A DNA stretch of 64,000 bases, taken from positions 2,944,001 to 3,008,000 of the forward strand of contig OZ250172.1 of NCBI GenBank assembly GCA_965237905.1, read 5' to 3'. The notes under the pieces were generated by a model. The model had not been told where the DNA came from. It saw nothing but the letters and a program-made list of their open reading frames with translations, and searched no databases. The translations under genes and the position numbers were made by a program. The stretch comes from Nitrospinaceae bacterium (lineage in GTDB: Bacteria > Nitrospinota > Nitrospinia > Nitrospinales > Nitrospinaceae). Position 1 is the stretch's first letter. Each line of letters starts with the position of its first letter. Shown here in pieces: positions 1 to 64,000 of the stretch.

Positions 1-744
1 AAATAAGCTGACCCCATGAAAAAAAACGTTCATCAGTGGCCCGGATAGGAGAACGGAGCCGGTGGTTTCTTCAACTTGAAAATGGTTTTGTTTCAGTAAT
101 TTTACAATCCCATTCAGACTGAACCGTTGCCGGTGTGGGGAATTTGATAAGGTTGAAGGATGGGGTGGATGTTTAACCCGCTCTTTTAAAAATAATTTTT
201 TGAATTGGTAAATTACTTCCATTAAGCCGGTCTTTTCGAAGATGATTTTGAGGCCCAGCCTGTTCCAGATAAAAGAGTCCATTTCAAACCATCCAAATCC
301 ATTGGGAACCGTCACAAACAGTTTCCCGCCTGGATTCAGTCTGCCGTGAATCATTTTTAAAATTTGATGTACTTCATTTTTATCCAGATGTTCCAGGACT
401 TCAGACGCGATAATGGCGTCAAACTTTTTGTTCATGTCTTTCAAGTCCATGACATGCAGACGGTCAGGGTCGGCGCCTTCCTCCTTGAAAATATTGCGGC
501 CGTATTCAATGCTTTGGGTGTCCAGATCCAATCCCTGAATATTGTAGCCGAGTTTAAAAAGAGGGAGGCATATCATAAATCCCGTGCCGCAGCCGAGTTC
601 AAGGATGGAATCTTTTGGTGAGAGGTGGGAGACAAGCCAGGCCAGCCTCTTTGAAGAACCGTATACATTTTCCGGAACTAATTTTACAATCTCTAAACTC
701 AAGTCATCCTCGGCTCGGTTTGCTGTTTGTGTGGAAGTATTCAA
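1..744 (-). CDS. Class I SAM-dependent methyltransferase, 3' end outside window
   Basis: My translation of the minus frame from TTG 744 is open to base 1 and contains ILELGCGTG, GLDLD, FDAIIASEVLEHL and LNPGGKLFVTVPN. Not in the ORF track because it has no stop in the window. Confidence 0.85.
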   Translation of the reverse strand, partial: MNTSTQTANRAEDDLSLEIVKLVPENVYGSSKRLAWLVSHLSPKDSILELGCGTGFMICLPLFKLGYNIQGLDLDTQSIEYGRNIFKEEGADPDRLHVMDLKDMNKKFDAIIASEVLEHLDKNEVHQILKMIHGRLNPGGKLFVTVPNGFGWFEMDSFIWNRLGLKIIFEKTGLMEVIYQFKKLFLKERVKHPPHPSTLSNSPHRQRFSLNGIVKLLKQNHFQVEETTGSVLLSGPLMNVFFHGVSLF

Positions 745-787
745 AATAAATTATGAATTAAAGACGAGTTTGGGAAATTTGGAATCA

Positions 788-1549
788 TTATTTTTTAGCA
801 TTGATGGCAATAAAAAAAACCCAGGAAGAAGGAATGAAACGACGGATCCACTTGGGTAAGTTATTCAGTTCCGCTGGGGTGGTTATGGGGGTGCCTTCAA
901 ACTCGCTAAAGGCTGAAAATAAACTTTTAAGTTCGGGGACCGTATAAGCTTTGGTTCCTATACTTTCCATATGATTCCAGATCACATTGGCAAAGCTCCT
1001 CCACGGCTTTCCCTGGCGCAGGGCGTAGCTGTACCATACTTTGAGGGTGAACAGAGAGTATCTCCCATACATCATCCCAATAAAGGTTCCTCCTTTTTTA
1101 AGTACCCGGTGAATTTCGGCGATAATTTTATCGGGATATTCAGAATGGTGGATCACGCCCCAGGAATAGACCATATCAAATGAGTTGTTCTCAAAGGGAA
1201 GAGTTTCGGCATCAACTCTCTGTAAATTGGAATGGAGTCCATATATCTCGAGCCGGTGCCGGGTGGTTCCAATGGCTTCATCCGTGAGATCCACTCCATA
1301 ACAGTCGAGCCCCGCCCTTGCCCATTGCAGATGGTCGGTTCCGGCCCCGACTCCGACTTCGAGCAGTTTTTTGCCGTGATGCCGTGTGAATTGTGCTACT
1401 GAGTGAATGAAGGGTTCAAGTTGATAGCGATGGTGTTCCACCTTTTCAAACCATTCACGGGAAAATCTTTCTGTTTCACCGACCACCTTTTTCTGGGTAC
1501 CGCAGGCTTCCTGTTCCCAATAGGACCTTACGTCATCATTCAGAGCCAT
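788..1549 (-). CDS. Class I SAM-dependent methyltransferase (type 11)
   Basis: LLEVGVGAG, GVDLT, DAETLPFENNSFDMVYSWGVIHH motifs; ATG at 1549 (TTG 1552 alternative). Confidence 0.9.
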   Translation of the reverse strand: MALNDDVRSYWEQEACGTQKKVVGETERFSREWFEKVEHHRYQLEPFIHSVAQFTRHHGKKLLEVGVGAGTDHLQWARAGLDCYGVDLTDEAIGTTRHRLEIYGLHSNLQRVDAETLPFENNSFDMVYSWGVIHHSEYPDKIIAEIHRVLKKGGTFIGMMYGRYSLFTLKVWYSYALRQGKPWRSFANVIWNHMESIGTKAYTVPELKSLFSAFSEFEGTPITTPAELNNLPKWIRRFIPSSWVFFIAINAKK

Positions 1550-1890
1550 CAATTGTCTCCAATTTTAATCCGCAACATTCTTAATAGTATAAAGGTAGTT
1601 GACTTAATTGAAATATTTTTCACGCGAGAGAGCCAGAAGGGATTATTTTATAAAATACCATCAAACCCTCTAAAGGGTTCGCTTTACTTATTATAGATAT
1701 TTTAAGGGTAAATGAAGGGAAAGGTAAGAGGAATATTTTGACTCGATCGGATTATTTGCTCCAAGGCTCAGCTGAATGTCATCTTTTAAAATCTTAATTT
1801 TAAACAAGGATAAAAAAATACAGAGAATACTGTATTTAATCAAAGGAAAGTCCATTATAATAAGTTTATAATCGATAAACCTTCCGCTTA

Positions 1891-3420
1891 TTGCCTCACA
1901 TAATGGTCGATCGAACTAACTGGGAGATGAAATGGTTTAAAAGTGTATTTTTGATAGCGATCATTATCCTGCCCAATCTGTTTCCCCTCTATCAACTATT
2001 CCTTACAAAGGGCTATCTTTTTTATCAAAATGCCTTTGATGAATACAGCTACCTATCTTATGAAGCCGCTTCCTATGAGATGGGATTCTCAAGGTTCTCC
2101 AATCATCTGATTAAGTGGCTCCATGAATTGGGTTTTTCCTCTGGGTATATAAATTTTATATTCGATCTGGTCTGTCCAGGTGTAATCGCCTATTTCATTT
2201 TAAAAATTTTTATAATTCTAGGATTTGATAAAAACAGGTCCCTCTTGGCGGCAGTTTTGGTCATAATGATTCCCGTTTTGATTGGGGGATCAAACTCTTT
2301 TTATTCCAGAATACTTTATTCGACTCTTTCATCCGGATGGGTGTATTGGTTGGCAATGCCGGAAGCCTTTTATCCTCCATTTTACAGAACCCCCGAGCCG
2401 CAATTTTCGTACGTTTTGATGGTTTTGGCGATTTACTATTCCATTAAGCGAAAGACTTTTATCCCTCTTTATTTCGTAGCTCCATTTTTATATGGATTTT
2501 TAAGAGTGCCTTTCTTGTTTATCGTGTTCGCTTGTCATTTATCTGAAATTAATAAAAAACATAATTTCATCCGGATCAAATGTGCCAACTGGTTAATAGG
2601 CTTTATTTCTTATGCACTCGTATCAATGATGGTTGGACTGTATTATGAGTATGCATTAAAGGAAACTTTGAAGGCAGACTTTTTTCCTGCGACGAGACTT
2701 CCTATTTTCTCTGGAACTTTTGGAGTATGCCTGTTGATCTGGAAATTTTTGCCCCAGTATTCCAAGTGGGGGAATTCGGGTTTTTGTGCCTTCGTTGTGG
2801 CGGCGCCTTTGGCGGCGGCGAATACCCAGATTATTTCCGGTTTTATAGCGCAACCTATAAATTTTGAGCAAAATTTTGGAGTTATTTGTGTTTCCCTTTT
2901 GACGACTGTTTTTATTCTCTCCCTTAGGAAGCAAAAATGGATACTTCCGACTTTAAGCATTTTTGGAATTTTATTGGCAGTTATTTTTTCGATTCAAATT
3001 TTCCGTATCAATTCAAATCCAGTTTTGCTGGAAAAACCCCCAAAAAAATTGATTAAAGCACTGCATGAGGATTCGTTCAATGTGGTTTTTGAAAACAATG
3101 CTTTGGGGTCTACCATGAGCATGATATTACCCAAACAATCTTATACGGCTCTGGCGATTTCCCAAAGCTACGGTTTTGGAGCATCCAAATACTTTGGTAA
3201 ATACCTTTGTTTGAAAGAAAAAATCAAACAAGACCCTGAAAAATTTGAAAAATACAAGCCCGCTTTAATAGCTTTGGATGGTGGATATAAACACCTTCAC
3301 TCAGATTTTATTTTTATTCATCTTAATCGCCGTGATAATTTTCATGTATTTTTTGATGTGCATAGAAAACCGGAGAATTGTGATTCCAAGAAATTGTATT
3401 TTTATCCAGAGGACGATTGA
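1891..3420 (+). CDS. Polytopic membrane protein, possibly glycan-related (GT-C-like); start uncertain
   Basis: 509-aa ORF with many hydrophobic segments, visibly AT-rich, inside a glycan cluster on the opposite strand. Confidence 0.6.
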   Translation: MPHIMVDRTNWEMKWFKSVFLIAIIILPNLFPLYQLFLTKGYLFYQNAFDEYSYLSYEAASYEMGFSRFSNHLIKWLHELGFSSGYINFIFDLVCPGVIAYFILKIFIILGFDKNRSLLAAVLVIMIPVLIGGSNSFYSRILYSTLSSGWVYWLAMPEAFYPPFYRTPEPQFSYVLMVLAIYYSIKRKTFIPLYFVAPFLYGFLRVPFLFIVFACHLSEINKKHNFIRIKCANWLIGFISYALVSMMVGLYYEYALKETLKADFFPATRLPIFSGTFGVCLLIWKFLPQYSKWGNSGFCAFVVAAPLAAANTQIISGFIAQPINFEQNFGVICVSLLTTVFILSLRKQKWILPTLSIFGILLAVIFSIQIFRINSNPVLLEKPPKKLIKALHEDSFNVVFENNALGSTMSMILPKQSYTALAISQSYGFGASKYFGKYLCLKEKIKQDPEKFEKYKPALIALDGGYKHLHSDFIFIHLNRRDNFHVFFDVHRKPENCDSKKLYFYPEDD

Positions 3421-3500
3421 CCGATAAGAATGGGATTTTATTGTATAGGTATTCTCTGAAGCTGAGGATAATGGAATAAGGACCTTTTTATTCTGTTGAT

Positions 3501-5399
3501 TCAATTAAAATATTTTTTCCACCAGAGAGCCAGATTGAACAGGTACCAAGCCAGAGGGGTATTTCGATTTTTCATGAGTTTTTCAACCGTTGAGAAATTG
3601 AGATAATCGGTTTTTTCCGTAAATTCTTTTAACTCATCCAGTACCTGTGGTCCCAGTCGGTCTAGAAACCATTCGTGGATTGGGACGCCGAATCCCTGCT
3701 TTTTGCGGTCGATCAACTCATCCGGTATCAGACCCCGAACCGATTTCTTGAGGATATGTTTCAAGTTGCCATTTTTTGTTTTGACCGATTCCGGAATGCT
3801 CATCGCCAGTTCGACAAATTTGTGGTCCAGGAAAGGCACCCGGGCTTCCAGGCTGACCCCCATACTCATTTTATCCACTCGCATCAACAGCAGTTCCGGA
3901 AGACGCATATTGAGGTCCAAGTAGCTCATCCATTGCAGTGGTTTTTGTTCCCAGGCTTTTTGACGGAAACGGTCATAAATCGGTTTTAGTGCTTCCCATG
4001 AAGAAAAATTCTGAAAGCGCTTTTTAAGGCGCGGGGAAAGGAGGTCTTGTTTTTGCGCCTCCGTAAAGGCCTCAGCGCCACCCCAGAACACCGGCAAATC
4101 ATTAGCTCCCCGCCGGAGCCATTCGTAATATAAAGTCTTTTCCCGGCCCAGCAGGCGCAGTCCCGCGAGACCGAATTTTTTGAGAGGGGAGGGAACCGGC
4201 CAGGCATTTTTGTATTGCAGTTCCAGCATCAGTTTCCAGTTGGGGTAACCCCAGAACAGTTCATCGGCCCCCTCGCCCACCTGGCAGACAGTCACCCCAT
4301 TGTCACGCGCCAGCTTTGAAACATAGTATACAGGGACGCATACGGGGTCGGCGATCGGTTCATCCTGTAGATGAATCATTTCCGGTAAAAAATCGATCAA
4401 GTCGTCCAGGGTGAGCAGGCGGTCATGATATTCGGCTCCCACTTCTTCGGCCATGCGCCGGGCAAAATGGATTTCGTTTTGATAGCTTTCGTATTCTCCC
4501 TGGTAGCCGATTGAAAAGGTACGGATGGGTTTGGATTCCCCCTCTGAAAACAAAGCCGCATTGGTGCTGGAATCGACACCTCCGGAAAGAAACACCCCAA
4601 CCGGCACATCGCTTACTTTTCGTAACTGGACCGCGGTTCGCAGTTCCTCCAGTATGCGTTCGCTGATTTCATCTTCGGACACATCCGTAAGAGGTTGGGT
4701 GTGATCCCATACATCCCAATACTTGTATTCCTTCACCGTTCCATCGGCGGTCACCCGTAACCAGGTACCGGGTGCCAGTTTTTGTATTCCATCGAACAGG
4801 GTTTGCGGGCCGGGCGTCGTCAAAAATGATAGATAATGGTAAAGTGCTTCCTCGTTCACCGCCCGTTGTTGCTCAGGATCTTCCAGTAAGGCCTTGATTT
4901 CTGACGCAAAGGTGAGCCGACCATGATGAATACTGTAATACAGCGGCTTGATGCCGATGCGGTCACGGACCAGATACAATTCCTTCTTACGATTGTCCCA
5001 CAGGCCGAAGGCGAACATGCCGCGGAATTTGTGAAGCGCATCGATCCCCCACTTTTCATAAGCATGGAGGATGACCTCGGTATCGGAGTGATCCGTTTTC
5101 CACTGATTAAAACCATCTTTTATTAATTCGGAACGAATCTCAGCGTGATTGTAAATTTCGCCGTTGAAGGTGAGCCATAACGACCGGTCCGCATTGCACA
5201 TGGGTTGTGCGGCGGCTTCAGATAAATCGATGATGGACAAGCGTCTATGGCCGAAGCCTACTTTGCCGTTATCGGAAATCCAAGTTCCACAACCATCGGG
5301 ACCGCGATGGATCATGGTGTCTCTCATCCGTTCGATATAGTCCCTTTTGATTTCAAAAGAGCTATTTTTAAACGCGATGGCGCCGACTATTCCGCACAT
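3501..5399 (-). CDS. asnB: Asparagine synthase (glutamine-hydrolysing) family amidotransferase
   Basis: N-terminal MCGI nucleophile, HRGPD, GHRRLSIID, NGEIYN, LSGGVDSS, GEGADELFWGY, LEARVPFLD. Confidence 0.95.
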   Translation of the reverse strand: MCGIVGAIAFKNSSFEIKRDYIERMRDTMIHRGPDGCGTWISDNGKVGFGHRRLSIIDLSEAAAQPMCNADRSLWLTFNGEIYNHAEIRSELIKDGFNQWKTDHSDTEVILHAYEKWGIDALHKFRGMFAFGLWDNRKKELYLVRDRIGIKPLYYSIHHGRLTFASEIKALLEDPEQQRAVNEEALYHYLSFLTTPGPQTLFDGIQKLAPGTWLRVTADGTVKEYKYWDVWDHTQPLTDVSEDEISERILEELRTAVQLRKVSDVPVGVFLSGGVDSSTNAALFSEGESKPIRTFSIGYQGEYESYQNEIHFARRMAEEVGAEYHDRLLTLDDLIDFLPEMIHLQDEPIADPVCVPVYYVSKLARDNGVTVCQVGEGADELFWGYPNWKLMLELQYKNAWPVPSPLKKFGLAGLRLLGREKTLYYEWLRRGANDLPVFWGGAEAFTEAQKQDLLSPRLKKRFQNFSSWEALKPIYDRFRQKAWEQKPLQWMSYLDLNMRLPELLLMRVDKMSMGVSLEARVPFLDHKFVELAMSIPESVKTKNGNLKHILKKSVRGLIPDELIDRKKQGFGVPIHEWFLDRLGPQVLDELKEFTEKTDYLNFSTVEKLMKNRNTPLAWYLFNLALWWKKYFN

Positions 5400-6565
5400 C
5401 AGTTACTTGGACTCCAGGATCGGAGTCCGGCTTTGATGCGACTCAAAGCGCCTTGTTCCACGGCTTCATTCAAGCTGACCAACCCGTAAAAGAGAGATAA
5501 GGCCATATAACCCAAAATATATCTCCGGTGAGGCATGACCAGAATTCCGGGTGCAGTGGAAAAAAGAATAGCGATCAAAAATGCAGATTCCAAGGCCCAT
5601 TTTTTAGGGTAATAATAAGCGGCGATCAATCCCAAATTGGTCGAATATATAAGGTAAAACAGCATGACTCCTATTTTGGCGAAGACAGTTTTAAGAACGA
5701 AATTCTTATGAGACTGAATTAACCGGAAAACCTCCTCTTTTAGGATTTCTACATATTCCTTCGAATACATTTTGGTATCCGGAGAGATGGACCGGACTTT
5801 GTCGAAGGCAACCGAATCTTTGTATTCGATTCCCAGGGGATTGTTTAAATAACCGAAACCTATATAAATACTATGCCAGAGTAAATACCTTTGCTTCGCG
5901 GGTTGATAAGTTTCCGACTGTTGCGTCAGATAGTCATCTCGTTGTCCTGATAAATACGAATAGCATATGATGGGAACCAGCAATCCCAGGACAATGGCCG
6001 CTACAAGTTTAAGTTTTTCTTTCAAGGGATATTGAATGAGAAAAGCGATCGCAACGCCCATAAAAAGGACGAGGCCCGTCGCTCCATGCACCCGAATGGA
6101 ATGAGAGAACCCGATCGCCACTCCAGACAAAAAACCGATTCCTAGAAAAAAGGGGGTCCATTGTTTTTTATTGGAAAAATACAGGAACCAGGGAAGAACC
6201 GCCGCCACCGTTGCAGGGGGAACGCTGTAAACGGCTCCGCTATTGATGGAAATAATTCCCAGCCAGGCAAGACCCAGTAAAGTCAAGCTCCGGGTTACCC
6301 AGGAGCGAAACAATAGACACGCCCCTGCAAAACTCAGAACAAGTGAAAAGCCAATAACCCCGTAGTAAAAACAGGAAGCCGCTTGTTGCGCGTTCAGGTC
6401 TAATAAGCGAGCCACTAGCGGTATGAAATAGTACACTCCGATTTCATCAGTGACTCCCACCGGATTTAAACTTTTTCCGTTAAAATAGATTAAGGCCACG
6501 CCGGTTTGCTCGTATCCCTGAATGGTCTGATCGATTCTTTCCAATCGTGCGGGCATTAATTCCAT
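5399..6565 (-). CDS. Polytopic membrane protein of unknown function
   Basis: 388 aa with multiple TM-like stretches; TGATG stop/start overlap with asnB. Confidence 0.7.
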   Translation of the reverse strand: MELMPARLERIDQTIQGYEQTGVALIYFNGKSLNPVGVTDEIGVYYFIPLVARLLDLNAQQAASCFYYGVIGFSLVLSFAGACLLFRSWVTRSLTLLGLAWLGIISINSGAVYSVPPATVAAVLPWFLYFSNKKQWTPFFLGIGFLSGVAIGFSHSIRVHGATGLVLFMGVAIAFLIQYPLKEKLKLVAAIVLGLLVPIICYSYLSGQRDDYLTQQSETYQPAKQRYLLWHSIYIGFGYLNNPLGIEYKDSVAFDKVRSISPDTKMYSKEYVEILKEEVFRLIQSHKNFVLKTVFAKIGVMLFYLIYSTNLGLIAAYYYPKKWALESAFLIAILFSTAPGILVMPHRRYILGYMALSLFYGLVSLNEAVEQGALSRIKAGLRSWSPSN

Positions 6566-6715
6566 AACGTATTCTCATTGTTGGAAATAACTGCAATATT
6601 CATTGGTATCGGGTGGCAATGGAAAATTAGAGAAGGTCGAAAAAATATTTATATTTGGAATTGGGAATTGTCGGAACTCTTTGGTCGTTTGGAAGAATTG
6701 CCGTCAAGTAGAAAA

Positions 6716-8863
6716 TCAAACCTCTTTGGATTGAATCAATTCCTCAACCTGCAGGGCGATTTCTGTCGCCTGCAGTTGTTGCCATAGTGGAATGGGCCAT
6801 TCACCGCCTTTTTCCAGAGTCTCGGCGAATGCTTCCAGTTCACGCTTGTGCCCCTTGTCTGTCAACTTGCTCGTTACTCCCTTGGCATTTGCGCCATGAA
6901 TCCGAAGTTGTTTGTAGTCATCCAACATGAGTACTTTGCCATCCGAAAAAATTTCCATTTGCTCTTTGGGAAACTCGGCAGAACCCAACGCCGTGTAAGT
7001 CAAAGTGGCGACCGAGCCATCTTCAAATCCCAATGTGGCCGTAAAGTTATCGCGGGAGGAGTAATGATCTGTTTTCGGAACCAGTGATCGGGATTGCACG
7101 GAAACCACCTTGCTTTCGGTAAAAAACGTGAACAGGTCGTAAATGTGACAGGCTTCGCCCAAATTGCGCCCTCCGCCTTCTTCCGTGTGGACCCAATGGC
7201 CGAGAGGAATATATCCGGCGTTCATCCGGTAGTTGATGATCATGGGGTTTGTTCGATTTCCAATCAGCTCTTTGGCGCGTTGGGCAAAAGGAGAAAACCG
7301 GCGATTAAAACCGGTCAACAAAACAGGAGCCTGCTGATGGGTTTCATAAAAACGTCGAATCGTTTCCAGTTCATTACGGGTAAGCGCCAGGGGTTTTTCG
7401 ACCAGAACATGTTTGCCGGCCTGTAGCGCTTCGAGTGCCATGGAGGCATGTTGATTGTGGCGTGTGCCAATTAGAACGGCATCCACTTTGGGGTCATTTA
7501 AAATTTCCTGGTAATCCGTAGTGCAGTATTGTGCTCCTACTTGTTTGGCCGTATTTGAAGCGTTGCTCCCCGTGTGGCTGGATACCGCATGAATTTGATA
7601 GCGCCGGTTCAGGGCCTGAAGGTTGGGGATGTGCATTCCTTTGACAAATCCCCCCGCGCCTGCCAGTGCGATATTAATTTTGTCCGATCCCGATGCCAGT
7701 GCCGCAGGATTGGGAATGACCCGGTTGGGTTTTGCGTCTTCCTTGGATTCAGGATAGGAAAGCAGGACGATCATCGGTTTTTCTTTATCCTTTTTTAGGG
7801 TTTCATAGGCGGTTGCGGCCTGCGAAATCTCAAAAGAGGAATGAATCAACGGTTCGACATCTATTTTCCCTTCAGAGATCAAATTCAGATATTCTCCCAT
7901 ATTTCGGTTTTCAGTCCACCGCACGTAACCGATGGGATAATCCAATCCCTTTTCTTCATATTGAGGGTCATAGCGTCCGGGTCCGTACGAGGTGGAAATG
8001 AAAAAATCCAATTCCTTCGGAAAAATATCCTCGCGTTTGAGGTTAAGTCCAACATCCCCGACCAGAACCACGCGGCCTTTTTTGCGGCACATCTTGAAGG
8101 CATTTGAAATCACTTCATCGGAAGGAGAAGCGGCGGTAATAATAACTCCATCAACACCATCTCCATCGGTGAGGCGCAGGGTATGCTCGAGGTGGTTGTT
8201 TTCTTCAGGAGGAAGGGGAATATCCATTCCAAGGCTTTTGGCGAGCTCTATCCGGGAAGAATCCAGATCCGCCCCAATGACACGGCATCCATTGGCTCTT
8301 AACATTTGTGCCGTCAGCTGACCCATGATTCCCAACCCAATCACCGCGAAGGTTTCTCCCAGAGTCGGTTGTGCACGCCGTACCCCTTGCAAGGCAATGG
8401 CTCCCAGAGTCACCGTGCTGGCTACCGGAAGGCTGAGGTCCTTGGGTAAAGGAACGGCCAGATTTCGGGGAACACGGATGATCTCGGCGTGGTGGGCGCA
8501 TTGGGCACCCGCGCAAGCCACGCGATCCCCGGGTTGGATATTCTCGACCCCGTCTCCAACCTCAAGGACTATGCCGGATGCGGAATATCCCGTAGGACTT
8601 CCTTCAGCCAGTTTTCCCTGAATGACATTGCGGGTATGAGTTAAACCACGGGTGGCCGCCATCTCTATGGTGGATTTGACCGCTTTGGGATTTTTCAAGG
8701 CCCGTTTCCATAAAGGCTGGGAAGCGGATTTCAGGCCGCTCATTTCCGTGCCCGCTGAAATACTGGAGAACTTAACCCGGACCAGAAGGGTTCCGGGTTC
8801 CACCTGCGGAGCGGGAATGTCTTCCACTACGACCTGTCCTTGTTTTATCAGGACCTGTTTCAC
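6716..8863 (-). CDS. Bi-domain oxidoreductase (Zn-ADH-like plus Gfo/Idh/MocA), typical of LPS/capsule clusters
   Basis: ISAGTE, GYSASG, GLGIMG, STSYGPGRYD, RWTENRN, then EKPLA and GFNRRF. Confidence 0.92.
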   Translation of the reverse strand: MKQVLIKQGQVVVEDIPAPQVEPGTLLVRVKFSSISAGTEMSGLKSASQPLWKRALKNPKAVKSTIEMAATRGLTHTRNVIQGKLAEGSPTGYSASGIVLEVGDGVENIQPGDRVACAGAQCAHHAEIIRVPRNLAVPLPKDLSLPVASTVTLGAIALQGVRRAQPTLGETFAVIGLGIMGQLTAQMLRANGCRVIGADLDSSRIELAKSLGMDIPLPPEENNHLEHTLRLTDGDGVDGVIITAASPSDEVISNAFKMCRKKGRVVLVGDVGLNLKREDIFPKELDFFISTSYGPGRYDPQYEEKGLDYPIGYVRWTENRNMGEYLNLISEGKIDVEPLIHSSFEISQAATAYETLKKDKEKPMIVLLSYPESKEDAKPNRVIPNPAALASGSDKINIALAGAGGFVKGMHIPNLQALNRRYQIHAVSSHTGSNASNTAKQVGAQYCTTDYQEILNDPKVDAVLIGTRHNQHASMALEALQAGKHVLVEKPLALTRNELETIRRFYETHQQAPVLLTGFNRRFSPFAQRAKELIGNRTNPMIINYRMNAGYIPLGHWVHTEEGGGRNLGEACHIYDLFTFFTESKVVSVQSRSLVPKTDHYSSRDNFTATLGFEDGSVATLTYTALGSAEFPKEQMEIFSDGKVLMLDDYKQLRIHGANAKGVTSKLTDKGHKRELEAFAETLEKGGEWPIPLWQQLQATEIALQVEELIQSKEV

Positions 8864-8911
8864 GTCAATTTTTGGGTAGGGGTAAAAAAAACTCTAATTT
8901 ATCAAAGTGCA

Positions 8912-9898
8912 TTATTGGCCCCATCCGGAGGAAAGTTTGATTTGTTGGGACACATAAATACTGTCATCTTTCTTGACCAAACGAATATTCGTGTTTGTCA
9001 AAGAACCGATGACTTGTTGAATATTTTTTGATGGCTTGCTTTGGGGATCCTTGATTAAAAAAGGTTTCATCTCATCGATCGAATCCCGCACGTCATCGCT
9101 TTCGATCAGATAACCCAGAAACTTGACGTCGACATCCAGATATTTTTTGGCCAACTTCAACAGGTTCTCGCCCATCAGAATATCTTTTTGCCTCCGTACT
9201 CGATTGATCACCAGCCCCGGTCGGAATTCCCGGATAATCTCGTTGACCCGTTCCAATTTTTGCGGGTGCATTTCCTCCACTGTTTTTCGGAGGGCGTCAA
9301 TTTCAAAACAATCCTCCGCCATGCCCGGATTTTTGGAAAGGTCGATCAGGTGTTGAAGATCCGAACTACTTTTGAATTCCTGGCTGATTCTTCGAAACAA
9401 GGCGGCCTTGATAAAACTGAAAGACTTCATAATTGAAGTCATCTCCGGGGTAGACACCACGACATTTTCCCCGCCGATGTTGAAGTAATCAATGATATGG
9501 AAATTAGTGCCGGGACCCAGGTCCATTAAAATATGATCGGCATCGAGGCTTCTGATATAGGAGATAACTTTATTTTGGTTTTTGACATTGATGTCAGCAC
9601 TTCCCGGCATATCCCCGGCGCCACTCAAAAATTTCAGGTTGGTGATACCTGTATCGAGTAGCAACGCCTCTTCTCCGTTGGAGCCCAGGCGGCTGGGGTC
9701 AAAGTATTCTCGGAAGCCGTACTTGGGTGAACTGATTCCCAAAAGAGCGTGCAAGCTGGAAGCGCCGAAATCGGCATCTACGAGAATAACGCGTTGGCCG
9801 GTCAAGGCAAGGGTGACGGCCATATTGGCGCAGATCACGCTTTTACCAACGCCGCCTTTTCCTCCGCCTATCGCGATTATTTTGTTTTTAAAACTCAT
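8912..9898 (-). CDS. MinD/FlhG(FleN)-family P-loop ATPase
   Basis: Deviant Walker A GGKGGVGKS, DADFG, DLGPG, TPEMTS. Confidence 0.88.
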   Translation of the reverse strand: MSFKNKIIAIGGGKGGVGKSVICANMAVTLALTGQRVILVDADFGASSLHALLGISSPKYGFREYFDPSRLGSNGEEALLLDTGITNLKFLSGAGDMPGSADINVKNQNKVISYIRSLDADHILMDLGPGTNFHIIDYFNIGGENVVVSTPEMTSIMKSFSFIKAALFRRISQEFKSSSDLQHLIDLSKNPGMAEDCFEIDALRKTVEEMHPQKLERVNEIIREFRPGLVINRVRRQKDILMGENLLKLAKKYLDVDVKFLGYLIESDDVRDSIDEMKPFLIKDPQSKPSKNIQQVIGSLTNTNIRLVKKDDSIYVSQQIKLSSGWGQ

Positions 9899-11301
9899 TT
9901 TCTGTTTTTTCTCTGAGTGGATGTAAATAAAAACGAATCGAGTTCATCCAGGGAAACTTCTTTTTTATCTGATGATTCATTAACTGGACGCGAATCTTGA
10001 ATTCGATCTTTTCGCATCTTTCCGTTAACCGGGTTTTCTCTTGGCATCAGCTCGCCGGGTATTGATACCAATTGATTTTCCAGATCGACCTGTAAAGCAT
10101 TCAGCCGGGCAATCACCACATCCACCATATCGGCCGGCAACTTTTTGTGGGAAACTGGATTTACCGTTTCCAATTCCTCCTGATCGAGGTATTTGAGGTC
10201 GAGGAGAAACGGTTTGGGTTTCGCCTTTTCAGGAGAAGTTTTTATACCCTCTCGCTGAGGTGGAACCGCTGTTACTTCCGCCTCGGTTTTCTGAGTTTTC
10301 CCGACCTTGGAAGAGGGCGCTTTTGCTTTCTGCTTCCCAGCCTCTTTTTTAGCTATATTCTTATGAGAAACTACTGGAGCTTTTATTTCAACTGATTTTG
10401 GCTTGGATTCCGAAACTTCTATCTCCAATCCCGGAGAATCCGCTTTGATTTTTACTGGTTTTTGCGGTTTGGAGTCCCTTTTCTCTTCGGATTTAGGGGC
10501 AATGTTCTTTACTTTCATACCCGGTTTTTCTTTTTGGGAAGGTTTTGGGGATTTCTTAGCCTCTGATTGATGCCTCGCCTTGGGGGAAGCTTTAAAGGTC
10601 GGGATACTTTCAGATTGCTCCAACGCTGGAAGAGGTTCGATGATTAACCCCGGTATTTCGGCTTCGACCCAATTGTCATCGGATTCTTCGTTCTCGCTGA
10701 TGGGAAGTTTACGGGAATCTTCATCCACCTTGGTCTTCTGGTACTTGGCCGGGGCTTTACTCTTTTTTCCTTTTAGAGGTTCAGAGGGAGCCTTTTTTGA
10801 GAGTACCCTGTTTTCGCCAGGCGAAATGGAAAACTCCTGCTTAATCAATTTGACTTTTTTCTTGGGGTCCGGAGGAGGCTCCTTTGCCTTGCTATGGGAA
10901 ATAGACACCCCTTCTTTAACAATTTTTACCGGTTTCTCTTTTTCTTCGTTTTCTTCTTCTGCAGGAAACGGTGGGATACCCCCATCTCCCAGCGTCTTGG
11001 GGGGAGTGGGCAAATCCTCCATGAGGTAGGCCACGGACCTGTCTTTAGGAGAGGTGGGTTTTTCGTACAGGGTCTCTTTCTTTTCGGATTCCCCGTCATG
11101 GGCAGCTTTAAACTCTTCCTCTTCAAATCGCCCTACGGCTCTATCCAACGCGGTACTTTCTTTTTGGAGAAGGATGTAGCGAAGGGCACGGGGAAGAACG
11201 GCCAGGAATAGGAGTACAGACAGTAATAATAAAGTATTCCCAAAAAGCAGATGGGTGGTGTCCACTTGCTCGAGGGCGGTTTGGGGAGTCGAATATTCCA
11301 T
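9895..11301 (-). CDS. Single-pass membrane protein with a long K/P/E-rich low-complexity region
   Basis: Probable ATG at 11301 (MEYST), one N-terminal hydrophobic helix, ATGA overlap with the ATPase gene. Confidence 0.7.
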   Translation of the reverse strand: MEYSTPQTALEQVDTTHLLFGNTLLLLSVLLFLAVLPRALRYILLQKESTALDRAVGRFEEEEFKAAHDGESEKKETLYEKPTSPKDRSVAYLMEDLPTPPKTLGDGGIPPFPAEEENEEKEKPVKIVKEGVSISHSKAKEPPPDPKKKVKLIKQEFSISPGENRVLSKKAPSEPLKGKKSKAPAKYQKTKVDEDSRKLPISENEESDDNWVEAEIPGLIIEPLPALEQSESIPTFKASPKARHQSEAKKSPKPSQKEKPGMKVKNIAPKSEEKRDSKPQKPVKIKADSPGLEIEVSESKPKSVEIKAPVVSHKNIAKKEAGKQKAKAPSSKVGKTQKTEAEVTAVPPQREGIKTSPEKAKPKPFLLDLKYLDQEELETVNPVSHKKLPADMVDVVIARLNALQVDLENQLVSIPGELMPRENPVNGKMRKDRIQDSRPVNESSDKKEVSLDELDSFLFTSTQRKNRK

Positions 11302-11485
11302 AATGAAAAAAGTTACTGGACCCTTAAAAAGGCCCGGCTGGTTCCGGCGGAAAAATCCTGCCCCTGTAGGACGTAAGTGACCCAACAGGCTGAGTAAGTA
11401 AATTGGTGTCAGAAACGAAAAAGTTCGATAATAAAAGCACTACAACTCTTTGATTATATTAACATACTCTGTAAAAGAACGAAGA

Positions 11486-11628
11486 AATATTAGCCGGAGT
11501 GAACTTTGAAGCAGGTACGAACGGGCGGGCAAAGTGATTTTGAAGCCCCGCAGGTCAACCCAGGGCAGAGGGATTCAAGATATGCGTCCTGGCTCAGGGA
11601 TACGACACTTGAGGTGTTCAGCCATATT
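11486..11628 (+). ncRNA. Possible rod-like structured RNA (6S-like?), unverified
   Basis: GC-richer island in an AT-rich intergenic region. Nested pairings found by eye: aatat/atatt, tgaac/gttca, gggc/gctc, gggc/gtcc, ttttgaa/ttcaaga. G-U pairs favour the + strand. Confidence 0.3.
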
Positions 11629-11765
11629 GCGTTATGAAAAAACATGAAATTACGATAAAATTTCAAGTGAGGAAATAAGAAAGTTTTAACGGGTATTTCA
11701 GCTCGCCTTTCCCGTTCCTTCCTTTTGGTCCTGATTATTATTTCAATGGATAAGAGGTTCTTTTG

Positions 11766-12422
11766 ATGGGGTCGCTATTATTGATCGCTGTAATTCTGAT
11801 TTCCCTGACCGTGCACGAGTATTCGCATGGCAGGGTGGCTTATATGCTGGGGGATGATACCGCTAAAAATCAGGGGCGGTTGACCTTCAATCCCCTGAAA
11901 CATTTGGATCCGGTAGGGACGCTCTTCTTTTACTTCATGCACTTCGGGTGGGCCAAGCCGGTTCCGGTGGACCCAAGAAACTTAAAGGATCCTCACCGGG
12001 ACATGTTATATATTGCGGCGGCCGGCCCGGCTTCCAACCTGGTTTTGGCTTTATTGGCCGGATTCTTTTTAAGGTTTATGGGACCGTTGGAGCAGATGGA
12101 GCTGATGACGCAGTATATTTTTGGTTTTTTGTCTATAGCTGTCTATTGTAATGCGGCTCTGGCAATTTTTAATATGCTTCCGATATTTCCTCTGGACGGA
12201 GCGAGTGTATTGAAGGGATTAATGCCGCGCGAGATGGCCTTCAAGCTCAGTCAACTGGATAAATATTTTGGAATAATTTTGCTGGTGGTATTTTTGACAG
12301 ATTATTTTGCCAAAACACGGATTTTAAGTAGTATTATCGGTGTCCCTATTGGTTATATGGTAAAGTTTTTTACTCAGGAAGCCTTCCCGTCAGTTGTTGC
12401 AGCTATAAATCATTTTCTTTGA
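11766..12422 (+). CDS. Site-2 protease (M50) family membrane metalloprotease
   Basis: HEYSH, GWAKPVP, AAAGPASN, FNMLPIFPLDG. Confidence 0.93.
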   Translation: MGSLLLIAVILISLTVHEYSHGRVAYMLGDDTAKNQGRLTFNPLKHLDPVGTLFFYFMHFGWAKPVPVDPRNLKDPHRDMLYIAAAGPASNLVLALLAGFFLRFMGPLEQMELMTQYIFGFLSIAVYCNAALAIFNMLPIFPLDGASVLKGLMPREMAFKLSQLDKYFGIILLVVFLTDYFAKTRILSSIIGVPIGYMVKFFTQEAFPSVVAAINHFL

Positions 12423-12436
12423 ACCAAACCAAAACC

Positions 12437-13423
12437 ATGGCCAAAAAGAGAATTTTGAGCGGAATGCAACCTTCCGGCCTGCTTCATTTGGGGAACTATT
12501 ACGGGGCGCTGAAGAACTGGATCGAGTTGCAGGAGCAATTCGAATGCTTTTATTTTGTGGCCGACTGGCATTCGCTGACCACCCTGTACGAGGATCCCAG
12601 CCATATCAAACAATACACCTTCGAAGTGGCGGTGGACTGGTTGAGCGCCGGACTGGATCCCGAAAAAAGCACCCTGTTTGTCCAGTCCCGGATTCCGGAG
12701 CATGCCGAACTGCATCTGATTTTATCCATGGTCGTGCCCGTTCCCTGGCTGGAACGCAATCCCACCTACAAGGAAAAGCAGGCGGAGGTGAAGAGCGTCG
12801 ACATGAGCTCTTACGGGTTTCTGGGGTATCCGGTTCTGCAGACGGCGGATATCGTGCTGTATGATGCCGATTATGTGCCGGTGGGGATCGATCAGGCGCC
12901 GCATCTGGAAATATCGCGGGAAATTGTGCGGCGCTTTAATGGGCTTTATAAGAAAAAAGTGTTCAAGGAACCGCAGGCCAAGATTTCCGAAATTCCCAAG
13001 CTGAACGGAATCGATGGCCGAAAGATGAGCAAAAGTTACAACAATGCAATTTATCTGTCCGATAGTGAAAAGGACATCACCAAAAAGGTGAAGTCCATGC
13101 TGACCGACCCGGCACGGGGACTGCGCACGGATCCCGGCGACCCGGATGTCTGCAATCTGTTTCCGTTTCATAAGCTGTACTCTCCTCCCGAGATGCAGAA
13201 GGAAATCGACCGCGATTGCCGGACCGCCGCCATCGGGTGCGGGGACTGTAAATTGAAATTGGTCGATACCATGCTCGAAGGAATGAGGCCCCACATGGAA
13301 CGGCGGAGAGAAATAGCCGCCAAACCCAAAGCGGTGGAGGAAATTCTGGAAGAGGGCACGCGCAAAGCTCAAAAGGTGGCCAAAGCCACCATGGATCGCG
13401 CCAAACAAGCCATGAAATTTTAA
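12437..13423 (+). CDS. trpS: Tryptophan--tRNA ligase
   Basis: SGMQPSG-LHLGN, YPVLQTADI, VPVGIDQ, KMSKS. Confidence 0.97.
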   Translation: MAKKRILSGMQPSGLLHLGNYYGALKNWIELQEQFECFYFVADWHSLTTLYEDPSHIKQYTFEVAVDWLSAGLDPEKSTLFVQSRIPEHAELHLILSMVVPVPWLERNPTYKEKQAEVKSVDMSSYGFLGYPVLQTADIVLYDADYVPVGIDQAPHLEISREIVRRFNGLYKKKVFKEPQAKISEIPKLNGIDGRKMSKSYNNAIYLSDSEKDITKKVKSMLTDPARGLRTDPGDPDVCNLFPFHKLYSPPEMQKEIDRDCRTAAIGCGDCKLKLVDTMLEGMRPHMERRREIAAKPKAVEEILEEGTRKAQKVAKATMDRAKQAMKF

Positions 13424-13433
13424 CTGTATATGG

Positions 13434-13865
13434 ATGAAGAAGCTATTTCCCAAAAAGGCCAAAGCTTTTAGAAGGCGAGCCACTGACGCTGAAAGGAAAT
13501 TGTGGGCTGTTCTTCGAAATCGAAGTTTTGAAGGTTTAAAATTTCGACGTCAGCACCCCATTGGTAAATACATAGTTGATTTTATTTGTTTGGAAAAAAG
13601 TTTGATTATTGAAGTGGATGGCGGCGGCCACGCGGATCAAAAAGAAAAGGATGCGGAGCGAACTCGAAGGTTGGAGTCTCAGGGATATAGAGTGATTCGA
13701 TTTCGGAATGATGAGGTTTTAAAGGAACCCGATGCTGTTCTGAAATACATTGTTCACACTATATTGAAGAGAATTATTGATTCCCCTCACCCTGCCCTCT
13801 CCCCAGAGGGGAGAGGGGGCATTGTCGGGAAGCCAAGCCGTGTGTCGTATTTAAATTCAGTTTGA
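13434..13865 (+). CDS. DUF559 / Vsr-like endonuclease domain protein
   Basis: TDAERKLW, KFRRQHPIGKYIVDF, IEVDGGGH, GYRVIRF. Confidence 0.9.
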   Translation: MKKLFPKKAKAFRRRATDAERKLWAVLRNRSFEGLKFRRQHPIGKYIVDFICLEKSLIIEVDGGGHADQKEKDAERTRRLESQGYRVIRFRNDEVLKEPDAVLKYIVHTILKRIIDSPHPALSPEGRGGIVGKPSRVSYLNSV

Positions 13866-13909
13866 CCGCTGTTTAGCCTTCTCCCCGTGGGAGAAGGTTG
13901 GATGAGGGG
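13783..13909. repeat. Inverted doublet of REP-like hairpin elements
   Basis: cccctcaccctg-ccctctcccc-aga-ggggagaggg (13783-13817) and, inverted, ccttctccc-cgt-gggagaagg-ttggatgagggg (13877-13909). Confidence 0.8.
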
Positions 13910-13957
13910 GCGTAAAAATTATTTTATAAATAAGTTTAAAGGCTTATGTATAACTAT

Positions 13958-16753
13958 ATGGAATATAAGGAAACATTGAATTTACATCTGACGGATTTCC
14001 CCATGAAGGCGAATCTGGTCAAGAAGGAACCCGAAGCTCTGAAGCAATGGGAAACGGAGGACCTGTACGGCCAAATCCGCAAGGAGAAGAAAGGCAAACC
14101 CAAATACGTTTTTCATGATGGCCCCCCTTATGCCAATGGTCATATTCACATGGGGCATGCCCTGAACAAGCTTCTCAAAGATTTTGTTGTCAAAATCCAA
14201 AGCATGAAGGGATACGACGCCACCTTTGTGCCGGGGTGGGATTGCCATGGTTTGCCGATCGAGCATCAGGTGGGCAAGGAGTTGAAAAAGCAGAAAAAGG
14301 ATTTCAGCAAAAGTGAAATCCGCAAACTCTGCCGGGAATACGCTGGGAAGTTCGTCGATATTCAAAAGGAAGAGTTCAAACGGCTGGGGGTGTTCGCCAG
14401 TTGGGACAAGCCTTACCTCACCATGGATTATTCATACGAGGCGACCATTGTCCGCGAATTTGCCAAATTCATCGAGCAGGGCATGGTGTACAAGGGGCTC
14501 AAGCCCGTTCACTGGTGCATGCAATGCCAGACCGCTCTGGCGGAGGCGGAAGTCGAATATGACAATCACCGCTCCCCATCCATCTACGTGAAGTTCCCCG
14601 TCGAGTCGGGTTGGAGTGATCAGATCAAGGGACTCGATCCGTCCAAAACGCATTTTGTCATCTGGACCACCACTCCCTGGACCTTGCCCGCCAACCTGGC
14701 GATCTGCCTGCATCCGGATTTTGAGTACACGGCGGTGTCACACAAGGGAGAATATTGGATCGTGGCCAAGGAGCTTGCTCCGGGTTTGTTGGAAGAATGG
14801 GCTATCCAGGACGCAAAAACACTGGGGAAATGTGCCGGCAAGGATCTGGAGGGAGTCGTGTGCCGGCACCCGTTTATCGACCGGGAATCGCCGGTGATTC
14901 TGGGAGAGCATGTCACGCTCGAGCAGGGGACCGGATGCGTGCACACAGCGCCGGGACATGGACAAGAAGACTACATCGTCGGGCAGAAATATGGGCTGGA
15001 CACCTACAATCCTGTGGATGATGCGGGCATCTTCAAACCCATCGTCGAGCATTTTGCCGGACAGTTCGTGACCAAGGCGAATCCGAATATCATAAAAAAA
15101 CTTGAGGACGATGGGTTCCTGGTTTCCGCCAGCGAGGTGGACCATTCCTATCCGCATTGCTGGCGTTGTCATCAACCGATCATTTTCCGGGCAACGGCGC
15201 AATGGTTTATCCCGATGGACAAGGATGGGCTGCGCACCAATGCCTTGGCAGAAATCAACAAGACCCGTTGGGTTCCACCTTGGGGCCGGAAGCGCATTTA
15301 CAGCATGGTGGAGAACCGGCCGGACTGGTGCGTGTCGCGTCAACGCGCCTGGGGGGTTCCTATTACTGTATTGACCTGCAAGCAATGTGAAACGCAGGTG
15401 ACTTCTCCGGAAGTGATGTCGCACATTGTTCAGCTGGTGGAACAGCATGGCGCGGATTTCTGGTTTGAAAAGGAAGTAGGGGAATTATTACCTGCCGGTT
15501 ATAAATGTTCCTGCGGAAGCACCGAATTCATCAAGGAAATGGATATTCTGGATGTCTGGTTCGACTCCGGCGTCAGCCATGCCGCTGTTTTGGAGGGCGA
15601 TCCCAATATGCAATGGCCTGCTGACCTGTACCTCGAAGGCAGTGACCAGCACCGGGGATGGTTTCACAGCTCCTTGCTGGAGTCGGTGGGCACCCGGTCC
15701 GCCGCGCCCTATAAAACGGTCCTCACTCACGGATACGTGGTCGATGGCAAAGGCAAGAAAATGTCCAAGTCGGCGGGCAACGTCATCGCTCCCCAAAAAA
15801 TCATCGATCAATACGGTGCCGAAATCCTGCGGCTGTGGGTGGCCTCGGAAAATTACCGGGAGGACATCCGTATTTCGCATGAAATTTTGAAGCGTCTGAC
15901 CGAGGCCTATCGCAAAATTCGCAACACCTTCCGGTATCTGCTGGGCAACTTGAGTGATTTCGATCCCAAATCGGATGCGGTTCCTGCGGACGAGTTGGAG
16001 GAAATCGATCGTTACATTCTTTACCGGTTCCGAACCGTGTCTAAAAGAATTTTGAAAGCGTTCGATGATTTTGAATTCCACATCTTCTACCATTCTTTTT
16101 ATAATTTTTGCATTGTGGACTTGAGTGCGTTTTATCTGGATATCTTGAAGGACCGTTTGTACACGTATCCCAAAACTTCTAAGGAACGACGGTCGGGGCA
16201 AACCGCGATGTATGAATTGTTGAAGGGGATGGCGCAATTGATGGCTCCGGTCCTCAGTTTTACTTCCGAGGAAGTCTGGTCCTTCATGCCTTCTAAAGGC
16301 GATGAAACCTCCAGTGTGCATTTGAGTTCGTTTCCGGATTTGTCCCATACTTCCTTTCCGGATCATTTGGTGGACAAATGGGAAAAGATCAGCCAGTTGA
16401 AAGGGGAGGTCAGCAAGGCTCTGGAGTTACGCCGACAGGCAAAAGTGATCGGTCACTCTCTGGATGCTTTGGTCCGATTGGAGCTTCCGGAAAGTTTGAA
16501 GAAGGTTTTGGAACCGGAACAGGATCAGCTGAAATATATTTTCATCGTTTCCGGAGTGGAAATTGTGGATTCACTGAAGGATGGGGCGGAGGTGTATGCC
16601 AGCGAAGCTATGGAAGGCGTTAAAATTGTGGTTCATCCGGCTCCGGGAAAGAAATGTGATCGATGCTGGAATTATTTCGTCGAAGAACCGATCCCCGAAC
16701 ATCCCAGTATCTGTCTGCGTTGCGTGAAAAATCTTGAATCGGCAAAGGCCTGA
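13958..16753 (+). CDS. ileS: Isoleucine--tRNA ligase (type 1)
   Basis: DGPPYANG-HMGH, GWDCHGLP, WTTTPWTLP, KMSKS, C-terminal CDRC...CLRC zinc finger. Confidence 0.98.
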   Translation: MEYKETLNLHLTDFPMKANLVKKEPEALKQWETEDLYGQIRKEKKGKPKYVFHDGPPYANGHIHMGHALNKLLKDFVVKIQSMKGYDATFVPGWDCHGLPIEHQVGKELKKQKKDFSKSEIRKLCREYAGKFVDIQKEEFKRLGVFASWDKPYLTMDYSYEATIVREFAKFIEQGMVYKGLKPVHWCMQCQTALAEAEVEYDNHRSPSIYVKFPVESGWSDQIKGLDPSKTHFVIWTTTPWTLPANLAICLHPDFEYTAVSHKGEYWIVAKELAPGLLEEWAIQDAKTLGKCAGKDLEGVVCRHPFIDRESPVILGEHVTLEQGTGCVHTAPGHGQEDYIVGQKYGLDTYNPVDDAGIFKPIVEHFAGQFVTKANPNIIKKLEDDGFLVSASEVDHSYPHCWRCHQPIIFRATAQWFIPMDKDGLRTNALAEINKTRWVPPWGRKRIYSMVENRPDWCVSRQRAWGVPITVLTCKQCETQVTSPEVMSHIVQLVEQHGADFWFEKEVGELLPAGYKCSCGSTEFIKEMDILDVWFDSGVSHAAVLEGDPNMQWPADLYLEGSDQHRGWFHSSLLESVGTRSAAPYKTVLTHGYVVDGKGKKMSKSAGNVIAPQKIIDQYGAEILRLWVASENYREDIRISHEILKRLTEAYRKIRNTFRYLLGNLSDFDPKSDAVPADELEEIDRYILYRFRTVSKRILKAFDDFEFHIFYHSFYNFCIVDLSAFYLDILKDRLYTYPKTSKERRSGQTAMYELLKGMAQLMAPVLSFTSEEVWSFMPSKGDETSSVHLSSFPDLSHTSFPDHLVDKWEKISQLKGEVSKALELRRQAKVIGHSLDALVRLELPESLKKVLEPEQDQLKYIFIVSGVEIVDSLKDGAEVYASEAMEGVKIVVHPAPGKKCDRCWNYFVEEPIPEHPSICLRCVKNLESAKA

Positions 16754-16759
16754 ATACCC

Positions 16760-17269
16760 TTGAGCAATCGGTATCTTCATCTATTCCTGGCTTCCAACGT
16801 TCTGATCATTCTGGATCAGTACACTAAAATGTGGGTTGATGCCCATATTCCGAAACATCGTTATATAATGGTGATCGATAATTTTTTTGCAATCACCCAT
16901 ATTCGCAATCCTGGAGTGGCGTTCGGTTTGTTTGCAGATGGCCCCTCCGAATTCAAGACCTATTTGTTCATCGGGTTTTCGATCATTGCCATTGTCGCTA
17001 TTCTGGTATTTTTTCATCAGACGCCACCTGAAAATAAAATGGTTCGAATTGGGTTGATTCTGATTTTCAGCGGAGCGATTGGGAACATGATCGACCGGGT
17101 CCTGTATCATGAGGTGATCGATTTTCTCGATTTCTTTTACGGAAGTTATCATTGGCCAGCATTCAATATTGCCGACTCCTGTATCACCATTGGAGTGCTG
17201 TTGATGTTTATGGATCTGATCCGCATCGGAAAAGCGCCTCAAGGCGAGGGCTCTTCTGATGTAGCATAA
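16760..17269 (+). CDS. lspA: Lipoprotein signal peptidase II, copy 1
   Basis: DQYTK, NPGVAFG, GAIGNMIDR, VIDF, FNIADS. Confidence 0.95.
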   Translation: MSNRYLHLFLASNVLIILDQYTKMWVDAHIPKHRYIMVIDNFFAITHIRNPGVAFGLFADGPSEFKTYLFIGFSIIAIVAILVFFHQTPPENKMVRIGLILIFSGAIGNMIDRVLYHEVIDFLDFFYGSYHWPAFNIADSCITIGVLLMFMDLIRIGKAPQGEGSSDVA

Positions 17270-17315
17270 GCTTGATCGGAGTTCCTGCAATCCGCTTTGG
17301 CCTCATGTTTTAACA

Positions 17316-17843
17316 TTGAACATGTGTCAGACTTTGAAGAATAAATACCTTATTCTCTTTTTAGTCTCCAATTTTCTGATCTTCTTGGATCAGTGCACCA
17401 AGTTTTTAGTGATTACCTACATTCCAAAAAATCATACCTTTCCCGTGATCGATAAATTTTTTGCGCTGACACACGTACGCAATACCGGGGTGGCCTTCAG
17501 TTGGTTTGCGGAGTATAATTCAGATTTAAAGACTTGGGCTTTGATTGGGTTTTCGATTATCGCCATTACCGCCATTCTGGTATTCTTTCATCAGGCGCCC
17601 CGGCACCGAAAGCTGATACACTGGGGTCTGATATTGGTTTTCAGCGGAGCGGTTGGGAATTTCATCGACCGAATAGCGTACAAAGAAGTAGTCGATTGGT
17701 TGGCTTTCTTTTTAGGGGGATACCACTTTCCGATTTTCAACGTGGCCGACTCTTGTATCACCATTGGTGTTGGTATCATGTTTATTGATCTATTTAAGAA
17801 CGAGCGCTTTTCCCGGCCTCCGAAAACTCCTGATATGGCATGA
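17316..17843 (+). CDS. lspA: Lipoprotein signal peptidase II, copy 2
   Basis: DQCTK, NTGVAFS, GAVGNFIDR, VVDW, FNVADS. Confidence 0.93.
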   Translation: MNMCQTLKNKYLILFLVSNFLIFLDQCTKFLVITYIPKNHTFPVIDKFFALTHVRNTGVAFSWFAEYNSDLKTWALIGFSIIAITAILVFFHQAPRHRKLIHWGLILVFSGAVGNFIDRIAYKEVVDWLAFFLGGYHFPIFNVADSCITIGVGIMFIDLFKNERFSRPPKTPDMA

Positions 17844-17895
17844 GCTCGCTCCCCTTACTAAATCTATTTGGAGTCTCGTTTTTTAAAATTTGACC

Positions 17896-18666
17896 ATGCA
17901 TCCTATCTTGCTCGAGTTCGGTTTTTTAAATCTCAAGATTTTCACCTATGGCCTTCTGGTGGCGACCGGTTTTTTTGCCGGAATTTTGCTCGCGGCCTGT
18001 TGGGCGAAGCAGGATGGGCTGGACCAGCAGAGAATTCTGGACCTGTGTTTTTACATCGCCATCGCCGCTTTGGTGGGCGGCCGCACTCTTTATATTATCG
18101 TTGAATACCGATACTTTCTTGCCAATCCACTTGAAGTGCTCAAATTCTGGAAGGGCGGGCTGGTTTTTTATGGCGGGTTGATCGGGGCAGTAGCGATGGC
18201 CTGGTATTACATGCGCAAACACTCGCTTCCCATATGGCAGGTCGCTGATATCCTGGCACCCTGTCTCGCCGTCGGCCAGGCGGTCGGCCGTTGGGGATGT
18301 TTTTTCGCGGGTTGCTGTTACGGAATTCGTACCGATGCGCCATGGGCGATCACGTTCACTGATCCCAAGTCTCTTGCGCCACTTAATATCGCTTTGCATC
18401 CCACCCAGGTTTACCTTTCTATCAACGCGCTCGTTATTTTCGGAATCCTTGTCTGGTTGCGTAAACGTAAGAAGTTTGACGGGCAGGTCTTCTGGGTGTA
18501 CGGCATTCTGTATTCCATCGGCCGATTCATCATCGAATTTTACCGGGGGGATGATCGGGGGTATGCCGTGCCGGATGCGCTTTCCACCTCCCAATTCATT
18601 GGGATTTTCGTACTGGGACTTTCGATTTATATGCTAACCCGGCTCCGCTCTCAAAAGCACGCCTGA
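17896..18666 (+). CDS. lgt: Prolipoprotein diacylglyceryl transferase
   Basis: GGLVFYGGLIG, GQAVGRWGCF, HPTQVY, RFIIEFYR. Confidence 0.95.
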   Translation: MHPILLEFGFLNLKIFTYGLLVATGFFAGILLAACWAKQDGLDQQRILDLCFYIAIAALVGGRTLYIIVEYRYFLANPLEVLKFWKGGLVFYGGLIGAVAMAWYYMRKHSLPIWQVADILAPCLAVGQAVGRWGCFFAGCCYGIRTDAPWAITFTDPKSLAPLNIALHPTQVYLSINALVIFGILVWLRKRKKFDGQVFWVYGILYSIGRFIIEFYRGDDRGYAVPDALSTSQFIGIFVLGLSIYMLTRLRSQKHA

Positions 18667-18702
18667 TTCTTCCCCGAAACCTTTCTTTCCGGGAATCACG
18701 AA

Positions 18703-19932
18703 ATGAAACTCAAACTCCACTGGCAGATATTGATCGCGATGGTGCTGGCATGGCTGTTTCATCTGTTGGTGGGCGAGCCGTCCCGCATCGTCGAGCCGTT
18801 GGGCGTTGTTTTCATCCGGCTTTTGAAGATGGTCATTATTCCCCTGGTCGTCCTTTCCATCATTACGGGCGTCGCGGGGGTGGGAGACTCCAAAAAGTTG
18901 GGGCGGTTGGGGATTAAAACCCTTACGTATTATCTGGGCACCAGTCTGCTCGCGATTGTGTTGGGGTTGATTTTGGTGAATCTCATTCAACCGGGCAAGG
19001 TGGCGGATCTGCCGCCGGACCTCTCTTTTTCTCCGGACCAGTTACACAAACCGGATTCTCCGCTGGATGTTTTGATTCGCATGGTCCCGGTCAATCCCTT
19101 CGCCGCCGCCGTGGAGGGAGATATTCTCGGGCTGATCTTTTTTTCTATTGTCATCGGCTTTGGTATCACTCAGGTTTCGCAGGGTATTAAAGAAAAAATT
19201 CTTCCTCCCATTGAAGCGGCGCTTGAAGTGGTGATGAAGGTGGTGCATGTCATCATTCGTCTGGCCCCGATAGGGGTGTTCGGCCTGATTGTCCAGATGT
19301 TGAATCAGGATTTGGGTGCCGCATTTTTTAAGGCGGTGGGTCTTTATATGGTGACCATCGCCGTTGGATTGTCGATTCATTTTCTGATTGTCCTGCCTTT
19401 GATTTATTATCTGTTCCTGAGAAAAAACCCATTAGATCAATTCCGGCATATGGCGAGCGCGCTGGCGACGGTGTTCGCCACCAGTTCTTCCCTGGCGGCG
19501 CTTCCAGTGACGATGGAATGCGTGGAGGACAACATTGGAGTGCCCAACAAGATAGCCGGTTTTGTTTTACCACTGGGTGCAACGATCAATATGGACGGCA
19601 CCGCGTTGTTTGAATGTGTCGGGGTGCTGTTTATCGCCCAGGTAATGGGAATTTCCCTTGGGATGGACCAGCAATTTCTGGTGGTGCTGACCGCGCTGTT
19701 GGCCTCCATCGGAGCCGCCGCGGTGCCATCCGCTGGACTGGTGATGATTTTTATCGTGTTGGAAGCCGTGGGGATTCAGGGAGAAATGGTGGGCGTGATC
19801 GTCGGGACAATGCTGGCAGTGGACCGGCCGCTGGATATGTACCGGGGCCTGGTTAACATTTTCAGCGATTCGGTGGGTGCGGTGATCATTGCCAAGAGTG
19901 AAGGAGAGGAACTGACTCCTAAGGCGTCTTAA
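18703..19932 (+). CDS. Dicarboxylate/amino acid:cation symporter (DAACS)
   Basis: FIRLLKM, APIGVFGL, TSSSLAALP, PLGATINMDGTA, DRPLDMYR. Confidence 0.95.
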   Translation: MKLKLHWQILIAMVLAWLFHLLVGEPSRIVEPLGVVFIRLLKMVIIPLVVLSIITGVAGVGDSKKLGRLGIKTLTYYLGTSLLAIVLGLILVNLIQPGKVADLPPDLSFSPDQLHKPDSPLDVLIRMVPVNPFAAAVEGDILGLIFFSIVIGFGITQVSQGIKEKILPPIEAALEVVMKVVHVIIRLAPIGVFGLIVQMLNQDLGAAFFKAVGLYMVTIAVGLSIHFLIVLPLIYYLFLRKNPLDQFRHMASALATVFATSSSLAALPVTMECVEDNIGVPNKIAGFVLPLGATINMDGTALFECVGVLFIAQVMGISLGMDQQFLVVLTALLASIGAAAVPSAGLVMIFIVLEAVGIQGEMVGVIVGTMLAVDRPLDMYRGLVNIFSDSVGAVIIAKSEGEELTPKAS

Positions 19933-20919
19933 AGATAAGATTTGAGCCGAAGAGAGTATAAAGATAAAAGATACAGGCTATGGTCAGGATGGGGCCGCCC
20001 CAGATTTTCAGGACCGACCACGTTCCCATGTGTTTGACCAAGTCTCCCTCCGGACGGTTGCTGATGACAAAGGGGTGAGGTTTCTTTTTTTTGAATATCA
20101 ATTTGGTTTTTGGGATTAACTCTTCCAGCTTTTCCTTACTGTATTTGTTGGACAGTCTCTGTGCAAGAATTTGGGCGCCGCGTTCCAGTTCGTCGTGGTC
20201 CAGCGTGCCGTCGCGGTTGGCATCGTACCGGGCCTTTAACTTTTTATCCTCTTGAATCTCCTTTTTGGCTTTCAGAAAATATTTCAGTTTGGGTTTTTTG
20301 ATTTCCTCAAACCTTAACCCGGATTCTGCGTGTCCCAGAACATAAACCTCTTCGTTGGGCATAAAACACCATTCCAGAAGCCGGTATTTTTCTGAGAACA
20401 ACCATGAAGTTTTTTTGAATTTGAATTTTTTCAGTTGATGTTGGTTGGTAGTAAGGGATTTTCGTAGAGGGTCGGATATTTCATCCAAGTCGCTGGAACT
20501 GAAATAATAATTATCGGTTTTGCCTTTCCGGTTGATCCGGGCTCCCTCTGCCAGGACAAGGGCGGTGGCTCCGCTTTGGTCATCGATATAAAACCCTTCA
20601 TGCGAAAAAAACTGATCGATGGTCACCCAGTAAGTGCTGTTTTTTCGGCGTCGCTCTACCTGGATTTCGATGTGGTAAATGGCGCACGGTTGTCCGGAGA
20701 TCGGCGCGGTGACCATCCTTTCTTTTTCCACAATGATATTTCCTTTGATCTCAACATCAGTTCCCACGGCGCCGGTATTGATTTTTGAAGTGGGAATATT
20801 CTGGATGGTGCGTTTGATTTTGAGTTCTTTGAAGCCTCTGACAAACCAGACGACTCCCATGACCGCACCGATCGCGGCCCCATGATTAAATCGCCGTCAT
20901 TGCTTGAAGATGTTGGCAT
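19919..20919 (-). CDS. GIDE-domain membrane protein with EF-hand-like loop, paralog 2, apparent frameshift near 20878-20881
   Basis: Clear paralog of 20933-21958 (GFKELK..R.IQNIPTSKI, DANRDGTLDHDEL). The ATG at 20919 is out of frame with the body by one base in a G4 run. Confidence 0.75.
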
Positions 20920-20932
20920 ATGAGGTTTTAGA

Positions 20933-21958
20933 TTATGGGGAAAATAAGGTGAAGAGGTAGGCTGCGCACCCGGTGCTTAAAACAGGTCCTCCCCAGATTT
21001 TCAGGGTGGACCAGGTAGCCAGGTCTTTGATCAAATCTTTTTCCGACATATTGCTGATGTAGAATGGATTTGGCTTTTTCTGTTTGAAGATCATTTTGGT
21101 TTTGGAGGCGAGATCTTCCAGCTTCTCCTTGCTGTGCTTCGATTCCAGTTGCAGGGCCAGTATTTTGGCTCCCCGTTCCAGTTCCGCCTCGTCCAGTTGA
21201 CCGTCTTGATTGGTATCGAAGCGGACTTTCAATTTGTCGTTTTCCTGGATTGCTTTTTTGGCTTTTAAGAAGGTTTTGAATTTCAGGGTTTTGCGTTTGG
21301 GGGCTCTCAGTCCGGAATCCGCATAGCCGAGGACGAAGATGGTTTCGCCTACCGGGAAATACCATTCCCGGAACCGGAAGCGGTTTGAAAAGAGCCATGA
21401 AGATTTTTTCATTTTGAATTTTCTCAGTTTTTTCTGGTTGGCCTCAAGAGCCTGGTGCAACCCCAATGGCATCTGGTCAAAATTGTTGGATTGCATCTCG
21501 AAATCCCGGGTGCCGCCTTTTCTTTTGACGACCGCCCCACTTGCCAACACCATGGCGTTGGCCCCACTGCTGTCATCGATAAAAAACCCTTTGCCTGAAT
21601 AAAAGCTTTCGACGGTGACCCAATGCCCTCGGTTGAATCCGGTTCGGGAATTGTGGCTTCCAAGCGAACTTCCCCGGTAACTGCGGTTCCGTTCCCAACG
21701 TTGAATTTCGATAGAGTAGAAGGCGCAAGGGCGTCCACTGATCGGGGCATTAACGATTTGATCTTTTTCACAAACGATCCGGCCGGTGACCTCGACGTTG
21801 GTCCCGATGGCGCCGGTGCTTATTTTAGAGGTGGGAATATTCTGGATAATGCGCTTGGATTTGAGTTCCTTGAATCCGGCGAAGAAAAAGTAAATGCCGA
21901 GGCTCAGCCCTATCAGGGCTATGATCGGTTCACTGCCTTCTATATAGACTCCATTCAT
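20933..21958 (-). CDS. GIDE-domain membrane protein with EF-hand-like loop, paralog 1
   Basis: N- and C-terminal TM helices, IPTSKI, APISGRPC, FFIDDSSG, DTNQDGQLDEAEL; follows lemA. Confidence 0.8.
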   Translation of the reverse strand: MNGVYIEGSEPIIALIGLSLGIYFFFAGFKELKSKRIIQNIPTSKISTGAIGTNVEVTGRIVCEKDQIVNAPISGRPCAFYSIEIQRWERNRSYRGSSLGSHNSRTGFNRGHWVTVESFYSGKGFFIDDSSGANAMVLASGAVVKRKGGTRDFEMQSNNFDQMPLGLHQALEANQKKLRKFKMKKSSWLFSNRFRFREWYFPVGETIFVLGYADSGLRAPKRKTLKFKTFLKAKKAIQENDKLKVRFDTNQDGQLDEAELERGAKILALQLESKHSKEKLEDLASKTKMIFKQKKPNPFYISNMSEKDLIKDLATWSTLKIWGGPVLSTGCAAYLFTLFSP

Positions 21959-21996
21959 GATTACTGCTGGATTTGTTATGGTCCAAGCGGGACAAC

Positions 21997-22581
21997 TCAG
22001 CCGAACTTGGGAATCTTGATGTTGATTTTGACATCCTCGCGTTCTTTTTGGCTGACTTTGAACATGACCTCGTCCTGATAATTGAGCATACCTGCAATGA
22101 GGACGTCTGGGATCTGCTTGATACGGATATTGTAGTTGTTGACGCTATCGTTGTAGAACTCCCGCCGGTCTGCCAGGGTTTCTTCCAGATGGGAGATGCG
22201 TTCCTGGAGTTGCATGAAGTTCTTGTTGGTTTTCAAGTCTGGATAACTTTCTGCCAGCGCGAATATGCCTTGCAGAGCTGCGGTAACTTCGTTGCTGGCT
22301 TCCGATTTTTTGGCAACGCCCTCCGCTTTGAAGTATTTTTCGCGAGCTTTCATGAGGCGATCCAGAACGCCTGTTTCGAACTCCGAGTAACTTTCACAGA
22401 CGGAGATCAGCTTGGGAAGTTCATCGTGACGCTGTTTGAGGATGACGTCGATGTTGGACCACGATTTTTTGATGTTTTCCTTCAGGGAGATCAGGCCGTT
22501 GTAAATGGTTACGAAGTAGCCGACGATGGCCAGTGCCCCGAAGAGGAAAATCCCCAAAAAGATTAAGATTCCTGTGCTCAT
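21997..22581 (-). CDS. lemA: LemA family protein
   Basis: YNGLI, WSNIDVILKQRHDELPKL, ESYPDLK, RREFYNDSVNNYN. Confidence 0.95.
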   Translation of the reverse strand: MSTGILIFLGIFLFGALAIVGYFVTIYNGLISLKENIKKSWSNIDVILKQRHDELPKLISVCESYSEFETGVLDRLMKAREKYFKAEGVAKKSEASNEVTAALQGIFALAESYPDLKTNKNFMQLQERISHLEETLADRREFYNDSVNNYNIRIKQIPDVLIAGMLNYQDEVMFKVSQKEREDVKINIKIPKFG

Positions 22582-22786
22582 CCGTTTTTCCTTCCGTTAA
22601 TAAGGTTGGGCCCAACCCCTCCCCGTTTAGAATCATGCTTGTGATGTCTTCTCGATTGAAAGCTGACTATATGATCAAGGTTAAGGGAACGGCGATGAAT
22701 AATCAAAATTTTTATAGGAATGGCGTCTATAAGCCACATCCGTTGTTCGTCGGATGAGGTTTCTAATAGAGAGGGTTTCTACGATC

Positions 22787-22999
22787 CTATAAAGAATTTA
22801 TGTCCTCTTCGTCGACGATATTTTCCGCGAAGCCGTCTTCAATGATGGCGTCAGCTAAATTCCCATAACCTCCCGGTTCGTAATTATCGACGTTTTCGTT
22901 GTCGAAGTCGTCGAAATAAACGGAATGTTCTTTTTCGCACCATTCTCGAATAGAATTGCTGAATCTCAGGATTCTTTGCACCGCTTCCAGTTTGTCCAT
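22787..22999 (-). CDS. Small acidic hypothetical protein
   Basis: 70-aa ORF filling an intergenic gap, protein-like composition. Confidence 0.65.
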   Translation of the reverse strand: MDKLEAVQRILRFSNSIREWCEKEHSVYFDDFDNENVDNYEPGGYGNLADAIIEDGFAENIVDEEDINSL

Positions 23000-23159
23000 A
23001 GGTTTTCAATCCGTATGTAATAAGAGGGTATGCCGAAACCCCGCCAATTTAGTGCTAAAAAAATTCATGGGATTATTTTAAAACGACTCTATAATATTAA
23101 AAGACCTTTTTAGAAGAAATATACACTAAAAAAGGAAAAGCAGTCTAAAGGATAAAAAT

Positions 23160-23996
23160 ATGGCGATAAAAATTACAGACTTGGTGGAATCCTGGGCGGC
23201 ATCTCCACCCATATTGTACTACCAACTTCGTGAAAAACTGGATGATCCCGATACCTCCTTCGATGATTTGGCGACCATTATCCAGAATGACACGGTAATG
23301 AGTGCGCGGCTTCTTAAAATCGTCAATAGTGCCTTTTACGGATTCGATGAAAAGGTGGATACCTTAACGCACGCCTTGAACATTGTCGGTACCGAGCAAT
23401 TGACCGATCTCGCGTTGGCCGCCATTGTTACCAGCAAGTTTGGGGGCATTCCACGTGACCTGATTAACATGGAAACATTCTGGATGCACAGCATCGGCTG
23501 TGGCATTGCCGCCCGGAAAATAGCCAAGCTCCTGTCGGGTGTGGAAGCTGAAAAAATGTATCTGGGAGGGATGCTCCACGATATCGGAAGTTTGATTCTT
23601 TTCAAGGAATCGCCGGGGGACGCCAAAAAAATCTTACTGCGTTGCAAGGAAAGCGGAGAGAGCCTTTTCAAGGTGGAAAAAGAGGTTCTTGGCTACGATC
23701 ATGCGGAAGTTGGAGCCTTGCTATTGACGGAATGGAAGCTTCCCGAGAGATTGGTAGAAATGGTAAGATATCACCACCAACCCGCGAATGCAGGGGATTA
23801 TCTGGAAGAGACCTGTATTATTGCCCGGGCGGATGCGTTGGTTTACGAAATGGAAATCGGGAACAGCGGAGAACCGGGAGTGCCGGAATTGGATCCGAGG
23901 GTTTCCGAGATGGTTCCAATACCTGACGAAGAAATGAACCGATTGAAAGAAGAAATTGCCGTGCAGGTAGACGACACGGTTCGAATGTTCTTTTAA
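23160..23996 (+). CDS. HDOD domain protein
   Basis: ARLLKIVNSAFYG, FWMHS, GMLHDIG, DHAEVGA, W.LP, YHH. Confidence 0.93.
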   Translation: MAIKITDLVESWAASPPILYYQLREKLDDPDTSFDDLATIIQNDTVMSARLLKIVNSAFYGFDEKVDTLTHALNIVGTEQLTDLALAAIVTSKFGGIPRDLINMETFWMHSIGCGIAARKIAKLLSGVEAEKMYLGGMLHDIGSLILFKESPGDAKKILLRCKESGESLFKVEKEVLGYDHAEVGALLLTEWKLPERLVEMVRYHHQPANAGDYLEETCIIARADALVYEMEIGNSGEPGVPELDPRVSEMVPIPDEEMNRLKEEIAVQVDDTVRMFF

Positions 23997-24014
23997 TCAT
24001 AACTTCTATTGGCT

Positions 24015-24257
24015 ATGCAAAAATCCAAACCCAAATTTTGTGTGGGACAATTGATCCATCATAAAAAGTTTGACTACCATGGGGTGGTGTTGGGTGTCGA
24101 CCCGGAGTTCAACAATAGTGAGGAATGGTATGAAATCATGGCCCAGAGCCGTCCCCCCAAAGACCAGCCCTGGTACCATGTCAAAATTCATGGGCAGGAA
24201 AATGTTCGTTACGTCGCCGAAAGGCATCTGGAACAGGACCCCTCAATTATGAATTGA
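24015..24257 (+). CDS. hspQ: Heat shock protein HspQ / YccV-like
   Basis: KFCVGQLIHH, YHGVVLGVDPEF, PPKDQPWYHV, YVAERHL. Confidence 0.9.
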   Translation: MQKSKPKFCVGQLIHHKKFDYHGVVLGVDPEFNNSEEWYEIMAQSRPPKDQPWYHVKIHGQENVRYVAERHLEQDPSIMN

Positions 24258-24293
24258 CCGGATTTGCATTCCTCCTGTTTGAACAATTAAACC

Positions 24294-24551
24294 ATGTCTC
24301 CCTCTCCAACTATTCTCCAGTGGATGACTGCTTTTGTTTTGCTGGCCCTTTTTTCCTGGGTTCTGCTGTCATTGCTTTGGGATATTGTTCCCACTCCCTG
24401 GCTCAATACAGATAAGCCTCAAAATAGGACCTGGGGAATCGTTCTATTGGTCGTGATGGGGTTGTTGAACTATTCCTTTGCCAGCGAGGTTTTGGGATGG
24501 GTCTGGATGGGGATCCGGCACCTTCTTGGGTTTGATCTGGAGGGATTGTAA
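24294..24551 (+). CDS. Small membrane protein
   Basis: 85 aa with two hydrophobic helices. Confidence 0.55.
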   Translation: MSPSPTILQWMTAFVLLALFSWVLLSLLWDIVPTPWLNTDKPQNRTWGIVLLVVMGLLNYSFASEVLGWVWMGIRHLLGFDLEGL

Positions 24552-24776
24552 CCCGCGCATCCTGCGACTCGTTTTATCTTCCCGCCAAATGCTAATTTTC
24601 TATTGATTTTTAAAGAGTTATGGGCCATACTTCAGTTCCTGGCCTCGTGGTGCCGGGGGATTCTTTCACGAAATCCCTCGATGCTTCGAAAATTTGATCT
24701 AACCCATTAATGATCATTTCCAAAGTTTCCCACGCATTTTTAAAAAATTAAGCCTTCCCTGCGAGTCAAAAATTCC

Positions 24777-26792
24777 ATGAATCAGGTAAAAGTACCCGGC
24801 CCAACTAGAAATCTCAACCCGTCAATAGAACAGATTGAATGTGAAAACCAATGGTATTCGTCGGTTTTTGAATTTTTGAAATCCATCGAAATAACCCGGC
24901 AGGACAACGACATTTCATTCAATCCTTTATTTGAAAATACGCACCGTTATTTGAATCATATTCTTGATTTTCGGAATGCCGCGTTTTACCTGGCCGAAGA
25001 ACAAGAAGACGCTTTTACTCTGAAATACTGGCAACCCGTTTCCCGTGAATCCTTGTTCCGCCGCCAGATCGCCTCTTTGATCAAGAATAATGAGTTCGAT
25101 TGGCGCAGGGAGCCGGATCGCTCATATGTTTATTGCGATGACGAAACGGGTTCTTCCCTGGTTTTGCAGGCCATCGCGACTCCCAATCATTGTTTTGGTG
25201 TGTTCGCGGGGATGTATGAGGAAAACCTTCCCCCCGACAGGTCTCATGAGAAACTGAACCAGTTGTCTTCTGTTTTACAAAATCTAGCTCAGGTATTGGA
25301 GGGGGTTTTCACCCGAAGCGGGCTCTCCCAAATGAATGGCACAGCAAACCCGGCCATGCTAACACCGTTAACAAACACTCAAAACCAGGATATCGCTTTG
25401 CCCAATAAGGATACTTGTTGGCCGCAAGGGCCGGGAGTGTTTCACAAGCAACCTTTTCATGATTTTGTGACGGAACTCCCCAGCCGCGCTTTGGTGGAGG
25501 ACCGGCTGAACATGGCTTTGGCCCATGCCCGGCATAGCGAGGAGAAAGTCGCTGTTTTGATTTTGGACATCGATAATTTTAAAAGAGTGAATGATTTTAT
25601 GGGAATCCCTGCGGGGGACATGTTGCTTAAAAATCTGTCTCAGCGGATCCGGAAATGTTTAAGGGAGGAAGACACTTTGGGGCGGCAGGGTGGCGATGAA
25701 TTTATCATACTGCTTCCTGACATTCATTTGATTCAAGACGTCGAATTCCGGGTTCAAAAAATACTGGATGGAATTCGCGGCTCCTTCCAGTTTGAAGAAC
25801 AGGAAATTCACGCCAGTTGCAGTGTGGGGGTTGCTGTTTATCCCGACGATGCGGAGGGTACGGCCGGGTTGGTCCAAAAGGCAAAGGCCGCCATGTGCCA
25901 GGCCAAAGAGGAGGGTAAGGACCGGTATAAGTTTTTCAAACCCTTTATGCTTTCCAAGGGTTACCGACAGATGAGCCTGGAGAGTTCTCTTCGCAAAGCT
26001 CTGGAGCGCGAGGAATTTCAGTTGCATTTCCAGCCGAAGATGTCCATTCAAACCGGCAAGATTGAGGGTATGGAGGCTCTCCTGAGGTGGAATCACCCAG
26101 CAGGAGGGTTGATTTATCCTTCAGAGTTTGTGCCGGTTGCGGAGGAGATAGGTTTGATTCAACCGATCGGGGAGTGGGTTCTTCTCAGTGCCTGTCAGCA
26201 GATTAAAGCTTGGAAGCGGGCGGGATTTCCTCCGATCAGCATTGCGGTGAACCTTTCCGCATATCAGGTGAATCAGCCTCATTGGGTTTCTAAAGTTCAG
26301 ACTATTCTGGAACGAACGGGGGTCGATCCGAAATCTCTTGAAATGGAGATCACCGAAACCGTTTTGATGGATAATTCAGATGTGGCGTTGTCCAACTTGC
26401 GCCAATTGGATGAAATGGGAATCCGGATTTCAATCGACGATTTTGGCACCGGGTACTCATCGCTTTCTTATTTGAAACGCTTCCCCATCCATGCCCTGAA
26501 AATTGACCGATCCTTTGTTCGCGGCATCGGCAAATTGGGTAAGGGAACCGATGCGGTGATCACCAAGGCTATCGTTTCTCTGGCCCAGGCGTTGAATCTG
26601 AAAACCGTGGCGGAGGGAGTGGAGCGGGTGCAGGAGAAGGCCTATCTCGAATCGATCGGGTGTGACGATATGCAGGGAGACCTGTTCAGTAAACCCTTGC
26701 CCGTGGAGCAGATCAATTACATGTTCACACGAAAACTAAAAAACCCGGTGCGCAACTATTGGCCGCCGGAGGAAGTGCCCCAAGCGGTCTAA
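24777..26792 (+). CDS. Diguanylate cyclase/phosphodiesterase (GAF-like N-terminus, GGDEF, EAL)
   Basis: DIDNFKRVND, GGDEF, EALLRW, DDFGTGYSSL, KIDRSF, AEGVE. Confidence 0.95.
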   Translation: MNQVKVPGPTRNLNPSIEQIECENQWYSSVFEFLKSIEITRQDNDISFNPLFENTHRYLNHILDFRNAAFYLAEEQEDAFTLKYWQPVSRESLFRRQIASLIKNNEFDWRREPDRSYVYCDDETGSSLVLQAIATPNHCFGVFAGMYEENLPPDRSHEKLNQLSSVLQNLAQVLEGVFTRSGLSQMNGTANPAMLTPLTNTQNQDIALPNKDTCWPQGPGVFHKQPFHDFVTELPSRALVEDRLNMALAHARHSEEKVAVLILDIDNFKRVNDFMGIPAGDMLLKNLSQRIRKCLREEDTLGRQGGDEFIILLPDIHLIQDVEFRVQKILDGIRGSFQFEEQEIHASCSVGVAVYPDDAEGTAGLVQKAKAAMCQAKEEGKDRYKFFKPFMLSKGYRQMSLESSLRKALEREEFQLHFQPKMSIQTGKIEGMEALLRWNHPAGGLIYPSEFVPVAEEIGLIQPIGEWVLLSACQQIKAWKRAGFPPISIAVNLSAYQVNQPHWVSKVQTILERTGVDPKSLEMEITETVLMDNSDVALSNLRQLDEMGIRISIDDFGTGYSSLSYLKRFPIHALKIDRSFVRGIGKLGKGTDAVITKAIVSLAQALNLKTVAEGVERVQEKAYLESIGCDDMQGDLFSKPLPVEQINYMFTRKLKNPVRNYWPPEEVPQAV

Positions 26793-26832
26793 AAAAAAGA
26801 AGCGGCTGGGGATCCTCTCCCGCAACCGCTTC
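26791..26832 (-). terminator. Rho-independent terminator of the ferredoxin gene
   Basis: gaagcgg...ccgcttc stem followed on the minus strand by U8. Confidence 0.7.
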
Positions 26833-26854
26833 GAATATCCAAGGTATTACAATC

Positions 26855-27193
26855 TTACAGATCGGCGTTCTTTCGATCCGGATTTCTGAACAGAGAAGTT
26901 TCATTGGTCAGATCGTCCAACGCCGGGAAGTCCTGGTCGGGATGGATCTTCACGGCTTTGACCAGTAATTCCTCTTCGGATTCTTTTTTGTCTTCATCAG
27001 GGATACAACAGTCTACCGGGCAGACTTCCTGACAGGCTTCCTCGCCGTGGAACCCCACACATTCCGTACAGAGATCGGGATCGATGTAATAGATGTCGAC
27101 TCCACCTTTGGTGCCGTCATCGATTGCCTCATTCGGGCACTCCGGTTCACAAACACCACAGTTAATACATTCATCAGTGATAATTGTTGCCAT
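26855..27193 (-). CDS. YfhL-family 2[4Fe-4S] ferredoxin
   Basis: CINCGVCEPECP and CTECVGFHGEEACQEVCPVDC. Confidence 0.93.
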   Translation of the reverse strand: MATIITDECINCGVCEPECPNEAIDDGTKGGVDIYYIDPDLCTECVGFHGEEACQEVCPVDCCIPDEDKKESEEELLVKAVKIHPDQDFPALDDLTNETSLFRNPDRKNADL

Positions 27194-27484
27194 GAGCTCT
27201 ATCCTTTTTTGAAAGTTAATCTAAAATTTATTTCTATCTATATAAAAGTAATGAATACGCGTTTTATAATTGAGGGCGGTATGATAACAAAACGACTTTT
27301 GAAATGAAAATAAAAATCTCATTCATTCTAAAGATAAATAAACTAATCGGTTCTGGAGTTTATTTCAAGGATAAACTAACAGTGGATTGGAGCCGGATTG
27401 AGTTTCAACCTCTCAATAGTAAAAGGGGGATTTCCCCGAACCGGCCCCAAGGGGCCGGAAAGATACTTAACCTGTTGAAATATT

Positions 27485-27561
<77 letters not shown>

Positions 27562-27602
27562 TCGTTTATTCGTTAGAGCAAAAATCAATGCCAAAACACG
27601 GT

Positions 27603-27629
27603 ATTATACAGATTCTAAAGGATTGTCAA
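27603..27629 (-). promoter_or_regulatory. Probable sigma70 promoter for the tRNA
   Basis: TTGACA-15 bp-TATAAT about 40 bp upstream of the tRNA; hexamers are perfect but the spacer is short. Confidence 0.55.
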
Positions 27630-27699
27630 GATTTAATCCGAACCCCCGGTCCCCACAGGCGGGACCAATTCTTTCCCGATTTGTTATGATGAGGACGTC

Positions 27700-29847
27700 A
27701 TGACCACCAAACGTTTGTTCATTTTACTGCCTGTGCTTTTGATCGGGATATTGATCCAGTCCTTTTTCTGGGTGCCGACCTATGACAAACAGGTTGCAGG
27801 CAATCCGAAACGGCTGATCAAATTCATCGAAAGCTCCAGCGGAGATGCCCGAATATTAAATCCTATCTTGCATGCTGACACGGCCAGCGGCGATATCGTG
27901 AGCAAAGTATTCGACGGTCTGCTCGATCTGGATGACCAATTGAATTTGCGGCCCCGCCTCGCCGAAAGCTGGACTCAGTATGAAGAAACTTACCTGACGT
28001 TAGTCCCGCATCAATCCATCGCCCGAAATCTTCCTGCGCGTCCGGAAGATTGGATCCCTTACATTCAGAACAAAATGCAAGCGTCTCCCCAGTGGAGAAG
28101 CAATATCCGGTCGATGGAAGTGATTCCCGCTCGCGATAGCGTGGGAAGCGTGCAGGTGCCGGTTTTGGATGAAAAAGGCGAGATCGTTAAAGAAAATGGC
28201 CGCCCGAAAATGCTGGCTTTGGAATACACCCTGCGCCAGCCGCCTCGCCTGAAGTTCACACTGGGAAAGGTGGACCAGTATTTCTTCAACCCTCTCATTG
28301 AGATTCTCGGTAAGGGTTATGTCGACCGCTTTCCCTATGGTCAGTTTATAGCTCCCAAGAATCCCGGCCAGCGTTCTCTGCTCGAAAACTATTATCCCGA
28401 AATTCTTAGCGTGATGGAGCACAATCCGGTCCTCGTTTTTCAGTTAAGAAAAGGCGTGCGGTTTCACGACGGACACGAGTTCGACTCTGGCGACGTCCTG
28501 TTTACCTACCGGTCCATCATGAACCTCCGTAACGCGTCGCCGCGGACATCGGATTATGAGCCTGTCAAATCGACGGAGGTGCTGGGGAAATACAAAATAA
28601 AATTTGTGTACAAGCGTCTTTTTTCTCCCGCCATCAATGCCTGGGCGATGGGTATGTTGCCGGAACATCTGTTGAATGCGGAAGCGTTGCAACGGGAAGC
28701 GCAGGACAAAAATCTAAGTGAAGAACAAATTGAAAAATTTAATATGCGCGACAGCGATTTCAACCGCAACCCCATGGGCACTGGGCCATTTGTTTTTAAG
28801 GAGTGGAAAGGCGACCAGTTGATCCGGTTGGTCCGGAACGAAGATTACTGGGAAGGTCCGCCCGAATACGTCGAATATGTCATGCGTATTATTTCTGATC
28901 CTCTAACCCAGGAAATGGAGTTTTATTCCGGTGCTGCGGACGATTACCATGTGCTTCCCCATCAGGTGGCCCGACTCAGAGCGGATCCGAAGTACCAGAA
29001 TTTTTCTGCTGTGGGATTCGCTTATGCTTATATTGGATACAACCTGCGCAAGCCTCTGTTCCAGTCGCCGGAAGTCCGCAAGGCCCTGGGTATGGCGATT
29101 GATGTCGAACAAATCATTAAATATGTTCTGTATAACGAGGGCGAGAGAGTCACCGGACCTTATCCCAAAATCACCGATTGGTATGATCACGATGTGCAAC
29201 CGATTTCCTACGATCCGGAAGGGGCTCTGCGCATTCTGAATAAATTGGGTTGGAAGAAAAACGAAGATGGTTGGCTGGAAAAAGACGGGAAGCTGTTTGA
29301 GTTTAACTTGATAACCAATTTTGGCAATCCTGTTCGCAAAAGCATTCTGTCCATCGTTCAAAATTACTGGCGCAAGATCGGAGTCAAATGCAATACGCAG
29401 GTATTTGAATGGGCGGTGTTCCTCAAGGACTTTGTCAACGCGCTCAAATTTGACGCCCTGGTTTTGGGCTGGAGTATGGGGACGGATCCCGACTTGTATC
29501 AGCTCTGGCATTCCAGTCAAGCCGGACCCAAGCAGTTGAATTTCGTCGGCTATCGAAACCCGGAGGCGGACCGCCTAATCGTGGCCATCCGCCAGGAGTA
29601 CGACAAGGCGAAGCAGATTCAATTGACACGGGAACTGCATCGCCTGATCGCCCGGGACCAACCCTACACGTTTTTATATGTGAACAAGGCCACTCGTCTT
29701 CTCGATAAAAAAATCGTTATTGTCGAACGTCAGGCGGATGGTTCCGAAAAGTACGTCAAGATTTATCCGGTCAAGGGAGGGGAGATAAAATACTATTTCA
29801 ACAAATGGAGGAAATTGAATTCCGTTCCTCAGTTCAGCCCCGGCTAA
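27700..29847 (+). CDS. Peptide/nickel ABC transporter substrate-binding protein (family 5) with a large insertion
   Basis: LNPIL, LAESW, LRKGVRFHDG, PMGTGPF, VRKALGMAID. Confidence 0.9.
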   Translation: MTTKRLFILLPVLLIGILIQSFFWVPTYDKQVAGNPKRLIKFIESSSGDARILNPILHADTASGDIVSKVFDGLLDLDDQLNLRPRLAESWTQYEETYLTLVPHQSIARNLPARPEDWIPYIQNKMQASPQWRSNIRSMEVIPARDSVGSVQVPVLDEKGEIVKENGRPKMLALEYTLRQPPRLKFTLGKVDQYFFNPLIEILGKGYVDRFPYGQFIAPKNPGQRSLLENYYPEILSVMEHNPVLVFQLRKGVRFHDGHEFDSGDVLFTYRSIMNLRNASPRTSDYEPVKSTEVLGKYKIKFVYKRLFSPAINAWAMGMLPEHLLNAEALQREAQDKNLSEEQIEKFNMRDSDFNRNPMGTGPFVFKEWKGDQLIRLVRNEDYWEGPPEYVEYVMRIISDPLTQEMEFYSGAADDYHVLPHQVARLRADPKYQNFSAVGFAYAYIGYNLRKPLFQSPEVRKALGMAIDVEQIIKYVLYNEGERVTGPYPKITDWYDHDVQPISYDPEGALRILNKLGWKKNEDGWLEKDGKLFEFNLITNFGNPVRKSILSIVQNYWRKIGVKCNTQVFEWAVFLKDFVNALKFDALVLGWSMGTDPDLYQLWHSSQAGPKQLNFVGYRNPEADRLIVAIRQEYDKAKQIQLTRELHRLIARDQPYTFLYVNKATRLLDKKIVIVERQADGSEKYVKIYPVKGGEIKYYFNKWRKLNSVPQFSPG

Positions 29848-29866
29848 AGGCGACACGCCTGTTTTG

Positions 29867-31030
29867 TTATTTCATAACCCGCCTTCTCAAAAAGATATCC
29901 ACCGTGCCCTCGGAATTACTGGCGACGGCGATGTCGCTCATACCATCACCGTTGAAATCCCCGGTGGTCAACATCAATGGTGTTCCGCCCGTCACATAAT
30001 CGCGCACCGGAAAATGAAAACTGCCGTTGGGATTGCGCGTGATCAGTGAAAATGTACTGCTCCGGGAATTGGCGACGGCCACGTCGATTTGTTTATCGTT
30101 ATCGAAATCATTGAGAGCCAACGCAATGGGGCCGCCCCCGCCGGCAAATGCGATTTCTTTTTTGAAAGTCCCGTCTCCGTTCGCCGGCAGAAAGTACAAG
30201 TTGTCCCCCGAGCCCGAGGCGGCGACCAAATCGGCAAAGCCGTCGGCGTCCATATCTGCTTGGGCCAGTGCCAGGCATCCCAATCCTTGTGCGATTTTTG
30301 CCGAGGTGGGGAAGGTGCCATCCCCCTGCCCAAAATAAAGGCGGATGGAACTGGCGTTACTGCTGTGCACGGCGAGGGCGATATCCACATGGCCGTCCCG
30401 GTTGAAATCTCCCGTGACGCCGGAAAACGAGCGGGAGCCGGTTTCATAGGATTCCCCTTTGGTGAATCCCCCATCGCCTTTTCCCAGATAGATTTCCATT
30501 TTGCTGAACGTCAGTGTGACGGCGGCATCCGAAAAACCGTCGCCATTGAAGTCTCCCATGGTGATGGATAGAGGCACTTGGCCGGTGGGGATGGACCGCG
30601 GTTTGGAAAAGGAGTTTTTCCCTTTACCCAGCAGGACCGTCAGAGAGTTCCTTCCCCGCGAATTGGCGATGATATCCGGCCAGCCGTCCTTATTCACGTC
30701 GGTCACCACCAATGCTGAGGGCTCTAAGGGTACCGAAAGGGCCGGGCCGGATTTGAAGGAGCCATTGCCCCGACCGAACAGAATCGAAAGGCTGTGGCCT
30801 CTGGAATTGGCGGAGACCAGATCGGCTTCCCCATCAAGGTTGAGGTCCGCCGCAACCACGTAAGTGGGCCCCAGACCCACCCGGACCGAGTTGAACTTGG
30901 AAAACACGTCCGGCGGCTTGGGAGGGAGGTCACATCCCCCGAAAAGCCCGCCTGTCAGCAGAAAGGCAGACCACAGGCTGATAAAAGGGGTCACGGCAGA
31001 GCTATTTCCTCTTGATTTTGATTTATCCAT
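29867..31030 (-). CDS. FG-GAP/VCBS repeat beta-propeller lipoprotein
   Basis: Seven D(F/L/V/M)(N/D)xDxxxD repeats; LFGGC lipobox-like motif. Confidence 0.88.
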   Translation of the reverse strand: MDKSKSRGNSSAVTPFISLWSAFLLTGGLFGGCDLPPKPPDVFSKFNSVRVGLGPTYVVAADLNLDGEADLVSANSRGHSLSILFGRGNGSFKSGPALSVPLEPSALVVTDVNKDGWPDIIANSRGRNSLTVLLGKGKNSFSKPRSIPTGQVPLSITMGDFNGDGFSDAAVTLTFSKMEIYLGKGDGGFTKGESYETGSRSFSGVTGDFNRDGHVDIALAVHSSNASSIRLYFGQGDGTFPTSAKIAQGLGCLALAQADMDADGFADLVAASGSGDNLYFLPANGDGTFKKEIAFAGGGGPIALALNDFDNDKQIDVAVANSRSSTFSLITRNPNGSFHFPVRDYVTGGTPLMLTTGDFNGDGMSDIAVASNSEGTVDIFLRRRVMK

Positions 31031-31060
31031 GTGACAATATTGATCCCAATTTTATATTCA

Positions 31061-31106
31061 CCCCTCGCTCCAGCCAGAACGGTTGGGGCTGTAACCCATG
31101 AGGAGG
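31061..31106 (+). promoter_or_regulatory. Probable S6:S18 ribosomal protein leader
   Basis: ccc-tc-gctcc-agcc...ggtt-ggggc...gaggagg hairpin that sequesters the SD directly before rpsF. Confidence 0.5.
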
Positions 31107-31112
31107 CCTTCG

Positions 31113-31544
31113 TTGCGCAACTATCAGTCTGTCCTTATTCTCAAGCCCGATCTGGATGAAGCTCAGGTCGAGCAATCCATCGAAAAAATTACCTCGCTTA
31201 TCCAGAAATTTGGTGGTTCCATCCTCAAGCTCGATAACTGGGGTAAGAAGCGCCTCTCCTATCGCGTTAAGAAAAACAAATTCGGATATTACCTCAATAT
31301 TTATCATACCTGCGAAGAAGGCGGGGTTCCCGCTCTGGAGAAAGAATATCAGCTTTATGAGCTGATCATCAAATATTTGGTGATTCGGCTGGAGGAGCGC
31401 GACATCGAGCGGGTTATGAGTCAGGCAGCCGAGAGTCCGGAATCCTCCGAAGCCGGTGCCGAGGGCGGTTCTAAAGAAGTCACTACCCCTGAAAAATCAG
31501 AGGACGATTCCAAAAAAGACGTTGTCGCTGAAAAAGAGGATTAA
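31113..31544 (+). CDS. rpsF: 30S ribosomal protein S6 with acidic C-terminal tail
   Basis: NYQSVLILKPDL, WGKKRLSYRVKK; TTG start after AGGAGG. Confidence 0.95.
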   Translation: MRNYQSVLILKPDLDEAQVEQSIEKITSLIQKFGGSILKLDNWGKKRLSYRVKKNKFGYYLNIYHTCEEGGVPALEKEYQLYELIIKYLVIRLEERDIERVMSQAAESPESSEAGAEGGSKEVTTPEKSEDDSKKDVVAEKED

Positions 31545-31587
31545 GTTTAGAATTTTTTGTAAACCCATTTCCTGAAATGGAGGGGTT

Positions 31588-31983
31588 ATGGCCAGTTTCA
31601 ATAAAGTTTTACTTATGGGAAATCTAACCCGCGATCCTGAATTGCGATTCACTTCCAATGGTTCTGCTCTCACTAAGTTTGGATTGGCAGTGAACCGCAA
31701 ATACAAGGCGGGGGAGGAATGGAAGGAAGAGGTCTGTTTCGTCGATATCACCGTCTGGGGCAAGCAGGCTGAGAATTGCGCCGAGTATTTGAGCAAGGGG
31801 AGGCCGGTGTTTATTGAAGGCCGCCTGCAGTTCAGTTCCTGGGAAACCGACGACGGCCAGAAACGCAACAAACTGGAAGTCGTGGCCAACACCGTTCAAT
31901 TTTTAGGCCAGGCGGGCGGCGGCAAGCCGGGTATGCAACCGGATATGGAAGATGTTCCCGTCAAAGATGATATTCCTTTTTAA
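31588..31983 (+). CDS. ssb: Single-stranded DNA-binding protein
   Basis: NKVLLMGNLTRDPELR, C-terminal DDIPF. Confidence 0.97.
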   Translation: MASFNKVLLMGNLTRDPELRFTSNGSALTKFGLAVNRKYKAGEEWKEEVCFVDITVWGKQAENCAEYLSKGRPVFIEGRLQFSSWETDDGQKRNKLEVVANTVQFLGQAGGGKPGMQPDMEDVPVKDDIPF

Positions 31984-32009
31984 TCATGATTTAATGTTTT
32001 GAGGCAAGA

Positions 32010-32252
32010 ATGAAAAACCCAACAAAAAAGAAACGGACTCTGTTCACGCAGAAAATCTGCCGTTTTTGTTCCGAGAAAATCCCGTTCATTGATTTTTTGG
32101 ATACCAAACTTTTGAAACCCTTGATTTCTGAACGGGGGAAGATTGTACCGTCGCGTATTTCAGGTAACTGCGCACGTCACCAGCGGCAAATGACAGAGGC
32201 CATCAAAAGAGCCCGTAGCATCGCCTTGCTGCCTTTTTCTGAAGAACACTAA
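32010..32252 (+). CDS. rpsR: 30S ribosomal protein S18
   Basis: [30 protein letters not shown]. Confidence 0.97.
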
Positions 32253-32253
32253 T

Positions 32254-33240
32254 GTGGTCGACCGGTTTCAAGCAAGAGACGTTTTAATACCTTACGGGAT
32301 ATTTCTGGTCATCATCCTGGTGGCCTTTGTGGCTCCCTCGTTGGGGATGCTCGTTGGGATGTTTACCCCGGTTCCTCTGATTTTGGTTTATCTGCAAAGA
32401 GGCAAGATCACCGGGTTGATTACGATTACGGGGGTCGGCCTGGCTTTGCTGGTTCTGACCGGGCCTCAGTTGGCGATCGCATTTATAACGGCCTATGGAA
32501 TTATGGCCGCCGCCATGGCCGAGACGACCCGTTTGTCGTTTTCTTTTGAAAAGATCATAGGGATCAGCACACTGGTTCCGGCAGTTTTGACTCTGCTGAT
32601 ATTGTTTGCAGGACTGGCCGGGGAGGGAGAGTCTTCCATGAAGGCTTTGGAGGACACTCTCAAGGATGCGTCAGAAAGTTACATTCAGATTCTTGAAAAA
32701 TCGGGTGAGACTCCGGAAACTTTAAAAGAAGTCCGGAAAGCCGTGGAGGACGCAGTACCCACAGCGGCGAGAGTTTTTCCGTCGTTCGTTTTAATCAGTA
32801 CCCTGGTGGGAGCCGTCATTAATTTTCTTGCAGTGCGGTATTTGTGGCTCCGATTTTATTCCAGGGAATACTTCGAGGGAATGGACGTGAGTCGGTGGAT
32901 GCTTCCGGATGCCATTGTCTGGGCGTTGATCGCCTCCATTGGGTCCCTGTTTTTTGGGCCGGGGATCAGCCAAGTGGCGGGAATGAATCTGACGATCATT
33001 CTTGTGTTTTTGTATTTTTTACAGGGTCTGTCGGTCGTGACCCATATTTTAAAAACGAAGGCAGCTCCCAAGTGGGTCTGGATTATTGTGTTCATCCTGA
33101 TCCCGCTGAATTCTATGTTCCTCGGATTGGCTCCCATGTTCTTGGGGTTGGTTATGGGGATAGGGATATTCGATATTTGGGTGGATTTTAGAAAAATTCG
33201 AGTGACGCCGCCACCGGATTCCATGAATTCGATGGAATAA
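32254..33240 (+). CDS. YybS/DUF2232 membrane protein
   Basis: Conserved position between rpsR and rplI; YFLQGLSV, GIFDIWVDFRK. Confidence 0.88.
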   Translation: MVDRFQARDVLIPYGIFLVIILVAFVAPSLGMLVGMFTPVPLILVYLQRGKITGLITITGVGLALLVLTGPQLAIAFITAYGIMAAAMAETTRLSFSFEKIIGISTLVPAVLTLLILFAGLAGEGESSMKALEDTLKDASESYIQILEKSGETPETLKEVRKAVEDAVPTAARVFPSFVLISTLVGAVINFLAVRYLWLRFYSREYFEGMDVSRWMLPDAIVWALIASIGSLFFGPGISQVAGMNLTIILVFLYFLQGLSVVTHILKTKAAPKWVWIIVFILIPLNSMFLGLAPMFLGLVMGIGIFDIWVDFRKIRVTPPPDSMNSME

Positions 33241-33287
33241 TCCGGTTGCGACGCGATTGTTATCGAGGAAGGAGAAGTGGTATCGCA

Positions 33288-33848
33288 ATGAAAGTTTTAT
33301 TGAAAGAAGATGTCAATAAGCTGGGGTCGGTAGGCGACGAGGTGGAAGTGAAGGACGGCTACGGCCGTAATTTTCTGATTCCCACGGGTAAGGCCCTGCT
33401 GGCAACCCCGAAAAACCTGAAGCAGTTTCGTCATCAGAAAAGTATCGTCGACCATAAAGTTAAAAAGTTCAAAGGAGCGGCCCAAACGATAGCGGACCAG
33501 TTGGCCAAGCTATCTCTTTCCGTGAAGAAAAATGTAGGAGAACAGGGCAAACTGTTTGGTTCTGTCACTTCTCAGGAGATTGCCGATCTGGTCTTCGCTA
33601 AAGGGGTAGAAATCGACCGCCGCAAAATCCAGTTGAGCGAACCTATCAAATCCCTGGGCGAATTCAAGATTCCGATAAAGCTGCACCCGCAAGTTACCGC
33701 CGAAATTACATTGACTGTATCCGCTGAAAAGTCGGTCGAGACTCCGGAAGCCACGAAAGTTCCCGAAGGTGATTCCAAAACCAAAACGCCTGTGGAAGAA
33801 TCTGTGGAAAACCCGGAAGAACCTGTGGAAAACTCAAAAGAAGGTTAA
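33288..33848 (+). CDS. rplI: 50S ribosomal protein L9 with acidic C-terminal extension
   Basis: MKVLLKEDV, VKDGYGRNFLIP, KLFGSVT. Confidence 0.96.
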   Translation: MKVLLKEDVNKLGSVGDEVEVKDGYGRNFLIPTGKALLATPKNLKQFRHQKSIVDHKVKKFKGAAQTIADQLAKLSLSVKKNVGEQGKLFGSVTSQEIADLVFAKGVEIDRRKIQLSEPIKSLGEFKIPIKLHPQVTAEITLTVSAEKSVETPEATKVPEGDSKTKTPVEESVENPEEPVENSKEG

Positions 33849-33910
33849 TTCGGCGGGTGTGTGCCTTATTTAAAGATTGAGCAAAGAGTATGCCTCTGAT
33901 ATAAAAAGGC

Positions 33911-35284
33911 ATGCCGGACGTCGCCGACATCTCCCTGAGAAAACTTCCCCCCTACAATGAAGAGGCGGAGCAATATGTGCTGGCTGCCTGTTTCGGATCC
34001 GGCGATGCTTTTGCCCGCGCTCTTGAAATCATCGAGCTGGATGATTTCTATAAAACCAGCCACCGGAAAATTTTTTCCGGTATGCAGTTTCTATTTGAAG
34101 CTAACCAGCCGATCGATATTCTCACTGTTGCGGATCGTCTCCGAAAAAGTAGCGAGCTGGATGATGCTGGAGGGATGGATTATCTGGACTTCCTGGAAGG
34201 TCTGGTTCCCACGTCCGCCGCTATTTCCCATCATTCAAAAATCATCCGAGAGAAAAAAGTCTTGCGGGACTTGATTGAGACCGCCACGGAAATTGTGGCG
34301 AGCAGTTACGAAGATTCGGATGATGCGGATGAAATTCTGGATAAGGCCGAGCGGTCCATCTTTGAAATTTCCGAAAAGCGGACCAAACGATCTTTCTACA
34401 GTATCAAAGAGATTATCAAAAGCAGTTTTGATTCCATCGAAAAACTGTTTGAAAAACCTGGAATGGTGACGGGAGTGGAAACCGGGTTCCGCGAGTTGGA
34501 TCAAATCACCTCCGGCCTGCAACCGTCTGATCTGGTGATCATCGCCGGGCGCCCCAGCATGGGCAAAACCAGCTTCGCACTGGATATCGCCCGGTTTGCC
34601 GCCTGCAAACGCAAGGTGCCGACAGCGATTTTCAGCCTGGAAATGTCCAAAGAACAACTCGGCCTGCGCATGTTGTGCGCCGAAGCACGGGTCAGCTCCG
34701 TCAAGTTGAGGACGGGATTTCTCGCGACTTCCGACTGGCCGAATTTGACCGCCGCCGCCGGGCGAATCTCCGAGGCCCCGATATTTATCGACGATAGTCC
34801 GCAATTGGCCACGCTGGATATTCGCGCCCGGTCCCGCCGGTTAAAGGCGGAGCATTCGCTGGGACTGGTTATCGTCGACTATCTCCAGCTCATGCATGGA
34901 TCCAGGAAAATAGAAAGCCGCCAATTGGAAATCTCCGAAATCTCGCGCGGCTTGAAAGGGCTGGCCAAAGAACTGAACGTACCTATTATCGCCCTGTCCC
35001 AGTTGAGTCGTGCGGTAGAGAGCCGGACGGATAAACGTCCGTTGTTGTCCGATTTGCGTGAGTCGGGTTCCATTGAGCAGGATGCCGATGTGGTGGCATT
35101 CATTTACAGGGAGGAGGTATACGATTCTGAGACGACCAAGGCTGGAATCGCTGAGATATTGATTCGCAAGCAGAGAAACGGTCCTATTGGAGATGTCGAA
35201 CTCGCCTTCCTGAAAGAGTATACACGGTTCGAAAATCTGGCTCATCACGATGCCGAACTCGAACCCGCCCCGATGGAACTTTGA
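33911..35284 (+). CDS. dnaB: Replicative DNA helicase
   Basis: GRPSMGKT, DYLQL, LSQLSR, DLRESGSIEQDAD, KQRNGP; no intein. Confidence 0.98.
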   Translation: MPDVADISLRKLPPYNEEAEQYVLAACFGSGDAFARALEIIELDDFYKTSHRKIFSGMQFLFEANQPIDILTVADRLRKSSELDDAGGMDYLDFLEGLVPTSAAISHHSKIIREKKVLRDLIETATEIVASSYEDSDDADEILDKAERSIFEISEKRTKRSFYSIKEIIKSSFDSIEKLFEKPGMVTGVETGFRELDQITSGLQPSDLVIIAGRPSMGKTSFALDIARFAACKRKVPTAIFSLEMSKEQLGLRMLCAEARVSSVKLRTGFLATSDWPNLTAAAGRISEAPIFIDDSPQLATLDIRARSRRLKAEHSLGLVIVDYLQLMHGSRKIESRQLEISEISRGLKGLAKELNVPIIALSQLSRAVESRTDKRPLLSDLRESGSIEQDADVVAFIYREEVYDSETTKAGIAEILIRKQRNGPIGDVELAFLKEYTRFENLAHHDAELEPAPMEL

Positions 35285-36219
35285 GCCGGAAGTTGACGGT
35301 GAAAAAAAACTGCGCACGTTCATTGTATTTTGCCATTGGTCTGACCCTTATAATGTTCTTTGGAATACTTCCACCCACCTGGGCTCAATCGCCGGAACAT
35401 TCGCAAAGTTTCAATATTTCTCCCCTGCAAAAAGGGGAGGTTTTCTTGTTCGCCAAAAAACCCGCGGAAGCACTGAAGGTTTTCCAGGATCTGTGGCAAC
35501 GGGAACCGCAGAACAGTTATGCCGTCCGGGGAATCGTCCGTTCTTACCAGGCCCTGGAGCAATTGCCGGAGGCTGTTTCCTTGCTGAATCTATATCTTGA
35601 AAAACATTCTCAATCTTCTTCCGCCAAATACGGTTTGGGTTATGCTTTTTATTTGCAGGGGCGGTTTGAAGAATCCAGAAGGGTTTTGGATGAGGCATTA
35701 AGTTTTGATCGAGAAAATGCTCTAGCGCTCAATAATCTGGCCGCAGTGTTGGCGGAGTTGAAAGAGTATGCGGGCGCGTTGAAGCGGGTGAAAGAGGCGA
35801 TCAATAGGGCTCCCGATGAATTGATATTTTATCGAAACCTTCAAATGATTTATGTCAGCTCCGGAAATCCTGATAAATTTGAAGAAGAATACCGACATTC
35901 ACTTGTGGAAGATCCCCCGACAAAAGCGAAGGGTTATGGTCTTGTTCTGGCGCAACAATTACGGCAGAAAAGTTTCAAATTGTATAGTGACGGGAAAATG
36001 GAGGAGACTATTAAAACGATTGGCGACATGTTGAGTCTCTATCGTGAGATAAATCATAAGCCGGGTATTGTTGCGGGTTTGTTCAGTTTGGCGGTGCTGT
36101 ATGAGGAGCAGGGAAAGGTCGAACTCGCTTTGGAAAAATATCGAGAAGTCTTGAAAATCAACCCCCAACATATTCAGGCGCGCGAAAAATTACGTTCATT
36201 GGACACGAAAAAAGAGTAA
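35281..36219 (+). CDS. Exported TPR-repeat protein
   Basis: Signal-peptide-like N-terminus and TPR patterns (AKYGLGYAFYLQGRFEE, ALNNLA, LAVLYEEQGKVELA). Confidence 0.85.
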   Translation: MSRKLTVKKNCARSLYFAIGLTLIMFFGILPPTWAQSPEHSQSFNISPLQKGEVFLFAKKPAEALKVFQDLWQREPQNSYAVRGIVRSYQALEQLPEAVSLLNLYLEKHSQSSSAKYGLGYAFYLQGRFEESRRVLDEALSFDRENALALNNLAAVLAELKEYAGALKRVKEAINRAPDELIFYRNLQMIYVSSGNPDKFEEEYRHSLVEDPPTKAKGYGLVLAQQLRQKSFKLYSDGKMEETIKTIGDMLSLYREINHKPGIVAGLFSLAVLYEEQGKVELALEKYREVLKINPQHIQAREKLRSLDTKKE

Positions 36220-36417
36220 CAGTAAGTGTTAAAAAAGATTAACAGTGGGTGTTTATGAAACCGTGCCAAATTCAAGGATTTAGCACGGATTCCCCCTCTG
36301 TGGGGTAGTTATCAAAATGAAATAACGTTTGACAAAAGAGCGGGTTAGCCATTAATCTGAGTTCATAGTCAGGAATACAGGGGGCTTTAAGGGCTCCCGA
36401 CAAATCCATAAGGAGGA

Positions 36418-37350
36418 TTGGTGCAAAAAGACGCTTATACTATCGTTGTGTTTCCCGGTTCAACCGGCTCACCCAAGAGGATTCAACTTTCCAAGAATTC
36501 CGCGAAGGTTGCTCTTATTTCTCTCGTGGTTTTGTCCCTTTGTTTTGGCGGAGCAGGTATCTACTCCATCAACCAGTATTTTAATTACCAGAATGGTCAG
36601 GTTGAGCTGGCTTCGTTGAAGAGACAAGAGAAAATCCAAAAAACACAAATTGATAAATTCGGTAAGCAGGTCCGGTCTTTCGAAACAGAAATGGCCCGCT
36701 TGGAAAGTTTCGAGAAGAAACTGCGGATCATTACCTCTTTTGAGAATTCTCCAAAAGGAAATCAGGGGCACCTGGGTGTCGGTGGTCCTTACGGATTGTC
36801 CTCGCACAGTTTTACTACCTCCTTGGAAAAAGAAACCCAATCCATGCTGGACCGCTTGTCCGGCGATTTGGGTATACTGACTAGCCAAATCAAGATGCGC
36901 CAGTTCAGTTTTCAGGAACTGGATGACTATTTGAAAAATCAAAAATCCCTGCTGGCTTCCACCCCTTCCATCTGGCCGACACGGGGTTGGGTGACTTCCG
37001 GTTTTGGTTACCGTAAATCGCCCTTTACCGGTCTCCCGGAAAAGCATGAAGGTCTGGATATCGCTGCACGGCTGGGATCCGAGGTTCGTGCGACTGCCGA
37101 TGGGAAAGTTATCCTGGCGGGGCGTGAGAACGGCTATGGAAATATGATCGAAGTCGATCACGGTTATGGGGTGCTGACCCGTTATGGTCATAATTCCAAA
37201 AATCTGGTGAAGGTCGGAGACAAGATAAAGCGTGGGCAAGTGATTGCATTGATCGGGAGTACCGGTCGAAGCACCGGCCCCCATGTTCATTACGAAGTCC
37301 TCGTTAATGGGATTCCGGTCAGCCCGAGAAATTATATTCTGGAAGACTGA
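36418..37350 (+). CDS. M23 family metallopeptidase
   Basis: PSIWP, HEGLD, YGHN, GRSTGPHVHYEV. Confidence 0.95.
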   Translation: MVQKDAYTIVVFPGSTGSPKRIQLSKNSAKVALISLVVLSLCFGGAGIYSINQYFNYQNGQVELASLKRQEKIQKTQIDKFGKQVRSFETEMARLESFEKKLRIITSFENSPKGNQGHLGVGGPYGLSSHSFTTSLEKETQSMLDRLSGDLGILTSQIKMRQFSFQELDDYLKNQKSLLASTPSIWPTRGWVTSGFGYRKSPFTGLPEKHEGLDIAARLGSEVRATADGKVILAGRENGYGNMIEVDHGYGVLTRYGHNSKNLVKVGDKIKRGQVIALIGSTGRSTGPHVHYEVLVNGIPVSPRNYILED

Positions 37351-37372
37351 TTCCAACTCGGTTAACCACTTG

Positions 37373-37401
37373 GGACGCTTTATCAAGCGTCCTATTTTTT
37401 T
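37373..37401 (+). terminator. Rho-independent terminator after M23 gene
   Basis: ggacgctt-tatc-aagcgtcc followed by tattttttt. Confidence 0.75.
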
Positions 37402-37652
37402 GTCTTTTTCAGAAACGGGTTTATCCCCAAACGTATTCTCCCGCCTTTGATATTCCTCCAAAACATACCCCGGAGGACGGGATTTTTGGTATACTTGTTG
37501 TCTTAGGGGCATTTGAGCTCCCGTCACTCCGATTAAACTATGGTTTTCCTTTAAACCCTCGTGTTGAAAAATCGCCACAAAAAATTAATTTTTATTCACC
37601 CATGAATGCTCAGGGATATCTAAACTCCCGGATGAACTATTAAAGGACTTGT

Positions 37653-40220
<2,568 letters not shown>

Positions 40221-40229
40221 GAGGAGAGG

Positions 40230-40994
40230 TCAGCGGACTTCCAGATTCTCCTGGCATTCGATGCAAAGTGCTGTCAAGGGCAGGATCTCCAGGCGCTTGA
40301 GGGTGATGTATTTGGAACAGTTATCACAGACCCCGTAGGTATCCCCCTTAATCTTAAAAAGAGCTTCCTCAACCATTCTCAACTCATTTCTCTCCCGGCT
40401 GGAAAGTTGAAAAGCCATTTCCCGTCCTTCCAAGCTGGATGCCAGGTCTATTTCATTGCTGAAGGTAATGTCGTTAATGGTTCGCTCCACTTCCTTGGAA
40501 GAACGAAGCATCCCCATCAATCTTTTTCTGTCCTGATTCAACCGTTCCTGAATCTTTAAAATCCTCGGATCATCTTTTTTGAAAGGGGATCTCACAAACG
40601 GTTTGATTATTTCCTCTGGCGGTTCGACTACTTTTTTTGGAGCCGCTTTTTTAGGGACCGTTTTTTTGGGAACTACTTTTGCCACTGCTTTTTTGGCCGG
40701 GGCTTTTTTGGCGCTTGCCTTCGGTTTCTTTTGGGCCTTGGCTTTTTTTACCGTTTTTTTGGCCGGGGCTTTTTTGGCGCTTGCCTTCGGTTTCTTTTGA
40801 GCCTTGGTTTTTTTCTTCGCCGTTTTTTTCGCAGTGCTTTTAGATTTCTTTTTCACGGTCGCTTTCTTTTTCTTGCTTTTACCCGCTTTTTTGGCATGGG
40901 TCCGCTTTTTGGCGGCAGAGGATTTCTTTTTCGTTGAAGTAGTTTTGGACTTCTTCACTTTTTTCTTAACTGCTTTTTTCTTTTTAACCGCCAC
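40230..40994 (-). CDS. TraR/DksA C4 zinc-finger protein with histone-H1-like K/A-rich N-terminus
   Basis: YGVCDNC...RLEILPLTALCIECQ; about 120 aa of Lys/Ala/Pro repeats. Confidence 0.88.
   Translation of the reverse strand: MAVKKKKAVKKKVKKSKTTSTKKKSSAAKKRTHAKKAGKSKKKKATVKKKSKSTAKKTAKKKTKAQKKPKASAKKAPAKKTVKKAKAQKKPKASAKKAPAKKAVAKVVPKKTVPKKAAPKKVVEPPEEIIKPFVRSPFKKDDPRILKIQERLNQDRKRLMGMLRSSKEVERTINDITFSNEIDLASSLEGREMAFQLSSRERNELRMVEEALFKIKGDTYGVCDNCSKYITLKRLEILPLTALCIECQENLEVR
40689..40807. repeat. Intragenic direct repeat, about 53 bp, 66-bp period
   Basis: ttttttggccggggcttttttggcgcttgccttcggtttcttttg(g/a)gccttgg occurs twice and encodes KAQKKPKASAKKAPAKK. Confidence 0.9.
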
Positions 40995-41245
40995 TGTGGT
41001 GTCTCCAGATCAAGTTTTTTGATAGAAGATTAGATAGGAGTTCTAAATCAAATTGTGGTGATAATCGGGGGAATCCTGGCCGGAAATCACCTTCAATAGT
41101 CAAATAACCCCAATGAAATCAGTAATATAGGCTTGCTTGGGCCTAAAAACTGCCCTAAAGAGTATCATAGAAATTAAAAAGTACAAGAAATTATATGCAC
41201 GAGGATATTTTGCGGCCGCCGCTTCCGAGCCAATGGCAAATTCCA

Positions 41246-41536
41246 TTAAACTAACTCATAATCCACCACCACGGTTTCGAAACAAAGGGATCGCGCCAAC
41301 TGAATGACCGGCTGATGGACCTTATGCCCGGCATACGTCTCCAATCCCTGGCGGTTCTCAAAGTGAGTGGTCAGTACCAGGTCGAACGACCGGTCGGAGC
41401 CCTTGAAATCCTCCCCAACTTCAAGAAACTTCAGGGTTTCAATCTGGCCTTTCATTCCGTTCAGGGCGGATATCAGGGTTTTCAGATGGTTGGGGGATTT
41501 TTCCTTCAGTTTGAACATGACGATGTGTTTGATCAT
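41246..41536 (-). CDS. Dabb family (stress-responsive A/B barrel) protein
   Basis: MIKHIVMFKLK, FDLVL...F, Y..H..H, VVDY. Confidence 0.9.
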   Translation of the reverse strand: MIKHIVMFKLKEKSPNHLKTLISALNGMKGQIETLKFLEVGEDFKGSDRSFDLVLTTHFENRQGLETYAGHKVHQPVIQLARSLCFETVVVDYELV

Positions 41537-41692
41537 GGTGCCGCTCCTGTTTCAGGTGTCGCCGAGGGGATTGATTCGGGATGAGTTTATCCTCCCAGCC
41601 CACAATCGTGGCTGGGTTTTTTGAGAAATTCCCAGTATTATATAGGCTTTTGAGAAGCAAATTGTGAATTTATATTCAGAGGGTGGGCAGAC

Positions 41693-42415
41693 ATGTCCTG
41701 GTTACTTGGTGCTGGATTCGGATTTCTTCGTGGTGGGCCTCTTGGGGCCCTGGTGGGGGGAGCTGTCCAGTATGTGATGACAAAAAAAGTCCGGAAACTC
41801 ATTCGTCGGGGACTGCCGGGGGTAGTGGACGAAACGACGTTCGTTACCTGTATTATTGTGGTGATGACCAAGCTGGCCATGGTCAAAGGCCATATGACCC
41901 CGAGAGAAGTGGAGACGATTTACCGGTTTTTTGTGAAAAATTTGAATTACTCGGAGAGCGATCTCGAATCCATTAACCAGGTTATCCGTGAGACCTGCCG
42001 GGTCAATCCTGATCTGAATCCGGTCATCCAGAAATACAAGTCTTCGGCCCAGTCCATGTACCGGAGTCTTCTGCTGGTGTTGTCCTACCAGATCGCCCTG
42101 ATCGAAGATTCACTCACACATGAGGTGCAGAAAGGTATCAACGAATTGGCCGGCCTGCTGGACATATCCTTTGAGGAGCATGACCAAATCCGCCACAAGT
42201 ATTCTCTGGATGTTTTGGTGACGCCCTATACGGTTCTGGGTGTTGCTTCGACGGCCACCAACGATGAAATTAAAAAGGCCTACTGGCGGTTGGCCTCCCA
42301 ATGTCATCCCGATAAAGTGGTGCATTTGGGAGAAGATCAGGTGGAAGAGGCGCACCTCAAGTTTCTTGAAATTCAGGAAGCGTATCAGAAGCTGGGAAAA
42401 ACGCGGAGTCTTTGA
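41693..42415 (+). CDS. DjlA-like co-chaperone (TerB-like plus J domain)
   Basis: Gly-rich N-terminal anchor GGPLGALVG; PYTVLG, IKKAY, HPDK, EIQEAY. Confidence 0.88.
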   Translation: MSWLLGAGFGFLRGGPLGALVGGAVQYVMTKKVRKLIRRGLPGVVDETTFVTCIIVVMTKLAMVKGHMTPREVETIYRFFVKNLNYSESDLESINQVIRETCRVNPDLNPVIQKYKSSAQSMYRSLLLVLSYQIALIEDSLTHEVQKGINELAGLLDISFEEHDQIRHKYSLDVLVTPYTVLGVASTATNDEIKKAYWRLASQCHPDKVVHLGEDQVEEAHLKFLEIQEAYQKLGKTRSL

Positions 42416-42418
42416 TTC

Positions 42419-43774
42419 TTACTTGGACGGAGATTCAACTGCTTTAGGTTTGGGTTCTGTGGGCTCGTCGTTCGCGGGGTCTGTATCCGCCGCTTCAGTG
42501 GGAGTTTGATGAGATGGCTTCGGCGGGTATTCGGATGCAATCTTCCGCACAATGATGGAATTGATTTTCCTTTTACTGGCTTCCTTGACGGTTAACCGGA
42601 AACCGTTGATGACAACCTGATCGCCTGCCGCCGGAATTTTTTCCAGATTCTCTATCATGAGTCCGGCCATGGTTTCATAATCCCCTTCCGGGAGATCCAG
42701 TTTCAATTCTTCATTAACAGACCCTATTTCCTTATCGCCATCAATAAGATAGCCATCCTTATCATAGATTTCATACTTCTTGAGGGGCTCGTCGTATTCA
42801 TCTTCAATTTCTCCGACGATTTCCTCGACAATGTCCTCGATGGTGACAATACCGATACATCCGCCATATTCATCCACGACAATGGCGAGATGCAAACCTC
42901 GTTGCTGAAGTTCCTTCAATAGATCATCCAGCTTTTTGTTGGGCGGCACGTAGTAGGCCGGGCGGATCATTTCGGTGATGGGGGAATCGTCCTCCGGTAC
43001 GGTCAGCAAGTCGAAGGTATTCAAAATACCGATCAGATTAAATATCCGTTCGTGAAACACAGGGAGACGAGAAAACCCGGTTTCGTTGGAGATTTGATTG
43101 GCCTCACGCACCGTGGCTCCGTCGCTGATGGCGTAGGTCTGGATGAGGGGAACCATAACCTGATCGACGCGGAGTTCTCCGAAGTTAAAGATTCGGTGAA
43201 TCATTTTCTTTTCATCAATATCCAACTCCGAGGACAGGGAATCGGGGTGAGAGATATAGCGAATCTGCTCCCGGCTGACCGGCGTTAAATTCACCTTATG
43301 GGCTCCCCTTAGAATCATACGCAGGAGGAAATTATAGATAGTGCTGAATAAGGTAATGATCGGCGACAAGATCCGGCAAAAGAAATTGAGTGGGTGGATA
43401 AAGAATTGCATGATGCTATCCGCCCGGTTTTGGAAAATAACTTTTGGGATGATTTCCCCGCCGAATAAAATAACGGGTGAAATGATCAGCATGGAAACAA
43501 AGTCTCCCCATTGCTCGAAGCGGGTGATCATGAACCCTGTAAAAACGGCAGAAGCAGAGACCACGGCTATGTTGGTGCCCAGAGAAGTGGTGGCAAATAG
43601 CCTTTCCGGTTTGCCGATCAGATCGAGAATCATTTTTGCGGAAGCACTGCCTTCCTCAGACCGCTGTTCCATTTTGAAGCGGTTGATGGAGATCATCCCG
43701 ATTTCACATCCCGAAAAGAACGCTTCGATCAGGATGCAGACGAGGACAATGATTAGTGTGGTGCCTAGTTCCAT
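42419..43774 (-). CDS. HlyC/CorC (CNNM-CBS-CorC) metal transporter family protein, copy 2
   Basis: [44 protein letters not shown]. Confidence 0.93.
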
Positions 43775-45072
43775 TAGATTTTGGGCGCCTCCTTCGTCTC
43801 GGAAACTTTTGAGGGTTTAGGGCTGGATAGTGTCAAGTGAAGACTCATGATGCGTGCCCCCTTCATTTTTTCCACGCGAAATTTAAAACGGTCATACTTG
43901 ATGCTTTCGCCGGAGCGGGGTACCCGACCAAACAAACCAAAAACGAATCCACCGATTGTGGTGATATCGCCATTAGGCAGTTGGCAGTTGAACGCTTCAT
44001 TGAATTCAGAAATACTGCCGGTGGCGGTCAGGCGAAACCGTTTTTCGGTAATCTTGACGATCGGAATTTCCTCCTGCCTCATTTCGCTGTCGATTTCGCC
44101 CACCAGTTCTTCCAGGATATCTTCGAGGGTGACGAGGCCCGTAACGCTTCCAAATTCGTCCAGCACAATGGCCATATGACGTTTCATTTTTTTGAAATCC
44201 TGAAGCATGTCCTTGATTTTGCGGTTTTCCGGAACCGAAATGACAGGCTGAAGAATGCCTTTGAGGTTGAATTTGTCCTTTAACTGCTGGCGATGGCGGT
44301 TCAATGCTTTGGTGAGCAGAATTCCCAGAACCGCTTCCTCATTTTCGTCATATACCGGAACGCGCGCATAGAAGTTCTCTAGAATTTTCGGGAGGATTTC
44401 CTCCATCGTATCGTTTGCGTTCAACGTGAACATATCGATTTTTGGGGTCATCACATCGCCGACCGTTTTTTCGCCGAACTCCATGACATTGTGAATCAGC
44501 TCGCTTTCTTCCGGATCGATCACTCCCTCGTTTTTTCCCAGTTTGACCATGCTGGTGAACTCTTCATCCGATATGCGGTCCTTCTTATTTTTGGGAAGAA
44601 TACCGACCCAGGACATGATGGTTTCAGCCAGCCGGGTAAACAGTTTTTGGATGGGGAGGACCAGACGGTAAAACAGATTGAGCGGACGGGCCGCGAACAA
44701 GGCGAACTTTTCAGCGAAATTCAGTGACAGGGATTTGGGTACGATTTCCCCAAACAGGAGAATCAGGAAGGTGCCCACACCGATGGCGATGGCGATACCC
44801 GCGTCCTCGAACAACTTGAGGGCGATCGAAGTGGCCAATGCGGATATGGCAATATTGACCAACTCATTCCCAATGTAGATGGTGATGAGTAGTTCCCGTG
44901 GTTTTTCGAGGAGAAGACTGATGAGTTGTCCACCCCGGCCTCGGGTTTCCTTCATGGAGGCCAGTTGGGCCTGGTTCAGGGAAAAGAATGCGGCCTCACA
45001 AGCTGCGAAAAAGGCCGAAAACCCCAAAAGGATACTGAGCAGAATGGACCGGGGTAATATTATGTCGTCCAA
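43774..45072 (-). CDS. HlyC/CorC (CNNM-CBS-CorC) family protein, copy 1
   Basis: SAFFAACE, FGEIVPK, MAIVLDEFG, EDILEELVGEI; TAATG overlap with copy 2. Confidence 0.93.
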   Translation of the reverse strand: MDDIILPRSILLSILLGFSAFFAACEAAFFSLNQAQLASMKETRGRGGQLISLLLEKPRELLITIYIGNELVNIAISALATSIALKLFEDAGIAIAIGVGTFLILLFGEIVPKSLSLNFAEKFALFAARPLNLFYRLVLPIQKLFTRLAETIMSWVGILPKNKKDRISDEEFTSMVKLGKNEGVIDPEESELIHNVMEFGEKTVGDVMTPKIDMFTLNANDTMEEILPKILENFYARVPVYDENEEAVLGILLTKALNRHRQQLKDKFNLKGILQPVISVPENRKIKDMLQDFKKMKRHMAIVLDEFGSVTGLVTLEDILEELVGEIDSEMRQEEIPIVKITEKRFRLTATGSISEFNEAFNCQLPNGDITTIGGFVFGLFGRVPRSGESIKYDRFKFRVEKMKGARIMSLHLTLSSPKPSKVSETKEAPKI

Positions 45073-45158
45073 AAGATGTATTTAGTTCCTAAATGAGCCG
45101 AAACCTGCGGCCTGCAACATGGAGCAACCTAGGCGGAAAAAGGAAACATATTGATATT

Positions 45159-46187
45159 TCAGCTTTCCCTTTTAAAGTGGTTGAACCCCATCGGCCTTTG
45201 GAGAACTTTACTACGACCGGTTTTCGATATCAGGCGAATGCCTTTCCTGACCGTAATCACTCCAATTTGAGTCACAGGTTGGTCGACTTTAGTAATGGAC
45301 TCTATATCTAAATTATTAACATCTTCAGGGGCCAATGTAAATAATAATTCATAGTCTTCCCCTCCCCCCAGAGCCAATTCGAGGGCGGGTAAATCATTGA
45401 TAAGGCTATACTTTGCAAGGGGTTTGGAGATCGGAACTTTGTCCTCCCAGAGCTCTGCGCCCGCATGATTTGCCTTCAGGATATGCCCCAGATCCTGAGT
45501 CAATCCATCGCTGATATCGATCATCGATGTCACCTTATATTTGGATCGGGCCAGCCAGGCAGCCTCTTTCACACGGGGTTCCGGTTTGAGGTGCCGCTGG
45601 ACACATTTTTTTTTATGGGCTTCCGAACCTTTCCACTTTTTCTTGGGAGACTCCAGAATTTTAAGACCCAGGGCGGAATCTCCCAGGGTTCCCGTCACGA
45701 AAATCCTGTCTCCCGGCCGGGCTCCCGAGCGGGTAAAAACTTTCTTTTTCAGGGTCTCTCCCAGCAGAGCCAGATTGATGAACAGGTGCTTGGGGGAAGC
45801 CACCGTATCTCCGCCCACCAGAGCCACTTTATATTTCAGGGATGCCTGGTTGAGGCCTTTATAAAAACGATCCAGGAAATCGACCGGAATCGAATTTGGA
45901 ATGCCCACCGATATGACGGCAAATTTGGGTTGGCCTCCCATGGCGGCGATGTCGCTGATATTGACTGCCAGCGTTTTCCATCCTAATTGTTCCGGAGTGT
46001 GGGTTTTTAAATTAAAATGGACAGTTTCCACCAAAGCATCGGTCGTCAGAACTTGATAGTTGCCGTTGTTAAGGGACAGCACTGCGCAGTCATCGCCGAT
46101 ACCCTGGATGACTTGGGGAGAACGGTATTTAAGACGGGATTGAAACCGGGAAATTAGGCCAAATTCTCCTAATTTTGAAAGATCCAT
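45159..46187 (-). CDS. thiL: Thiamine-phosphate kinase
   Basis: GEFGLI, GIGDDCA, AVNISDIAAMGG, GGDT, IDISDGL, GGEDYELLF. Confidence 0.97.
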   Translation of the reverse strand: MDLSKLGEFGLISRFQSRLKYRSPQVIQGIGDDCAVLSLNNGNYQVLTTDALVETVHFNLKTHTPEQLGWKTLAVNISDIAAMGGQPKFAVISVGIPNSIPVDFLDRFYKGLNQASLKYKVALVGGDTVASPKHLFINLALLGETLKKKVFTRSGARPGDRIFVTGTLGDSALGLKILESPKKKWKGSEAHKKKCVQRHLKPEPRVKEAAWLARSKYKVTSMIDISDGLTQDLGHILKANHAGAELWEDKVPISKPLAKYSLINDLPALELALGGGEDYELLFTLAPEDVNNLDIESITKVDQPVTQIGVITVRKGIRLISKTGRSKVLQRPMGFNHFKRES

Positions 46188-46198
46188 GACAGGGTTTT

Positions 46199-46432
46199 TT
46201 AAATACCTTTTTTGAAAAAATCCCGGGCCATGGCATCGATATCCAATTTTTTATCGATTTTGATCGAAAGTTTGTCACCGACCTCAAACTGATACTTTTG
46301 GAATTCCTCCAGGCTGAAAGTCACTTCAATTTCATTTTCAGTCTGCTGGACCCATATGGTGACATCTCTTTCTACCTCTGCTTTATTGGGCGGGACGGAA
46401 GTTTGGGTAATTTCACCTTCCAATTGAATCAT
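46199..46432 (-). CDS. Small hypothetical protein
   Basis: 77-aa ORF ending 11 bp before thiL, same strand. Confidence 0.6.
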   Translation of the reverse strand: MIQLEGEITQTSVPPNKAEVERDVTIWVQQTENEIEVTFSLEEFQKYQFEVGDKLSIKIDKKLDIDAMARDFFKKGI

Positions 46433-46534
46433 CTTAGGATTTCCTTATTAGTTTAAATAGATTGGCTTCTTAATGATTTTCCTTCATTTGGCTGCATATT
46501 GCTATTGAATTGTCGCGGAAGTCGGCTGGAAGTT

Positions 46535-46573
46535 AAACAAAAATTCCCCCCTGAACTTGCCAGGGGGGAATTT
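46535..46573 (-). terminator. Rho-independent terminator of CBS gene
   Basis: aaattcccccctg-aacttgc-caggggggaattt, a 13-bp stem that is U-rich on the minus strand. Confidence 0.8.
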
Positions 46574-46611
46574 ATAAAGGTGAAGAATGGGTTTTAGCTG
46601 ATAATCAAATC

Positions 46612-47010
46612 TTATTCCTGCATGCGAAAGTCCTTGGAGTAATAAGCAACCAGATCTTTGACCGATAGGACTCCTACGATTTTGTCATCATCCGTTATTG
46701 CCAAATGGCGGATTTTGTTTTTGTGCATGTATTGGTTGGCCTCTTCAATGGGCATATAACGATCCATAGATTCGATGGAGCCCATAATATCAGAAACCTT
46801 CATCTCTTCCGGATTCGCCCCTTTGGCCAGCACTTTTTGGCTGAGTTCCCTTTCCGTGATGATACCGATGTCATCTCCATGTTCTTCAACGATGAGGCTT
46901 CCCACATGACTCTTTTCCATCAAAATCGCCGCATCCTGTACGGAAGATTCCGAATCAACTCTCAATACCGGGGAGGACATGTATTCCCCCACTTCATCCA
47001 TCGTATCCAT
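46612..47010 (-). CDS. Stand-alone CBS-pair protein
   Basis: Start MDTMDEVGEYMSSPV; GIITERE, IRHLAI, VGVLSVKDL. Confidence 0.9.
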   Translation of the reverse strand: MDTMDEVGEYMSSPVLRVDSESSVQDAAILMEKSHVGSLIVEEHGDDIGIITERELSQKVLAKGANPEEMKVSDIMGSIESMDRYMPIEEANQYMHKNKIRHLAITDDDKIVGVLSVKDLVAYYSKDFRMQE

Positions 47011-47201
47011 ACTGCCCCCTTGGTTTATATGTAAGAATATTGAACCCAATAAGGTAGATTTTGTGTCTTCAGTAATATGGGATGATAATAGATGAGGTGC
47101 CATGGATTCAACAAAAATCGAAATCCCCGGGTCCGGGTCGACGGGGGACAGGCAAAATAAGATCAAACTTTTCAAGGGTTAAGGATCAGAGGGTAGGGGG
47201 G

Positions 47202-47837
47202 TTACTTGACTTCTTTTACCAACCAGGCGTGATATTTTTCTGCGGTGACGTGATGCCAGAAAACAGCCCCGATATTGAAATGAACCAGCCAAGCACCCTG
47301 GTCCCCCTGTTGACAGAGTTTTTTCTGATACCGGTCCGTTATGACGGATACTTCTTCACAAGTGGTGGTGCTCCAGTAATAATGACCGCGCCCGTCATCG
47401 AAAAGAGGATGTACCCAAGACTTCTGGCCGCTCACATTTTTCACCCGTTGTTTGTACATCAGGGTTTTGAGTTCCGGAAGGGTGGGGAGTCGCCAGCCGG
47501 GTGTGCCGTCGATATCGGCTCCGATGGCATAATCCTTTGCCATTTTAAGTGAATATTTATTCAGGTGGCCCTTCTTCGCCCATTTCAGTTTGTTGACCGT
47601 ATCCGTGATAGTTCCGTTCTTATTGTCGACAAACTTGGGAGTGGGCAAATTTTCCAGTTGTTTATCGGATACCTTTTTACATTCGGCGAGTAACGGGGCG
47701 GATCTGGGACATTGATTGAGAATATCAAAATGCCCCATGGTTTTTATCATAGTGCAGACCTTTGCCTTGGAGCATCTTGCCCAGGAGGAGGTGGGCCAAG
47801 CCACCAGGACTACTAGAATTAAGAAAAGAACCCGCAT
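47202..47837 (-). CDS. Exported DUF1566 (Lcl C-terminal) protein
   Basis: Signal peptide, FVDNKNGTITDTVNKLKW, GWRLPTLPEL, YWSTT. Confidence 0.85.
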   Translation of the reverse strand: MRVLFLILVVLVAWPTSSWARCSKAKVCTMIKTMGHFDILNQCPRSAPLLAECKKVSDKQLENLPTPKFVDNKNGTITDTVNKLKWAKKGHLNKYSLKMAKDYAIGADIDGTPGWRLPTLPELKTLMYKQRVKNVSGQKSWVHPLFDDGRGHYYWSTTTCEEVSVITDRYQKKLCQQGDQGAWLVHFNIGAVFWHHVTAEKYHAWLVKEVK

Positions 47838-47967
47838 CAACCATCTCCTATTTATAAGGAATTTGGAAATCCAAACCGTGAAATTTAAGGGGATACGTAA
47901 AAATCCTGGTCAGAATACAATATTTTTCAGGGAATATAAACGAATATTTAAACGGGTTTAGCACAGT

Positions 47968-48831
47968 TTAAAGGGCTTGAAGAACCGCGTCCAGCCGCTC
48001 GAAAGCTTCTTTTCCTTTGAGGGGTAAAAGGTACTTCGTGCCGACAATGGAGTTGGCGGAAGGGTCCAGATTGATGTTGATCGCCGGTGCGCCCTGCCTC
48101 ATGAACTCAAGGGCAAGATAATCGTTGGTGGGAACGGCGCCCGAACTTCCAACCAGAATCACCAAATCGACCGGCTCTCTCGCGAATGAATGAAAATTCT
48201 TTTCCTGCTCCGGGTGGCCGGTGTATTCCCCATCGCCAAACATCAGAATGTGCGGACGGGCGACGCCGCGGCAACGGGGGCACTTGGGATACTTCGAGGC
48301 TTTCATGGTGTCGTGATCGAGATCGCACAGGGGAACCGAATCCTCCTGCCAGTAGGCATAAGAACAGACATTCAGGCACTGGAGCCGCCACATGGACCCG
48401 TGAACCTCTTTCACCTTGTCGGCGGGGCACCCCGACCGCAAATGATAGCCATCGGTATTGGTGGTGTGAATGAACGCGTCATCGAAATGTTCCTCGATCC
48501 ATTTGTTGATAATGGTGTATCCAGCATGAGGCTGGTTTTCGTCGGCATTACGACGTCGCCATTCGTAAAACGCCCAGGCATGGGGAAGTTCGTTGCGGAA
48601 AGCCCAGGGGCTGGCCAAATCCTGCGCCTCCAACCCTTTTTCTTTGAAGGGTGGAAAATTACTCCAGTAACCCTCCTTGTCGCGGAAGGTGGGGATATTG
48701 GAATCGGCGCTCATGCCGGCGCTGGTGAGAAACACGACGCGCCGGGCGTCGTGGATCAGTTGGGCGCATTGTTTAATAAGTTGGTCAGTATCCATATCCG
48801 AGTTCAAAGTTCGCCATTCCTTTTCCCGCAA
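47968..48831 (-). CDS. Sir2-family NAD-dependent deacylase-like protein
   Basis: TSAGMSADSNIPTFR, TNTDG, EVHGS, C..VC/CPRC zinc site, RPHILMFGD, VGSSG. Start is TTG 48831 or ATG 48795. Confidence 0.9.
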   Translation of the reverse strand: MREKEWRTLNSDMDTDQLIKQCAQLIHDARRVVFLTSAGMSADSNIPTFRDKEGYWSNFPPFKEKGLEAQDLASPWAFRNELPHAWAFYEWRRRNADENQPHAGYTIINKWIEEHFDDAFIHTTNTDGYHLRSGCPADKVKEVHGSMWRLQCLNVCSYAYWQEDSVPLCDLDHDTMKASKYPKCPRCRGVARPHILMFGDGEYTGHPEQEKNFHSFAREPVDLVILVGSSGAVPTNDYLALEFMRQGAPAININLDPSANSIVGTKYLLPLKGKEAFERLDAVLQAL

Positions 48832-48972
48832 AAGGTCCGCAAATTGTCGGTTAATATATTATTTGGCGGCTTACGATCTGTATGATCGAACGTCTGCTTT
48901 TGCACCATAGGTGTTATCACGCAGAAACAGCTCAGAGATCAAAAACTCTGAAAAAGAATTGACGGAATAGAT

Positions 48973-49386
48973 TCATTTTTTTTCAAACAGGGCATCCAGA
49001 ATCGGGCATTCGGGTATTACACCGCCTTCACACTGCGAAGAAATTTTAGCCAGTATTTTTTCCAGCTTTTTTAAATCCACAATCTTCCGGCGAATATCTC
49101 CAAGATGATGAAGTGTGATCTTTTGCACTTGAACGCAGGTGTTTTCGCCACCATCAACCAACCTCAAGAGAGCCCGAATTTCTTCAAGTGAAAAACCCAG
49201 GCCCCTGCCACGGCGTATGAAAACCAGCCGCTTCAGGTGATTTTCACTATAAATCCGATGTCCACCTTCAGTTCGAGGTGGTTTTGGGAATATCGCAATC
49301 TTTTCGTAATAGCGGATTGTCTCAATCTTGCAGTGAGTGAGATCGGACAAAACTCCAATAGTTAATCTTTTTTCTCTATTTTGCAT
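48973..49386 (-). CDS. MerR-family metal-responsive regulator (three-Cys Hg/Cd/Pb type)
   Basis: Start MQNREK after AGGAG; TIG...ETIRYYE...RTEGGHRIY, LGFSLEEI; Cys in NTC, SQC and ECPI. Confidence 0.93.
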   Translation of the reverse strand: MQNREKRLTIGVLSDLTHCKIETIRYYEKIAIFPKPPRTEGGHRIYSENHLKRLVFIRRGRGLGFSLEEIRALLRLVDGGENTCVQVQKITLHHLGDIRRKIVDLKKLEKILAKISSQCEGGVIPECPILDALFEKK

Positions 49387-49394
49387 AAAACTCC

Positions 49395-49425
49395 TTGAAC
49401 CTGTAGTTACTACAGGTTTTATATT
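49395..49425 (+). promoter_or_regulatory. MerR-type promoter/operator
   Basis: TTGAAC (49395-49400), 19 bp, TATATT (49420-49425); perfect dyad aacctgtagt-t-actacaggtt at 49398-49418. Confidence 0.92.
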
Positions 49426-49476
49426 ATAAGCGAAAAAATGATTTTTGGGAAATGACTTTAAAACCGGGAGAGGATC

Positions 49477-50187
49477 ATGGACAAAACACAGATCAATCAA
49501 GAAATCGTATCGGCTTTTAAGCTTGGCATCCCTCCAGTAGCAATGGCCTTCGTTGATGGACAACCGGACGGCGTGAGCACTATTGAGGGTGAATACCCCT
49601 CGTTTTGTACCTTTTGGCGCATGGCTGAGGAAAAAGTATTCTATGCACCGGCGGATAAACATTACAACTGTCCGATTGGAGCCATGATATTGGGGATCGA
49701 GATGCCCAAAGAGGTGCAGGAAGAACTGGGTGGCTTGGTTGAAAAAATGTGTGAATGTTCTTACCTGTCCGAGGATGAACCGGCAAATATTCCCACCCTT
49801 TCCAAGAAAATGAGCGGCGTGGTATATGGTCCATTGAAAGGCTTTCCGGTGGAACCTGAACTGGTCATGATGTGGTTGAAACCTTCACAGGCGATGATCT
49901 ACAACGAGGTTTTAGGTTGCTGTAAATGGTCGGAAAGCATGCAATCTATGGCGTTAGGAAGACCGGCTTGCGCGGTGATTCCAACAACCCTGGACAAGTC
50001 TCCGTTTGGGATGTCGCTAGGTTGTACCGGAATGCGTACCTTCACCGAAATCAGTGATGAACATATTCTGGCCACACTCAACTTTAGAGAGATAGATTCG
50101 TTCCTGACCAATCTTAAATCTACGGTATCGGCCAATAAAGAGATGGAAGAAATTTATATAAGCAAGAAAAACCAATTCGCCAATTAA
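49477..50187 (+). CDS. DUF169 domain protein
   Basis: PVA, FC, CPIGA..LG, YGPL..FP..P, ACA, SLGCTGMR. Confidence 0.85.
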   Translation: MDKTQINQEIVSAFKLGIPPVAMAFVDGQPDGVSTIEGEYPSFCTFWRMAEEKVFYAPADKHYNCPIGAMILGIEMPKEVQEELGGLVEKMCECSYLSEDEPANIPTLSKKMSGVVYGPLKGFPVEPELVMMWLKPSQAMIYNEVLGCCKWSESMQSMALGRPACAVIPTTLDKSPFGMSLGCTGMRTFTEISDEHILATLNFREIDSFLTNLKSTVSANKEMEEIYISKKNQFAN

Positions 50188-50262
50188 TAATTATCCTTTT
50201 ATAAAAGCAAGCCGGTTCCTTGGTTTGTTTAAATGAAGTTGTTCCACACGTAGGTTGAGACC

Positions 50263-50895
50263 ATGTCGTTTGTTTATATGAAAATCCTTGAATCCCGTCC
50301 CGAACGATACGATATAGGAATGGGTCTGTTGACTTTGGGATCGTTGACAAAAATTAAACGGCAAATCGCAGATCATGTTAATCCCGGAAATCGAGTCCTC
50401 GATTTGGGCTGCGGGACCGGAACATTGGCACAAATGTGCATTGAACGAGGGGCGCAGGTGGCTGGGGTAGATGCCAACAGCGGTATGCTTGAAGTGGCAA
50501 AGAGAAATTCGCCTTCTGCAAATTTTCTTAACATCAGCCTTAGCAATCTGGATGAGCATTTAGAGGATGAATCATTCGATATTATTTTAAGCACTCTTGC
50601 ATTCAGCGAATTGACCCGCGCAGAGAGACTTCATGTATTGAAACAAATCAAAAGAATCTTGAAAAAAGAAGGAAAGGTTCTTATCGGTGACGAAATAATT
50701 CCGGAAAATTTATCCGCCAAATGTTTTTACTATGCTTTCAGATTACCCATGCGGCTTCTTACCTGGATCGTGACCCAAAACACCACTAACGCTATTTCTA
50801 ATTTCGATGATGATGTGCAGCAGGCGGGCATGGAAATAGTCAGCCGCAAGCCGTTTATGTTGGGCATGTTCATCCTTTTGGAAATTAAAAAATGA
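50263..50895 (+). CDS. SAM-dependent methyltransferase, resembling corrinoid-protein-associated (CpaM-like) methyltransferases
   Basis: VLDLGCGTG, GVDAN, FDIILSTLAFSEL; N-terminus YMKILESRPERYD; ATGA overlap with the next gene. The subfamily call is from memory. Confidence 0.85.
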   Translation: MSFVYMKILESRPERYDIGMGLLTLGSLTKIKRQIADHVNPGNRVLDLGCGTGTLAQMCIERGAQVAGVDANSGMLEVAKRNSPSANFLNISLSNLDEHLEDESFDIILSTLAFSELTRAERLHVLKQIKRILKKEGKVLIGDEIIPENLSAKCFYYAFRLPMRLLTWIVTQNTTNAISNFDDDVQQAGMEIVSRKPFMLGMFILLEIKK

Positions 50896-51761
50896 TCGGT
50901 TGGATTAAAGACATCTATCAAACGCTATTTCGGTTTGCCCGGTTTCCGTGCGAACCTGAAACCATTGCTATCGGGAATCCTGCAAAATACTCGCCGGTTC
51001 TTGTCACCTGCAATTTTGATTATACGGTCAGACATTTAAAGAATTATTTGGAAGAAGAGCATATAGATTGCTTTCTTCTGGTGGTCAATACCAAAGGCAC
51101 CAACGTCTGGTGCGCGGCGGCTGAAGGTATTTTTACAACCGAAACGGTTCTTGCCCATTTAAAGGTTTATAATGTAAGAGAGCTTGTTAATCACACCAAC
51201 TTGATACTTCCGCAATTGTCTGTGGCTGGAGTAAAAAGAAAAGCTCTCAAAGAACATGGCTGGGAAGGAATTTATGGTCCGGTTTACTTTGCCGACTTAA
51301 AGGAATTTTTGGATAACGACTTTCGCAAGACCAAGGACATGCAGGCTCTAGAATATGGATACTGGGAGCGTTTTAAAATGGGTCTCAGCCATGCGGTTTT
51401 CTGCACATTAGTTTGCATACTTCCAATTTTTCTTTTTGCTTCCGAGTTGTGGCTTCAAGCCATCGTTTTAGTCTGGTACTTCGCTTTCAGTATGCAATTA
51501 ATTGAACATTTTATTCCCTTCGATAGATTGCTATACAAAGGTCTAGCGCTTTCCTTGCCAATTCTGGTACTGGTGCTGTTTTTCTCAATAGATACTGTTT
51601 TGCAAATCCAGGTAATAATCGGGATTATTGCCTTAGGTGCTTTTATTGGATTCGATGCCCAAGGTCATTCCCATCTCGGGCAAAATCAGAATTCGGGAAA
51701 ACTTACTGCTGGGATTTTTGCATTTTTGGCTTTATCTTATGGAGGTTTATTATTGCTATGA
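50892..51761 (+). CDS. HgcA-like corrinoid-binding membrane protein (CdhD/HgcA fold plus TM domain), no ferredoxin domain
   Basis: IGNP...SPVLVTCNFDYT, LLVVNTKGTNVWCAAAEGIF, LILPQLSVAGV, YGPV...DL, then about 5 TM helices. Confidence 0.88.
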   Translation: MIGWIKDIYQTLFRFARFPCEPETIAIGNPAKYSPVLVTCNFDYTVRHLKNYLEEEHIDCFLLVVNTKGTNVWCAAAEGIFTTETVLAHLKVYNVRELVNHTNLILPQLSVAGVKRKALKEHGWEGIYGPVYFADLKEFLDNDFRKTKDMQALEYGYWERFKMGLSHAVFCTLVCILPIFLFASELWLQAIVLVWYFAFSMQLIEHFIPFDRLLYKGLALSLPILVLVLFFSIDTVLQIQVIIGIIALGAFIGFDAQGHSHLGQNQNSGKLTAGIFAFLALSYGGLLLL

Positions 51762-51946
51762 AAAAATTTGTGGATTGGGACAAGATAGAAGAGGAAACGG
51801 GTTCTGCCGAGGAAGCCTGTGAATGCACTAGAAGCAAATTACAATCACTGATTGATTTCGTGGTGGAATTATTTCCCAAGAAAAAGGATTCATCTTGTTG
51901 TCCCGAAATGAATGAAAAAGAAAATGGCCAATGCAATGACAACTGA
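51758..51946 (+). CDS. Small Cys-rich acidic protein
   Basis: 62 aa with CEC, SCC and a further Cys; ATGA overlap with the hgcA-like gene. Confidence 0.6.
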   Translation: MKKFVDWDKIEEETGSAEEACECTRSKLQSLIDFVVELFPKKKDSSCCPEMNEKENGQCNDN

Positions 51947-52364
51947 TACCTCAAGCTCGGCGAAAACGGTAGAAACTTCTATTTGTCCTACCTGTGGTTG
52001 TTCTTTAATAAGGTTGGGCATCGGTTCGGATCGATGGGCAAAAACTACTTACGCAGGCAAGGAGTATTTCTTTTGTTGCCAGGGTTGCGCTGATCTGTTC
52101 AATCAACAACCTCAAAAATACCTTGAGGAAACCAAGGATTTAGTCGTTTGTCCGACTTGTTTGGCAGAAAAACCGGTGCAGTGGGCTGTGCGCATGGAAA
52201 TTGCCGGATGGGAAGTGTTTTTTTGTCGATGTCCATATTGTCCGGACGTATTCCGAAAGGACCCGGACCACTACGTCAAACGTTTACAAGGTGAGATCGC
52301 TTATGATGGTGTGTTCGGTCAGGCCGGATGTTGTTCCACGGACACACAGGGGAACGCTGAGTGA
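51936..52364 (+). CDS. Tandem YHS/TRASH-like metal-binding protein (13 Cys)
   Basis: CPTCGC...YAGKEYFFCCQGCADLF...PQKY; CPTC...FFCRCPYCPDVFRKDPDHY; C-terminal GCC. Start is 51936, 51924 or 51912. Confidence 0.85.
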   Translation: MTTDTSSSAKTVETSICPTCGCSLIRLGIGSDRWAKTTYAGKEYFFCCQGCADLFNQQPQKYLEETKDLVVCPTCLAEKPVQWAVRMEIAGWEVFFCRCPYCPDVFRKDPDHYVKRLQGEIAYDGVFGQAGCCSTDTQGNAE

Positions 52365-52445
52365 ATGTTTTTCGAAGCGCGGCTTCATAAAGCGTAGATA
52401 AGATTTGGTGTGGAGTTTTGTGCTATGCGCTGATATTGGCGGATA

Positions 52446-53090
52446 TCAAAGTTCGCCGTTCCATTCCTTGAAGAAATGATCGAGGTACTGTTCCATGAAA
52501 CGGTGCCGCTGTTCGGCCATTTTTTTTGCGGTGCCGGTATTCATCCGGTCTTTGAGCAATAATAGTTTTTCATAAAAATGATTGGTGGAAGGACCCTTGT
52601 TCTTCTTGTATGCCTCAAAGCTGTCGTGCATTTGCGGAGGCTGGTCCGGATGATGAATCAGCCGTCCCCGATTCCCGCCATACGCAAACGTCCGCGCGAT
52701 TCCCACCGCTCCCAGTGCGTCCAGCCGGTCGGCATCCTGCACGACTTGGCCCTCCAAGGTATCCGTGGGAGTATCGACGCCGGCGCCTTTGAAGGATACC
52801 TTCGAGATGATATCGCAGATGCGGTCAATAGTCTCCGAGGGCAATTCTCCCTCGAGCAATTCACGGATGGTGTTCAATCCCTGGGACTCATCCTCATTCA
52901 ATTTCCAGTCGGCGACATCGTGCAGGAGCGCGGCGATCTCGACAATCGTGCGGTCGGCGCCTTCGGCGTCCGCCAGGTGTTTCGCCGTGTTCCATACCCG
53001 GTGAACGTGCCACCAATCGTGACCGGACCCGTCGCCGGCGAAATGGCTTTCCGCGAAATGCCTGACCTTTTCAATGATTGCTTGGCTCAT
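52446..53090 (-). CDS. HD-domain phosphohydrolase (YedJ/YpgQ-like)
   Basis: GHDWWHVHRV, ALLHDVAD, VQDADRLDALGAVGIARTF, HFYEKLL. Confidence 0.93.
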   Translation of the reverse strand: MSQAIIEKVRHFAESHFAGDGSGHDWWHVHRVWNTAKHLADAEGADRTIVEIAALLHDVADWKLNEDESQGLNTIRELLEGELPSETIDRICDIISKVSFKGAGVDTPTDTLEGQVVQDADRLDALGAVGIARTFAYGGNRGRLIHHPDQPPQMHDSFEAYKKNKGPSTNHFYEKLLLLKDRMNTGTAKKMAEQRHRFMEQYLDHFFKEWNGEL

Positions 53091-53126
53091 GAATATTCTA
53101 TGTTTTTTGGTGATTGCAAAGGCAGA

Positions 53127-53330
53127 AGGAAGAATCCCCCCGGCCCCCTTTACAAGGGGGAGCCAAAGCAAAAATCTCCTCTCCCCTCATGGGGAGCACC
53201 CACGGGGTGACGGATTAAGGTGTGCCAGCGTAACGCTGGACTTAATATATCCTCCCCTTACCAAGGGGAGGACTGAGGAGGGGTTATGATAACCTCCCCT
53301 GTATCCCCTCCTTAGTTAGTAAGGAGGGGA
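53127..53330. repeat. Cluster of REP-like hairpin elements
   Basis: ccccctt-tac-aaggggg (53144-53160), ctcccc-tcat-ggggag (53181-53196), tcctcccctt-acc-aaggggagga (53250-53272), tcccctcctta-gttag-taaggagggga (53304-53330). Confidence 0.8.
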
Positions 53331-53462
53331 GTCATTATAGCGGCATCTTTCTTTTATGCTTACGCAAAGGCCCCCTGTTGAACGCGGTGACCGAAAGCAT
53401 TATTATGTCTCTACTATGAAATATCAACGGTCAAATCAGATGAGGAAGGGAAGGGTGGACTC

Positions 53463-54206
53463 ATGACACCCAAGACCCGTCTTTCGCAGATGATTCTCGA
53501 GGGACGCTACCAGCCGGGTGCGTCCCTTCTGCACCGGATGAGGCCGTCTCTTAAGCTCATTATAGTGCTCACACTTTTTCTTCTCGCTTCGTGGGGCCAT
53601 TTAGAAGTTCTGTGCGGATTGATGCTGGTTTGCCTGTTGGCGATGGCGTTGGCGCAGGTTCCGTTCAAAACGGTCGGGATGATGGTTTATGCGTTTCGCT
53701 GGTTGTTCCTGATCCTCGGGCTGTTTCCCTTGTTCACCACACCCGGCGCATCGGTTGAGGGGTTGGCGTTTCTGCCGTTTACCATTTCCTGGGAAGGGTG
53801 TCAGGCGGGATTGGAGTCGTTCCTGAAACTACTGGAAATGTTTTTCCTGTCGCTGATCCTGGTCCGCACCACCTCTCCCCAGGCGTTGATGAATACTTTG
53901 CAAAAAGCGGTCATCATCAAAAATCAAAGATGGAAAAAAACCGTTCAGGAATTTTTCATGACCGGGTTGTGGGCCGTGCAACTAATCCCGATGCTCTGCG
54001 TGGAAGCGGAAACATTTGTATTAAGTCGACTCGAGGAAGAAAATAAAAGTAAAAAATCCGGACTCAAAAAAGCCTGGCGCGCCGCCTCCCAATTGGGTCC
54101 GCTCATGGCGCACCTGTTCAAGCAGATGGACGAGTGGGAACCGGAGTTAACCGGCAACCAAAACTGGAACGACTGGCAACCGGGGGTAACGGATGTTGCT
54201 CAATGA
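53463..54206 (+). CDS. EcfT/CbiQ-like membrane protein, orphan
   Basis: GRYQPGASLLHRMRPSLKL, LFTTPG, RTTSP, IPML patterns typical of T components. Confidence 0.75.
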   Translation: MTPKTRLSQMILEGRYQPGASLLHRMRPSLKLIIVLTLFLLASWGHLEVLCGLMLVCLLAMALAQVPFKTVGMMVYAFRWLFLILGLFPLFTTPGASVEGLAFLPFTISWEGCQAGLESFLKLLEMFFLSLILVRTTSPQALMNTLQKAVIIKNQRWKKTVQEFFMTGLWAVQLIPMLCVEAETFVLSRLEEENKSKKSGLKKAWRAASQLGPLMAHLFKQMDEWEPELTGNQNWNDWQPGVTDVAQ

Positions 54207-54315
54207 TTACTTGATTTGCGGATCACTTCTGCTTGCCGATATTGTCGATATATGGTAGGTTTGGGCCAAAATCACTCCATGTATTTAAAGCCGTGCCAAC
54301 AGGTATGAGCTAACT

Positions 54316-54786
54316 ATGGGAGGGCTCATGACAACCAATAAATTTCTCGGGGCGGGGTTTGCCTCCCTCGGCATTCTTGTGGGAAGTGTATCCGGCCTCA
54401 GTAGCGCCAAACTCACGACGACTTTACTGGGCTTGCTATTTGCATTGATCGGCGGATCAGTCATCGCTTTCATTCAGAAGCTCGATGATTCTTCCCGCCG
54501 CGCTGCCGGTGTGTCTTTGCTGGCATTTTCACTGGCCGCCACGGTGGGTATTTATATCGGCCTGACGGTTCGGATCAATGACATGTTGCGAATAGGTCAA
54601 CCAGTTGTCGTCGCGTCTCAACTCGGTCAGGCTGATAAACCGGCTGTCGTTCCGTCCCGGCCCAGTCAGGACGACTATCTGAAAGGTTTGCGTACCGATA
54701 AGACCGCGTTTCTACAGGCACAGATCATCAGGGGTGAGATGCAACTGCGAGACGCCTGCAACGCTTTGGCTCAAAAACCGGAGTAA
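54316..54786 (+). CDS. Hypothetical three-TM membrane protein
   Basis: 156 aa; stop lies 4 bp before the protease ATG. Confidence 0.65.
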   Translation: MGGLMTTNKFLGAGFASLGILVGSVSGLSSAKLTTTLLGLLFALIGGSVIAFIQKLDDSSRRAAGVSLLAFSLAATVGIYIGLTVRINDMLRIGQPVVVASQLGQADKPAVVPSRPSQDDYLKGLRTDKTAFLQAQIIRGEMQLRDACNALAQKPE

Positions 54787-54790
54787 CTTT

Positions 54791-56722
54791 ATGAAACTGT
54801 ATAGCCGCTGGCTGTCCACCGGCTTGCTGTTGGCCAGCTTGATTCTCGCACAAGGGAACCTACAGGCGGCCCCGCCACTTAAAGAACAGGCTATCGTACG
54901 CATTGCCGCCACCCTCCACGACGGCACAGTCGAACAGGGCACAGGATTCATAGCATCCCAAGACGGGCTTGTGGCAACGGCTTATCACGTGATACATGGG
55001 GCGAGGAAGATTGATATCTTCGCAGGCGGCAAGCCTCACGAAAATGTCACCGTTGTCGCGGTGCGCCCGCTGACCGATCTGGCCCTGCTCAGAATTCCGG
55101 TGCAGACCGCCGGCACATATTATCCGCTCGCTGCTTCACCTTCCATGGGAACACCCGGCGACGAACTCTATGTGCAAGGAATGGCACTCGGATTTCCACA
55201 CCAAACCCTGATCGGGCATCGTACGCAGAAAGGCTATCTCGTTTCACAGTTATGGACTCTAGGCTCAAAAGACAGCATTTTCTTGAGCACGAATCTTAGA
55301 CTCTTACCCATTGATATCACCGCCGAACCGGGACTGAGCGGAGGCCCTGTGGTCGACCATTCCGGTAATGTCGTGGCTGTGTTCTCAGGCAGCTTGCGCC
55401 GTGGGCGCGGTTATTCCTGGGCGATACCCGTGGATTATCTGTCTTTAAAAGATATGACACTGCTAAATAGCCGGGCTGGACAAATAACCTGGGGACAATT
55501 TCGCTTCATCCGGGCAGGGCTGAATTTCCTCCGGGCACTCGCAGTTCCCGGAACCCAACAACTCTGGCAGAGATGCCGGATGCAGGCCAACAAGCTCTCC
55601 TCTAACTGGGAAGAGTTTTATACAACCATGGTTCAACTTAACGTGCCCTTAATGCTCTACAAACCGGTGTTTGAATCGACACGGCGCAACCTCACACGGA
55701 AGAACGCCAAGCAACATAAACTACGTTTGAAGACAGCGTTCAATACAATTTTAGAGAGTCTGGTGAAGACAGAGCCCCCAAACCAGGCGTTTCAGAAGTC
55801 GCTAAGCGGGATGCCGGCGATTTGTTTTGGCGAAGCCATGCTGCGTAGTCTCCCCGCAGGAACGACGCCGGCAACCTATCGGAACCTCCTAACCTCCATG
55901 CGTTTCGGTAGACGCGTTGATGAGATCAACACCCATTTCACAGCAGTCGAAAGCGAATATCAGGTGTTGGAACGCAGGTTGACACCCATCATGGAAAAAT
56001 TGCTCGATCATAGTGCCAGGCTTGACCAAAACCTCAGCGACTACAACCTGGTACTCGAACTCATTGAATTCAGGAATACAATCGAAGACGTGGCCAAGCA
56101 GGCAACCTCCATCGAACAGTTACGCATAATTGGACATCTCGTCAACAGCGGGCTGGAGAGTGCAGAATTTCTACAGCGTGTGGCAATACAAACCTGGGAG
56201 GGTAAACATCTTAAATACGACCAAATGGAGAGAGGTTTCCAGGCAACCCTCACAGACGGCTGGCTGCCCTTCGATACAACCCTGCGCCAAGCTGTTATAC
56301 GCCCCGGTGCGTCAATGCCGCAAAGCGTAGATGCCATCTACTTCGGCACCATCGACGACCATCTGCCACGTGCCATAGCTAAATTAAGTAATAAACACAC
56401 CAACTCCACGCCATCGACCAACGCGAGCGCCTCGCAACTTGTCCCTTACTGGCAGGAGCTGGATCGTCAGATGAACGCCTATGCCCTCCGGGAGAGACTG
56501 CTTCTACGGGACAGAAAAAAAACCCGAGCCAAGTTGCACGGGGATCTGGTGCTGGAGATTACCGCAGCCAGCCAAGTAAAAGGCAAGAACATCACCGTTT
56601 ACGTGGGACAGCGGTTTCACAATCGAAAGGTGGCGCAAATTTCTTGCTCAGTACTCCGCACGAACCTCGACAATCACAAACTTTGCTGGAAACTGATCGA
56701 AAATATTAAATTCCTGAATTAA
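54791..56722 (+). CDS. Secreted trypsin-like (S1) serine protease with long unknown C-terminal region
   Basis: Signal peptide MKLYSRWL...LQA; GTGF, TAYHV, TDLALL, PGLSGGPV. Confidence 0.85.
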   Translation: MKLYSRWLSTGLLLASLILAQGNLQAAPPLKEQAIVRIAATLHDGTVEQGTGFIASQDGLVATAYHVIHGARKIDIFAGGKPHENVTVVAVRPLTDLALLRIPVQTAGTYYPLAASPSMGTPGDELYVQGMALGFPHQTLIGHRTQKGYLVSQLWTLGSKDSIFLSTNLRLLPIDITAEPGLSGGPVVDHSGNVVAVFSGSLRRGRGYSWAIPVDYLSLKDMTLLNSRAGQITWGQFRFIRAGLNFLRALAVPGTQQLWQRCRMQANKLSSNWEEFYTTMVQLNVPLMLYKPVFESTRRNLTRKNAKQHKLRLKTAFNTILESLVKTEPPNQAFQKSLSGMPAICFGEAMLRSLPAGTTPATYRNLLTSMRFGRRVDEINTHFTAVESEYQVLERRLTPIMEKLLDHSARLDQNLSDYNLVLELIEFRNTIEDVAKQATSIEQLRIIGHLVNSGLESAEFLQRVAIQTWEGKHLKYDQMERGFQATLTDGWLPFDTTLRQAVIRPGASMPQSVDAIYFGTIDDHLPRAIAKLSNKHTNSTPSTNASASQLVPYWQELDRQMNAYALRERLLLRDRKKTRAKLHGDLVLEITAASQVKGKNITVYVGQRFHNRKVAQISCSVLRTNLDNHKLCWKLIENIKFLN

Positions 56723-56754
56723 ACGTACAAGGAGACTTTGGGAATACTGACTCG

Positions 56755-56843
56755 TCACGCTGGGCGGTGGAGGCCGCACTCTTTGTGGTCGGGGTTTCCC
56801 CACCACCAGCGTCCAGTCGGCTATCAGGTTGACCTTTATCAAG
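56755..56843 (-). pseudogene. Degenerate, internally deleted copy of the cysH 3' end
   Basis: Encodes LIKVNLIADWT joined out of frame to RWWWGNPDHKECGLHRPA-stop; matches 57692-57736 and 57865-57902. Confidence 0.88.
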
Positions 56844-56856
56844 TAGGTCAGTTAGG

Positions 56857-57654
56857 CTAAGGAAGTTGATGGGTCAATACTTTTTGTGCCGGATCTTGTC
56901 GATAGAAATCCTGTAAAACCTGATAAAGTTTTGGATGATGGTGTTTCATGTTTTCGGGATTACTAAAGAAATTTTCAGTCACCACCGCGAAAAACTCAGC
57001 TTCATTGGTTGCCGCATAACTGTCAAAAAAAGTTGGCTGACCGTCTTCCACCTTGTCGCATAGCTCAAAATACTCTTGGGAACATACTTCACTCCACTGC
57101 TGATATTCCTCAGGAGTTGCTAGTGGCGGGGTGCCGTCTGCACTGCCATCGAGCATGTCCAGTTTATGAGCGAATTCGTGATAGACAACATTATGACCGT
57201 GTTCCGGATGCCGGGTTTCTCTTTTTACCGCATCCCAGACGAGTATCACCGGGCCACCACGATGGTGGGCTTCGCCGAGAATGGGCATCGGGCCCCGCGC
57301 TGGGGCAGTGCTAACGTCAAAAAAACCGAGTGGTCTCTCAGGAGACAAGACGGTTGAAGGATACACATAAATGGATTCCACATTGTGGTAATAATCGTTT
57401 GGCAACGCGAGTATCAGCAGGCACGCATGGGCGGCGATCATGACGCGAATTTCATCCGTCAATTCGAGGCCATCGCACCCCAACCAGTGCTTTTCGGCAA
57501 TAAAGATTTGGATAAGGTCCTGCAAACGCTTTTTTTCTTCATTGTTGAGGTGTTGGTAATATGGAATGTTATTTTGGATGTGCCTCTCCCACTCGCTTGG
57601 GAAAGGAACGGCCAGTATTTTTTTTCGCCGCCTCTCACGAAACCAATTCCACAT
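56857..57654 (-). CDS. MtfA/M90-family zinc-dependent peptidase
   Basis: Start MWNWF; VYPS, GEA...GPVILVW, NVVYHEFAHKLD, YAATNEAEFFAVVTE. Confidence 0.92.
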   Translation of the reverse strand: MWNWFRERRRKKILAVPFPSEWERHIQNNIPYYQHLNNEEKKRLQDLIQIFIAEKHWLGCDGLELTDEIRVMIAAHACLLILALPNDYYHNVESIYVYPSTVLSPERPLGFFDVSTAPARGPMPILGEAHHRGGPVILVWDAVKRETRHPEHGHNVVYHEFAHKLDMLDGSADGTPPLATPEEYQQWSEVCSQEYFELCDKVEDGQPTFFDSYAATNEAEFFAVVTENFFSNPENMKHHHPKLYQVLQDFYRQDPAQKVLTHQLP

Positions 57655-57679
57655 AAAATTTAACCTCTTTTGAGCTGAT

Positions 57680-58369
57680 TCAGGGGGCCTGGTGAAGGCC
57701 GCATTCTTTGTGGTCGGGGTTTTCCCACCACCAGCGGCCGGCGCGAATATCCTCTCCCGCTTCGATGGGTCGTGTGCAGGGGGCGCAGCCGATACTCGGA
57801 TAGTTTTGTTTGTGGAGCGGGTTGACGGGAACCTTGTTCTTTTCGACATAGTCCTGAACCTGTTCCAGCGTCCAGTCGGCAATCGGGTTGATCTTGATCA
57901 GGGGAGGGCGGTCAGCATCCTCACTCACCTTGGGAATGTCCGTGCGCGTGACGTTCTGATCCCTGCGGATACCGGTAATCCATGCGTCCAGATTGGACAG
58001 CGCCCGCGTTAACGGTTCCACCTTGCGGATGGCGCAACATTCCTTCCGGTTCTCCAGGCTTTCCTTGAACGAGTGAAATCCCTTTTCGCGTTCCAGTCGT
58101 TCGACGTCTTCACTTTTAGGGAAATAGGATTGGATGGCAATGCCGTAGTGGCTTCGTGTCCGGTCCACGGTGAGGTAGGTTTCCTCGTGGAGCCGCCCGG
58201 TATCCAGGGTGAACACCGTAAACTGTTTGGTGATTTTGGACGCCATATCGATCAGCACCATATCCTCCAGGCCAAAACTCGACGCTATTCCTACGCGGGT
58301 TCCAAACTGCTCAAAGGCCCACTCCAGGATTTCCTGGGGGGATTTCGATTCAAAACGGCTGTAATCCAT
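57680..58369 (-). CDS. cysH: Adenylyl-sulfate (APS) reductase, [4Fe-4S] type
   Basis: SFGLED, LDTGRL, ECCAIRKVEPL, YPSIGCAPCT, GRWWWE, ECGLH. Confidence 0.95.
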   Translation of the reverse strand: MDYSRFESKSPQEILEWAFEQFGTRVGIASSFGLEDMVLIDMASKITKQFTVFTLDTGRLHEETYLTVDRTRSHYGIAIQSYFPKSEDVERLEREKGFHSFKESLENRKECCAIRKVEPLTRALSNLDAWITGIRRDQNVTRTDIPKVSEDADRPPLIKINPIADWTLEQVQDYVEKNKVPVNPLHKQNYPSIGCAPCTRPIEAGEDIRAGRWWWENPDHKECGLHQAP

Positions 58370-58391
58370 CAAAATGCTCCTGTAAAAACAG

Positions 58392-58427
58392 AGGAAGAAT
58401 CCCCCCGGCCCCCTTTACAAGGGGGAG
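58392..58427. repeat. 36-bp REP-like element identical to 53127-53162
   Basis: aggaagaatccccccggccccctttacaagggggag at both sites, same orientation. Confidence 0.9.
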
Positions 58428-58886
58428 ATTATAACCTTCTCTTCCCAAAATACGCATATTTGGAGGACTTTCATCCAAACTACAAGTATTACACAACCCC
58501 GACCGGGGTCCAAGCGGCAGGAGCTTGTTTATCAACAAATAACCCCATTTGCAACCCGGATTTTTAGGTTGACAGGGGAGGGCTTTACGATATATAAGGT
58601 GGCTCCATGAGCCTTAAAAGGTGATTTTTAAGGGATTTTGGAAGGATCGATTGAATTCTATTTATTTGAAATAATGGGTTCTTTTTGAATTTTAATATTT
58701 CCGGTGAGGCCGATGAGGATTGCCGGTTAGATGTTGGTATTTTTTGGTTTTGCCCGGTGGAATCCAAGTGCTGGAGCCGTTGTTTCGGGGATGGGAGGAT
58801 TCTTGGAGGCACCTTGATGAATAAGCGTGTTTTCAGTGACGGATTGACTTACAATGCAGGCCAGAATCCTTTATAGAACCTCGATT

Positions 58887-60257
58887 ATGAATAACCGCTT
58901 GTTCTCAAAGTTTGTTTCAGCTTGGGTCTTCTGTTTATGCCTGGTGTTTGCATCCGGTATGAATGCAGGCCATTCGGCAAAGGGGCTAAAACTTCTCGAA
59001 GAAGTAGAGGAAGGTTTTGTCGGCCTGGCAGAACACACCTTGCCTTCGGTCGTTAATATTTCCCCTTACGTTCCGCCATCGCCATCCGTACGTCGCCAAA
59101 GTGATCCTAATCGTTCCCGACCTACCAATGCCGGCGCAGGCGTCATCATTGACGGGGTGAATGGTTATATCGTGACCAACAGTCATGTGGTACGTCAGTC
59201 TCAAAAAGTGCAGATTCTTTTTTATAGTGGCGAGGAACGGGTCGGGCAGGTTTTGGGTGTCGACGAAGAGACAGACCTGGCGGTCATTAAGGTGGAATCA
59301 TCCAAGCCATTACCCTCGGTTTCGCTAGGCGATTCCTCCAAGTTGAAAGTCGGACAGTTTGTTGTGGCGATAGGGAATCCCTATGGCTTGCATGATACAT
59401 TCAGTTTTGGAGTGATCAGCGGGCTGAACCGGGAAAATGTCAATATTTCCCGGTATGAGGACTTTATCCAGACGGATGCCTCCATCAACCCCGGAAATAG
59501 TGGTGGACCCCTCCTGAATATTCGAGGGGAGGTTGTTGGGATCAATACCGCGATCATCAATTATGCCCAAAGCATTGGGTTCGCGATCCCGGCCAATATT
59601 GTTAAGAACGTCGCTCAACAGATCATTGAAAACGGATCGGTCAATCGAGGCTGGCTGGGTGTGGGTATCGAGTATCTCCCTGAAGATGTCGCTAAGAATG
59701 CCAACATCGGAAAAGGGGATGGGGTTTTGGTGAACTCGGTGTTTGAGAAACAACCTGCGCATCAGGCGGGAATCAAGGTCGGGGACATCATCCTGAAGAT
59801 TGGCGGCGCCACGGTGAACTCTCCAAATTCCATGATTCGGCTTATTGGCAATGTTTCCCCCGGGCAGTTTATCAATCTGGATGTTCTCAGAAATGGCGAA
59901 CATAAGACTTTTGCTGTCCGGCTGGCCCGGAAGGAAGAACCCAGACAGCAACTTGCCGCTTTGGGAAAAAAGGAGTCGCCTCAATTGGGTTTGATTTGGG
60001 AGGATTTGAATGAAGCGGCTTCCCAAGCCCAGGAATCTGACCTTAAACAAGGGGTGCGGGTGATCCAGGTCCTTCCACACAGCGAAGCTGAAAAGGAAGG
60101 CATCCGGCAAGGGGACGTGATTACCGCGGTCAATGGGAAACAGATAGTCAGTAAAAAGGAGTTTGAGGATTTTCTCCAGAAGAGTTCCCATGAGAGAACT
60201 CTTTCCCTTTTGGTTGACCGGGACAACGTATCGATCCTATTTAATTTGAATAAATAA
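58887..60257 (+). CDS. DegP/DegQ (HtrA) serine protease with two PDZ domains
   Basis: VTNSHVV, TDLAVIK, IQTDASINPGNSGGPL, GWLGV, GDVITAVNG. Confidence 0.95.
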   Translation: MNNRLFSKFVSAWVFCLCLVFASGMNAGHSAKGLKLLEEVEEGFVGLAEHTLPSVVNISPYVPPSPSVRRQSDPNRSRPTNAGAGVIIDGVNGYIVTNSHVVRQSQKVQILFYSGEERVGQVLGVDEETDLAVIKVESSKPLPSVSLGDSSKLKVGQFVVAIGNPYGLHDTFSFGVISGLNRENVNISRYEDFIQTDASINPGNSGGPLLNIRGEVVGINTAIINYAQSIGFAIPANIVKNVAQQIIENGSVNRGWLGVGIEYLPEDVAKNANIGKGDGVLVNSVFEKQPAHQAGIKVGDIILKIGGATVNSPNSMIRLIGNVSPGQFINLDVLRNGEHKTFAVRLARKEEPRQQLAALGKKESPQLGLIWEDLNEAASQAQESDLKQGVRVIQVLPHSEAEKEGIRQGDVITAVNGKQIVSKKEFEDFLQKSSHERTLSLLVDRDNVSILFNLNK

Positions 60258-60386
60258 AGTTAGTAATTAATCGAATTAATTTTGAAGAAACTTGGTTTTA
60301 ACTTATTAAGGATGGAAAACGGTTTGGCAATGGCGGTTTTCCAATATCCGATCATTTTTTTACTAGAAAATTTCTAGGGAGGTTTT

Positions 60387-63300
60387 ATGGCTACAAGCAG
60401 AAATCACATTTTGCAGGTGTTGATCTTAATGGCGCTGACCGTTGTGTTGGGCCTGGGCACTGCATTCGCTTCTTCGAGTCACGAGGGCCATCACGGCTCT
60501 CCGGTAGACCGTCCGGTGTGGTTGGATAAACTGGAAAACCAGATCGACTACGAAGAGATGATGGAAGGCAAACAAGGCGATCAGGAACGCCTGAACAAGA
60601 CCTACAGGGGTCTGATGGACCGCCTGAAGGGGAAATTGATGGAACATGCCAGCCCGGCTTCCACCGGTGGCGGGTTTCATAATTCCTGGGCCGCCCATCA
60701 GCTTCAACAGGGTTATCTGCTTGGGCCAACGGAAGTCGCCGATCAGGTGTTCCGAGGCGCCCATTGTCCCGCCGGCGTTCCCACCAAAATCTATGATATC
60801 TCCGCGATCAATGTTGAGATCACGCTCAACCAGTGGGGCGATTATTTTCCGGGCTACATGTACGTTCTGACCAAGAATATCCCAAAGGTCAGAGACGAAG
60901 AGAAACGCAATGCCAAAGCCCGTGCAGACGCGCTGGACCCCGGAGCTGTTACCAATGGATTGCAGGGCGATGCCATTCAACCATTTGTGATCCGCGCTAA
61001 CCAGGGCGAATGTGTTCGCATTAAATTTCATAACGCATTGGAAGATGAAGACGCCGGTTTTCAGATCAACGGTTCCGCCATGATCATCAGCAAAACCGGT
61101 GCTCCCAACACCGCGGCTTCCAAAGGCTCCATTGTTCCCAGCGAAGAGTCCCAGGAATTTGAATGGTACATTCCGGTGGACGAGCAGGAAGGCGGTCACG
61201 TCATCGTCAGTCATGCCGGCCGCGATCCGCAGGCGTTGGGTCTGGTCGGTGTGTTTATTGTGGAACCGCGTGGTTCGAAGTATCTCGATCCGTGGACGGG
61301 TCAGGGTTTGGAAAGCGGCTGGATGGTCATGATCGCCAACGATGACCAGAAGGATTTCCGTGAATTTGTCATAATCTATCATGAAGTGGGCGACGAATCC
61401 TTCCGTCCCTTGAACCGTCACGGCGAAATGATTCCCCAGCGCGATCCGCAGACCGATGCCTACCGGCCTTCGGCCCGGGCGATAAACTTCCGCAGTGAGC
61501 CGTTCGGGATCAACAACCTGGCGGTGCAGGAGAAGATGTATCATTTCGAAGACGAGTCGCTGGCGTACAGTTCTTATACGTTCGGTGATGCGCCCACCAC
61601 GATCCCCCGTTCCTACATGGGCGATCCGGCAAAGTTCCGCCTGATTCACGGCGGCGGCGAGGTGTTCCATTCGCACCATCCGCATGGCGGAACCATTCGC
61701 TGGACGCGTTCTCCGAAACGGGAGCCGGGAATTGAAAACTTGATCACGGCGGCCTACGACGGTCCGGTGAAGTATCCGGTGGTTCGAACGACCACCGACC
61801 GCGTAGACGTGCAAGTTATCGGTCCGGCTGAAGCGATTGACCTCGAAACGGAATGCGGTTCCGGTCTGTGTCAGAAGCTGGCAGGTGATTTCCTATTCCA
61901 TTGTCATGTCGCGCATCACTATGTCGCCGGCATGTGGGGCTACTGGCGCGTGTACAACACCATCCAAAATGGCAACTATCCGCACGGCAGTACCGACATC
62001 ATGCGGCCTTTGAAGGAGCTTCCGGACCGGAAAGGATATATTCCAAAAGGTGTCAGCTCCGACAAGCTGGTCGGCAAAACCATGAACTGGTACGGCAAGA
62101 AGTTCAAGATTGTCGACAAAGGCAATAGTAAATGGAACCGGGATAATCCTATAGTTCACATCAAATCCTGGGTGAAGTATATGTTGCCGCCGAAAGGTCA
62201 GCCGGGTCACACGTCCGACGAGAAGAAGCAGATTCTTTCGTACGACGGCACGGTTTGGGATTACGCCTGGAAAGGTAACAGGGCGATGTCCGAACGGGAA
62301 ATCAGCTTCCCGATGGCGAAGTTCAAAGCGCCGCATCCGGGCAAGCGTCATCCCCTCCAGTTCCACCCGACCAATGGCAAGCTGGCATGGCCTCACATGA
62401 CGCCGCATTTTGGCAAACGGGTTCCGTTTGCGCGTCATCATGGTGGTGCTCCCTGGCTGGAGCCGTTTCACTTGCTGCCGGATCCTGGAATCATTACGAA
62501 GACCGAGTCCGGCAGTGGGCGTTCCAATGCCCGCATGGAGAATTCCTCTCCCGCCAAACCCGGTGCGCATGGTCGTTGGAGTTTATGTCCAGCAGGTGCG
62601 GGTCGGAAGCAGTACAACCTGCATTTCATCAACACACCGATTCAATTGTCGGGGGCTTATGGCAAGACCAAGCCGGTTATAGACAAGTACGGTCTGATTT
62701 ACGTGATCGACGAGGATATGAAGGCGGTCAAGAAGGACCCAAAAAAGGCCTTGCCTCTGGTCATTCGCGCCAATGTCTATGACTGTGTCGATGTGTTGTT
62801 GACGAGTGAATGGAATGACGATGATTTCACGAACTTCCAGATGTCGAAGATCAATATTCATCCTCATTTTTTCCAGTTCGATAACCAATCGTCGGATGGC
62901 GTCATCACTGGTTTCTCTTATGACCAGTCGATGCGTTCCTACCGGCAGTTCGATAAAAAGATGAAGAAGGGCCATCATGTAGGCATGCCGGTTCCGATGA
63001 ACGCGAAAGTGTTGAGCAACACCAAGCGTGGGTCGAAAACGGTCAAGCTCAAGATGGCTCATCATGCAACGCCGTTCCATGTAGGTGCCGATATCATAGT
63101 TGGTATTGAGCGGCCCAATGGTAAGGATGCGCGTTGGGTCAAGTCGATGAAACCGGCTCCCGGCAAAGCGAAGGACGGGGTGTACACGATCACCTTTACC
63201 GAGGGCATGACCCATGCTCATAAGAAGGGCGAAATCGTGAGCGCTGAGTTCGTTCGTTATCGCTGGTGGGTGGATGCGGATGTCGGGCTGGTGTTCTGGC

Positions 63301-64000
63301 ACGATCATGCATTCGGCGCGACCACCTGGCCGCACGGCGGTATCGGTTCGACTATCGTTGAGCCCTGGGGATCGACTTATCATGATCCCAAAACCGGCAA
63401 GTTGATTCGCAGTGGCCCGGTAGCGGATATTCATGGCACCGAGCCGGTCGCTTATGCGCGCAACGGCAGTTTCCGCGAACTCGTGGTGCAACTGCACGAT
63501 ACGGTACCACATAACGCCCAGCTGGTGACAGCGGGGAATCCTCCCGGTCTGTCGCGTGAGAACGCGATTGCCGCGGGTCAGTCGATTTCCTTTCAGATGC
63601 CGACAACCCTGCAGGATGTTGCTTTCCCGCATTTGAATGGCGGCACGCACACCACCGGCGGCGGTTTTAACTTCCGTTCCGCTTCCCTGGCGGCCCGGTT
63701 GGCGGCTAATCCGGATGCTTCGATGCTGTTCAGCAGTAAGGCGCATCGCGATCCTGATACCCCCATGTTAAGGGCTTATCTGGGGGATAACGTCGTGTTC
63801 CGTCTCCTGCACGGGATGCAGAACGAAACTCATACCTTCGTCGTTTCCGGTCACGGTTATCGGCCGGAACGGTATGACAGGGATTCCCGCGTGACCAACA
63901 CGATTCACATAGGAATCGCGGAACGATACGACTTGGCCACCACGGCAGGGGGTTATCAGCAGAGAGCGGGTGATTACCTGATCTATAACGGCCGTACGTC
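60387..64000 (+). CDS. Very large secreted multicopper oxidase (MnxG-like), 3' end outside window
   Basis: ATG after GGAGG. Frame checked by hand over the N-terminal part and at several downstream points to the window end. Signal peptide, FHSHHPHG, FHCHVAHHYVAGM, NIHPHF, FWHDH, GIAERYD...AGDYL. Confidence 0.92.
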   Translation, partial: MATSRNHILQVLILMALTVVLGLGTAFASSSHEGHHGSPVDRPVWLDKLENQIDYEEMMEGKQGDQERLNKTYRGLMDRLKGKLMEHASPASTGGGFHNSWAAHQLQQGYLLGPTEVADQVFRGAHCPAGVPTKIYDISAINVEITLNQWGDYFPGYMYVLTKNIPKVRDEEKRNAKARADALDPGAVTNGLQGDAIQPFVIRANQGECVRIKFHNALEDEDAGFQINGSAMIISKTGAPNTAASKGSIVPSEESQEFEWYIPVDEQEGGHVIVSHAGRDPQALGLVGVFIVEPRGSKYLDPWTGQGLESGWMVMIANDDQKDFREFVIIYHEVGDESFRPLNRHGEMIPQRDPQTDAYRPSARAINFRSEPFGINNLAVQEKMYHFEDESLAYSSYTFGDAPTTIPRSYMGDPAKFRLIHGGGEVFHSHHPHGGTIRWTRSPKREPGIENLITAAYDGPVKYPVVRTTTDRVDVQVIGPAEAIDLETECGSGLCQKLAGDFLFHCHVAHHYVAGMWGYWRVYNTIQNGNYPHGSTDIMRPLKELPDRKGYIPKGVSSDKLVGKTMNWYGKKFKIVDKGNSKWNRDNPIVHIKSWVKYMLPPKGQPGHTSDEKKQILSYDGTVWDYAWKGNRAMSEREISFPMAKFKAPHPGKRHPLQFHPTNGKLAWPHMTPHFGKRVPFARHHGGAPWLEPFHLLPDPGIITKTESGSGRSNARMENSSPAKPGAHGRWSLCPAGAGRKQYNLHFINTPIQLSGAYGKTKPVIDKYGLIYVIDEDMKAVKKDPKKALPLVIRANVYDCVDVLLTSEWNDDDFTNFQMSKINIHPHFFQFDNQSSDGVITGFSYDQSMRSYRQFDKKMKKGHHVGMPVPMNAKVLSNTKRGSKTVKLKMAHHATPFHVGADIIVGIERPNGKDARWVKSMKPAPGKAKDGVYTITFTEGMTHAHKKGEIVSAEFVRYRWWVDADVGLVFWHDHAFGATTWPHGGIGSTIVEPWGSTYHDPKTGKLIRSGPVADIHGTEPVAYARNGSFRELVVQLHDTVPHNAQLVTAGNPPGLSRENAIAAGQSISFQMPTTLQDVAFPHLNGGTHTTGGGFNFRSASLAARLAANPDASMLFSSKAHRDPDTPMLRAYLGDNVVFRLLHGMQNETHTFVVSGHGYRPERYDRDSRVTNTIHIGIAERYDLATTAGGYQQRAGDYLIYNGRT

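Follow-up and report, generated by a model that had tools for sequence, protein, structure and literature searches.

A MerR-headed operon with a predicted corrinoid methyl-transfer relay in Nitrospinaceae

Introduction

Why would a bacterium keep an HgcA-like corrinoid protein, a methyltransferase and Cys-rich proteins next to a divergent MerR-family regulator? This question is raised by positions 48,973-52,364 of a 64,000-nt stretch of DNA (the window) from Nitrospinaceae bacterium contig OZ250172.1. Nitrospina-type hgcA-like genes make up 70.8% of hgcA and are counted as the dominant open-ocean Hg-methylation genes, with Hg methylation by Nitrospina still unconfirmed (PMC12874090); they have been described as lacking hgcB and untested (PMC10083202). 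The accessible part of the preprint of Villar et al. (bioRxiv 10.1101/648329) describes a Nitrospina hgcA-like cluster with MerR1, UbiE, DUF169 and YHS neighbours, to which the present locus belongs, together with the proposal that Hg induces it through merR; the first-pass annotation of the window therefore overstated the novelty of both. That part of the preprint names neither the 62-aa gene, the operator and the identity of CpaM nor merT/merP within the operon, the regulator swap and the link between YHS and mer.

Results

Gene layout and insertion site

All six ORFs were confirmed. As the first-pass annotation had described, merR (137 aa; 48,973-49,386, minus strand) is divergent from five co-oriented plus-strand genes, which encode, in order, a DUF169 protein (49,477-50,187), the corrinoid-protein-associated class I SAM methyltransferase CpaM (50,263-50,895), an HgcA-like membrane protein (50,892-51,761), a 62-aa Cys protein of no known family (Cys62; 51,758-51,946) and a double YHS/TRASH protein (51,936-52,364). 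The ATGA overlaps at 50,892-50,895 and 51,758-51,761 and the 11-nt overlap at 51,936-51,946 are also as it gave them. The merR start at 49,386 was chosen by homology (stop at 48,973); a longer frame from the ATG at 49,662 would overlap the DUF169 gene. Since each of the six genes has a dN/dS between 0.02 and 0.17 when compared with up to 10 relatives, the unit is under purifying selection and the ORFs are not chance products.

The gap between the flanking sirtuin and HD phosphohydrolase genes is approximately 3.6 kb here and 41, 408 and approximately 995 bp in the congeners G001, G008 and G010, respectively. The cassette (approximate extent 48,830-52,440) is inserted at a site that is empty in these three congeners, and the GC content of its genes is 39-48%, compared to 50.5% genome-wide.

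Conservation of the unit

Conserved copies of the unit occur at 68 loci, which are partly redundant, and the five genes are co-conserved with a MerR in all 30 loci with at least 2.45 kb of upstream sequence, the outcome that the first-pass annotation had anticipated. CpaM is retained in 56/56 loci, Cys62 in 61/63, the double YHS gene in 57/59 and the DUF169 gene in 42/43 long loci. A methanotroph-family copy (L224) comprises CpaM, the HgcA-like gene and Cys62 and lacks MerR, DUF169 and YHS; these three genes form the smallest core. None of the 68 loci has a same-strand ferredoxin motif within 3.5 kb.

Mercury genes accompany several copies. In L023, L041 and L090, merT-like genes lie within the operon (with an HMA gene also in L023), and in L058-L060, merR-merT-merP is located downstream of the unit. 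In L072, a complete merR-merT-merP-merA operon stands back to back with the unit, and its MerA passes the cut-off with 544.6 bits. Overall, merT is present at 6/68 cassette loci and at none of the other 62. At the sister locus L178/L179, the operon also includes a MerB-like gene and merTP, and the stretch read has no merA. Among 12 loci of the fused HgcAB-like family, metal-transport-like neighbours were seen, by eye and by tblastn, only at L206. With 11 candidates scored in each, 251 genomes from the order of G122 gave no CpaM; a protein search in the family of G122 gave 1/346, and the fusion profile NF043039 had no match among 13 genomes from the phylum of G123.

Regulator and operator

The predicted promoter, TTGAAC-19 nt-TATATT (49,395-49,425, plus strand), contains a perfect 10-bp dyad at 49,398-49,418 that occurs only once in the 3.09-Mb genome. 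This operator is absent from the first-pass annotation. In 28/42 loci it is no more than 130 nt away from the start of the DUF169 gene, and the same dyad class is found at merR-merT-merP(-merA) operons. The regulator has three Cys residues (C84, C119 and C127) and a dyad inside a promoter with a 19-bp spacer, as Hg-responsive MerR proteins do; these traits are also common to CadR and PbrR, so genomic context decides the regulator class. The best profile match is TIGR02051 (Hg-responsive MerR), with 116.6 bits against a cut-off of 150.85, followed by CueR (113.2) and CadR-PbrR (112.4); the MerR heading merT-merP-merA in L072 is likewise below the TIGR02051 cut-off, with 142.7 bits.

The context is that of mer operons. 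Seven plasmid homologues, chosen from the best 40 of 334 records, were examined; all seven lie in merT-merA operons, head merT-merP-merA and are 53-57% identical to the regulator. On these homologues and the comparison of operator classes, the initial idea of a CadR/PbrR-type operator was dropped. In addition, a second, co-directional MerR type (36-39% identical) replaces the first in 7/68 loci; TIGR02051 is its best match in both members scanned, and its operator resembles the one at the L072 merRTPA operon. Taken together, the comparisons support a regulator and operator of mercury type, not of Cd/Pb/Zn type, and the operon is likely switched on by Hg(II). Mercury in the ocean is picomolar, which is under the usual MerR range.

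The locus thus resembles the merR-merT-merP-(merF)-merA operons of alphaproteobacterial plasmids and of pMR68 from Pseudomonas K-62 in its regulator, divergent layout, operator class and double-YHS accessory gene and, in some copies, in merT/merP. Unlike in those operons, no merA or merB was found in the genome here, and the regulated genes encode a predicted methyl relay.

The HgcA-like protein

The corrinoid domain of HgcA/CdhD type and the TM helices claimed in the first-pass annotation were borne out by PF03599, the NVWCAA cap, four hydropathy peaks (174, 227, 245 and 280) and an AlphaFold2 model with five C-terminal helices; Foldseek ranks the HgcAB model 9a0b and structures of CFeSP as the best matches. 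Cys74 of the cap and the corrinoid-domain residues are invariant, and the protein is predicted to bind a corrinoid through Cys74; the cap region itself (residues 71-80) is poorly predicted (pLDDT 57). The dN/dS of the gene is 0.05-0.17.

The protein nevertheless fails the tests for HgcA proper. The general cap-helix motif N(V/I)WCA(A/G) is present, but the query reads NVWCAAAE and matches neither the Hg-MATE high-stringency motif NVWCAAGK nor a variant listed in PMC10087281; the cap reads AAAEG or AAVEG (NVWCAAAEG here), versus AAGKG in HgcA. The HgcA profile NF040863 gives 135.7 bits, far under the curated cut-off of 275. The HgcAB-like fusion profile NF043039 gives 228.7 bits against a cut-off of 285, over profile positions 1-240 of 350; the adjacent or fused CpaM of such fusions is present, and their fused 2[4Fe-4S] ferredoxin domain is absent from the protein. 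No match was found in plasmids.

Outside its own clade, the protein is closest to fusions (31-41% identity), and both trees place the query outside the HgcA clade. In the main tree, the HgcA clade has support of 98/98 and the query lies within a CpaM/fusion group (96/91), on a long stem (1.07 changes per column). The other, a quick tree, was not relied on because its constrained alternative had a higher likelihood. The protein thus appears to group with the CpaM/HgcAB-like fusion family, nearer than with HgcA, a placement that is not AU-significant (a sister tie to HgcA gives p-AU of 0.083 and 0.74 and is not rejected). Neither this placement nor the three-gene core figures in the first-pass annotation.

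CpaM, Cys62, DUF169 and YHS partners

CpaM scores 254.6 bits with NF043040 (cut-off 180), its SAM-binding motif is intact, and its dN/dS is 0.04-0.09. In 17/37 library proteins scanned, CpaM is fused to an HgcA-like domain, single chains that support the earlier pairing of the SAM methyltransferase with the corrinoid protein; CpaM is predicted to load methyl onto the cobalamin of the HgcA-like protein. As in the CpaM and HgcAB-like fusion systems, cpaM is followed by a corrinoid gene with overlapping stop and start. Unlike in those systems, there is no ferredoxin domain, Cys62, double YHS and DUF169 are added, and the unit is under MerR, whereas most fused-family loci read are without mer genes.

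Cys62 has an invariant DW and CECTRS, usually plus a later Cys pair, and its dN/dS is 0.02-0.06 over codons 1-42. The predicted complex of Cys62 with the HgcA-like protein scores 0.48, versus 0.01 for the best control, where 18/157 solved complexes reached the mark with a score of at most 0.60, as did both mismatches that passed; contacts agree at least 81% between runs, and the partner pLDDT is at least 58. The model faintly suggests that Cys62 may be a subunit taking the place of the Hg-binding Cys tail of HgcB. An Atlas search returned a single unnamed cluster (recognition 1720, weak). A ferredoxin remnant was rejected by eye, as Cys62 has no CxxCxxCxxxC motif.

The accessory DUF169 protein (PF02596, 80.2 bits; model pLDDT 92) has the invariant residues C44, H62, C65, C165 and C183, a predicted metal or Fe-S site; the Fe-S role is a guess from the four Cys. 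Foldseek gave no fold match at E 0.001, and the best VIA-align Z was 3.7. DUF169 as an obligatory reductant was rejected, being absent in L072 and L224.

The double YHS protein (PF04945) has 12 invariant Cys residues and a C-terminal Cys pair, and an Atlas search returned YHS clusters only. Beyond the cassette, 35/63 loci of the family have a mer gene within 4.5 kb, and in pMR68 a homologue is directly downstream of a merB-family gene. The family is mer-associated and the protein is a predicted metal chaperone.

Mercury and cobalamin genes of the host

Neither hgcB nor merA, noted as missing from the window, passes its cut-off anywhere in the genome: the best HgcB score is 30.7 of 99 bits and the best MerA score 420.8 of 454.45 bits, and two weak MerA matches that were inspected lack the C-terminal Cys pair. 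MerA passes the cut-off in only 1/17 Nitrospinota carriers. No merT was found in the genome by tblastn, and a MerB family search in this genome and four carriers gave no match, as did the control genomes; two MerB-family proteins from pMR68 likewise had no tblastn match in this genome. Neither cobS nor cbiC was found in the host, so cobalamin must be imported; its intact metH and BtuB-like receptor indicate that it likely imports and uses B12.

Discussion

Our preferred reading, held tentatively at a probability of about 0.42, is an Hg(II)-induced methyl transfer from SAM through cobalamin to mercury that occupies the usual place of MerA. Hg(II) would turn on the unit through the mercury-type MerR and operator. 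CpaM would move methyl from SAM to a cobalamin likely held by Cys74, and the methyl would then pass to mercury, likely brought by Cys62 and the double YHS protein, with Cys62 possibly standing in for the HgcB tail. The cobalt may be re-reduced by host ferredoxins, perhaps through DUF169. The cell may benefit if thiol-binding Hg(II) leaves it in methylated form, and in hosts that mostly have no MerA the unit would serve a mer-type regulon as its effector. The observed basis is the gene content and its conservation, the operator, the regulator class by context, the CpaM family and its fusions, and the lack of any hgcB or merA above cut-off. From the first-pass proposal of a metal-inducible handling system, MerR co-conservation, the mercury-type regulator and operator, and the CpaM-corrinoid pairing stand; the remainder we infer.

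The unit shares with HgcA/HgcB (NF040863, NF040864) a CdhD-type corrinoid domain, a cap Cys, a membrane domain and SAM as predicted donor; the accessible part of Zheng et al. (PMC11588087) gives SAM as the methyl donor of HgcAB, via methyl-Co-thiolate. It differs in the AAAEG cap, the lack of HgcB, the dedicated methyltransferase and the MerR control. Several points count against methylation. Cobalt needs re-reduction at every turn, the host uses oxygen, and no ferredoxin motif is nearby; the cap is altered; and the MerB-like gene of L178/L179 would undo methylation. L072 retains merA next door, so MerA replacement is not universal, and the reduced L224, the 62 loci without merT and the single metal-linked fused-family locus weigh in the same direction. 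Furthermore, tested organisms with fused HgcAB-like genes gave no MeHg (PMC10087281), and HgcAB methylation is stated to confer no resistance in the accessible part of bioRxiv 648329.

The same MeHg result, the altered cap, the MerR-free core of L224 and the scarcity of mer genes at fused-family loci would also fit a relay that methylates a non-mercury target (arsenic or some other metal or metalloid of thiophilic character, or else a thiol or a protein that suffers damage during Hg stress) and that the mer regulon captured as an accessory gene set. We consider this somewhat unlikely, because all identified metal neighbours in the branch are of mercury type (MerT, MerP, MerA, MerB-like, Hg-type operators; the absence of ars was judged by eye) and two different MerR types head the unit.

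It is slightly less likely that the unit works in the degrading direction, in which cob(I)alamin demethylates CH3Hg+ or reduces Hg(II) to Hg(0), replacing MerB or MerA, while CpaM merely reactivates oxidised cobalamin by SAM-dependent methylation or hands methyl on. The unit does fill the merA/merB slot of the regulon, in pMR68 its YHS homologue comes after a merB-family gene, and the sister operon, which has MerB-like and merTP but no merA over the stretch read, would leave Hg(II) for disposal; uptake genes within the operon would be sensible only if the product were safer. However, the intact SAM motif and the many CpaM-corrinoid fusions fit methyl loading, and methylcobalamin readily methylates Hg(II). 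Neither "corrinoid" nor "cobalamin" appears as a word in a demethylation review (PMC10114901).

The formation of ocean dimethylmercury has been described as unclear (PMC11406529), and a bolder version of the preferred methylation reading, which we regard as improbable, is a third mercury defence: a MerR-induced, HgcB-free relay that would methylate Hg(II) twice to volatile dimethylmercury, replacing MerA reduction, with marine Nitrospinota as an ocean source. Mere buffering of mercury by the Cys-rich proteins, with a corrinoid-like protein left non-catalytic after loss of its reductant, would suit the missing ferredoxin, the long stem branch and the poor cap prediction, but it is highly improbable given the strong purifying selection on CpaM and the HgcA-like gene, the invariant cap Cys and corrinoid-domain residues, and CpaM retention at every locus scored.

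The cluster is conserved in marine nitrite-oxidising bacteria, and the locus itself was already published. The analysis supplies a likely inducer and a gene set for a fair test, namely CpaM, the HgcA-like protein and Cys62 together with YHS and DUF169; an experiment on hgcA by itself, or combined with an hgcB from elsewhere, could therefore mislead. Should the unit methylate mercury, ocean MeHg production would be Hg-inducible and resistance-linked, unlike that by HgcAB; if it demethylates or acts elsewhere, marine hgcA surveys would be counting the wrong gene.

Gene content and regulation of the cassette

Rereading of the window sequence bore out the six open reading frames, strands and three overlaps of the first-pass annotation, with the merR start placed at 49386. 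In the family scan, the regulator belongs to the MerR family, under every subfamily cut-off; the gene at 49477-50187 matches DUF169; the methyltransferase is over the CpaM cut-off (254.6 bits, cut-off 180); and the last gene encodes a YHS protein. The predicted DUF169 fold is of high confidence (pLDDT 92), and structure comparison gave no clear match among solved structures. The HgcA-like protein (50892-51761) carries the corrinoid domain PF03599; of the HMM comparison proposed for it, closeness to the HgcAB-like fusion model (228.7, cut-off 285) over the HgcA model (135.7, cut-off 275) emerged, with neither cut-off reached. Family scans assigned no family to the 62-aa Cys protein (Cys62, 51758-51946). 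The claimed absence of hgcB and merA also held, as neither HgcB nor MerA exceeds its cut-off in the genome, where two weak MerA matches, when inspected, lack the C-terminal Cys pair, and tblastn found no merT, merB or second MerR of the types examined. Short intergenic repeats at 53115-53340, between the HD gene and a CbiQ-like gene, match dozens of sites in congener genomes.

By its operator and regulator matches, the regulon of the cassette is of the mercury type. A perfect 10-bp dyad at 49398-49418, present once in the genome, lies within a TTGAAC-19 nt-TATATT promoter; this dyad class is also found at merRTP(A) operons, and 28 of 42 loci have the operator directly in front of DUF169. Plasmid records gave 334 matches to the regulator, and in all seven opened, chosen from the top 40, its homologue heads a merT-merP-merA operon. 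Seven loci have, in place of the usual regulator, another MerR that is co-directional, with an operator resembling that of the merRTPA operon of L072, a locus where a complete mer operon, merA included, stands back to back with the cassette.

Conservation, mobility and mer neighbors

The cassette is a real, selected and mobile unit. Among 68 loci (59 of them on metagenome contigs and the other 9 in related genomes, many near-identical, so that counts are not independent), and restricted to contigs extending far enough, the expected co-conservation with merR was found: MerR is present in 30/30 loci, cpaM in 56/56, DUF169 in 42/43, Cys62 in 61/63 and the YHS gene in 57/59. Where contigs are long enough, none of the 68 loci has a same-strand ferredoxin motif within 3.5 kb. 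Purifying selection acts on each of the six genes (dN/dS 0.02-0.17). The distribution is patchy: of 120 genomes surveyed in the phylum, 15 carry the cassette, this one among them, and it is absent from the 20 other genomes of the host family, many incomplete. The gap between the sirtuin and HD genes is 41, 408 and about 995 bp in three congeners vs 3.6 kb here. The closest loci are labelled Nitrospinota, and two are labelled Nitrospirales or Nitrospirae.

In 21 of the 68 loci (L015:7673-7942 and 20 others; 24 matches, of which 3 lie downstream and are not counted), the slot between DUF169 and cpaM is taken by a thioredoxin-like gene (89 aa with CPxC, CxxC and CC) that is missing in the window, where the slot measures 75 bp. 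A merT-like gene occupies the slot in L023, L041 and L090, with an additional HMA gene in L023, and merR-merT-merP follows the cassette immediately in L058-L060. At L091:2340-3975, the thioredoxin-like gene and cpaM are separated by an inserted transposase-like ORF. L059 encodes twice (4569-4952 and 9981-10352), each time in a MerR-headed unit, a small RCGRTHC-motif membrane protein that matches no Pfam family and is a candidate mercury transporter.

The double-YHS family (199 genome matches) appears to be a mer accessory gene that has gone unnoticed in several phyla. Among the best 80 matches, a mer gene lies within 4.5 kb in 35 of 63 non-cassette loci, and in 29 of the 45 with at least 2.5 kb upstream. 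The sole plasmid match, 43.5% identical and with no gene listed (L084:9948-10271, pMR68 65947-66270, minus strand), is directly behind an alkylmercury lyase (merB) family gene, at 95 bp. In eight loci (L109, L115, L118, L125, L127, L134, L135, L151), often with MerT-HMA fusions, a zf_CopZ-domain gene adjoins the double-YHS gene. L106-L108, labelled Rickettsiales, Alphaproteobacterium and Pelagibacteraceae, have neither cassette nor mer genes and encode double-YHS proteins 75-77% identical to that of the window, a similarity that points to transfer between marine taxa.

Relatives and origin of the core

Outside the clade, the nearest proteins are ferredoxin-fused HgcAB-like proteins. CpaM and an HgcA-like domain share a single chain in 17 of 37 scanned library proteins, picked for length or class from the best 150, and 14 of these 17 exceed the CpaM cut-off; named members are from Asgard archaea, Anaerolineae and Abyssubacteria. 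In a careful tree built on 41 of 80 rows, L178 is the sister (95/91) of the clade without ferredoxin (100/100), and both fall within the CpaM/fusion group (96/91), separate from HgcA (98/98). The phylogeny set the protein outside the HgcA clade, but a tie with HgcA was not excluded by the AU test (p 0.083; p 0.74 on a quick tree whose search was suboptimal). Membership of the CpaM/fusion group rather than HgcA is thus favored, not proven; the placement in the accessible text of Lin et al. (PMC10083202) agrees with it. The clade cap is AAAEG or AAVEG, and the HgcA cap AAGKG.

L178 and L179 have a split form with ArsR-like, MerB-like, cpaM and HgcA-like genes, L178 additionally with a MerTP-like gene and a stand-alone ferredoxin of 70 aa. 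The MerB-like gene (L178:4581-5273, minus strand; L179:1213-1803 region), assigned by motifs with no HMM match, has an in-frame TGA at the MerB Cys159 position, past which the frame continues to a C-terminal Cys pair; its product is likely a selenoprotein, and the available part of the Haft and Gwadz preprint describes MerB-like proteins with selenocysteine (SaoL). A methanotroph-family genome (L224:4015-7519, minus strand) has cpaM, HgcA-like and Cys62 genes without MerR, DUF169 or YHS; the core therefore comprises three genes able to stand outside a mer context. A peroxiredoxin-like gene and a gene of no known function encoding 551 aa precede this core, and integrase-like genes lie near.

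Proposed function

The HgcA-like structure model best matches an HgcAB model and CFeSP structures. For HgcAB, the part of PMC11588087 consulted describes methyl transfer from SAM via methyl-Co-thiolate and proposes that the HgcB C-terminal Cys pair handles Hg. In the proposed mechanism, CpaM would load the methyl group, Cys62 and the YHS protein would supply thiols, and host ferredoxins would re-reduce cobalt; small Cys-motif ORFs are present elsewhere in the genome. Complex prediction hints that Cys62 binds the HgcA-like protein, at 0.48 vs 0.01 for the best control, with partner pLDDT no lower than 58 and contacts agreeing by 81% or more. At scores of 0.60 or less, those that reached the mark were 18 of 157 solved complexes, together with both of the mismatches that passed. 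The host encodes a BtuB-like receptor and an intact metH, and its genome gave no match to cobS or cbiC. Of 120 genomes of the phylum, 3 have a MerA over the cut-off; among the 17 carriers, 1 does.

Our best reading, at a probability of roughly 0.4, is mercury-induced methylation in the usual place of MerA; its weakest step is the reductant, none being found beside the cassette. Against it, the core of L224 lacks MerR, and only 1 of 12 fused-family loci, L206, has metal-type neighbors (ArsR, transporter-like; by eye and tblastn); a CpaM-corrinoid relay acting on a target other than mercury is a less probable alternative. Also against methylation, L072 retains merA, the MerB-like gene of L178 would counter it, and tested carriers of fused HgcAB-like proteins produced no MeHg, according to the portion of PMC10087281 consulted; that the cassette demethylates or reduces is rather unlikely. 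The boldest reading, detoxification to dimethylmercury, is doubtful; in the text available, its marine source is described as unclear (PMC11406529) and its formation by HgcAB as not tested (PMC11588087). A cassette that only binds mercury is very unlikely.

The cassette has already been drawn in print: the accessible text of Villar et al. (bioRxiv 10.1101/648329) names MerR1, UbiE, DUF169 and YHS as neighbors of the hgcA-like genes of Nitrospina and proposes Hg-induced regulation, and, within the parts covered, Lin 2023 (PMC10083202) reports hgcB missing from all Nitrospina copies and Tada 2026 (PMC12874090) describes Nitrospina activity as unconfirmed. In the literature covered, which takes in few subscription papers and no supplements and includes accessible text of PMC7347909, PMC10839748, PMC8163782, PMC12953829, PMC10073400, PMC11406529, PMC10114901 and the Haft and Gwadz preprint, we found no account of the operator, Cys62, the CpaM link, a merT gene within the operon or any functional testing. 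On three tested criteria the cassette protein falls outside HgcA, and the cassette is not a classical mer operon; judged from sequence, it would work like a hybrid of the two systems, and it turns an open ocean-mercury question into a defined experiment.
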